Positions 1-63,714 are shown, counted from the first letter of the whole stretch. The stretch: DNA of 63,714 nt, filler included, from Neoconidiobolus thromboides FSU 785 (GCA_025603075.1; 4 parts of 4 records of this genome joined end to end with filler, not necessarily neighbours in it); one strand, 5' to 3'. Notes: generated by a model not told the origin, from the letters alone. Translations and numbers: made by a program.

Positions 1-1058
1 AATACACTAAAACAGATAAGGTCTAATAGCACGTTTTATATAGTAAATCAAACAACTGTTGGCTTTTACAAGGCAAATCCCTAAACAGGGCTATATTATA
101 AATATTTTGATATTGAGAAAAAAGAATGACATGATGAGTATACTATTAAAGAAAATTTTAGACTAAACAAAACATTTAAAATAGCTGAGTCAAACAAGAA
201 TGTCTATTCAAGTATTTATTTTATTTCACAAGATGAAATAGACTCAAATCTATTTTATACTTCTAATTACCTTAACTCCAAATATTTATAAATTGTGATA
301 AGATCGTTTGACATCAAACAAAAGAAATTAAAACATTGTGTAGCTTGGAATATAATTATTTCGGAAGATACATTAATTATCTGAAACTGCTATTTATTAA
401 AGACAATAAATTATATTCTGTAATTATACAAACGCCTGATTCATTTAATAACAACTTCAGACTACACGAATCGGATTTAGAATCAAATGAAAAAAGTATA
501 ATTTCGAATTAATACGACAATTTAGATTGATCACATTAAAAGCAAAATCAAACATTTACCTTATAACTTATGGCCTTAGTGTTATAACTGAGGAAAACAA
601 AGTTGAATATGTAAACTTGAACTACAACCATTGACTTTCGCAAAATCAAACCAAACTATTCCATTATTAAATGATGGTTACTTCACTATTTATAATGATT
701 ATTTAATAAATTCACTTGGCTTTGTTTTTGTTAATAATGATAATTATATAGCTGAAGGTGGACATGGGATTTCAACTGAATCTTCTAATAAAATTAACTA
801 TTTAATACTCAGACTTGGGAAGAAGTCGATAAGAGAAATAAGAATGGTAATACTTCATCAACAAGAGGAACTATATCGACAATAATGATTGTTTTACTTA
901 TGCTCTACAAATGTAAATTGAAAAAGGAGAGGTCACCAAGTACGGTTACAGCTCCTACTATAATTGAGCCAATCAATCCATTATATAAGTATTTTCAGAT
1001 GATTGATGGCTGTAATACTATATTACAACTAAAAATAATAACAAAAATTAGAACTTAA
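1..1058 (+). pseudogene. Decayed kelch-repeat/beta-propeller single-pass membrane protein gene, 5'-truncated by the window edge (same family as 25605-27014)
   Basis: Manual translation gives ordered blade-end motifs KYFDIEKKE* (100-129), RSFDIKQKKL (301-330), KVEYVNLNYNH* (~598-635) and DGYFTIYNDYLINSLG (~673-720). After a frameshift come TWEEV, a hydrophobic TISTIMIVLLMLY and a basic KCKLKK. The order matches IYNIKSEKW / RIFDLKSKK / ILNLKDKDLKW / GCFVDYYGYLLFFSG / TWKL / TM-RKK in the intact paralog. Stops fall where Trp is expected. Confidence 0.55.
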
Positions 1059-1436
1059 ACATGTTTAATAATGACTATAACAACTTAAAATAACATTTAA
1101 CTAGAAATCTACATAATTGATAAGTCTACTTGCCATTATTTATGTTTATATAATTTATTAGCATCTATTCGAATTCTTTTATTTAGAATGATTTTTAGTA
1201 AAATCAAAATAGATACTTTTAAGACATTTTAGTTCTATAAGTATTTAAATAGTTGAAATTATTATCGACTTATTTTTTAAAATACTATGCTGTTTTATTT
1301 TAGATCACAATCAAAAATGAATTTACAGTCTTTTTTAATTAAAACACATACTGTCATCATATTTAAATGCCACTTTTTTAAAATACTATCTAGAAGATCA
1401 TATTTTTATTTCACTATTATTTGATTTTAGTATACT

Positions 1437-1487
1437 ACAATTTGAGATTTATCAGTTAAACCCTGAAACAAAAAATACATTCTCATA
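1437..1487 (-). mobile_element. Degenerate partial copy of the ~105-bp MITE family
   Basis: ttatcagttaaaccctgaaacaaaaaatacattctcata aligns with the reverse-orientation consensus end ttattagtaaaattcttaaacacaaaaatacatccccata. Confidence 0.45.
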
Positions 1488-1992
1488 CACTATTTTATAG
1501 AGCAATATAACTTAATTTGAGTGAAAATAGATTTCGAAAAAAAAATGTACACATTCATATAAAATTTAAACTAATAAAAGCTTTTTAGTTTGAATAATAA
1601 GTTAGAAACACTAGTAAAGTTTGAAAAAAATAAAAACTAGCTTAACTATGCTTAATTTAGTTGTCAATAAAATAAAACAATGCACTAAAAATGCAACTTT
1701 TTTTATTATTTATTATCTATTTTCATATTTTTATTTGATGTTAAAAAACTATTATGTAGCTTAAAATATTAATATAATATTTATAATCACATTTTTCTAA
1801 ACCTTAGTTCGAATCATGTAAAAAGCTATATAAGTAAATTCCTACTACAAATTATGGGATGAATTAATACTTACTGCGAAAATCGCAGCTTGAAACCAAA
1901 TGTTGCTTAAAATTTTTTACTTAGCCAATGAACGCTATGAAAAAAATTATTTTTGGACCTAAAAAAATAACAAGGGTTAGTGCAAGTTGACG

Positions 1993-2009
1993 CTTTCCCT
2001 CTCTTTCCC
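1993..2009 (+). promoter_or_regulatory. Polypyrimidine (TCT/TOP-like) tract upstream of RPL19
   Basis: ctttccctctctttccc lies 24 nt before the start codon, flanked by the inverted repeat GGTTAGTG (1975-1982) / CACTAACC (2021-2028). Confidence 0.35.
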
Positions 2010-2032
2010 GGATATATCATCACTAACCTAAG

Positions 2033-2874
2033 ATGTAAGTGGTCAATAAAACAAAAAATATAGCAGGTTAAACAAGAAGGTTGTGGTTATCATTTTAAAC
2101 GCATCAAATTTGTTTAGTCAACTATCAATATTTTTTACTTTAAAAAGTTCCATAGCTTATATTCAACTATTAGGGTCAATCTTCGTAGTCAAAAACGTAT
2201 TGCTTCCCTTGTCCTCAACTGTGGTAAGAGAAAGGTATGGCTCGACCCCAATGAGACAACTGAAATCTCTAATGCCAATTCTCGTCAAAGCATCCGTAAA
2301 TTAGTAAAGTCTGGTTTAATCATCCGCAAACCAGCTGTTATCCACTCTCGTTTCCGCGTTCAAGTTAAGGCTGAAGCCAAACGTAAGGGTCGTCACAGTG
2401 GTACCGGTAAACGTCGTGGTACTGCTGAAGCCCGTATGCCAACTACTGTCCTCTGGATGCGCAGACAACGTGTTCTCCGTCGTCTTTTACGTAAATACCG
2501 TGAAGCCGCTAAAATCGACAAACACCTGTATATTTGATATTTATTCTAATTTGTATTTTTTCTAAACGATTTATAGTTACCATGCTCTTTACATGAAGGC
2601 TAAGGGTAATGTTTTCAAGAACAAACGTGTACTTATGGAATACATTCACAAGGCTAAGGCTGAAAAGGCTCGTGCTAAATTATTAGCGTAAGTTTTATTT
2701 AGGGATTAAGAGAAAGTTTATATTAATTTTATTAGTGACCAAGCCGAAGCTCACCGTGTCAAGACTCGTGCTGCTCGTGAACGTCGTGCTGACAGACTTG
2801 CCGCTAAAAAAGATGCTCTTCTCGGACTCACCGAAGAAGATAAGGCCGAAGCTCCAAAAAAATCTAAGAAATAA
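2033..2874 (+). CDS. RPL19: 60S ribosomal protein L19 (eL19), 4 exons: 2033-2034, 2174-2527, 2577-2687, 2736-2874
   Basis: The spliced translation [28 protein letters not shown]...[18 protein letters not shown]...[18 protein letters not shown]...[36 protein letters not shown] is canonical eL19. GT-AG introns of 139, 49 and 48 nt. Confidence 0.97.
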
Positions 2875-3613
2875 AGTGTTATAGAGACACTTGCTCTTGA
2901 GTAAAATAATTTAATCTGTAATTCTTACATAAAAAAGGGATTTAAATTATAAAGCTTTAATTATAAATGTTGATTTTCAAAATGGAGGGACTTTGTATAT
3001 TTTTTATTTTGGCTTTGGTTTTGGATATTGTATATTGCATTTTTTAATATGTAATTCAAGCATATATTTTATAGATTGCTTTGGGTGTTATGGTAAGGTT
3101 TAAAAATTAGCATTTTATTATTTCAAATATTTATTAATAGTCAACTTTTGGATATAATAAGGGACTATACGCTCAATACTACAATCACTATATAAACAAT
3201 AGTATACTTTTTTACTTTTTGGGTCTGGAAATTATATAATCAAATGTATTTACAAACTATTACTTATTTTTATTATGTCTAGTGTTCATAAATATTTTTT
3301 ATATTTGAAATAAAGATGAAGTCAATTTATATTGCTTCTTCACTTAACTAGAACAAATCCTTATGATAAATTACAATTGAATGATGCTATATTATATACT
3401 TTCAAAGTTAATTTTAAGTATATATCCTATTCAAGTTTATTTATAACTATTTCATTAAAACAATACACTTGCTAAATAACTGCATTTTTTTGCATAAACA
3501 TTTACTCCAGAAAATGAATTCTTAAAATTGTAGAAAGCGTTAGACTAGTTATGCAAAAAGCCATCATTTAATTAAAACATTTTTACTTTATTATAATCAA
3601 AAAATTTAAGACA

Positions 3614-4569
3614 ATGTCAGGGAATCAAGAGCAAATTAACACTAACATAAACCAAGAAGAATCTAAATTACTATTAAATCAGGAATTGAAAGAAACAAAT
3701 GAATCTGTAGAAGGAAGTGAAACTCAAACAACTCAAGGTAATGAAAACAATTCAAATTCTGAAGAAAAGGATAATGAAAAAAATGAAGTCAAAATCAAAG
3801 CTGAAATTTTGGATGAAAGCATTGAATCTGAATCAAGCCTTCCGATAACTATTGATATTAAAAATGAAAGCTCTTCCCATGAAATTGGCGCTGATAGTAA
3901 CGTAGGAGATGAAACTAAAACTCAAGTAAGCGCTGACCAATCAAATTCAAGGAGAAATTCAGAAGTTTCTTTGAATCAGGCTCAAGTTCAACTTCAAACT
4001 TCAGAGAAAGCACCAGCTGAGTCTATAAATAGTTCTACTACGTGGAACAGTGTCCAGTATCCTTCTAACTCAAAAAATGAAAACCTAGCTCCCGGAAGCA
4101 AAAGAGATCGAACAGTTGCTGAGTTCACATTTATGATGGACCATTACACACCAGTGGTAATTTTGTTTTTTTTAAAAGTTGTTCAAACATAATAATAGAT
4201 TTAGATACCAGATGCAGCAATCAATTATTATTTGACTAGGTCAGGGTTTGATTGCCAAGACAAAAGAGTGTAATTATAGATTAACAATTGTTTTTTAAAC
4301 CTTTACTAATGTTTATTTCAGGAAAAGGTTACTGGGATTAGCAGCACAAAAATTTTTAAGCGACATTTGTAATGATGCTTTTCAATATAGTAAAATCAGG
4401 ACTCAAACTGGATCTAATAAAAAATCCAAAGTAATACAATGTTATTTACTATATAAATTTACTAATGAAATGTTCTTAGAGCAAAAAAACATGCCTCAAT
4501 TCTGATGATTTATCTGCTGCATTATCCGAATACGGCATTAATGTCAAAAAACCGGACTACTATATTTAA
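3614..4569 (+). CDS. TAF10: TFIID/SAGA subunit TAF10 with long acidic N-terminal extension, 4 exons
   Basis: Spliced C-terminus DRTVAEFTFMMDHYTPV|IPDAAINYYLTRSGFDCQDKRV|KRLLGLAAQKFLSDICNDAFQYSKIR...|SKKTCLNSDDLSAALSEYGINVKKPDYYI* is the TAF10 histone-fold signature. Confidence 0.93.
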
Positions 4570-4984
4570 GCACTTTTTGATTTTTTAAACTAAATATAAG
4601 TTCTCTCTATGTTAACTGTTTATTATTTTTATATATATTGCTTTTATGAGCTTTCTTTAAAGTAGATTGTTTATATTCTAAAACACCATACATAGGGTAT
4701 AAAGATTTGTATTGTTAGCAATAGTTTTTCAAGATTTCATAGGAATAATAAAGGTAACTGAAGAAGTAAAAATTAATGACAAGGTATTTTTGATATATTA
4801 AATATTATAATGTACTATAATAAAGTCAATCTTATTGTATTAATTTGAATCTTACTTTTAATTCTAAAATTAAAAATTCTAGTAATTTTTTAACTTGGAT
4901 TGATCAAACAAAACAAATGCAATAATAATTCTAATTTTTTTAAAAAATAATTTGATCCCATAAAAGTTACACTTTGTTTAAAAA

Positions 4985-5975
4985 ATGGTAGCAAAATTAG
5001 AATTAATCAAGCAATTAAGTTTGAAAAACAGGGTTATAGCTCAAGTTTTACAAAGAAGTTATAAAACTAATGCTAGAAACAAAGAAACACCTTTCATACC
5101 TGGTGTCCAAGGTTATTCTCCCGATTTTTCCCCACCTCCACCACCAAAAAGAAAAGAAAAAAAGGTAACCAAAATCAAGAAAATTGTACCAAAGATTGAA
5201 GTCTCAGGTAAAAAAGTACAAAACAAAGAACCTGTTACTGAAATAGCAAATTATAAGCAAACACTCACCGTTTTAAGAAAACAATATTTTGAGGAGACTA
5301 AAACTGTCGAAGAACAAAGAGTACAAGAAGCATTGAAGCAACTAAAATTAAAAGAAGAGGCTGAACAAAAGGAAAAAGATAGATTAGAAAAGTTAGCTAA
5401 TGAAACTACCAAAAAAAGAGAACAAGACTACTTATCTAGTTTAAATGTTTTCGATAAAGAAGAACTTAAGGCAGCTAGTGGAACAACAATGAGTTATAAT
5501 CCATTCACTGATCCAGAAGCCAAGTCCAAACGTATAGAAAATAAAAAACAAAATTTAGAAACTCAACAGGAAGAGCTCAAGAGAAAGCGTAAAGAAGCTT
5601 TGCTTCAAAAGTTTTACCAAGCTAAGAGCTTCGTCACACCAAACAATATCGATGACTATTTAAGAGAAACTATCGATAAACAAGGCTCAAGCTTCAGCTC
5701 TGGACTCAGTTTCTTATTATCAAGCTCAAAGGGTAGCGACCCTAGCCTTTCTTTTGATGCAGTTAATAGAAATAGATTTAATATTTTACAAGATACACTC
5801 AATAATACTATCAATGGCCAACCTAATGTTGATTATATTCAAGAAAATAAAAATAATCCAAGCAACAAAACTTGGTAAGTATTTTAATTTATATTAGTTT
5901 TTTGCTAACAAACATTGTATTAGGACTTTAGAGAATGCATCCAAGCTATTACCTGAAGATTCTAAAAAAGAGTGA
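4985..5975 (+). CDS. Mitochondrial small-subunit ribosomal protein mS26 (PET123-like), exons 4985-5874 and 5924-5975
   Basis: Basic presequence-like N-terminus and a coiled-coil middle. YKQTLTVLRKQYFEE and KRKEALLQKFYQAKSFVTPNNIDDYL resemble, from memory, the conserved yeast Pet123/mS26 blocks (AELRRKFL; LLNLYHVANEFIVTE). A GTAAGT donor at 5875 bypasses the ORF stop. Confidence 0.62.
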
Positions 5976-6140
5976 TATAATTATAATAAAATAGAAAATC
6001 ACTGATTTCATTTTTTGCTAATATTAAGTGTATTAATTTCTCCCTTGTTTATTAATTTATAAATTACAAATTATATATCGATATATTTAAACTACAAAAG
6101 CATAATAAGTTTATTTTTTTAATGTATAGCAACATTTCTA

Positions 6141-7258
6141 TTAATTTAAAAGAGAATCTAAATCTGGTACAACCAAAAACTTTTCCTTGATAGGGGCTAA
6201 AGAGTAAGCTTCCTTATTGTTAGAGTCGAGAGCAACTATCTCTTGATGAAATGAAGTTTTTGATGCTTTAGATACCTAAAAAACATTAAAATGAGTATTA
6301 AATAATAAACAAAAATAAAATATTACATTAAATAATATATCACCGTATTTCATCATAACCTTACCACTTTTATAAAATATCAACTTTCCAACTTTACCAT
6401 CTATCTTATTTAATTGATCTATATATTGGTCACCATCTGGCTTACCCACTTCTTGGATTCCAGTATCAATTTTAAATTTTGGTAATACGGAAGGTAATTG
6501 AAAACACAACAATTCCTTTTTTGGGTTTAAATGGTCAATAGTATCTGAAAGGTTGCAAATGTTTTCTGATTTAATATTTAATTTCCTTAAATCACCTTCT
6601 ATTTCTTCTTCTGATTTGATTTCTTCTTCTTCTACCTTCACTTCCCCTTCATAATGTACAAGCAATTCTGCATCTTCATATATTTCTTTGTTTTCTTCTT
6701 CTTCATTACTGATAGCAAATCCAACAGCGGAAGTTCCGAAACTGGTTGTATTTACACCACTTGATGCCTTTTTATTTCCAAATCCAGAGCCTAAACCCTT
6801 TAATAAATATTCATTTTAATATATTTAGTTTACTTAATCCAGTTGGACCCATAGCAAACGGTCCTGAAGCCGTCATTACTACTTCGCCTCTACCTCTGGT
6901 ACTACCTCTACCTCTACCATCGTCTCTACCCTTTCCATCACCTCTACCTCGTCCTTTAGCTCTACCTAATAGAAATAAAATACTATACATAAAAAAAGCT
7001 AGTTATCTACCTCTTTCTTTTTCGAAAGTCTATGAAATCGATGTAAGTTATAAACAATGTACATAAATTGATATTTACCTTAGACTCGCTTGATTCTTGC
7101 TTTACTTCGATAGCTTGCTTGACAGGTTTATTCTTTTTAATTGGGGCCTTGGGAGCAAAACTTAATTTTTTAACACCACCCTTCGTATAGCCTGGTTTTG
7201 GTTCTAAGTTCAATGATTCAGCTTCTTTTTTTATTGGGGGGTTATCTTTATTTTCCAT
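6141..7258 (-). CDS. RPC4: RNA polymerase III subunit RPC4/Rpc53, multi-exon, includes a 19-nt microexon at 7011-7029
   Basis: RG-rich stretch followed by VVMTASGPFAMGP. C-terminal Rpc4 domain LLCFQLPSVLPKF...GKVGKLIFYKSGKVMMKYGDILFN|VSKASKTSFHQEIVALD...AYSLAPIKEKFLVVPDLDSLLN*. Confidence 0.9.
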
Positions 7259-7405
7259 TTTTCTTAAGTTAACAGAAAATTAAATTAAATTTTTCAAAAT
7301 TTATTTAAATTACGCATAAAATTTTATCCCTTTAATTTTGAGTATAGAAATGGATTTAGACGCTTTAGCCTTTTTATTCTCTATTTTTCAACTCATCATA
7401 GAAGA

Positions 7406-8884
7406 ATGAACATCCGAAAGTTAGCGAAATGGTTTGGATTAAGATGGTCAAATAAACTAGAAAATATGATTCCAAAGTTTGAAAGAGATTTGTTAATAAT
7501 AGTGAATCGAACGATAAACAATTCAGAAGTAACTTTTGATGAAAAGGTACAAACTTTAGAGCAGATGCAAAAACAGTTTCAAAATAGTAAGTACTACGAA
7601 GGGTTATTAAGGGTGTATGGTAATTTTCAATTATTTGACAAAATGGAGGCTTGTATTAAAGAAATTGATAATAAAAAATTACCTTTTAACCAGCAAATGA
7701 AAAATATTATAACTGAGTATGCTTTAATAAAACCTGTAGACCCTAAAAATCAAATAATGGCACAAAGCCTTATTAAAACTTATTCCAATATAACTAATGA
7801 ATCAATTTGTTTTGCAAATGAAGATGGCACTAAAAATGTTAGCTTAGAAGCTTATTTGGATAATTACAAGCCCCAAGGGATCCTAGACTTTGAAGAATTG
7901 AGCGGGATATTGAGCGTGGATGAAAAACCAGAGTTAATTATAGAGTTGATACAACATATGAACAAAAAGGATTTGAAAGTAAATAAGACTATTTATGATA
8001 GGGGAATTAGATCGTGTACAGAAGTAAAAAACCATAAAATGGGGATTCAGTTTATTAAACAGGCTTTAGGAAAAATAAAAACTATTGACCAGGAATTAAT
8101 AGCTAAATTTATGAAAACTATGCCAAGGAGTGATATTGTTTCCCTTGTTTTAACATTAAAAGAACATCGAGAGTTTGAGCCTGGGTTGGCACTAAGAGGA
8201 GTGTTAACAAAGTATGATGAGAACTTAAATAAAACAATAGAAAAAGAAGAAAGTCAAGAAGGTAAAACAATGGCTTATAAAAAAAAGCTGAAGGATTTAA
8301 TAAAAGGAGCGACTGAAGAATTTGACGAAATTCATAAGGAAATGATTGAAAATGGGATTATAGGTGATGGCTTTATTTTGAGTTATTCTATTCAAAACCG
8401 TCTTCAAAATAATATGGTAAAAGAAGCAATAGATTTGTTTTGTAATAATGACTATAAAACAATTAAAGATTGTAATGAAATAATCATTTCGATACTAAAA
8501 AAGGTTAATCGATATGGTACAGTTGAGCAATTAGCACGGTTGAATGAGTTTTTAAAATCAAATGATTACCCAATTAGCTCAGAGTACTACATATTTTATC
8601 TACATGCTTTATATTTATTCAAAAAGTTCCAGCTTTTTGCTAAAGTGATTGAAAAGGATGTGATACCTCAAAATAAATTTAAAGTGGACATACTCTGGTA
8701 TAGTAGATTTGTTCGTATTATAACCAAACACGATAGAAAAAGAAGCAAATATAATATAAGAGGTCTTATAAAAGAGTTATCAAAGTTTGCCGAAGCTGAT
8801 AAAAAACAAAAACAGATTCCTCAATCTAAGAAAGATAAGGCTCGTATTGCTGAAGCCAATAAAGAAAAGACAAACTTTAAGTAA
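7406..8884 (+). CDS. Intronless helical-repeat protein, probably a mitochondrial PPR-like RNA-binding protein
   Basis: 492-aa ORF with ~35-aa degenerate PPR-like units (ELIQHMNKKDLKVNKTIYDRGIRSC; FDEIHKEMIENGIIGDGFILSYSIQ; LNEFLKSNDYPISSEYYIFYLHAL) and a basic N-terminus. Divergent from RPC4 across 147 bp. Confidence 0.6.
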   Translation: MNIRKLAKWFGLRWSNKLENMIPKFERDLLIIVNRTINNSEVTFDEKVQTLEQMQKQFQNSKYYEGLLRVYGNFQLFDKMEACIKEIDNKKLPFNQQMKNIITEYALIKPVDPKNQIMAQSLIKTYSNITNESICFANEDGTKNVSLEAYLDNYKPQGILDFEELSGILSVDEKPELIIELIQHMNKKDLKVNKTIYDRGIRSCTEVKNHKMGIQFIKQALGKIKTIDQELIAKFMKTMPRSDIVSLVLTLKEHREFEPGLALRGVLTKYDENLNKTIEKEESQEGKTMAYKKKLKDLIKGATEEFDEIHKEMIENGIIGDGFILSYSIQNRLQNNMVKEAIDLFCNNDYKTIKDCNEIIISILKKVNRYGTVEQLARLNEFLKSNDYPISSEYYIFYLHALYLFKKFQLFAKVIEKDVIPQNKFKVDILWYSRFVRIITKHDRKRSKYNIRGLIKELSKFAEADKKQKQIPQSKKDKARIAEANKEKTNFK

Positions 8885-9148
8885 AACTAATTATATGGAC
8901 TAGTGCTGTTTTTATTTATATTTTTTTATAGAAGAACTGTTTAAAATTTAACTTTAATAATAAAACTGAAGATTTAAAAAATAATAAAAATATCATAGTA
9001 ATTTGTCTAACTTAATAAAATGCTTTTAAAGGTCTGTAATACCATCACTGAAGCATTGGGAGAATAAATATAATAAAAGTTTGATCTTTTTTGCATTAAA
9101 AAATTATTACTATTTAAATATTACTTTATATTTATAGAATAACTAAGT

Positions 9149-9220
9149 GGCTAGCTGGCGCAATGGTAGCGCGTTGGACTCCAGATCTAGAGGTTAGAGG
9201 TTCGACTCCTCTGCTGGTCA
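9149..9220 (+). tRNA. tRNA-Trp (CCA), intronless
   Basis: Cloverleaf GGCTAGC-TG-GCGC-AATGGTA-GCGC-G-TTGGA-CTCCAGA-TCTAG-AGGTT-AGAGG-TTCGACT-CCTCT-GCTGGTC-A, with several G.U pairs; TTTTT terminator at 9224-9228. Confidence 0.92.
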
Positions 9221-9311
9221 ATATTTTTGTTTAAGGATTTTGCTAATAATTTTTCTGCTCAAATAACGTTTAAAAGGGAAAAGTGATAAAGCCAAAAAAA
9301 CATCCCCATAT
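9221..9311 (+). mobile_element. ~105-bp MITE family copy, 5' TIR missing, abutting tRNA-Trp
   Basis: atatttttgtttaaggattttgctaataatttttctgctcaaataacgtttaaaagggaaaagtgataaagccaaaaaaacatccccatat matches the family consensus. Confidence 0.8.
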
Positions 9312-10545
9312 TTTACTTTTTTTCTCAACTAAGTTGATGTTAAGGCTCCATCACTTACAAGATATCAAACTGAAAAACTAAACCCAGACCTAAAAGTTAT
9401 TTGTCCGGCTCCTATTAATTATTCTATTTATTTAGCTAAATTCCATATTTCTGCTATTATTTACAATATCCGCTTACTCAAACCTTGGTTATTTTGATAA
9501 ATTAAACTCAAGTTTTTTTAGCTTTCAATTTTCATAAAAAATATTATACAGCTGTTAACTCTTCTTTTAGCACCTTACTCTATGTTTGCAAAAATAAATT
9601 GAAGAATAAAATAGAGACTCCAATATATTTATACTATGTTATAATATTTAATTAAAGTATAATTTAAAAACTTTTATTGAAAATTAATATCTTATTATAT
9701 TTATTAATCAACAATGGTTAATTAAATGACTATATTATTTTATTAGAACAAGATAGCTCAATGATTAACATTAAAAATAACTTTTTATTTAATAATTAAA
9801 TGTAATATTTTGTACTTATCTCTTAAGTTTCAACTCAATTTTATTTTTTTAACTAAGGATTTTAATTCATTGAATAAATCTATTAAATTTAATATATTGT
9901 TTAAATAGCATTTAAATCTATTATGTATTTTTAAATGTATAGATAACCTATGTAATAATAAATAAAGTAGTAGCATTTATTTACTAGTTTTATTTATTAA
10001 ATAAATAAATTCAATAAAATAGTAACATAAAAATCAAAGAATTAATTTGTTACTGCCATATTTAGATTAAAGGATTTTGAGCAATTAATAATTAAAAAAG
10101 AGGGAATTAAACTAATATGATTATAATGCCACTTTAAATTAAACATTTGTATAAATAAATGTTTTCATTAAACTATGATTATTTTTATTAACTGAAATTT
10201 ACATTTCAGTTAGTAAATGTGTACAACTAATAAATTAAATACTTTGATTTACCGGATTAATTTATATTAAATTGATTATTGAAATTTCTGTAATAAAATT
10301 AAAAAAGTGCACCAAATATTAGTTACGATGGGTGTGAAAAAGTTAATGGGAAAAAACCAGCCACTTAAAAGGCTACAATCTTTAATTAGGAACACCTTGA
10401 AATGTTATTAGTAACAATACTTAAATTCAATATATCGAGGTTTTAACTTATTCTCTATTAATTAATATAATCTATTACTATAGCCATTTTATAAAATACT
10501 TCTATTTTACTTTATTTTTGCTATTTAATTACTTTAACCTCAAAA

Positions 10546-13174
10546 ATGGCAAATGCCCTACATTATCAAGCTTTTAAGTCTTTTTTAGGCCCAGCAACAG
10601 TAGAAGGTAAATTAATATTTGATATATTATTTAGATTATAAACTAACGGTAATCAGGCTTCAAGTCTTCTTCAGCATTCAGAAAAGATGCAAGAGGGAAG
10701 CTTCAAAAATTACCTTTTGAACAATTTTCCGAACTAACTAAAGATGTATATGATGAATTAGTGAGAAGAACACAGGATATCGGTAATTAAAATATTTTAT
10801 ATCATGTTGGAATGATTGTAACAGATTAAATAGAATATAACGCGGCTTTATCTAACGATAGTTTACCAAGTAAAAGGAATCAAGCAAGACAAAAATTAGG
10901 GACCCTTTCAGATAAAAGATTTTATGATTTGGTTGGGGATCTTTTTATTGAAATTTTAATAAGGTATCCGGGAATTGATCCTGTAAGTTTTAATCTTCTT
11001 TAAGAGTTTATCGCTTTAATCATCGTCTTCCGAAGTTACTAGATCAACCAAAACTAATTTTAATTTATTTTAGTTATTAAAAGAAGATTCAGGTCATGAT
11101 TCAGGAGGAAATTTATATAGCCTTCCTCAAAGTAACTCATCCAACTCATCCTTTACATATTTTGATTCAAATTTAACCATGTCAAAAGAAATACCGAATT
11201 TAACATCAAAACATATAGTATGTTTATTATTGCTATTTATTTTTTAATTTTAACTTGAAAATTTAGAATGGAGATAAGCAAAGCAATTATGCAAACAAAT
11301 ATGATAATGAGTTAAATCATGCTTTGAAGAGGAATCAATCTTTAGAAAGAGCTTTATCGGTAATTGTTTTAGAGATTTACTTCTAACAAATACTAAATCT
11401 TTCCCGTTTAGACACAAAACAGCGATCCCAACTTATCGCTTTCTAGGAAGAATACATTTAATGAAACGCTTTCAAATCCTGTAAGTATACTTTCAATAGC
11501 GAAATTATTAATAAATTTAACAATCGTTTGATAGAATGCATATGAAATTTTAAAGCAAGATTATCACATATTAAGGAAAGAGTTTGAAAAACTTAATATA
11601 AGTTATAAGAGCTTAAATGCCGAAAATGAAAAACTTACTGTTGAAAACGAAAATTTAAAACGTAGTTTAGCTATTTATGAAGTAATTTAATATATTTATT
11701 TTTTTATCAAACGCTAACTCTATTAGACAAATGAAACTCAGTCTATTGCATTACAGTATTCAACATTACAAATTGAGCATGCTGATTTGAAGGAAAAATA
11801 CACTACAGAATTAAAAGTAAATTTTACAATAGCAAATATTTATTTATATTAATAAACCATAGGAACTAACCAATAAATATCAACATATTGATCAGGCACA
11901 AAGTGTACATAGAGAGATGTTTGATGCTATTGCAAAAAATGTAACTTAAATTCAAGTTTTATAATAGCTTAGCTAATTATTTTATAGAATGAAATTTTAG
12001 AATTTAAACTTCGTCAAGTAAATCAAGCATTAGAAAAATCACAAAGTAACTTTATTGGATTTAAGTCGATTTAATAAATACTAAATATTTATTATAGAGG
12101 AATCATTGAATTCACTCAAGAACGGTTCTTCTATTGGACCAGTTAAAGATTATGGGAATAGCTACCTTATTCATGAAAACTTAATGAGAACCCTCCGTTC
12201 ATCAGTAGACAAAGTTCTTAAATCTATACGGTAATTTCTTAGCTACATTAGTAATAATTAAGCTAACTTTTGATAGATCAAAAAATTCAAATGATGTACT
12301 TTTATCTTTAAAACCGTTAACCGAAACAAGTCGTTCTATTATTGATGTAGTTGAACAATTTGAAGCTGAAATACAAGACTCAAAACAAAACTGTTCGATT
12401 CAAATTTCAAATAATAAAGAAGATTTTTCTTCAGCTTTAGCAAATTTAATGACCCTTGCTAAAAAAGAAGCAGCTTCATCAAACGCTCAAAATTTTGTAC
12501 GCTTTGAGCATGAAGCTAAAGAGCTTTTATTGGCAGCAGAAGAACTTCAATTGTTATTACAAACCAACTTTTGCTCCTTACCGTATTTCTCAAGCAAAAA
12601 CAATCGCTATTCAAGCTTATCAAAAATGAATAATCCTTATAGGGATTCTTTTAATTCGAATCAGCAAACTCTGAATTATAATACTAACCTTAGTCATATT
12701 TCGAGAATTCCCCAAGTTCATGAAGATCATGATTCATCTTCTAGTTCTTTAGAAGATGCTATTCTTGACCCATTAAGAGATTATATCGAAGAGAAATCGG
12801 ATGAATTAATTGGTTGTGTAGATTTAATTATGGAATTTGTTAGAAACGATGATTTTTCAATCCATTTAAGTACCGAAGTAGAAAATGTACATGATAAAGC
12901 AGTTAACATTATCAAAGAATTCAAACAATATAGACTTATACCCAGATTAATGGATTCACCAGTAATAGTAAATTCGATCAAAGGAGTTGAAAATGCCAAT
13001 GAAAGGTTTTCTAGTTTATTAAAGGATTTGGAGCCTATTGTTGGAGCTAAAGATCTTACAATTGAAGAAATTGAAGAGCTAGATCCTACTATTAAGTTAT
13101 TGAAAACACATTTAGCTTCTACATGTTTAGAGCTCGCAAAATCAATTAAACAATTAGCTCAATGCCTTATTTAA
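10546..13174 (+). CDS. SPA2: Spa2-like polarisome scaffold: two Spa2-homology (GIT/SHD) repeats, a coiled coil and a C-terminal helical domain; many short introns
   Basis: ARGKLQKLPFEQFSELTKDVYDELVRR and RNQARQKLGTLSDKRFYDLVGDLFIEILIRYP are the two SHD repeats. The long last exon includes the 12449-13174 ORF. Confidence 0.82.
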
Positions 13175-14268
13175 AAAAATGTTGAAATAGTTGAAATGTT
13201 CTTCGTTATTCATTTAATTCTAAATGTCAACATGAGAATTTAAAATGAAAGGCTGCTTATGTATATTCTATCATTTAAAATTTTCTAGTTTGCTTAAGTA
13301 TTCTCTTTTATAATAAAATTAACCACTTTTGAGAGTAGTTCATACTTATTTTTTATCAAACATTAAATTTTAATCTGTTGTATTTATATGTCAAATATTA
13401 TTATCGGAAGTAAACAATCATCTATTAAAATTTTAAATAAGAAAGTTTTTTGATCTAATTGTTTAAAATTGTTTTTAAAATTGTTTTTAAAATAGCAAGA
13501 AAAGTCTAAAACTATAAACTTAGAAATAACTCAGGTAAGGGTTGGAGGCACCAATATTGGGCTACCATACAACTCAATCATCAATGTACAAATAAGCTGA
13601 GTTATCAAAAAAGGTTTTTTAAATCTTCAACAAACAATATCAACTTCTTATTTAAGGGCAAAAGAATAATTGTAAGCATTTATTGAGAAGATCCAACTCA
13701 TGCTTATAAAAGAAAATTCAATTCCCAAGATATTGATACACACATAATAGTAATTGAAATAAGTGGATAGGAAGTATATAATATTTTTTAAGATTAAATT
13801 TAGTGATTAATTAAATATTTATAAATTAGAAACTAGAGGTTGTGTTGTAATGCTTGCATCTCCAGCGTTAGCTTCTATTGCAAAATATAACTGTACCAAA
13901 GCATCTTGTTGAATCCTTGTTTTATACAAATTAAAGTGATTTAAAATTATACTTGATGAATTTTATTTAACTTAATTAATTACTACTATTATTAAGTTCT
14001 ATGGTTTGGTTTAAATAAAATAGATCACATTCTTAGCTAAAATAGCAAATTAAAGTGAAAAGTCAATTTACATTAGCTATCATTTATGAGTTCATCTTTC
14101 TTTTTAGTAAATTACAATAAAAACTACTACTTAAGTATAAATCATTTTGATATTTAATAAAGAAACAATTTGAATAATAACAATATAAAAGTTAATATTA
14201 CTTTAATATTTAAACATAATATGTAAATTTATCTTTCAAAAATAAGTGCAAAACAATTATAAAATAAA

Positions 14269-15675
14269 TTAATCTCTAGCTATTAAAACGCCTGAGCATG
14301 GTGGTGCTGGATTATTTCCTGGCCAGTCGCAATATGCATTTCCATTTGTGATAGCACAAACGGTTCCAGCTGGGCAAGCTCTTACTACCCATTTACCATT
14401 GTCACAGGTTGCGAAGTTTTGTCCATTGCAAGCTGCGCCACCATTACATGGTTGGCCAGATACTGGACAAGTTCCAGTTGGCGATGGGCCACTACTAGTG
14501 GTAGTGGTGGTAGAAGTGACTGGAGGCTTAGTAGTAGTAGTAGTAGTAGTAGTAGTTACAGGAGGCTTAGTAGTTGAAGTGGTAGTAGTGGTAGAGGTAA
14601 CAGGGGGATTAATAGTAGTAGTAGTAGTAGTAGAGGTAGTAGAGGTAGTAGAAGTGGTAACAGGAGGAGATCCACAATTTCCAGTATTACTTAAATAATC
14701 TTTAATAATCTTACCATAAGTTTTACCACCAATAATATTATTTTCAGATTGAGAAGCATCCCACATCATAACACCAGCAAAAGTATTATTCGATTTTAAA
14801 TCAGAAACAATGCTTTGTAATTTATCGGTTGTAATATAACCAGAACCAGCAGCAGTTTGAGAAGCAGGAACACCAAGGATAAGTTTGATATTCTTATTAA
14901 AGGATTTGTTATGTGCCCATTTGTCCCAATCACCCCAATTCCAGGCCCATTGATTGCCATAATTCTGTACACCACACCAGTTGTTATAAAATTGGATATT
15001 GATAAAATCAATATAAGAAGATTCCATAATAGTATTTAAATTACCATCAGGGAAAACACATTGCGGAGCAGCGGATACATAATATTTTTTAGATGGATCA
15101 CTTTTGTAATAAGTTTGAAGTTTACTTAAGAAAACATCATAATAGGCTTGGGAACCGCCTTCTAAATCTAAATCAATACCATCTATTTGAGCATCATCAA
15201 ATGGACGATATTTATGATTTCCTTTCATAAACATATTCCAAATAGTATCTGCAAATTCAGAAGCAGCAGCTGAGGAATCAAAACCAGTACGAGCAATAGC
15301 ACCACCTAAACTTAAAATGATTTTCTTACCCTTAGATTGGCAATATTTAATATCTTGACCAATCTTAGGACAATGTCTTAATTTACTTGCAATTGGATCA
15401 GTGAAAAAGTCTTCACAATGATTAGAAAAGTTAATTTCAGGGAAGCTAGTACCTGCATTGAAATTATTTAAGAAAGATAAATTAATGACATCCATATAAC
15501 CATCATCACAATATTTAGCTAAGTCTTTTTCCCAAAGCTCTGGATTATTCAAGTGTGCGCCACCATAACTGTTTTGGCCCCAATAGAAAACTTGATTGTT
15601 ATTACAATTTAAGTCGAAACCAACGATAGAACTAATTAGAGTAGGGAGAAGAGCTAAACCAAAATTTTTATACAT
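14269..15675 (-). CDS. Secreted GH18 class III (Cts1-type) chitinase with Thr/Pro linker and C-terminal Cys-rich chitin-binding module (CBM19-like); intronless
   Basis: Signal peptide; VFYWGQNS, KIILSLGGA, intact catalytic IDGIDLDLE, IQFYNN and GVMMWDAS; TTT/PPV linker; CNGQNFATCDNGKWVVRACPAGTVC. Confidence 0.95.
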   Translation of the reverse strand: MYKNFGLALLPTLISSIVGFDLNCNNNQVFYWGQNSYGGAHLNNPELWEKDLAKYCDDGYMDVINLSFLNNFNAGTSFPEINFSNHCEDFFTDPIASKLRHCPKIGQDIKYCQSKGKKIILSLGGAIARTGFDSSAAASEFADTIWNMFMKGNHKYRPFDDAQIDGIDLDLEGGSQAYYDVFLSKLQTYYKSDPSKKYYVSAAPQCVFPDGNLNTIMESSYIDFINIQFYNNWCGVQNYGNQWAWNWGDWDKWAHNKSFNKNIKLILGVPASQTAAGSGYITTDKLQSIVSDLKSNNTFAGVMMWDASQSENNIIGGKTYGKIIKDYLSNTGNCGSPPVTTSTTSTTSTTTTTTINPPVTSTTTTTSTTKPPVTTTTTTTTTKPPVTSTTTTTSSGPSPTGTCPVSGQPCNGGAACNGQNFATCDNGKWVVRACPAGTVCAITNGNAYCDWPGNNPAPPCSGVLIARD

Positions 15676-17089
15676 TTTTATTATTAAAACAACTTGTGTT
15701 AATTTATTTGCATTCCATTCAAGTGGCTTATATACTTTTTGAAAATAAATAACATATAAAGAACATTATTCTATTTATAGACAAAATTCTAATATGAAAT
15801 TGGGCTAAATGATCATAAACATTAGAAGTCAAATCTGTATCATGTTTTGATCTGTCATTTATTAAAAAAATAATAAATGGTCTAATCACAAGATTTTTAT
15901 ACTTGAAAAATATCTGCATTTTTTCATTTATTGCTCCTTAACCGTACAATCCTTTATTTCAACCATTAATCAAAATCATTTGTCTTACAACAGTATCATA
16001 AGAACGTATCAATATTATAATAAACCTCTTTATAAGCAAATAATTTTATTTCAATACTAATGAGCCTCAAATTCAATAACACCAATTGGATCATATGGAC
16101 AAAATTTATCATTTTGACCCAACATCTTTTAACTTTTGTAACGGTCAAGTGAATAAAAAAAATCATTTTACTTAATAAATTCTTGAATGAACCTCAGCTT
16201 GCTTTAAAATTTAAAAAAAGGCGAATTAATAAATCAATTTTGAGTCAAAGAATAAAAATAATGTATTTAAATATTAAGTCTTGATTAAACTTCGATTTAA
16301 AATATTGTAAATGATCTATATTTATTCATTTATTTTATTATGCAGTTTTGATTAACATATTTCCTTATTAAGGTATTTTGTTTTATCAATAGTTTAATAA
16401 TATTATTTATTTCAACTCTTATTTTTTATATTATAATTGACACTATAATAATAGTAATAAATCTAAAAGCTATTTAAGTTCTATCATGTTCAACAATGAG
16501 TTTATAAACTGTAATAGTGATATAATATCAGCTTATACATTATCTTAAATAAAATTGTATAATTTATTTTTTTAAATCACAAGTTTTCTAATATTCATTA
16601 GAGAAAAAGATTAGACAAGAAAGAATATGGAGGTGAACACTGGAAAAAGGAGGGATCCTTAGATAACAAAAGGAAAGTCAAGATAATGGAGAGAGATAAG
16701 TAAAAAGAAAATTCAGTAAACAATTTAATGGGAAGAGAAGATAGCTCTGTTTCATCATTATAAAAAATATTGTTATTTCAAAATTTTTAATAGACTTAAT
16801 AACCATAAACTTTAATACTATAATAAAAAATCAAATTTAACAATAAAGTTTTATTTCAATAAGACTGTATGCTATATCATAGTAATTTTTATTTTTATTA
16901 TCATAACTTTAACGCATATTAAATTAATATTCTATCCATGCTCACTACTCTGACCTATCTTTTTCATCGTTGTTTCAATATGATTATCACCAAATTTAAG
17001 GTTCATCTACAATAAAATATACCACAATGATAATCCTACTTTTCACTTAATAGTCCTATTTCTAGCTGGGTTTGATCATATTGTTAACA

Positions 17090-18377
17090 ATTTTGTCGTT
17101 TGTCGTCAAAACTATTTACTTATTAACTATACTTCATGTTAGATGGCTTAATCCTATTTATTTAACTTTACAACTAACAAAATAAAAGATATTATTTTTA
17201 ACATAATAAACATAATAAACATAATAAACATAATAAACATAATAAACATAATAAACATGAAGGCCCCAATTTAGAGGGATTAAATACATTTCCTGATATC
17301 AGCAATACACCCAATTCTTTTAATAAAGTATCACAAAAATTAGGAATAATAGTAATATCTTCAGTCATCTTCTTTTAAGAAATAGCAAGTAGATTTTCTA
17401 AATTGATTTTCAACAATCTAATCTTACAATACCAAGCATTGGGCTAAACTCATTCAAAATATTCAAAATATTTAATTGAAAACTCTTCAATTACTTTAAA
17501 TTTGTTTGATAATTTTTTAAATTATGTTGTAAAATTAGATTATTATTTCTTAATCCTACTTTACAAAAAATTCAGATGGAACTGGGTTAGTAACTGCTAT
17601 ATAATCTTTACATCATGCTAACGCTTCTAATAATTTTATATTTTGAGAAGCTATTCAACCAAGGGATAATCCTGGTAAGGTAAGCAATTTGGATAGTGCA
17701 CTTGTTGATATACAATTATGCCAAATTTGAGTGAAGGAAGATAATGGTAATTCACCCTTATATTATGAAAATCGATTGAGTTCATCTGCTAATAAAATAT
17801 TATTAATGGTTGAATTATATTAGTAGTTTCTTTTATCATTGTAAAGTAAGGGGAAATTTAGCTGAGTTGTATGATGTATCAATCAATACTGTTTTAACGT
17901 TTTCACTTAAATTTTATTCAATCTTTTTAAAACAAATATTTCATTTTCTTTCTTCATTAATAATAATAGGAATTTCAACCACCTCTACATCCTAAAGACC
18001 TAAGAAATTCATAATGTGATCAATAACATAGTATTTATACTATTATTTTATTCCCTTTTCTAATAACCTATACACCTAGTTAAAATTGCTTGTTGAGCAT
18101 CAGTATGTATTGAAGTATTTTGTTGATTGAAGTTGACTTTAGAATCTTATCCACTATAAAGCGAGTTTACTATCAACTCACGTAGTTCTGGATCATTAAA
18201 ACTATCAGTATAACTTAGGTAAATAACTTAAGATCCTTCTATTAATTTATCTGAATCCTTGCTAAGTCCAATTAATACTCTGGTAATATAAGGCTATAGA
18301 TCGGAATAACGTAATAGATATTTACTGGTACATTTATCTTTATATGACAACATTCCTAATTCAAAGGGACGAAGCAT
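17090..18377 (-). pseudogene. Decayed intronless class I/II PLP-dependent aminotransferase
   Basis: Minus-strand translation across stops and frameshifts gives MLRPFEL...SKYLLRYSD, YLSYTDSFNDPELRELIVNSLY, HTDAQQAI, NVKTVLIDTSYNS, NILLADELNRF, ISTSALSKLLTLPGLSLG*IA, KDYIAVTNPVPSE and FCDTLLKELGVLLISGNVF, in the canonical order for this fold. The 3' boundary is approximate. Confidence 0.8.
17199..17258 (+). repeat. 9-bp tandem repeat (AAACATAAT)n, ~6.5 copies, inside the 3' end of the aminotransferase pseudogene
   Basis: Directly visible perfect tandem array. Confidence 0.95.
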
Positions 18378-19201
18378 AATTACTTTTCAATTTTAAAGGA
18401 GGATAAATAATATATGGAATATCTATATTACTTTTTTACTACATCACCTACTTACATATCCATCGTCTCCTAAAAAATAGTTTTGTGAATTTTTATTATT
18501 ACATTAAGGAAGATTTTGCGGGTAGCTTTTGAAATTGTATCTAAGCCTAGTGACACAATAGTCTCCAGCTAGTGTAGTAAAAATGGCTAATATAATTTTA
18601 ATAATCTTATTGAACAACTTTAATATTACACTCCAAATAACAGTGGTTCGATTAAGTTAATTTTATTATAAATCGGTGAAAATCAATGTGTATATATCTG
18701 TGTGAAATACACATAAATATTATAAACTAAAGATAAACTTAAAATATTGTTAAACGTATTTTATATTATTTTATATTATTTTATATTTAATGTTGAAAAT
18801 TATAAATCCTAAACGTAATTGACATTATAATACAATAATGAAAAATCAACTTCTAAACTGGTAGCATTATAACAGGTATAAGAATCCTACAAGCCCTATT
18901 ATTGAACATTATCAAATGCCTTAGTTGGCTTTTGGATAGCATAAACTGATATAATTATATTAATTTAAAGGTAGTAAATATTTTTTATTGGATTTATGAA
19001 ATTTACTATTATTTTTTTAAGTAGGGAATCTGTTATTTGAGTTATGTAAGCATTTTATCTTACTATCATTTTATTAGAGAAAATTAACACATACTTGTGT
19101 CCAAAGATGTTGAAAGCATTTAGTTGATTGTTTTGTCTACTTTAATATCTGTACTTTCAAATATATTAAGACTATGTAATCTAATATTAAAAACAATATA
19201 A

Positions 19202-19230
19202 ATATGATGATATGATGATATGATGATATG
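19202..19230 (+). repeat. 8-bp tandem repeat (ATATGATG)x3+
   Basis: Directly visible. Confidence 0.85.
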
Positions 19231-20698
19231 ATTATTATTCTAATTGTTTTATTTCAAGATAGTAAAACGAATAAAAACAATCAGAATTAATCTATTATAA
19301 GCTGATATCTCAGAGCTCATAAACTTTCTTAACTACTTAAAATAACTAAATAATTATAAAGGTCAAAGTTATCAAAAATCATTCTTCTGTTACAAATTGT
19401 AATTCTATTATTAAATTTGATACCTCCTAGACCGCTAAGGTTTTCCTATACTATAAATTTTTTGGATCAAATCAGAATTTAAAGCATACAAACCTAAAAT
19501 CTAGTCTGATTTCAATACTTCACAAGTAATTGTTTTAGTTTTGTAATATTCACAAACCCATCCAACGTCTGTTTTTACGCATATTATCCTATTGTATTAA
19601 CTTAATGTCAACAGCCTATAATGAATCTATCTCCTACTTTAATATAAAATACTACTTTATACGTTATTATTTTGAAATATTAGTTGAGATATTTTATAAT
19701 TTTAAGTTATTTAATATTTTAATCTGAAATTGAAGCCAATTATATAATGGATATGATTTTTAGCCTACTAAAAAAGCTGATTTTGGTTTATTTTTGCTAC
19801 TAATCTTTGCATTTCCTAATTATAAATCATTGGTTGATTATTTTTAAAACTATAAAATAAGCAAGTAACATCCAGAAAAAGTATTTTAAGTCATTATTGA
19901 CTCAATTTAAACCAATTAAAATCAAAAGTTTAGTTGACAAAATCATATTGCCAAAAAATCAAGACTCAAAAAACTTAAATATAATATCTCTTATATTCAA
20001 TAAAAACTGAACAACATCATTAATACAATATTAATATAAAACAATTAACTCTCACAAGAAAATTCCTGGATTTCTGCTTTATCTTACTCTGAAAGTCGCT
20101 ATAGAACCTTCAATTTTTTTTGTAGTTATCAATTCTACTAAACTTAAGTAGGTAAGAAGCAGGTAATAGCAAGTGAGTGAGGTTGATTTAATATGATTTC
20201 AAAGTATTACTAATGAGTTTGTTTTAATTTTTAGTATCCAAGTAACAGTCAAGTGATAGAAAAAAGGGTCTAAGGTTCGGCATAGCATTTGTTGATTGTT
20301 CATTGCTAAGAAAGCCAGGTAAAACTTCTAATTATATTAAACAATCACTAAATATTTTGTTGTTTTTTTTCTTTTTTTTAAATATAAAAAAACACTATGA
20401 CTTATAGTATTATGATTTGTAACATTATGATTATTTTTATTTTTTTATTTTTTTTATTTGTTTAAACACTTTTAAAAACTATTTAGATATTGAATTTGCC
20501 TTTAATAAACTATTTATTGTTGCTTTACTCGAATTTAAATAATACGTTTATAGCTACTATAAAAAAGAAAGTGTACATATAATACTTCATATACTAGAAT
20601 TTAGTATGATAATCAAATACAAATGATTCTGAGATTAAGCATAATGTAGTCTTCGATTAACATGTAACAAGCTTTACCAATTTGATATTTGACCAAGT

Positions 20699-20805
20699 AT
20701 ATGGGGATGTATTTTTGTATTTAAGAATTTTACCAACAAATTTTCCACTCAAATAGTGCTTAAAAAATGGAAAAAATAATGAAGTCAAAAAAAACACTCC
20801 CATAT
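20699..20805 (+). mobile_element. ~105-bp MITE family copy (full length) ending at the scaffold gap
   Basis: ATAT-GGGGATGTATTTTT...TTTTCCA...TGGAAAA...AAAAAAAACACTCCC-ATAT. Confidence 0.88.
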
Positions 20806-20905
20806 NNNNNNNNNNNNNNNNNNNNNNNNNNNNNNNNNNNNNNNNNNNNTTAATTAATTAANNNNNNNNNNNNNNNNNNNNNNNNNNNNNNNNNNNNNNN
20901 NNNNN
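20806..20905. other. Scaffold gap with artificial TTAATTAATTAA spacer (20850-20861)
   Basis: 44 N + 12-mer with stops in all six frames + 44 N; the same construct occurs at all three gaps. Confidence 0.97.
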
Positions 20906-21897
20906 TTAACCATATTTCCACTTTGGTGTTCCTCGCCTAAAACTTTACCCCCAATTAATTTAGCTACTCGTTGGCCTCCTTCCCATGCCAAATTATGAAT
21001 ATAATTGATAATATTATCCTGTCCATATTTCTCGATAAAATCTAAAGAAGCATCTGTTGCTAACCAACATGAAAAATCAATAGTACCTGGCCACTGAAAA
21101 GTAGTTTGAAAATTATTTGACCCATAACCAACTGCAATAACTGTGGGATGAATAATGGACTGATACTCTTTTCTAACGTACAATACAGAGGTAGGACGAT
21201 AAGCGTAGCCCCATTTGTGTAACGTAGTCGAAAAAAAATCTACCTTAGTTTTAGCTATATTGAGTTTAATTTGTCCAAAAGCATGCGCTCCATCAACTAC
21301 TACTTTAGCACCATGCTCTTTAAATAAGATAGCAAGCTCTTCATATGGAAGAATTAATCCAGGTACAGATATAATAGCATCCAAAACAGCTACCGTAATT
21401 TTAATACCATTTGATTCTGCTTGCTCAATGGCCTGCTTTACTGATTCAATTAATTGTCTATCACTGACAGGCTTATGTCTAAATTCAATTAAGTTAACTC
21501 CCTGTTTTTCATTTAAAAATTGAATCAATACATTCACTGAATTATAAGCGGTATTGAAATAAAATAAAGTATCTTTCTCGGTTAACTCTAAACTCCTTAA
21601 GACTACGTTAATACCCTGAGTTGCATTTTTTATAAATACTACATCTTCTGGATTTGCACCGATAATATTTGCTATTCTTTTTAATGGCTTTTGTAAGTTT
21701 TGTTGAAGTGGACCAAGCAACAATAAATCTGGATGGGACTCAATAGCGTCTAACCACTTGATTCTACTTTCTCTTACACTTTTAGGCACTGTACCAAAAC
21801 TACCATTGTTCAAATGAGTTAATTTAGGATCTAATTGAAATTCTTGCTTGATGTTGTCACCAAAGGCTTGTTGATTGTCATTGTTAAGTAAAACCAT
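20906..21897 (-). CDS. Class V PLP enzyme, Egt2 (hercynylcysteine sulfoxide lyase) / CefD / L-cysteine desulfhydrase-like; intronless, 3' end lost in the gap
   Basis: LTHLNNGSFGTVP, VVFIKNATQGINVVLRSL, VLDAIISVPGLILP, VVDGAHAFG and TTLHKW (PLP lysine intact), FQWPGTIDFS. Exact substrate cannot be determined from sequence. Confidence 0.85.
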
Positions 21898-22524
21898 TTT
21901 AATTTTTAAAAATAAGAAAAGATCAAGATTTCGTTTTTTTATAGTTTTTTAAGTTGCCTTATGGCACAAGGATGATATTTAAAACTTACTTCATTGGAAT
22001 TTTCAGTTCTACAATTTTAATAGTGCGAAATTGCGTTATGAAAAAGAAATAATAGTCATTGTGAACCATAACTAAGGGTATATTAGAATTTCATTAAATT
22101 AGAATAAGGTTCAATTAGTAATCGAAAATTATAATAATGTTTATATTTTATCAGCAATGATAAAGTAAAATAGTTAATAATTGAATAAAATTAAGGTTTT
22201 TGAATAATTCTATATTCTTAATATCCGTTACTGAACAATAGATTTTCATAAAGTTTATTATTATTAATCATCTTCTGAGCAATATTTTGTGATATAACGT
22301 CATTGATAAGATTAAAAACAATAAAGCTACTATCTATCATAATAGCTATAGGGCTTATTGGTAAAATATCAGACTATTGTGCAAAAGGTATATACATATG
22401 TAATAATATTTACAAATAATTAACTATTGAGAAATGTATAATTTAACTAAGTTTCAATATTAATAGCTATTATTTATACATATCAAATAAAAAGAATCAG
22501 CTTATAGAATTACTAAATTTTAAA

Positions 22525-22626
22525 ATATGGGGATGTATTTTTTTGTTTAAGAATTTTACTAATAATCTTCTGCTAAGTGGCGCTTAAAAAGTGAAAAAGT
22601 AATGAAACAAAAAAATATCCCTATAT
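22525..22626 (+). mobile_element. ~105-bp MITE family copy (left arm of a ~400-bp palindrome)
   Basis: ATAT-GGGGATGTATTTTTTT...gcgcttaaaaagtgaaaaagtaatgaaacaaaaaaatatccct-ATAT. Confidence 0.88.
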
Positions 22627-22822
22627 AGTATTTTTGACTTAGCATAACTATAGTGAGAAAATTTTGACCAAACTGAAATAAAAATTCTGAAAATAATTTT
22701 GACAAAAGTGAACAAAATTGAATATTTCATTTTAAATAAGAATTTTGTTCACTTTGAGAGGGGGTTGCTATTAGATTTTTTTTCTTGCTATAGTTGTAAC
22801 AGGTTGAAAATACTATATTAGG

Positions 22823-22929
22823 ATATAAGGGTGTTTTTTTTGGCCTCATTGCTTTTTCTATTTTTTAAGTGCTATTTGAGTGGGAAAATTGTTAGCAAAG
22901 TTCTTAAATATAAAAACATATCCTCATAT
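22823..22929 (-). mobile_element. ~105-bp MITE family copy (right arm of the palindrome)
   Basis: The reverse complement matches the consensus; ATAT at both ends. Confidence 0.85.
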
Positions 22930-23961
22930 ATTGGTTCTACCTAAGGATTGATGTTTTTATGGCTTTGGTTTATAAAATTATGAACTCAACACAAACACTA
23001 TCAAAATGTTTTTTTTTATATTTACAGCCTTTAGAAATCTTTTACGATATAATTAATTCTTTTAAGATTTTTTTAAAATAAAATTTAGTTAAATATAAAG
23101 TTTAGGCCTTAATAAAACTATCTATATAAATAATTTATAGAAATCGTTGCCAAAAAAAACCCAAAAGTTGCAACAATTATAATTTAGAGTAAATCATATG
23201 AGAATATTTTGTTTTTATATCTTGTAAATTATGCCACACAGAAAATGGACAAAATAGTAAAGCAATAAAAGTATTCCTATATGATTCTTACAAATTTGAC
23301 CTAGACCAAACTATAAAGCTTTATCTACAATTTTCCTCTTGACACGATTGTAAAATAAGCTAGATTTGATTCAATGTTAATTTGATTAACATTGTAAATA
23401 TCTTTAGTTTCATTATCTTATCCATTAAATTACTAAGAAGAATTTTTTTGAATAAAGTTCTAAACAAAAAACAAAAGACTCTATTCTTAAAATAAAAAAT
23501 GCTCAAAGTAAAAAGTGGTAATTGAATAAATAGTTTTGCTTGATGAAGGGTCCAGTTTGAGTTGAAGTTACTCTGTAATGATTTCTAATGCTCAAGTTTA
23601 AGAAACACTCGTTTAATAAAAGGAAATGTTTCTTTGATTTCACTTCATCCCTTTTTATGCAATATCGATATTAGATAATTTGTTAGTAAATACTGAAGTA
23701 AAAAAGGTATCTCCAGCCCTATTCTTATCTAACTAGATCCTATTCTAAGTGATGATAATTTGTTTAAAAAAGCAAAAGTTCTTAGCTACAATATTAGCTT
23801 TTATATTTAAATTTTTTAATACATAGCTCTTATTATTCCAATTACATCAATTATTTTTTGAAAAAGCCTGCTATTTATGGACTGGCCTAATAGAGCTATT
23901 TCTTATACTAAAGTTTACAAGTTCTCTTGCATATATGAACCCACCTAATATAAAAATAAAA

Positions 23962-25186
23962 ATGACATTGCTTAATGACAATGATAATTCACAACCCTCT
24001 GGTAATAGTATTCAACATGGATTTCAATTAGATTCTAAATTGATTCATTTAAACAATAGTACCTTTGGCACAGCTCCTAAGAGCGTAGAGGAAGTCGAAT
24101 TAGCTGGTTAGATGAAATAGAGTCGAATTCCGATTTAATGATATATAACATATTTCATTCGCTTTTAGAGAAGTCTTTAGGAGAGATAGCAAATATGGTC
24201 GATACAAATCCACAGAGTATTCTGTTTATAAATAATCCCACTCAAAGCGCTAATACCATTTTAAGAAGTTTAAATTTAGCCGAGAAAGATACTTTGTTTT
24301 ATTTAAATATTGGTCATAGTTCAGTGAATGTACTAGTTTAATTTTTGAAAGAGAAGCAAGGAGCTAACTTGATTGAATTTAGACACAAATCTGTTAGTGA
24401 TAAAAGTTAATTGAGTCAGTGAAACAAGCTATTAAAGAAGTAGAATCAAAATCTATTAAAATAATAGTAGCTGTTTTGGATAAAATTATATGTTCGTCTG
24501 GATTTATACTACTTTATGAAGAGTTTGCTGCTATATTTGAATAGCACGGTACCAAAGTAGTAGTTGATGGAGTATATGCTCTTGGACAAATTATACTTAA
24601 TTCATCAAAAAACAAAGTTAATCTTTTTACGACTATATTATATGAATGGGGCTACGCTTATCGTTCTACCTCTGTATTGTACGTTAGAAAAGAGTATCAG
24701 TCCATTATTCATCCCACAGTTATTGCAGTTGGTTATGGGTCAAATAATTTTCAAACTACTTTTCAGTGGCCAGGTACTATTGATTTTTCATGTTGGTTAG
24801 CAACAGATGCTTCTTTAGATTTTATCGAGAAATATGGACAGGATAATATTATCAACTATATTCATAATTTGGCATGGGAAGGAGGCCAACGAGTAGCTAA
24901 ATTAATTGGGGGTAAAGTTTTAGGCGAGGAACACCAAAGTGGAAATATGGTTAATATCGAGTTGCCATTTAATTTGGATAATGATAAAGATTATGGCGCT
25001 TTATTTGCAAACTATATTTGGGAGAAATATCACTATCGTATCAAATGCTTCTACTATGAAAATCAATGGTATCTTCGATTATCTGGCCAATTGTTTTTAA
25101 CTTTGGAACACTTTGAAAGTTTTGGGAAATTGGCACCTAACGCTATTACTGAATTTAAAAAATCTTTAAACCCTACCCATTTGTAA
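23962..25186 (+). pseudogene. Inverted duplicate of the Egt2-like lyase; 5' part disrupted, 3' part intact and near-identical to the minus copy
   Basis: MTLLNDNDNSQPSGNSIQHGFQLDSKLIHLNNSTFGTAPKSV, then a frameshift (~24090) and several stops. The catalytic HKW reads YEW. From 24645 the sequence differs from 20906-21215 at only 2 of 310 nt. Confidence 0.85.
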
Positions 25187-25604
25187 TTTGATTTGTATAA
25201 TTAAATAACTCTTTAAAATTGTATATTTATATGTTTATTTATAATTTCATTTAATGATTTCACTTTTTTGTTTTATTTTATATCAAATATTTTTTTAGTA
25301 TCAACTTTATAAATGTTGAATTATTAAATTTAATATATTAAATTCTCAATTTAAATGCTAATTCACCAATTTATCTATTTGATTGGCGGATGGTTCAACA
25401 CTATGAAATAGTAATTGAATATGGTATGTGCAAAATAATTAAGATAGAACATAAGCTATAAATGTAAGTTCTAATAATAAGTGAAGTAGTAAAATAAAGT
25501 AAAAACATTTATAATTAATAAACTCGATTAATTAAAGTTTTAATCTTGCTGTTTCTTACTTCTTTATTTTTTAAAACAGTTCCGGGCGAACTTTACCTCT
25601 CATT

Positions 25605-27014
25605 ATGTTTCCAACTCACTTGATCTTAGGGCTCTATTTTATTTTGTTAGTTAGCTCTCAATCTTTAGATATCTCATCAATTAGCTCTGGAAGCTGTATA
25701 AAGAACAATGATAAAATTATTTATTTAGGTGGAGTAAAAGGCCAAGTTAATAAGAACCAAGATAATCAAAATAATGATAAAATATTGACATTAGACTTAA
25801 CTAAGCAATTCAATGTATCATCTGTACCATGGCAGTCACTAGCAAGTTCGAATAACTTCCCAAAAAGAGTATATTCAAAATCTATTTTTATGTCCAACTC
25901 AGATACAATTATCAACTTTGGTGGTTCTAACTCTCAGCCTTTATATCAAACATTTGATTTAAAAGCATTGAAATGGTCATCAAATAAAGAAGCATCTAAA
26001 CAATTTTTAGATATTATGAAAAAAGGAAAAAGGAGCTCTCCGGAAGATACCTTCGGTTTTACCTTATTACAAAATGATCAAAATCCAGATGAGTTTATCT
26101 ATTATGGCTCAGCAGCTGCAAAAGTACCAAAGAAAGAAATTTTTACTGCAAAGATATTAATTTATAATATAAAATCAGAAAAATGGAGCGAAATATATAG
26201 CGATAATACACCTGCTTTGGATCACATTTCTATAGTTTATGGTGGAAAATTATATTCTTTCTTTGGTACGGATACGAGAACCTTAAAAAATAATGAAGAA
26301 GTAAGAATCTTTGATTTAAAAAGTAAAAAAATGACAGTATCAAAGACTTCAAGTCCGCCACCAAAAGTAGAAAAATACTCCTATACTAAAGTCAATGATC
26401 AACTTTATGTTATACCACATACAAAAGAAATGAATTCCAATATATACATTTTAAATTTAAAAGACAAGGATCTTAAATGGTCAAAACAAACTATATCTAA
26501 TTTTAAATCAAATCAACAGGGGTGCTTTGTTGATTATTATGGCTACTTACTTTTCTTTTCTGGAGAAACTGATAACTCAATTTCAAGTGCTCAAATAATC
26601 AATCCTCAAACCTGGAAATTAATGGATGCTCTGTCTATCTCCAGTGATAGATCTAATAATAATGAAAATCCACATGACTCAAGTATATCAAATAGTACCG
26701 AAGAAAACAGGAGTAATTTAGGGGCTATCGTAGGAGGAATCGTAGGAGGGATAATGTTTTTAGTATTAGCTGGGTTAGGGATTTACTTTTTTATTTATAG
26801 AAAGAAGTCAATGGAACATAATGAATCGATGGACTCTGATCGCCAATTAATTCAAGAACCAAAAATTGTACCTTTACCAGAATCGTTTGATAATAGTGTA
26901 TTAAATTGTAGTTATTCGACTATAGCTACCTTTTCAACGCATACTGAGCATCCATTTAAAACAGCTGATAGCTCCCCATTACCCGCTGCTTATCTTGCTC
27001 AAAATATCAACTAA
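25605..27014 (+). CDS. Secreted-type kelch/galactose-oxidase-like beta-propeller protein with a single TM helix and cytoplasmic tail; intronless
   Basis: Signal peptide; kelch-like blades (IIYLGG, IINFGG, FIYYGS, GGKLYSFFG, LLFFSG, each followed by a W-ending strand); S/N linker; TM LGAIVGGIVGGIMFLVLAGLGIYFFIY-RKK. Confidence 0.8.
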   Translation: MFPTHLILGLYFILLVSSQSLDISSISSGSCIKNNDKIIYLGGVKGQVNKNQDNQNNDKILTLDLTKQFNVSSVPWQSLASSNNFPKRVYSKSIFMSNSDTIINFGGSNSQPLYQTFDLKALKWSSNKEASKQFLDIMKKGKRSSPEDTFGFTLLQNDQNPDEFIYYGSAAAKVPKKEIFTAKILIYNIKSEKWSEIYSDNTPALDHISIVYGGKLYSFFGTDTRTLKNNEEVRIFDLKSKKMTVSKTSSPPPKVEKYSYTKVNDQLYVIPHTKEMNSNIYILNLKDKDLKWSKQTISNFKSNQQGCFVDYYGYLLFFSGETDNSISSAQIINPQTWKLMDALSISSDRSNNNENPHDSSISNSTEENRSNLGAIVGGIVGGIMFLVLAGLGIYFFIYRKKSMEHNESMDSDRQLIQEPKIVPLPESFDNSVLNCSYSTIATFSTHTEHPFKTADSSPLPAAYLAQNIN

Positions 27015-27520
27015 AATTTTAGTGCTGATTTTTGAACCTTAAGTTAAATAAATTTTAATATAAATTTTAATTGATTGTTAAAAATATACCCCCTAGAACA
27101 TCTTAAATGTAATAATGTTTTAATTGTATTTGTTAGTGTTTAATAGTAATTCTGTAAAATGGTTTAAATATATTGCAATAATATAAAATCACCTCAACTG
27201 TGAATTATAGTGTTAGAAATTATTAACTTTAATCCGCTTTATTTTATAAATTAAATATTAATACTAATACTAATACTAATTAATTAATTTAGAAAAGTTG
27301 AAGTAAAATTATTCTTAGAAAAATAATTTCTATTAAGTTTATAATTTACAACGATAAAATTACATTTATAATGATATATTCTTTACATAAATATAAAACT
27401 TTTAAATTAATCAATTAATCTATATCAATAACAATCCTTATTTGATTTAATACTAATAATTGTACGTTTTATTTAAATTTATTACAAAGATAATTCTTAT
27501 TTACTCAATAAAGAATAAAC

Positions 27521-28225
27521 CTAATGACAAGAAGATTGAGGACCCGAATGATTTTCTGGATTGACTTTAGTATCAAAATCAGTAGATTGATTTCTAACGA
27601 TACCTCCACTACCTAAAGAATGACGGGGGGATGACAAACCTTCATGTTCTGGGTCAAATTTACTCTCAATTGAACCCTTAGAACGGAAACGAGAGAATAA
27701 AAACACTCCAACTGCATGACCTGCAACCACTGAAAAGAACAAACCAACATTATAGATCATAGTTACCAACATTAAAAAGTAAGCTAAGGTAGACTCAACA
27801 AAACGAAGTAAAGATAGGATTACTGCTTTACCCCAAGTGATTACACTCGACATTTCAAAAAACATAAACTTATTTTTTGAAATCAAGGTTTCTTCGGTAT
27901 TACCTTGAACTCCAAAAGAGTTTGCGGTGATATCGGCGGCTTCAGCTTCTTGAATCCATTTGGCTTGAAGGTTAGAACCAAACACCAAAAAGCCTTCTAA
28001 TAAAATACCTAAAAAGAAAAAGAGAAGCCAAGCACCTGAATAACTACCATATGTTTTTGGTACCCAAGATTGAAACATCATATAATCATTGATACCACCA
28101 TGAAAATACATCTTCATACTTGGTGCTGAATTGGAATCGGAACTACTGTCATGATCATGTGCTAGTGCAGTAGTACAAAGCAAAGCTACTGTAAATACGA
28201 ATAAATTGCAAATTTTAGATAACAT
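27521..28225 (-). CDS. Ctr-family copper transporter; intronless
   Basis: MKMYFH, YSGAWLLFFFLGILLE, TM2 YFLMLVTMIYN (MxxxM) and TM3 GHAVG (GxxxG); C-terminal SCH. Confidence 0.92.
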   Translation of the reverse strand: MLSKICNLFVFTVALLCTTALAHDHDSSSDSNSAPSMKMYFHGGINDYMMFQSWVPKTYGSYSGAWLLFFFLGILLEGFLVFGSNLQAKWIQEAEAADITANSFGVQGNTEETLISKNKFMFFEMSSVITWGKAVILSLLRFVESTLAYFLMLVTMIYNVGLFFSVVAGHAVGVFLFSRFRSKGSIESKFDPEHEGLSSPRHSLGSGGIVRNQSTDFDTKVNPENHSGPQSSCH

Positions 28226-28969
28226 TGGAATTGAATTTAAAAAAGTTAAAAGATAAAGCTTCTAGAAAGTTATTAAAGGGGTTTTTAGGTTCTATCTGCC
28301 TTCCAAATATAGTAGCCTTCTAGAACGTTTCGCTTCTAAGGAAGAAAGTTGGTTTCTATTGTTAAATTTTGATTTGCTAGAATTTAAACCCTTTGTGTTT
28401 TGGCTAGATTTATTGGAAGCTGTGGTCCTATCAAATTGCTTGCTTATTCAGTGATTTTAATAATATTCTTTAATAGAGTATTTTGTAATTATTTTAATTA
28501 ATGTATCAGATAAACATAATAAAAATATATTATTATCTAAGACCAAAAGCTTATTATTATATTAAAGCTCTACTTCTGACTTATATAAACAAAGTATCAA
28601 GTCAATGTAAATAAACTAAATTTCCTAAAATTTCCTACTTGAACTATGTAGTAATAAGCTGCGAATTGATTACATTGACATTAATACCTAGAATAGATAT
28701 GGTTATATAAATTTTATTAATCATGGGTATAAATATAGCAGGTAATGTAATAACTTCAACATAAAGATTAAAATAATGAAAATATAAAGACTAAAATGAC
28801 AAAATAAAGTAATTTATCAACCTGATAAAACTATATAATTTCAAGTCAATATAAAGAGCCAATAAAAAAGCTTAAAATCAATTTAAGTTTGGGCTAATTG
28901 GGCAATATTATTAAATCAATATCCCATTACTCATCCACATTAAATCAAACAGTAAAGCTATACGGTAAA

Positions 28970-28982
28970 TTCCTTTCCTCTT
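28970..28982 (+). promoter_or_regulatory. Polypyrimidine (TCT/TOP-like) tract upstream of RPL20
   Basis: ttcctttcctctt lies ~31 nt before the ATG at 29014. Confidence 0.3.
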
Positions 28983-29013
28983 GGTACCATAAGGTTATAT
29001 AAAATCAACTGAA

Positions 29014-29941
29014 ATGGGTAAAGTAAGTAAGAAATACAAATTTTACAAGAGATTATAAAGGATAATGACAATAACAGAAAAGTAAAATGACCAAAAAGGA
29101 TAAAAAAACAAGAAATATAGAAATCCAATTAAAAAAATAAAAAATACATCCATCTAAATATCCAACAAAAAGCAGTAGAAAATATTATACATGAAAGAAA
29201 CAAATCGAGCTATTATAAAAACGATAAAATTAATAAACAAAAAATATTAAAAAGATGTCATATTAGCTTAACGAATATCAAGTCATTGGACGTAAGCTTC
29301 CTACTGAAAAGGAATCTTCCCCAAAGATTTTCCGTATGCGTCTTTTCTGTCCTAATGAAACTGTTGCCAAATCTCGTTATTGGTATTTCATGAAAAAGGT
29401 TTCTAAAGTAAAGAAAGCTTCTGGAGAAATTCTTTCCGTTAACAAGGTAACTAAAATGATGCCTAATGTTTAAGATTATATATTTATTTTTATAAAGATT
29501 CACGAAGCCAAACCTCTTAAAGTTAAGAACTATGGTATTTGGTTACGTTATGACTCTCGTTCCGGTACCCACAATATGTACAAAGAATATCGTGAAATGT
29601 CACGTGCCGAAGCTGTTGAAGCTTGCTGTAAGAGAATTGTCTAATTTTAATTGTAATAAGTACTTATAAAAATATATAGATCTTGATTTAGCTGCTCGTC
29701 ACCGTGCTCGTTTTAGATCAGTACAAATCATCCGTGTAGCTGAAATTGCTGCTAAAGATGTTAAACGTGCTTATATTCAACAACTTTTGGTATATCTTTA
29801 TAACAATAATCAAATTTTTATATCTAACTTTTTTTTTAGAAACCAAAGCTTACTTTCCCTCTTCCTCACCGTGTCCTCAAACCAGCTCACAAGAAGCACC
29901 GTGCTCTCTTCCTTGCCAAACGTCCTTCTACTTTCTGTTAA
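29014..29941 (+). CDS. RPL20: 60S ribosomal protein L20 (eL20/L18a), 5 exons, first exon 9 nt, first intron 244 nt
   Basis: MGK|[42 protein letters not shown]...|[32 protein letters not shown]...|[16 protein letters not shown]...|[12 protein letters not shown]...RPSTFC*. Confidence 0.96.
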
Positions 29942-30254
29942 AAACTTTTAGTTTTAGGCTATGTTGAGGAAGTTTAAAAATAAACTAATTTAAAAATAAT
30001 GGATATTAAAATAGGGTAATTGGAATTAAAGTAAAATATTTTATTAGAAACTATACATATAATAATTTTAGGTCTTTATTTTTATTAATATATATAATAT
30101 AAGATATTTCAGATAGAGCTTAAAATGGATAAGTTTGTATAGTAAAATAGTAGGAGTAAAAGTATAATAGTTAATAAGGAGGACTGTTTTGAAGTATTGA
30201 AGAATCTAGGAGCTATATTCTATTTTTATCCCCTCATAATCTTGAATAGTTTAT

Positions 30255-30362
30255 TATAGGGGGATATATTTTTATGTTTAGGGATTTTATTAACAATTTT
30301 CTCACTTAAGTAGCACTTAAAAAACGGAAAAGTGATGAAGCCAAAAAAAGACATCTCCATAT
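30255..30362 (+). mobile_element. ~105-bp MITE family copy
   Basis: tatagggggatatattttt...gcacttaaaaaacggaaaagtgatgaagccaaaaaaagacatctccatat. Confidence 0.85.
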
Positions 30363-30863
30363 GCTTTAATACCCTCCTATGTTAGAAGTTTTTAAATAGA
30401 GATATATTGCAGTTCAGCCATAATTTTTCTATTTAATAAATTAGACTTTTGATAATACATATATATATCATCCTTTATTTTCTTCATGATTTTTGATTTA
30501 TATGATCGAAAGATCTATTTTTTATACTCAAATATTAAAGTCATATTTAATAGGAAGTAATAAAATAACTTCTAATAAAGTAGGGCCTGAAATACTATCC
30601 CCATTGCTTATCTTTTCTCTCACTTAATATACATTTAATATCTATTAATGAAGTACTTATGAGTAAGTAATAACTTTTGAAAAATACAAAAAAAATATTT
30701 AAAATAAAATGAACCTATTTAAAATAATTATTTAAATATTATATTGTTACTTTATGAATTCATCCATTCCCCTTTTATTTCATAATTAAATAAAACCGTT
30801 AATTCAATTACTATTAAAACCTTAAAAATAAATTAAAAAACAATATCAGTATACGATTTATAA

Positions 30864-31361
30864 TTAACTAGAAACATTATTAGGTACTGCTAATACATAA
30901 TAATAATCCAATTCACTGACTGCTTTTTCTTTATAAGCATAAGTATACATCAGCCCATTAGGAAAGTGTTCACCTACTTTACCTATGACAACCCCACTTC
31001 CCACTTGCGTTTTCCCTACATAAAGTTCTTTACCGTCCGCTTCATAACCCACTTCAAGAGGTGACCAACCACGTAATTGAATTCTACCTGTACATTGTCT
31101 CCAATACAACAAACTTTCATCCCCCACTAAAATTTCATAATCGAATAAAAAATGTTCTTTTCCTCCATAAGCAATCGAGGCTCCTCGAATATGTGGGCCT
31201 GCTTTTCCAGGTACTAAAGAACCATTAAACATAGCTCGAGCTACAAATAAAGGTTTTCCATCACCTTCTTGACCACCTTGGACCGCATTTGGCGGTATTG
31301 AACCACTCTTTGCTTTAACCCATTCAAATTGGGGATGTGATCGACCAGCTCTTTCGCTCAT
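30864..31361 (-). CDS. DM9-repeat (DUF3421) protein, two repeats; intronless, no signal peptide
   Basis: WVKAKSGSIPPNAVQGGQEGDGKPLFVARA...LVPGK...IAYGGKEH...YEILV, then a second repeat W...PLEVGYEADGKELYVGK...VIGKV...YAYKEKAV...YYVL. Confidence 0.88.
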   Translation of the reverse strand: MSERAGRSHPQFEWVKAKSGSIPPNAVQGGQEGDGKPLFVARAMFNGSLVPGKAGPHIRGASIAYGGKEHFLFDYEILVGDESLLYWRQCTGRIQLRGWSPLEVGYEADGKELYVGKTQVGSGVVIGKVGEHFPNGLMYTYAYKEKAVSELDYYYVLAVPNNVSS

Positions 31362-31868
31362 TATTTAAAGTGATATTGAATTTTGTATGTTAAAAGAGTA
31401 ATATTCTTAGTTAAATAGCTAAAATAAAATTTTAAAATGAGCTTTGGTTGATGTAACATGATGAAATTTATTAAGATTTGAAATTAAGATTGATTGGTTA
31501 AAGATAAAAGTAAAGTTTTGTGAAGATAGTCAGTTTTTTATTAGTGTCATATAGTGGGATAGGAAATAAGTTGTTTATAAATTTGATTGCTTTTAATTAT
31601 TATAAAAATAAATGAAATAAGATATATCAATGATACTAGATTCTATGTTTTTTTGAATGTAGTTATCACAATATAAATTTCTAAACTAAGACAATTTTTA
31701 AACTTATTTTAAATCCAAAAGTTTATAGAATAATCAATGTCTTTAAAAAATTTAAAATTGGCAAATAATAAATTAAAATTTGTATAATTAATCTAATAAC
31801 TAACATTCAGGTACCTGATTAATATATAGAAGATCAACAATAATATCAAAAACTTAATTTATAGTATA

Positions 31869-31894
31869 ATATGGGGATGTCTTTTTGTATTTAA
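31869..31894 (+). mobile_element. 5' fragment of the MITE family, followed by (TAATATCT)x3 and (TTTTTTA)n microsatellites
   Basis: atatggggatgtctttttgtatttaa. Confidence 0.65.
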
Positions 31895-32211
31895 TATCTT
31901 AATATCTTAATATCTATTTATTTTTTTATTTTTTTATTTTTTTATTCAAAAAATAAAGAAACAAAAAAATAAGGCTATTTAGTATAGTACTTTTTTATTT
32001 AAAATGATATGACTTATTTTAATATAATAAAATATTATATATTATAATATTGATTTTCTTTTCATATTGTTCAAAAAAGCATTGATTAAAACGTATTTTA
32101 ATTGGATACATAAAAAGCCAATCAAACTCGTCAAAACATTCATTGAAAGTAAGAGAAGCAAAATAAGTACAAAGCAAGATTCTAATCTTTATAATATAAC
32201 TATATAAAAGA

Positions 32212-33023
32212 ATGGCTAACCCAAAAGATTCATTTTATCTAAGATATTAGTAAATTTTAATGACAATAAATTCTATCTTAATTATTAATAAAATATTTTA
32301 GTACTGGCCATACCAACAATAAAAGTGGTCATGAATTTTTAGAGTTTGAAATCAAGGGAGATGGTAGATGTCGATATGCTAATAATTCAAATTATAGAAA
32401 TGATTCATTGATTAGAAAGGAATGTAAGTTTAACTTTGGGCTTTTAAGATCTAATTATGAAGATGTTCAAATTTGGAATTGATTATTAATATTGGTTTCT
32501 ATAGTTTCTATAAGTCCAATAGTCATTGAAGAAATCAAAAAAATTATTCAAGATAGTGAAGTTTTTGAGTAAGTATTTTATTTAATAATAATGGAATTAA
32601 TAAATAAAGATGCTAATATATTATTATTTTTTAAACTAAATAGTTGTGACGATGAAAATTGGCCTGAAAAAGATAATGAAGGTCGTCAAGAATTAGAAAT
32701 TAAAATTGGAGAACATCACATTGCTTTTGAGGTAATTATTAAAGGATTTAAATCAAAAGAGATAAATCAAAATTGAAATTTGGAATTGAAAATAATTATT
32801 AATATGTTAATTTATATCTTATTTTCCTAGACATCCAAATTGTTTTCGTTATCTCAAGTAACATCAAGTAAAGATCCGGCTGGTTTAGAGAAATTTTATT
32901 TTTTAGTACAAGATTTAAAATGCTTAATTATCTCCCTTATTTCATTGCATTTTAAAGTAAGTAATTATATCTATGTTTAATACGAGGAATTAATGTGATT
33001 TTTTTTAGATAAAACCTATCTAA
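32212..33023 (+). CDS. MAGOH: Mago nashi (exon-junction complex), 6 exons
   Basis: FYLRY|YTGH...[32 protein letters not shown]|...|[29 protein letters not shown]|TSKLFSL...[30 protein letters not shown]|IKPI*. Confidence 0.96.
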
Positions 33024-33682
33024 GTATATATATTATAAAATATTAAGGACCAGTTATTAATAATAATAAAATTTTAAAGTTGAGAAATGTTTATCTTTGT
33101 TTTGGAGTTTATTTTTATTGTTTATTCGATTTATTATATTCATTAATTTGATATTTTATAATGGGTATAATTATCATTTTATTATTTTATAATAAATTAA
33201 ATTTAATGAAATATAAAGTTTATTAATCTTAGTTGAAATTAAAATTTGATAGATTGTATAAAAATATATTTTTACATCTATTATAATAACATTAATATGA
33301 ACTATTATTATAAATATTATTATTTTATTAATTATTCCTTATTCTCTATATCATAATAGCAAATAAGTCAACTAGTATAAATATGTTAAAAGATTATTAT
33401 TAAATAAATTGTTTATAGAGAATATGTGCCAAAGATAATGTTTATTTAACCTTGGCTAAACTTTTAATTATATTTTTCAATTATAATCAAGTATAATATC
33501 ATTTTAGAGTTGAGTTCCCTATTAAAAAATTAAAGTGAGAGGACCAAAAGAAAGATATTAGCAGTTGTCCAATTTAGACCCGAATATTACAGAATTAAAA
33601 AAAATGCAAACCTTAAAATATTAAATAATCTCACTTTTTTCTTATTTGATTTATTTTGTAACTTTTTATAAGTAAACAGGGA

Positions 33683-36431
33683 ATGTTCAAATTTAGCATT
33701 GGAATAGTTAATAGAACGAAACGACTTCAATTACATACCCAAAATAACAGAATTGCTCAACTCCTAGCCCAAGTCAATAAACTTCAATATTACTCTACCT
33801 TTGATAAGAATTATGGTTTAACAGCATCATCATCCGATGACAAACCCATCAAAAAACGACGTCCAAAACCTATTGACCCTCAAACTCAAGGAATTTTTGA
33901 TTTAGCCGCCCAATTCGAGTCTTCTGCTCATATTAAACCCGTTAAAGAAGAAAGTGTTAATTTAAAAGAATATTATTTGGAATATATAGGAAAAAATAAT
34001 GGATTAAATGAGATAGAAGATTTAGTAGTTAGAATAACTAAAGCATTTGATAAAGCTCAAATGAAAAAATATATACTAGATAATATTGATGGGAAATTTA
34101 AAAATAATAAGTGGACAAAAAAAGAGTTAGTTTATTGGATATTAGAGAAAGAAGGAGTAAGAGTTAGGAAAATAGAAGAGATGAAGGAGGAGAAGGAGAT
34201 GGAAGTGGAGATTATAGATAAAGTGGAAGAAGGTAAATAATTTAAAACGGATAAAAAATAAAGATATTTATATAATTAAATAGAATTTCAATCGAGTAAA
34301 AAAGAAATCTATTTTTTAATTTGTAAAGGTAAATCAAAATATTACTTAAATGAACTATTAAACTAACAATTTATTTATTTATTTATTATAATTAAAGGAG
34401 GAGAAAATTTAAGAAATTTAGAATTATTAGGCAATAGTGATATGGAAATCAATTTAGAATTGGAAAGTTATATCATCCGTGGTTCAAAGAAAGAAATTGA
34501 AAAAACGCAAAAATTAATTAAAGAATTAATGGTAATTTAAACAAAAACAAAAGAAGATTATAAAAACTGAAAGACTAATAAATTGATTTTTTATTTTATA
34601 TAGAATTTTACCACTTTAACAATCGATATCACTTCTCTTTATCAACAAGATAATAAATTTATTAAAAAAAATGCAGAATTATTGGCGGCTATTGCACATA
34701 CCACAGGTACTTATATTACTGTTTCGCATATGAATAATGTAAGTTGAGGAATATTTTTACAAAGTTTATATGTGATAATAATTGATAATTAATATTTTTA
34801 GGGTCAACAACTCTGTTTAACTGGATTAAATTCAAGAGAAATAAAACAAAGTTTAGAATGGATTTATCAAACTTTTAAATTGGTAAATAGATTATATTAA
34901 TGTTATTTAATAAATCGTTAAATATTATTATCTATATAGAATCATAATGAATTACCTAAGTTGGATTTATATTATTCAAATAGAAAAAACACATTGTATC
35001 AATCTCCAATAGTAGATTCCATAGAATTTAATTCCTTCTTTAATAATTTTTCAATGTTTCAAATCAAAGAAGATATGATTGAAGAGGTAGTTATTATTAT
35101 TATTATTATTAAAATTGAATTGTAGTTAATAATATTTTCTAGATATTAGAAGAGGACAAATATGATATTACAAAGAAATTAGATTATTTAAATAGTTATA
35201 AAATGTAAGTAAGAAATTAATGAATTTAAAATAGGAACTGAAATTCATTTTATTTTAGGTTGAACGATAAACTCATAAATAAGCATAATAATTTAACATT
35301 ACCAGAAATATTTGATTCGATTACATCTAAAATAGTAAGACCTGGATTTGAACCTAAGATAATTGCAAAGTAAATTATTTTGATATTTTTACTTTTTTAA
35401 TATTAATATTAATAATATATAATAATAATAATAATATTTTAGATTTGGACATTCAACATATTTTAATAAATTACAATTTGCTCAAGCCAATTATTTTGAT
35501 CAACAAATTAAAATTAATAATTTAAAAGAGCAATTTGATAATAATAATGATTTAGATAGTTATTTTATTAATAGGTAAATATTAATATATTAATATAAAT
35601 TCATTTTATTAAATTTAACTTAATTAAATTAATTTATATAATAAAATTTAGTTTTCCATTACATAAATTACGTGAAGATTATCTTAAATCAACAACAAAA
35701 GAATATTATTCGATAGAATATTCACCTATTAGTATAAAACAAAATCCATTTTTTATTAATGATTATTTTAATATTAATGAAATGGTCAAGATACCAAATA
35801 AGAATTTATTACTTGAATTAGATAAATTAAAATATAATTTAAATTTAAAATTTAAATTATATATTGATGAAAACAATAATACAAAAATTGAAGATAGTTA
35901 TTACTTAATGGATCAACAAATAGTTAATTTAGAAATTGGGAATAGGTAATTTAATAATAATTAATAATAATAATTTATGTTTTATTTATAATATTTATAA
36001 TAGTAATAGTTCATTACAATTCCAAATATTTAATCAAAGTAATTTGTCTTCTAATTTAGAATGTTTTAAACAATATTTGAATAGCATAAAAATTCAAAAT
36101 CAACAAATATATATATTAAATCAATTTGAGTTTCCTATTTTAAATCAAAATCAACTACAATTTCAATTAGTTAAAGTACAAAAGATTAAAGAGTATAAAT
36201 TTGATATCAAATTAAATGAATGGGATAAAGAGATACAAGTAGAATGTTTAGAAGTTATAGGAAATGAAAAAGAGGAACAACATAGGAGAGTAGTTAAGGT
36301 AAATGAAGAGATTGAAAAAATTTTAAATTAAAAATATTAATAATGTATATTTACTTTTTTAGACAAATATTTCAAATGATGAAGAAAGTACAAATGTGTT
36401 AAATTCAATTATTAATTTATGTTATTATTAA
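33683..36431 (+). CDS. Multi-exon mitochondrial protein, possibly SLS1-like with KH-like segments; exon structure and end approximate
   Basis: Presequence-like N-terminus, KKELVYWILEKEG, then a KH-like GGENLRNLELL...INLELESYIIRGSKKEI. About 10 GT-AG introns. The family call is from recalled similarity only. Confidence 0.42.
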
Positions 36432-36524
36432 ATTAAATTAATATAGAATATAGAAAGTTTTTAATATAAAAATAAAGTAGATTATTTAATTAATTATTAA
36501 TAGAAGAATGAATCAAAATTATTT

Positions 36525-36595
36525 CATTTTATTTTATTTTATATTTTATATTTTATATTTTATATTTTATATTTTATATTTTATTTTATTTTATT
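36525..36595 (+). repeat. (ATATTTT)n/(ATTTT)n microsatellite between two convergent genes
   Basis: Directly visible. Confidence 0.85.
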
Positions 36596-36992
36596 TGATA
36601 TTAGCTTTAACAATATTTTGATCTAATTGATAATAATGATCTAATTTCATATGGGACTTTGGATCTAAATCAACAATACCTAATTGATAATAAATCTTAT
36701 CTTTATTTTTTAGCCAATCTTTTAATATTAATTCATCTCTGAACATCTCTTTATCAATGTTTTTTAATAAGTTACTATCAAAACTAAGAAGAATATTAAG
36801 TATTAACAGCTATTAGAGTAATAGAGAATATAAAAGGAAACTTACTTTATAGAATCGTTACTAATTAATGGAATAGTTAATAAAATTGAACAATCTTTAA
36901 AACTTAAAGAAGCAATAAATGCATAAATTGCAGTTAATATATCATTATCATCCGTAAGATTAATATTTTTATTAAGTTCATTATTATCTATA

Positions 36993-37023
<31 letters not shown>

Positions 37024-38301
37024 TAAAAATAAAATTTAAATTCTAAAAACTTACTATTTAAACTTTCAATTACATTTAACCAATCTTTTTCTATTGGTTC
37101 TTCGATTTGTTTATTTTCTAATTTCTCTTTTAGTTGATAAATTCCTTCAATATCATATTTATCTAATTTTAATTGAGCTAATTTTAATTTATATAATAAT
37201 TTATCATTTAATAATATAACAGATATTAAACAAATAAAAAATTGTTTGATATTTCTTCATAAATAAAATAATTTAATATAAATAAATAAAATACAGATGA
37301 TTAAACTTACACTTCAGATGAAATATTAAAATCAAGTGATAGTAAGTCAAATGCCTATAAATAAATAAATTATTAATACAATATTTCAATAAATTTAAAA
37401 TAAATTCAATTCACCTCTTTCACCTCTATTTCTATTCCATCCCTGAATAACCTCAAGTTATTTTGTGGAGTTTGAATTAATTGACTAAGACTACATTTGA
37501 TCTTATCAATATTCTGTGAATAAAGATCCATTGGACAATATTCACTTTTTGTTTTATTTCCTGATAACAATTTAAATTCTTGATGTAAACAAAATCGACA
37601 TTTAGTTAATTTGATCTTATTTTGTTCCAAAATATATCTAGAAGTAGGCAGAAAACCCCATTTTGGCTAATTAAAAAAGGATAATATTTAATTTAATGCT
37701 TAAATCATTATTATTAATATCAATCAACTTACTTTAATTTCTATGCCTAATGTATTTCCCTTTCTTAACGGTATACTTTTATAAATCATTAATAAATTTT
37801 GACTTAAAAATATATATTTAGCATTCCAGTTTAATCGTTTGTTTCTTCTAAATTGGGGTCTAGATAAATAGATTTGATCATCTATGGATTTAATAAACCC
37901 GATAGTTGGTTGAAGGAATAACTAATAGAATATTGAGGTTACTAAAATAGATGGGTTATTATATGAACGTTATGATTGACTTACATTAAATGGTAAATAA
38001 TCTTCTCCTATGAGTGAAGTCACTATAATGTCTTTAAATATTTTGATTTTTATAGGATCCTTAACAATATCTTCTTTATTACCAGTTTTTGTTAATCGTA
38101 GTATTAAATTATTCTGTAAAAGTTAATTCTTAATTTTTCTTTTTATTATTATTATCAAATTTCAATATAGCTTACTAATTTTGAGTTAATTCCAATATAA
38201 CCTAATACAATGTTTTCATTGCCTTCTTGAATATATTGCCAGTTACTAGGGACAAAGATTTCAGATTCAGGATAAGATGAGATTGAAGTATTGGAAGTCA
38301 T
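36591..38301 (-). CDS. IPK1: Inositol-pentakisphosphate 2-kinase, multi-exon
   Basis: WQYIQEGNENIV, GIEIK|PKWGFLP...CRFCLHQ...YCPMDLYS, SLSFKDCSIFI and IIDLDPKS are the Ins_P5_2-kinase motifs. Confidence 0.92.
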
Positions 38302-38644
38302 TGTTCAAAATATAATAATTAAGTTGTATTCTATTTTAATTGAATATTGATAGTCTTTATTAATTGTTTATTAAATTGAGTTAGTTGAATTTGATTAATG
38401 ATACAAAATAACAAATTTAGAAAATTCAAAAGAAATAAAGTGAATTTAAATTAAACAACTAAATTTATTAAGGATTAATCAAGAATTTTGACTAAAATAA
38501 AATTATTATTTATATCACCACAATGCCACTTATAAAAGTATATAAAAACCTATTAATTAGCTATAATAATAACGTATGATATATTTATTAACAAAGGGCT
38601 TTAAATTAATAAAAATAAAAATAAAAAATCTTAAATCTTTTAAT

Positions 38645-38746
38645 ATATGGGGGTGTTTTTTTTGGCTTTCATCACTTTTTTATTTTTAAGTGCCATTTGA
38701 ATAAAAAACTGTTGGTGAAATTTTCAAATACAAAATACATCACCAT
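38645..38746 (-). mobile_element. ~105-bp MITE family copy, ~90 bp upstream of tRNA-Phe
   Basis: atatgggggtgttttttttggctttcatcac...aaatacatcaccat. Confidence 0.82.
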
Positions 38747-38837
38747 GCATTATTTCATGTTAAATTTACTATTGTAATTTTATCATAAAATGTTAAGCTT
38801 TATATATTTTAAATAAAATTAAATTTATAGGAAAATT

Positions 38838-38843
38838 GCGGCT

Positions 38844-38887
<44 letters not shown>

Positions 38888-38910
38888 GCGTTCAATCCGC
38901 GGTGGGCGCA
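38838..38910 (+). tRNA. tRNA-Phe (GAA), intronless, with a G4:G69 acceptor-stem mismatch
   Basis: GCGGCTA-TA-GCTC-AGTTGGGA-GAGC-G-TCAGA-CTGAAGA-TCTGA-AGGTC-CCGCG-TTCAATC-CGCGG-TGGGCGC-A. Confidence 0.93.
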
Positions 38911-39309
38911 CATATCCTTTTTATAATTTCAAACTAATATTAAATAACAAATTTTTACTGTATGAAAAATCAATTCAAAGTAATTTTCAAGTCAAATATA
39001 AGATTTGAATGAAGATATATTATAGTAATAATTTAATGAAATGAAAGTTATATTGAGTTAATTGAATTCTTAATAACTATTATTAAGTCTATATTTTTTA
39101 CTTTTATAAGATCAAGTTGTTCAACTAGTTTCAAAATTTATAATAAAATCTATCTATTATCATTAATAAACTTTAAAAATTCATTTAAAAAAACTCTCAA
39201 TTTTTAATCACCTTTTTAATTTTTAATTTTTAATAATAAAAAAATTTGTCTATAATTATTAAAAATGTTCACCCGATGCATTTATATTTTTTCTATTCAG
39301 ATTTATCTT

Positions 39310-40655
39310 TTAGATTCTAGATGGAGCGTCTGAAATTTTAGTTGGAAAAAAAGTAAGTTCATCTTCTTCTAAAGTATCTGAGGGTAATTGGAAATCTTTT
39401 AATTCCGTTAAATAATAGCGAATCAATGCGTCTTTACAGGCCTAATTAATAAAATCGTTATTATCATCATTATCATTATTGAGTTTAATTAGTTTACTCT
39501 AAACTCGGCCATTTTAAGAGAGGAGCCATAACCTAAATTAAAGATGTTATTAGTTATTTGTATTTGAATATTATTCTAATTGAAATTTACTTTCTCCTAA
39601 TTTAACATCACCGGAATAAACACCAACTACAAATACTGGTCGATTAGATAATCTACCTGTCTCTTTAAGTAATCTAAATAAAATAAAATATTAATTAATA
39701 CAAATTCATTTAATTTCATTCTATCATTTCCGTCTGTCTTTTTCTATATTCAACTTTCTTTCATCCACTTTTATGTATTTACTATTTATTATCATAATGA
39801 TTGTTTTTATTACTTACCTTGATACTGGTTCCGGTTTATTTTTAATTTTTAATAATGAAACTAAACTTTTTTTTGGAGTTGCTAATGGTAATAAACTATT
39901 CACATCTACTTCTTTACTTAATAAATGTTGATGAATAAATTCTTTAGTAGCTACTGCACCCTATTGAATTAAATTTAATATTTTAATAAAAGTTAATTAA
40001 TTTATCATTACCTTATCATGATAAATAGCACCAATTAAAGCTTGGACTGATTTTCCTAATATCTTATTAAATCCTACAATTTGTTCTCCCTCACTCTATT
40101 ACAAATAATATTAAAAAATTAACATTGAAATCAATATAAATAATAATGGAATAATAAAATTACCTGTTCTTCTTTATAACGAATCAATGGTGCTAAACCA
40201 AAACCTTGTCCAATCTTGGATAATGCGTAAGGATCATAATGCACTCTTAATATATCTTCAATAGTATTAACAGGTAAATTGGGATATTTGATATAATAAT
40301 ATTCCGAAAGGTAAAGACCTAATACTTTTTTACCTAGTTTATAAATAGAAGATTATTATTTATTATATTATATTATATTATATTATATTATATTACCTAA
40401 ATAACGTAATCTATCATTAGTACTAGTTTTTCCTAATAAATAAGATTTATGGGTAATAACTTGTTCAATGATTTGCTTATCAGTAAAATTAATATTGAGA
40501 CGAGCTAATAATGCATTAATAGAAGCATCACTTTTAACTTCAGTGGTAGTATTAGTAGTGTTAATTGGGTCTGAAGAATAATAACGTATCCTTTGGGTGG
40601 AGGTGAGTAATGACGAGATTGGGTTGGTTTTAATTAATCTTAAATTTCTAAGCAT
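39310..40655 (-). CDS. MRPL3: Mitochondrial large-subunit ribosomal protein mL44 (yeast MrpL3; RNase III-like fold plus dsRBD), multi-exon
   Basis: ALLARL...VITHKSY...NDRLRYLG, KYPNLP, SVQALIGAIYHDK, TPKKSLVSLL...PEPVS|RLLKETGRLSNRPVFVVGVYSGDVKLGE|GYGSSLKMAEFR|ACKDAL. Confidence 0.9.
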
Positions 40656-40858
40656 TATTAAAATTATAGAGTTCTATTTTATATAGTTAAAATGAAATTT
40701 TAATTAAATAATTTGATATCAAATTAATAAGAATTGAGATTTAGAAATGGATTCTATAGATTATTATGGGAAGTAAAAATTAGTTGAGGAATAAAAAAAG
40801 ATCCAAGTTTAATTTGGAATTTTAATACTTTAAATATTAGTATTATTCTATTACAAAA

Positions 40859-42251
40859 ATGACACATTATTTAAATTTAAAAAAAGATGTTTATAGTAAA
40901 GCCATAATTCAATATGAAGAATCAATCAATGATGAAGATGGAAATGTTAATATGAATATGAATATGAATAAGATACAGCCTTATTTACATCAAGTAATAC
41001 AATATAGAATTTATTAATTAACTAATATTTAATAGTTTAAAAAAAAAGATAGAAATACAAGTACCAAAAATAAACAGAAACAATATTGAATATGGCTCCG
41101 AAATTATGGAAATAATAGATCAATTAAAACAAAAAGAATATAATTACTATTTAATTAATTTAAATTTAGTAGAATTTCTAAAGCCGAAAACGAAAGATAT
41201 TAGCTATAAAAATATATTTTATTATTATTTACAAAAAGGCGTTGTATCAGCTAAAAGCTATTCCATTAATAACGAAACGGAAGATACTTTTTGTATTGAT
41301 AATAATTCGATGTTATATTTAAATTTATCAAAAGATACTTATTATCAACTGGGATTAATAGGTAAAAAAATAAAGATAGATAATAATTCAATAGAAAGGT
41401 TTATTGTTAAATTGGATTTAAAGAGTGAAGAATTAAATGAAGAGAGTAGTTATTATAAGAGAGTAGTAAACTGTTTTGAAAATGTATTTAATAAAAATAT
41501 TCCCTTTTTAATGACTTTTGTTGACGAAGGTAATATGATAAACAATAATAAATGATAATAATAATAAATAATTTAATCTTAATATAATAGAAACGAAAGA
41601 AGATATGAATATTAGTAAATTAATAACTGAAATGAAAGATACAGTTGAAATAAAAAAATATATTATGAAATGTAATTATGAACCAATATGGGAAACAGTG
41701 TTGCCAGAAACTAAGAATAATCAAATATTAGATTATTTAAATAATATAGAAGATATAGTTGAGTGGAGTGGTATTATCTCTAATAGTATTAATAATACAG
41801 TAATTAATGATAATAATAATGAAAGTACTGGTGAAGTTATTAAATTACATTGGAATGGTTATTTATCTTATTATCAAATGGAAAGTATATTAGAAGAACT
41901 AAGGTAATTTATAAATAGTATTTTGATAATATATCATAATAATATTATTATTATTAATTAATTAATTAATTAATTTATACATATAATAGTCTTTTAATAA
42001 AAATAATTCAACAGAATAATTCCACTCAATCTATTCCTTTCCTCAGCTTCACTATGTATGGTTTTGAAGATAGCATTATTAGTTGGTATTATAAAAATAA
42101 TATAAAAAATGAAAATAATGAAGATAAACTACATTATTATTCATTATCCGGTGAAAACATTACTCAATATTATTTTTTATTTAATTTGAATAAATTGAGT
42201 TTAATTGATATTAAAATTGCAAATGGTATGGAGAGGGCAGTGTTTGGATAG
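40859..42251 (+). CDS. RPP40: RNase P/MRP protein subunit p40, multi-exon
   Basis: MLYLNLSKDTYYQLGLIGK...RFIVKLDL, IVEWSGII, WNGYLS and LSFTMYGFEDSIISW fit Rpp40. Probable start at 40859; the first intron acceptor is ambiguous (see findings). Confidence 0.78.
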
Positions 42252-43280
42252 GATTAAAGGCAAAAACAATGAAATTGAATGCAATTGATATAGAAAAAGA
42301 ATGATAAAAATTGAAAGTTTTTTTTTTAAATAAAATAAAATAAAATAAATAAAATAAAATAAAATAAAAACTGATTGTTATTTTTTACTATAATATTAAA
42401 AAATAATTTTAACTTTAATTTTTAATTTAACTTTAGTAATGTATACTAATTATTGTTATTTTGTATATTTTTAATTTTGCTTTTAGCCAATTAGAAAGTT
42501 ACTTTATTGCTATTGAAATTAGAAATAGTAGAACATTATTATTAAACATTATAAAAAGGGTAATGAAATTGAGTATTTTTTTTAGAAGAATACATGTTTA
42601 AGTCATTAAGTCTATAAACTGAAGTTTTATAATTTCAATTAAGTTTATTTCCAATTTTTATTGCTTTTTATTAAAATAAAACTTCAATAATATTATGCTA
42701 ACTATTGTGAAATCTAGTACTCAGTGTTTGGAGTCAAGAACAGCTATTGCCTGGCTGATTACACTATAAGTCGAAAGGTCTTAGTTCATGTGACTAAGAT
42801 AGACTTGGATTATGAGGAATAGCACATAATAGATTGCAAGTTATATAAGACAAATAGAATAGACAATACTAATGTAAAATCTATGTAAAATACTATTAAC
42901 AAAACTTAGTGGCTTTATTAAATGTTCGAGATATCAGGGAATAATTCAGTTAAAAAGCCTCGAACTACTATACTCTGTAAACTCTTTTATACTCTGAAAA
43001 GTATAAATATCAAAATGAGAAGATAATATTCTTCGGGATGGAGCTAGAAATTCTCATAGCAAATCAAACTAAGAACGTGGAATTGATTTTCTCTGAGCTT
43101 GAGAACACAACAGTTTAGGTGATTGTTATGCTATAATTAACCATGGGACTAACAAAGCGATATTTCACACCATCTAAATTTTAATATTTAAATATTAAAA
43201 AAAACTAAAAAACTAAACAATCAATTAAACTATTTCTTATAAGATCTCAAGTAATAGCTAAATTTTATATACTAAAAATG

Positions 43281-43384
43281 TACGGGGATGTATTTTTGTT
43301 TAAGAATTTTACTAATCATTTTTCCACTCAAATAATGTTTAAAAGATGGAAAAAGTAATCAAGCTAAAAAAACACCCCTTTATA
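43281..43384 (+). mobile_element. ~105-bp MITE family copy (left arm of a 240-bp palindrome)
   Basis: tacggggatgtatttttg...ttttcca...tggaaaaa...aaaaaaacacccctttata. Confidence 0.87.
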
Positions 43385-43415
43385 GTTAAATTTTCTAAAA
43401 TAGAATAAATTTAAC

Positions 43416-43521
43416 ATTCGGGGATGTTTTTTTTTGGCTTTATTACTTTTTCTATCTTCTAAGTACATTTGAGCAGAAAAATGATTAGTAAAATTCTTAA
43501 ATGCAAAAATACATCCCCATT
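43416..43521 (-). mobile_element. ~105-bp MITE family copy (right arm of the 240-bp palindrome)
   Basis: attcggggatgttttttttgg...aaaaatacatccccatt. Confidence 0.87.
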
Positions 43522-43841
43522 CATTTTATTACTTTAACATGAAAATTAGTATAAAATGGATAATATTAGTTCTGTTATAATTAAGTTCATATTGATTATC
43601 AAAATCAACTTTATAAAAAAAGAGCAACTCAAGTTGCATTTGAATGTTATTAAAAATAAATTATAAAACCCCTTAAAAAAGCCATTAAATTCATATAATA
43701 AATAACTGAGTTTATTCTTCAATGATTTTAAAAAAAGATGATATAAATAGTCCAAACTTGACATTCATATTAACTAACTTAATAGTTTTCTATTTTTCCT
43801 TTTCAATATCTATTAATTAATTTTACTCTGTTCCTAAAAAT

Positions 43842-44048
43842 ATGAAAATCAATTCTATTATCTTATCATTCTTTTATTTAATAACTATTACAACTTCATT
43901 TGTACCTAATATTCCATCTATTCAAAAGGATTCTATACCAAAACCTCATAAATCAAGGTTTAGTCATAACATTTATTACTCAGAAACAGATAATCAAATA
44001 ACAGATAATGAACTAACAGATAATAAATTAACACAAGAAGTCAACTTC

Positions 44049-44084
<36 letters not shown>

Positions 44085-44323
44085 TTAATTAAACCAACTG
44101 AAATAGTACCTCAATCTACTCAATCTACTCAATCTCAAACTTATCAATCTCAAAGTGTTAAACCTGATGATAATCAATCTTATCATAACAAAATTTATAG
44201 TGTCAAATCCCAAAATCTTCAACCTAAACAAGCTAATTTACCTACATATCTTCAATTAAGTAATCTTGATTTAATACAATTAATGAAACTCAATGGTTTA
44301 ATTCAAGATGATGATTCTATTAA
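43842..44323 (+). CDS. Secreted low-complexity (Asn/Gln/Ser-rich) protein of unknown function, truncated by the gap
   Basis: Signal peptide MKINSIILSFFYLITITTS; TDN repeats; (AAT)n poly-Asn; PQST/QS repeats; open until the gap. Confidence 0.7.
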
Positions 44324-44423
44324 NNNNNNNNNNNNNNNNNNNNNNNNNNNNNNNNNNNNNNNNNNNNTTAATTAATTAANNNNNNNNNNNNNNNNNNNNN
44401 NNNNNNNNNNNNNNNNNNNNNNN
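44324..44423. other. Scaffold gap with artificial TTAATTAATTAA spacer
   Basis: Same N44-12mer-N44 construct. Confidence 0.97.
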
Positions 44424-44850
44424 TTTATTAAAGTTTTTCAAAAATATATTCGTTGTTTTTTAAATAATGATAATATTCCTTTTAAATACAAAGTAATAGT
44501 TCCTTTTTTCTAATATTTATAAATGACTATGTTCTTAGATATTTTATGATACTAAAGTGAGGGATTAGAAGTCATTAGATTTAATTGTATAAAGGAGATA
44601 AATTCAAGAAGAGGTAAGGAAATAAATTACTCAATTAATGGGTAGTATTTAATTGAAGAGTGCTTGGTGATAGTATTTTTTTATATAGTATTGAGCTAGT
44701 AGTAAACTTTGTCTAAATGATTGATGTTTTTGGAACATTAAGACTTATTTATATGAGTCAATACATCAAAATTTAAGTTATACATAAGCACAATAGCTTT
44801 AAGAGCCTCTAATAAATAAGAATGCTACTGGCTGAAAGAGCATATATATA

Positions 44851-44948
44851 TATAGATGTCTATTTCTGTATAAAAATTTAATAATATTTTTTCTGTTCAA
44901 CATCGTTAAAAGTCGAAAAAATGATGAAAGTCAAAAGCATCCCCACAT
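44851..44948 (+). mobile_element. Degenerate MITE family copy
   Basis: gatgtctatttctgtataaaaatttaataat...gttaaaagtcgaaaaaatgatgaaagtcaaaagcatccccacat. Confidence 0.6.
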
Positions 44949-45737
44949 TTAAAAATAAAAATTATTTTAATGTACACGTCTGTATCTTTGTTGGTAATGT
45001 TTTATAAAAAATGAAAGGTATTTAGAAAAGGCCATCCTATCTTTTAATTACTTACTAGTATATATTACACAAATTATTTGCTAACATATATTATACTATC
45101 CCAATTCATTTAGGACTTGAAGTTTAAAACTATAACATCAAAATAAATAGTTAGGACATATAATTTTTTTAGTCAGAATAATAAACTAAATATAAAGATA
45201 AATACTTTTTATATACAAAATTATCTCCTTCGAATCAAGTGGAAGACCCTTTACAGAACAGAAGTAAAATTGGCTATCTACCGCTCCTAGTGGATATACA
45301 ATAAAGGATTTAAGGGTCAACTCTTCAGCCTTGTGCCTTGATGTTGAATGATTCATTACGTGATCAATATCATACATTGGGGTATCAATCGACTTTTTGA
45401 TTAAGTTTATAAACTAATTTGAATTTAGATAAAACATTTACCCTTTCTAAGTCCAGAATTTTAAAAACTTAACATATGTTATAGTTCACAAAAGCGTAGC
45501 TATAAAGCACAACTTACTTTGAGTAATAGAAAAAAAGTCACATGTGGTTGAAGCCACTGTAACGCGATAGACAGGAAGCAAAAAAGGAAAGTTATCTGAT
45601 AGAGATTCAAGAGGTGATGGATGCCACGGAGCTTAACTAAAATAGACTTTTTAGATTTAAGGAGAAGGGATGTAGAGTAGGGGTTTAGTATTCAAGTTGA
45701 TTTAGTGTTGTTGATAGCCTTAAATAAAAAAAGAAGG

Positions 45738-45844
45738 ATTTGGGGACATGTTTTTTTGCTTAAGAATTTTATTAATAATTTTTCCACTCAAATAGCGCTT
45801 AAAAAATAGAAAAGTGGTAAAACCAAAGAAAACATCACCACAAT
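45738..45844 (+). mobile_element. ~105-bp MITE family copy
   Basis: tggggacatgttttttgcttaagaatttt...ttttccactcaaatagcgcttaaaaaatagaaaag...aaaacatcacca. Confidence 0.85.
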
Positions 45845-47010
45845 TAAATAAATATGTATACTTTTCATACATAGAAATGATATATTTATTTATTTAAATC
45901 AACAAAATTAAAATTACTTGAGAACAAAATTTTTATCGAAGGAATGTATTTATATAAAGATTTTAAAAAAATAAACATTTAAATAAACTATTTTTTAATT
46001 GAACTCATTTATTATCAAAATCTAAAACTTATTGTCTAAAGTTGCTTTGTTTTAATCATTCTATTTTTTGAGAATATAACGTAAATTGAAATTTATGAGC
46101 CAGTATGAAGGATATGAACTATTTCCCTAATTACCATCGCTTATAAAAAAACTACTAGTAACTAAACATACGGCTCGTGCCTTCATACGATTTACAAGTT
46201 CAATGTTACTTTATTTCCAAATTCAATCTCAAAGTGTCTTTCTTTCTTGACCAAATTCAAGTTAGTAGGGGATATAAAATCACAACACCAATAAATTATT
46301 AAATAAAAAATTAGCATTTACAAAAGAGGAAGGTTCATAAATGAAGCCATTACTATAAATAAGAGATTTATTGTTTTTATAATGAAAAGGAGAACAAAAT
46401 CAAATAAACTATGGTGATTTTCATTGACGTTTTTTCCTTAGCGGAAAAATATAAAACTTTGTTTTCTTCCGATTTTAAAAAGCGATAAGTTAACTTTCAC
46501 CCTATCATCTTACCCCTTTAAACCATGATTTCTAAAATTAATAGAGCCAATTAAAAGAGATCTAAAGTTCAACACTGCGCATGTTAGAAGGTTTATTGGG
46601 ACTTTAAATTATTAGCTACTAGTTTACAAGATTCAACTTTATTATTACAATCTAGTTCTAATAAATTAAATAAAAACGTACTACATATTAAATAACACCC
46701 GTTCAATTTCTCTGCAATTGGTTTAAAAGTTTAAGTTGTTGAGTTATCCTTCGCCAATTGAAGAGTTTTCAAATTTCAATTAGAATTTATTAATTTTATC
46801 GGCTTTACTCATACTTTAATAGTGTAAAAAGATAGCTTAGTTGATAGTATAGAAAGATAGCTTGAGTTTCAATAAGTTTAAAGGGAAAAGACAAGTTTAA
46901 TATTTTTTTATAAAATATCAATTTCCGCCAAATTTCATTTATAAAAAAGAGAGATTCAACTAACATAACTAAAGAGAATGAGTAGCAATAAGTTAACAAA
47001 GAGTTATAAT

Positions 47011-58509: not shown

Positions 58510-59197
58510 ATGGAAATATATTTTACATTTTAAACTATTAGATGACAGTAAGGGAAAAAACTAGTACCATTTAACTATAAGGCTCTCCTTTAAATAAACA
58601 TTTTATTTCAGAAAAATTCTTAAACCTTATATAAAATAAACTTTTTGATTTTTACTACACTGAATTATATTGGTTGTAGGCTTAGCGTTTTTAAACAATA
58701 AATTGTAAGCTTATTAGTCAGCAATGTCAATACTGGAGTAGATGAAGCTATTACTATATTAATAAGGCTAAACTTATTATGATAAAGTAGAAGACTAATA
58801 AATGCTATTATTTATTTTTCTTAAACAATACTTTTGGCTCATCTGTAACCCTTTAAAATTAAAACGATATATTAAAATCATATTTTAATACACTTATAAT
58901 AGTATCATCGAAAATAGCATAACTGGTTTTGAACCTTTATTTATATTATTATCATTCTTATATTTGGTTTTAAAAAACATAAGTCACACCATCCATTTGT
59001 TTTGTTAACCACAAAATCAAAATTAGTCAAAAATAATGATAAAGAAGGCATTGAAAACATTGGAAGATTCATCAAACCTCAACAAGGCTATAATTACTCA
59101 CACTGTTTGGTAAATCTAATTTAAAAAGCAAAAAACCTAAAATATTTTTAAAGCTAAGTCATTGATAACAAACAGGATATAGCATTTATAAGTTTAT

Positions 59198-60070
59198 TTA
59201 GTAATATATTCCATATCTATCATAAGAATAACCGCGTGGAATGCTTGAGGTATTTGGCTTAGTGTATATAACTGAAGAGGAGACAGAAGAAGTTTGAGTA
59301 GGAGTGGTCCCAGAAATTGGGGTAGAACTTGATGAAACCATTTGAGTACTAGTTTTTGAAGGCGAATCTACACTGGTAGTTGAGGTACTGGGTGGAACTG
59401 AAGAAGAGATGGAATCAGTTTGAGCTGGAGTGGTCCCAGGAATAGACGTAGGGCTTGATGGAACAATTGAAGTGCTAGTTTTACCAGGTGGGTCAACGCT
59501 GGTAGTTAAGGTACTTGGTTTAGATGAGGAAGATACTTTTGGATCGGAAGTAGACTGGACTGAGGTATTTGTCGTACTAGAAGTGTTGTTTTGCGTGGTT
59601 GTAGCTTTAGGTTCAGACGTAACTATGTGAGATGTTGATTGAAAATTTGTACTATGATTACCATTTATGGTATTATAGTTATTGTTAGCAACACTATTAT
59701 TATTATTTACAGTGTTATTATTGTTATTAATAATGCTATTATTATTATTTATAGTATTATTATTGTTGTTTATAACGTGATTATTGTTATTTATAGTATT
59801 ATTATTGTTGTTTATAACGTGATTATTGTTATTAGTAATATTGTTATTGTTATTTACAGTGTTATGGCTATTGTTTTTAGCATTACGATTGTAATCGTCT
59901 TTTCCATATTTCCCTTTTCGATCATTATATTTAGGTGTTTCTTTATGGCCACCTAAAATATTCTTTAGAATGTTAAATTCATTGAAAAGTCCAAAAGTAC
60001 GACGCTCCACTGAAGCGCCGGATATTATACTTAACAAAACTAAGGAAGTGATAGTTTGGACTGTTTTCAT
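59198..60070 (-). CDS. Secreted Asn/Ser/Thr-rich protein, paralog 2: signal peptide, VERR, amphipathic helix, 10 Asn heptads, S/T/P repeats, Tyr-rich tail
   Basis: True ATG at 60070 (MKTVQTITSLVLLSIISGA); the ORF-track start at 60094 is a TTG. Intronless. Confidence 0.88.
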   Translation of the reverse strand: MKTVQTITSLVLLSIISGASVERRTFGLFNEFNILKNILGGHKETPKYNDRKGKYGKDDYNRNAKNNSHNTVNNNNNITNNNNHVINNNNNTINNNNHVINNNNNTINNNNSIINNNNNTVNNNNSVANNNYNTINGNHSTNFQSTSHIVTSEPKATTTQNNTSSTTNTSVQSTSDPKVSSSSKPSTLTTSVDPPGKTSTSIVPSSPTSIPGTTPAQTDSISSSVPPSTSTTSVDSPSKTSTQMVSSSSTPISGTTPTQTSSVSSSVIYTKPNTSSIPRGYSYDRYGIYY

Positions 60071-60865
60071 TTTTTGATTTTCAAATTGATTCAATATTGT
60101 TTATGAGTTTATTATTTTCTCTCCAGGAGGAAATAAAATTATTATTGTTTGTTGGGTTTTTTTCTTCCATTCAGTTGTTTTATACCTTCTTATGGATATG
60201 AGTATAGTAGGTGTAATACTATTACTCCATTACTTTTCTAATTTAATCGATAAGTAGCACGTATCAATTCGTTTTCTGTGGTAACAGTTCCCCTTCTTTT
60301 TTATTTTTAACTTTATAATATATTTTTTTATAAAGTTTTATTTTTAGCTATATTTTTTTAATTTTTGTGGTTAGCTAAATAATTTACCTTACATGGTATT
60401 ACTTTTTTTATTAATTTTTACCTCATATAGCGATTTTTGTCAAGAAAAGAATTTAACAAATCTACGTACTATTTATAATACTGTAAACAACTTCATTCTA
60501 TAATTAGGTTGGCATTAATAAGGGTTTGTTTAGTTCAATTAGTGTCTCTCTAAACAGCCCTTCAAACTTTTCTAAACTCTCAGAAGTGGTAATTATTGTT
60601 TTAATTAGCAAAAATAACTAATTGTTATCGAAAATATAAACTACTGACCCTAAACTAGGTAAAGTTTTGATGATCAAAAAAGTATAAATGTATTCCATTT
60701 TTTGAATCATCAAATGATGGCAAAAAAAGAGAAAAACTAGCACTGTCTAGTTATATGCTCTCCTTCCACTATATGTACAATAACACCCTTTTTAAAATAA
60801 AATGTCTAATTAGATTTTTTTAACTTTTATCATAATGAGCTGTTATATTCTGTCATGTTTAGCAC

Positions 60866-60968
60866 TTGGGCATGTATTTTTTTATTTAAGAATTTTACTA
60901 ACAACCTTTCTGCTCAGATAGCGCTTAAAAAATACAAAAAGTGATGAAATAAAAAAAACATCCCCTTT
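60866..60968 (+). mobile_element. ~105-bp MITE family copy
   Basis: ttgggcatgtattttt...gatagcgcttaaaaaatacaaaaagtgatgaaataaaaaaaacatcccc. Confidence 0.86.
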
Positions 60969-61454
60969 AGTACATTATAACCACACTTTTCAGAGATACT
61001 AACATTCGAGTATATAAAACTATAACTGCTTTAGTTAAACTTGAACTTACTAGCTTAAAGTGAAAGACTACAAATGCTATTATTTACCTTGCTTAAACAA
61101 TATTTTGGGCTTACTTGTTATCTTAAAAAATTGAAACAACATATCAGAAACTCACTCCCAGATATATTAGTACTGTCAAAAATGATATAGCTATTTTTAA
61201 ACTTATATTATCAGTATTATTGCTATTCTTTTTAAAAAATATTAAAAATGCAACACATCGAAGTGTTCTGTTAACTATTAAATACAAAAGTTAGCTGGGA
61301 GCAAGTAAATAGGTATTAAAAAGCACTGAAGTCTTTTTAAACCTTGTTAAGGCTATATTTGTTTGTTTATTTTTAAATTTAATTTAAAAAACAAATAAAG
61401 TTTTTAAAACATGGATCATCTATAATTAATAGAATATAATAGTTACAAATTTAT

Positions 61455-61893
61455 TTAATAATATCTTCCGTAATGATATGGGCGACCACTTGGCTTAGTG
61501 TATGGAACTGAAGAAGAAATAGAAGTGGTATGAGTAGGTGTAGTTCCAGAAGTTGGAGTAGAACTTGGTGGAATTACTGGAGTACTACTTTTTCCAGGTG
61601 AATCAACACTAGTAGTTGGGGTACCTGGCTTAGTAGATGCGACTGAAGAAGAAGCAGGGCCAGTCTGGACTGGAGTAGTTACAGAACTTGGAGTGGAACT
61701 TGATGAAGTTACTGGAGTACTGCTTTTTCCAGGCGAATCAACACTAGTGGTCGGATTACTAGATGTAGTAGGAGTAGTTCCAGGAATGAGAGTAGAACTT
61801 GATGGAATAATTGAAGTACTAGATTTACCAGGGGAATCGACACTGGTAGTTGGGGTACCTGGCTTAGTAGATGCGACTGAAGAAGAAGCAGGA
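61455..61893 (-). CDS. 3' part of paralog 3 (S/T/P-rich repeats plus Tyr-rich tail); 5' end hidden in the gap
   Basis: Minus frame open from the gap: ...TTSVDSPGKSSTSIIPSSSTLIPGTTP...TTSVDSPGKSSTPV...SSSVPYTKPSGRPYHYGRYY*. Homologous to TTSVDPPGKTST...GTTP...SSSVIYTKP...YDRYGIYY* of paralog 2. Confidence 0.85.
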
Positions 61894-61993
61894 NNNNNNN
61901 NNNNNNNNNNNNNNNNNNNNNNNNNNNNNNNNNNNNNTTAATTAATTAANNNNNNNNNNNNNNNNNNNNNNNNNNNNNNNNNNNNNNNNNNNN
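61894..61993. other. Scaffold gap with artificial TTAATTAATTAA spacer
   Basis: Same N44-12mer-N44 construct. Confidence 0.97.
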
Positions 61994-62091
61994 CTAATAA
62001 CTATGGCTCATCCACTGGACTTGGTGTCATTGGTGCTGGTACTAACTTCAATGGTTATGACAATGCTACCCCATACCACTAATTTATTAAT
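61994..62091 (+). CDS. Probable C-terminal fragment of a plus-strand gene whose 5' part lies in the gap
   Basis: GC-elevated open frame from the gap edge: NNYGSSTGLGVIGAGTNFNGYDNATPIPLIY*. Confidence 0.4.
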
Positions 62092-62502
62092 AAAAGTATT
62101 TTCTAATTTAAACCATTATATTTCTTACTATTAGTTCAATTGTTTATATATTTGATTGAACAATTTAATTGAATTTTCAAAAAGAAAATCTAGGATCTAT
62201 AGCAACAAATACCAGTATTAACTTTATAAATAAATTAATTTCAAAAAATCAGCATCCATTTAAACTCTAATTTATATTATAAACTAGATTGATGATATAT
62301 CAACAAATTCAAACGTTAGTAGTAAGTTTATATAGGCACTTTTTATATAAGATCAAAAAAATTTGTATTTAAGATTATATTTTAAAAAAGTATATTATAT
62401 ATTTATTTATTGTACTTCTGCTCATAAGCTACAAAAGCAAATTCTGAGTTCAGCATAAATTAGTCTCTTGATGTCACATTTTCCAACTTTAATGTAATAA
62501 TT

Positions 62503-62603
62503 ATATGTGGATGTATTTTTAAGAATTTTACTAACAATCTTTCTGCTCAAATAGCGCTTAAAGGATAGAAAAAGTAGTGAAACCAAAAAAAACATCCCTG
62601 TAT
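62503..62603 (+). mobile_element. ~105-bp MITE family copy
   Basis: atatgtggatgtattttt-aagaatttt...caaatagcgcttaaaggatagaaaaagtagtgaaaccaaaaaaaacatccct. Confidence 0.86.
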
Positions 62604-63714
62604 TATATTTCATCTTCAAAAGTTAATATAATCCCTTACTATTATCAATATTTGGATAATTTAATATTTGTTTGTCATGATTTTAATTTCTCATTTAAAA
62701 AAATTCTAATATCTGATCTTTATTAGTATAGTAAAACTTCACTTAGTTAAAAGAACGATTTGAGTTATCATATTAGGTGCCTAGTCTTAAATGATGAAAA
62801 GTTGTATATCAAGTTCTGTTCATTAGTTTTATTTAATCATATTATATTTTAATTCATAGAAAGATTTTTATAATGTTTTTTTATCCTATCAAATAAATTA
62901 CTTGAGTTTTTGAATTATCAAAATTGCACCAGAATATTTGGGAGTGTCGGCTTCTGTTTTAATAGTTAAGTAATAAGCGTTTTTAACTTTGTATCAAATG
63001 AAAATAAAGGACAGTTAAACTAAAACTAATATTGCTATTTATTTTAAAAGGAATCATTTATGGTTTATCTTTGTCTTTCTTTGAGGTAGTAGTAAATAAT
63101 TAATTCCATCCTTAACTATAGTAATAGCATAAAGATTTTTTGAAATTTTAACATAAAAATATAGAGTATCTGAAAAATAATAAAAACACTAAGATTATAT
63201 ACTATGAGAATAATTTAATATAACATAAAGATACTAGGATTCTTAGCATATGTGAGTATAATGTTTAAATGGTTTAAAAATCTAAAATCTAAAAATTTAC
63301 GTGAATGCACCCTACCAAACTAACAATTTTAGGTTAGAAAGTTTAGCATAAAATGGCTAAAATTCTAGTGCGTGCTAGTACTAGATTAACTTCAATAGAT
63401 TAAAGCTTAGAGCTAGATTGAAATTAATCAATTAAAAATTAGGGGAAATTTTAAAACTAAGGGAAAATTGGGGGAAGGAATAGGAAAAAACCACACGACG
63501 TAAGAAATCAACATATTACACACAATATACAATTGATTAAAGTTGATTGATAATATTATAAAACAGAAAATAGACTAAATTTTAGGAATAGATACTTTAA
63601 AAAAAAGGTATATAAATGACAGAAAAAATATCAACAGTTAATATCAAAAATCAATTTTATCTATTTCTTAATTTATTAAAATTACTAATACTACTCTAAT
63701 TATCAAAATGGTTA

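Follow-up and report, generated by a model that had tools for sequence, protein, structure and literature searches.

An asparagine-rich heptad array in a clustered orphan family of putative secreted glycoproteins from Neoconidiobolus thromboides and its motif-level resemblance to grass ice-binding beta-rolls

Neoconidiobolus thromboides FSU 785 encodes a protein with an array of asparagine-rich heptads. The best reading of the evidence presented here is that this array is a module maintained by selection within a lineage-specific secreted glycoprotein, and not a demonstrated ice-binding domain. That the protein is a secreted, glycosylated surface or matrix protein carrying a selected, beta-prone asparagine module is a proposition in which we place about even confidence.

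The organism is an entomophthoralean fungus (Zoopagomycota); it is mesophilic and lives as a soil saprobe and as a pathogen of aphids. The gene is located in a window of 63,714 nucleotides (the whole stretch of DNA that was analysed, filler included, from whose first letter all coordinates are counted), where positions 44424-61893 correspond to the entire 17,470-bp scaffold MU626579.1 of the assembly GCA_025603075.1, with a GC content of 26.5%. NCBI annotates the gene on this scaffold as well, likewise with a length of 290 amino acids. The gene is transcribed: within the examined interval 58900-60400, contigs assembled from RNA runs in Logan, which come from a closely related strain and have a low depth (3-8), span positions 59206-60123, and none is found outside this range; the far higher RNA depths at 59665-59868 represent short low-complexity cross-matches and are to be disregarded. 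The gene and the segments of its product are as follows.

59198..60070, minus strand: target gene, single exon, 290 codons and a TAA stop (coding part 59201-60070; open reading frame and translation)
60014..60070, minus strand: putative signal peptide, residues 1-19, ending in S-G-A (read from the sequence)
59999..60010, minus strand: dibasic site VERR (residues 21-24), which does not vary among the four paralogs
59948..59998, minus strand: family-defining conserved motif TFGLFNEFNILKNILGG, residues 25-41, aligned in four paralogs
59876..59947, minus strand: linker rich in Lys, Tyr and Asp, residues 42-65 (translation)
59666..59875, minus strand: ten Asn heptads, residues 66-135, 61% Asn, in strict register without insertions or deletions
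59750..59833, minus strand: two identical 42-nt copies, each coding for HVI-NTI (exact string identity)
59645..59665, minus strand: eleventh, degenerate unit NGNHSTN, residues 136-142
59255..59644, minus strand: mucin-like region rich in Ser, Thr and Pro, residues 143-272 (translation)
59201..59254, minus strand: Tyr-rich hydrophilic C-terminal tail, residues 273-290 (translation)

The N-terminal end carries a lysine followed by a hydrophobic core, with small residues at positions -3 and -1, and the low-confidence AF2 model contains a helix at residues 2-16, within the putative signal peptide. The VERR sequence that follows may be regarded as a candidate Kex2-type processing site, and the motif region that it borders is modeled with two further helices (residues 23-28 and 32-39, pLDDT about 52). 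The Ser/Thr/Pro-rich region contains two copies of a 126-nt unit at 59270-59519 (Tandem Repeats Finder: 2.0 copies, 77% matches). As read from the translation, the C-terminus is rich in Tyr, Arg and Gly, hydrophilic and devoid of a hydrophobic GPI-type end; a GPI-anchored wall protein is accordingly rejected. A search started with the whole protein identifies no Pfam family at E values of up to 1.

The ten units of the array conform to the consensus N-N-N-N-[N/H/S]-[T/V/I]-[I/V/T/A], and the third to tenth of them end, in this order, with HVI, NTI, HVI, NTI, SII, NTV, SVA and NTI. An earlier, sequence-only reading of the same DNA had described ten strict heptads at 59654-59863; this is the same array with an offset of four residues (residues 70-139), and the translation agrees. 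The alternation of NT(I/V) with HVI/SII/SVA that was reported from the third unit on is found in exactly that order, and the perfect 42-nt duplication said to underlie part of the array is confirmed by exact string identity between 59750-59791 and 59792-59833. Tandem Repeats Finder detects a period of 42 with 89% matches and a period of 21 with 74%. At the protein level, the residue identity within the array is 0.59 at lag 7, which 10,000 random reorderings of its residues never matched, and 0.71 at lag 14. A six-frame regular expression scan of the 17.5-kb scaffold identifies such arrays only in the target and in one paralog (at 53746-53829), so that they are not part of the generic genome background. 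Eight N-x-S/T sequons are present in target residues 66-142. If the array were roll-like, the faces derived from the sequence would read I-T-T-T-T on one side and T-V-V-I-V on the opposite side. A coiled coil is rejected because the two non-Asn positions of the heptad, 6 and 7, lie side by side and are for the most part filled by beta-branched residues, and because AF2 draws strands in this region; the designed coiled coils that appear among the PDB profile matches are weak and compositional (E 0.04-0.2).

The target is one of at least four clustered genes that make up an orphan family. The four flank an adenylosuccinate synthase gene, and all of them have the putative signal peptide, VERR and the conserved motif; the combination of a signal peptide predicted from the sequence with four clustered paralogs supports the earlier proposal of a secreted protein family. 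Two of the paralogs are encoded in the window.

53467..54879, plus strand: 470-aa paralog, with the VERR-TFGL motif and about 15 Asn heptads
61455..61893, minus strand: third paralog, 3' part, cut by the scaffold end, with Ser/Thr/Pro repeats and a Tyr-rich tail (translation)

In the 470-aa paralog, the heptads are followed by decapeptide repeats of the NNSGTNSNTS type, and the array has the same phase and the same position in the protein as in the target. The third paralog is completed by P0001 (127 aa), which is encoded at the end of scaffold MU626331.1 and is 68% identical to the target over residues 1-79: the ends of MU626331.1 and MU626579.1 share an exact 74-nt overlap, and therefore the two scaffolds abut and P0001 represents the 5' part of this gene. 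The third paralog is the closest relative of the target and its tandem neighbour. It retains the Lys/Tyr/Asp-rich linker and ends in a tail similar to the Tyr-rich one of the target; it has no heptad array, only two proto-units, KNYNYST and IDNNHST. The fourth member of the family, encoded 0.9 kb upstream of P0001, is annotated as a 415-aa protein (the first open reading frame accounts for 366 aa) and contains about 13 heptads. The total numbers of sequons in three of the paralogs are 12, 80 (470-aa paralog) and 77.

A phmmer search over 1.84 billion representative proteins detects a single true relative, P0001, and none of the family members, searched in full against Pfam, matches any family. 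A word-index homology search started with target residues 1-66, the length window of which left out P0001, returns no match. BLASTP produces no alignment between the target and the 470-aa paralog, probably as a result of composition-based statistics or low-complexity masking; MAFFT aligns the shared N-terminal motif. Literature searches on PF21300 (see below) and on fungal Asn-rich heptads yielded nothing useful.

The length of the array is labile: the closest paralog has none, the transcript of the related strain lacks 21 nt in the duplicated zone and thus has one heptad fewer (NIT NIT HVI NTI SII ...), and the target contains a perfect 42-nt duplicate. The pattern of residues within the units is far more stable. 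Asparagine occupies heptad positions 1-2 in 10/10, 16/16 and 14/14 units of the three arrays, and positions 6-7 are nearly always T/V/I/L/M/A. Between paralog arrays, 76-79% of the Asn positions are conserved as Asn, with replacements mostly by Ser or His, and the aligned Asn-Asn pairs differ in their codons in 41-54% of the cases, which amounts to saturation given that Asn has two codons. Under neutral change, AAY codons accumulate several non-synonymous substitutions per synonymous one. The randomisation of the Asn codons with retention of Asn thus indicates that the pattern is under purifying selection and is not slippage debris, a codon argument built on repeat alignments in which the aligned units may be non-orthologous. 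The constraint on the N-terminal part is even tighter than that on the array when the 470-aa paralog is compared with the 415-aa paralog (residues 1-64, dN/dS of 0.03); a comparison of the target with the third paralog shows a looser constraint on this part (dN/dS of 0.4).

The sequence-only reading had likened the heptads, position by position, to those of the grass protein LpIBP. The IRI domain of LpIBP consists of 14-15-residue coils with the motif NxVxG/NxVxxG, and its roll is described as right-handed (PMC5744647); the protein has eight coils, with ladders of Asn and His in the interior, and binds ice through a flat side rich in Thr and Ser (PMC7383708). The target array shares with LpIBP the seven-residue half-coil, in which an Asn/His position is followed by an exposed T/V/I and then by Val/Ile, and the 14-residue alternation of NT(V/I) with H-V-(V/I) units; LpIBP is secreted, and the target would appear to be secreted as well. 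By contrast, turn Gly and Ser are missing from the target array, where all four turn residues are Asn: in terms of the NxVxG motif, Gly is replaced by Asn in 10/10 units, and there are no 15-residue coils. Furthermore, the array would form five coils compared to eight in LpIBP, and its host is a fungus whereas that of LpIBP is a cold-hardy pooid grass.

Database searches reproduce this likeness below the level of significance. The best match of the array among 177,635 PDB sequences is 3ULT, in the very register proposed earlier, with a sub-threshold E value of 0.093; in the search with a profile of three family arrays, 3ULT drops to E 0.44, behind some designed coiled coils. Similarly, PF21300 (LbR_Ice_bind, "Grass antifreeze beta roll") is the sole Pfam match to the isolated array at E values of up to 10, with a score of 13.3 bits (E 0.09), short of the gathering cut-off of 30 bits, and an HMMER bias term of 47.6. 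The position-by-position likeness therefore holds in so far as 3ULT and PF21300 come out on top, and falls short in that both stay below threshold. The LpIBP-like fold is not supported: the two paralog arrays do not match PF21300, the hhalign comparison with three PF21300-type arrays gives a probability of 0.06%, and the AF2 and ESM models are of low confidence. The fungal ice-binding domain of the DUF3494 type is matched neither by the whole protein (E up to 1) nor by the array (E up to 10). Among the controls, P0004 scores 51.9 bits and P0005 40.0 bits, both enough to pass the PF21300 cut-off, which P0002 narrowly misses with 28.6 bits; these three, with P0002 just sub-threshold, are the PF21300 matches among the five non-family proteins found by phmmer in the 1.84 billion searched. 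In P0005 and in the just sub-threshold P0002, the PF21300-type rolls are fused to RING fingers, so that the fold would not imply ice binding. With such RING-fused rolls, and with the closest paralog devoid of the array, the ice-related function that had been suggested is unsupported. Given these below-threshold scores, the likeness to LpIBP appears to be a real motif-level resemblance, most simply convergent, and not family membership.

Structure prediction, which had been proposed earlier as a check, gives models of low confidence. The AF2 model of the full protein, obtained from the single sequence, has a mean pLDDT of 44 (34-50 over the array), and the ESM Atlas model of the identical sequence has a mean pLDDT of 0.43. 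For residues 56-150, AF2 draws ten 4-residue strands at an exact 7-residue spacing, with a pLDDT of 49 and a pTM of 0.31. The alignment used for this model comprised five rows (the target, two paralog arrays, P0002 and P0005), and the PF21300-type rows among them (P0005 passes the cut-off and P0002 is just short of it) may have steered AF2. VIA-align of the array model against 48,161 chains ranks 3ULT first, with a Z-score of 8.4, where 7-8 is the usual top score for models without a real match, and an rmsd of 8.2 A. Foldseek identifies no match for the full-length model and only matches with E above 3 for the array model. The ten strands and the first rank of 3ULT are thus in line with the comparison to LpIBP, whereas the pLDDT of 49, the Foldseek result and the large rmsd are not.

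RTX rolls and bactofilin fit the array model at an rmsd of 2.3-2.5 A (Z 6.9-7.8). UspA1, the LpxA-type helices and the spruce budworm AFP are left-handed folds, and all matches to them have an rmsd of 8-10 A. Because the left-handed folds fit poorly and the right-handed ones fit well, the AF2 model seems to be right-handed and mirror-related to LpIBP, which was reportedly presented as a left-handed roll in the original paper. The array model is compatible with some beta-solenoid and is not evidence for one; we would give ordered beta structure in the array odds of roughly one in three, and about the same odds to an ordered beta-solenoid, whatever its function.

Apart from LpIBP, several known systems are comparable. 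The target shares with the fungal Ser/Thr-rich wall glycoproteins (flocculins, Als, DAN/TIR, FIT and KRE1) a signal peptide (a putative one in the target), minisatellite-like tandem repeats of variable copy number, and long Ser/Thr/Pro stretches with dense glycosylation sites; tandem Ser/Thr-rich repeats of variable copy number and dense candidate glycosylation sites are indeed found in the target. Among the ESM Atlas feature clusters that carry a name, the nearest are FIT1, flocculin, DAN4 and KRE1, with scores of 0.64-0.70 that lie below a level reached by shuffled proteins too and provide a lead only. Unlike the flocculin/Als/DAN/KRE1-type proteins, the target has no Pfam adhesin or wall-protein domain and no GPI-type C-terminus and, to our knowledge, an Asn heptad array is not a described feature of the flocculin, Als, DAN/TIR, FIT or KRE1-type families. 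The best geometric fit to the AF2 model, over 84-93 residues, comes from right-handed beta-rolls and helices (adenylate cyclase toxin RTX and bactofilin); these have no sequence similarity to the target (4-9% identity), their coils differ in length from those of the model, the Ca-binding nonapeptide GGxGxD is missing from the target, and their Z-scores are at the background level. The heads of UspA1/YadA-like trimeric autotransporters share with the target the repeats of about 14 residues and N-S-V-A-like units. The matches to UspA1 are not significant, either in the PDB sequence search (E 2.8-3.4) or in the structural comparison (Z 8.2, rmsd 8.0), and UspA1 is a bacterial, trimeric protein with Gly-rich turns, unlike the target.

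Under the preferred reading, the product of the transcribed gene would enter the secretory pathway via its N-terminal signal peptide, and trimming after the invariant VERR would probably expose the conserved, probably helical 17-residue motif. The mature molecule is probably extended, heavily glycosylated and extracellular, given the eight sequons of the array and the many potential O-glycosylation sites of the Ser/Thr/Pro region. Speculatively, it could be located in the wall, a surface coat or a secreted matrix through non-covalent or Tyr-mediated attachment, as suggested by the Lys/Tyr-rich and Tyr-rich ends and the lack of a GPI signal. Most plausibly, the beta-branched pair (T/V/I, then I/V) that recurs every seven residues would provide a beta-prone stacking or spacer element, the length of which would shift fast through gain and loss of units; the array might fold into a beta-solenoid within one molecule, pair with other molecules as a cross-beta element or stay a flexible stalk that carries glycans. 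In view of the biology of the Entomophthorales, the protein may contribute to an adhesive coat on the conidia or hyphae; the literature found on entomophthoralean conidial adhesion consists of general reviews, with no direct support for such a role.

Several other explanations have to be weighed against the preferred one. The array could be functionless low-complexity filler, a tract generated by slippage or unequal crossing-over and tolerated as a disordered linker, the heptad period of which merely mirrors the amplified 21/42-nt unit. Such an origin would agree with the AT-rich genome (26.5% GC), the perfect 42-nt duplication, the copy number differences between strains and between paralogs, the dispensability of the array in the closest paralog and the low confidence of the predicted structures. 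It is nevertheless unlikely because both the Asn pattern and the beta-branched pair persist in spite of the randomised Asn codons, the opposite of the several non-synonymous changes per synonymous one that neutral decay of AAY would yield; in addition, the arrays are confined to the target family within the 17.5-kb scaffold, and three paralogs share the heptad phase at the same position in the protein. If the repeats were only a carrier, the protein could be the precursor of a secreted peptide, with the N-terminal motif freed by Kex2-type cleavage. The invariant VERR, the location of the most conserved part of the family directly after it (dN/dS of 0.03) and a second dibasic pair 20-26 residues downstream (RK in the target, KK in the 470-aa paralog) are all compatible with such processing, which we nonetheless consider quite improbable: the motif occurs once per protein, unlike in the repeat proteins known to be processed by Kex2, selection acts on the array as well, and the N-terminal dN/dS between the target and the third paralog is 0.4. 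The single occurrence of the motif is also the reason for rejecting a strictly defined Kex2-processed repeat protein.

The remaining alternatives assign an ordered beta structure to the array. In a cross-beta module of the functional amyloid type, the Asn-rich heptads with their I/V/T pairs would stack between molecules, as in curli or in the parts of yeast adhesins that form amyloid, and contribute to an adhesive or cohesive surface layer. The regular spacing of abundant Asn and beta-branched residues, the AF2 beta model, the CsgA fibril (Z 6.2) and bactofilin (Z 7.8) among the structural matches, and what looks like the architecture of a secreted surface protein all point in this direction, but these structural matches do not rise above what models without a real match usually give, and dense N-glycosylation would be expected to hamper tight stacking, so that this option is distinctly unlikely. 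There is a comparably small probability that the array is an independently evolved beta-solenoid with all-Asn turns and a flat Thr/Asn face that binds an ordered surface such as ice, cuticular wax or chitin; since the fungus infects aphids, chitin or the crystalline wax of the cuticle would be a more plausible ligand than ice. As for the specific claim of a two-sided LpIBP-like roll of 14-residue coils, with Asn/His/Ser and Ile/Val ladders pointing inward and a Thr row outward, acting in ice recrystallisation inhibition or nucleation, its appeal comes from the fit of the heptad register to N-x-V-x-G with Asn for Gly, the leading positions of 3ULT among the PDB sequences and of PF21300 as the sole Pfam match, the three PF21300-type proteins among the five non-family phmmer matches, and the AF2 strands at heptad spacing with 3ULT as the top distance-matrix match (Z 8.4). 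Every one of the scores, however, is below threshold (13.3 versus 30 bits, hhalign at 0.06%, family profile E of 0.44), the pLDDT is about 50, and the model is apparently of the opposite hand to LpIBP. Just four or five Thr would line one face, the other would expose V-V-I-V, and the Asn of the N-N-T sequon would be on the same face as the Thr, so that a glycan would probably cover it. The strain variant differs by a single heptad, the closest paralog lacks the array, the RING-fused rolls indicate that the fold does not imply the function, and the species is mesophilic. An ice-binding roll is therefore highly improbable, and a secreted glycoprotein with a selected Asn module remains the preferred explanation.

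Whichever form the array takes, it would be of some general interest. If it folds, it would be a beta-solenoid with about 60% asparagine, which would put ideas about Asn ladders and the design of turns to an extreme test, and the LpIBP-type heptad would have arisen independently a second time, and it may bear on how the forcibly discharged conidia of Entomophthorales adhere to insect cuticle; if it is indeed a surface-binding roll, it would be the first LpIBP-like one described in fungi. If it does not fold, it would represent a low-complexity Asn repeat that is under purifying selection and is not AT-rich mutational debris. In either case, motif-level likeness to PF21300 is no evidence of ice binding, and this "grass antifreeze beta roll" family extends to non-grass proteins without an obvious connection to ice.

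An Ile/Val-rich open reading frame antisense to the gene (59639-59956, plus strand) was rejected as a by-product of the AAT/AAC repeats.

All four clustered members of the family, namely the 290-aa target, the 470-aa paralog and the two members encoded on scaffold MU626331.1 (L003), share an N-terminal motif that consists of VERR followed by T/N-F-G-L/I-x-N-E-F-x-x-x-K-N-x-x-G-G. The features of the target and its paralogs are as follows.

Features of the target family (window coordinates unless L003 is named)
59948-60010, minus strand: VERR and motif, target
53527-53589, plus strand: VERR and motif, 470-aa paralog
L003 7711-7773 and 10061-10123: VERR and motif, two members
53467-54879, plus strand: 470-aa paralog, 35% Asn and 23% Ser
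59876-59947, minus strand: Tyr/Lys/Gly/Arg/Asp-rich segment on the N side of the target's repeat part (KGKYGKDDY)
59201-59254, minus strand: Tyr/Lys/Gly/Arg/Asp-rich segment at the C end of the target (GYSYDRYGIYY)

Comparison of the N-terminal regions of the 470-aa and 415-aa members reveals 13 synonymous but only 2 non-synonymous differences (dN/dS 0.03). This region with the VERR motif is under stronger constraint than any other part of the family, and it may serve as a docking head or be released as a processed peptide. The composition at the two ends of the target's repeat part recalls Tyr/Lys-rich adhesive or cross-linking segments, which is a speculative likeness; the third paralog retains both the N-side and the C-terminal Tyr-rich segments.

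The 470-aa paralog contains about 15 copies of a decapeptide of the NNSGTNSNTS type and 80 N-x-S/T sequons. Two long antisense ORFs (53778-54779 and 53948-54859) are by-products of its repeat. The third paralog is one gene divided between two scaffolds, comprising P0001, the only true relative detected by phmmer, and window 61455-61893 (minus strand). The end of MU626579.1 (window 61820-61893) is identical to the last 74 nt of MU626331.1 (L003 10309-10382), so that the two scaffolds abut inside the Ser/Thr/Pro repeat, where the repeat number may have been collapsed in the assembly. The adenylosuccinate synthase gene is flanked by family members. Ordinary neighbours lie at 47752-48726, in the 49987-50427 region and at 56095-57850 (an RNF10-like RING protein, a SPRY-domain protein and adenylosuccinate synthase).

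The RNA contig from run X5 that covers the target's 5' end (window 59873-60120) shows 10 differences from the genome. At 60046-60049, within the predicted signal peptide, it also has a 1-nt insertion and a 1-nt deletion that compensate for each other. These differences indicate that the organism D runs come from a diverged strain or sister species rather than from the sequenced isolate.

Among the other phmmer matches, P0004 (51.9 bits) and P0005 (40 bits) exceed the 30-bit cut-off for PF21300, the grass antifreeze beta-roll family, and P0002 (28.6 bits) falls just under it. All three come from metagenomes and uncultured eukaryotes, and P0002 and P0005 also possess a C-terminal RING finger. 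The heptad beta-roll is thus not limited to grasses, nor is it evidently restricted to binding ice. In a Pfam search, the V-Y-N-N-G-G-T heptad arrays of P0003 and P0006 were unrecognised except for a weak match to a glycine-rich protein family. In these two bacterial-looking secreted proteins, the arrays are followed by CHB_HEX_C_1 and Fn3_assoc domains.
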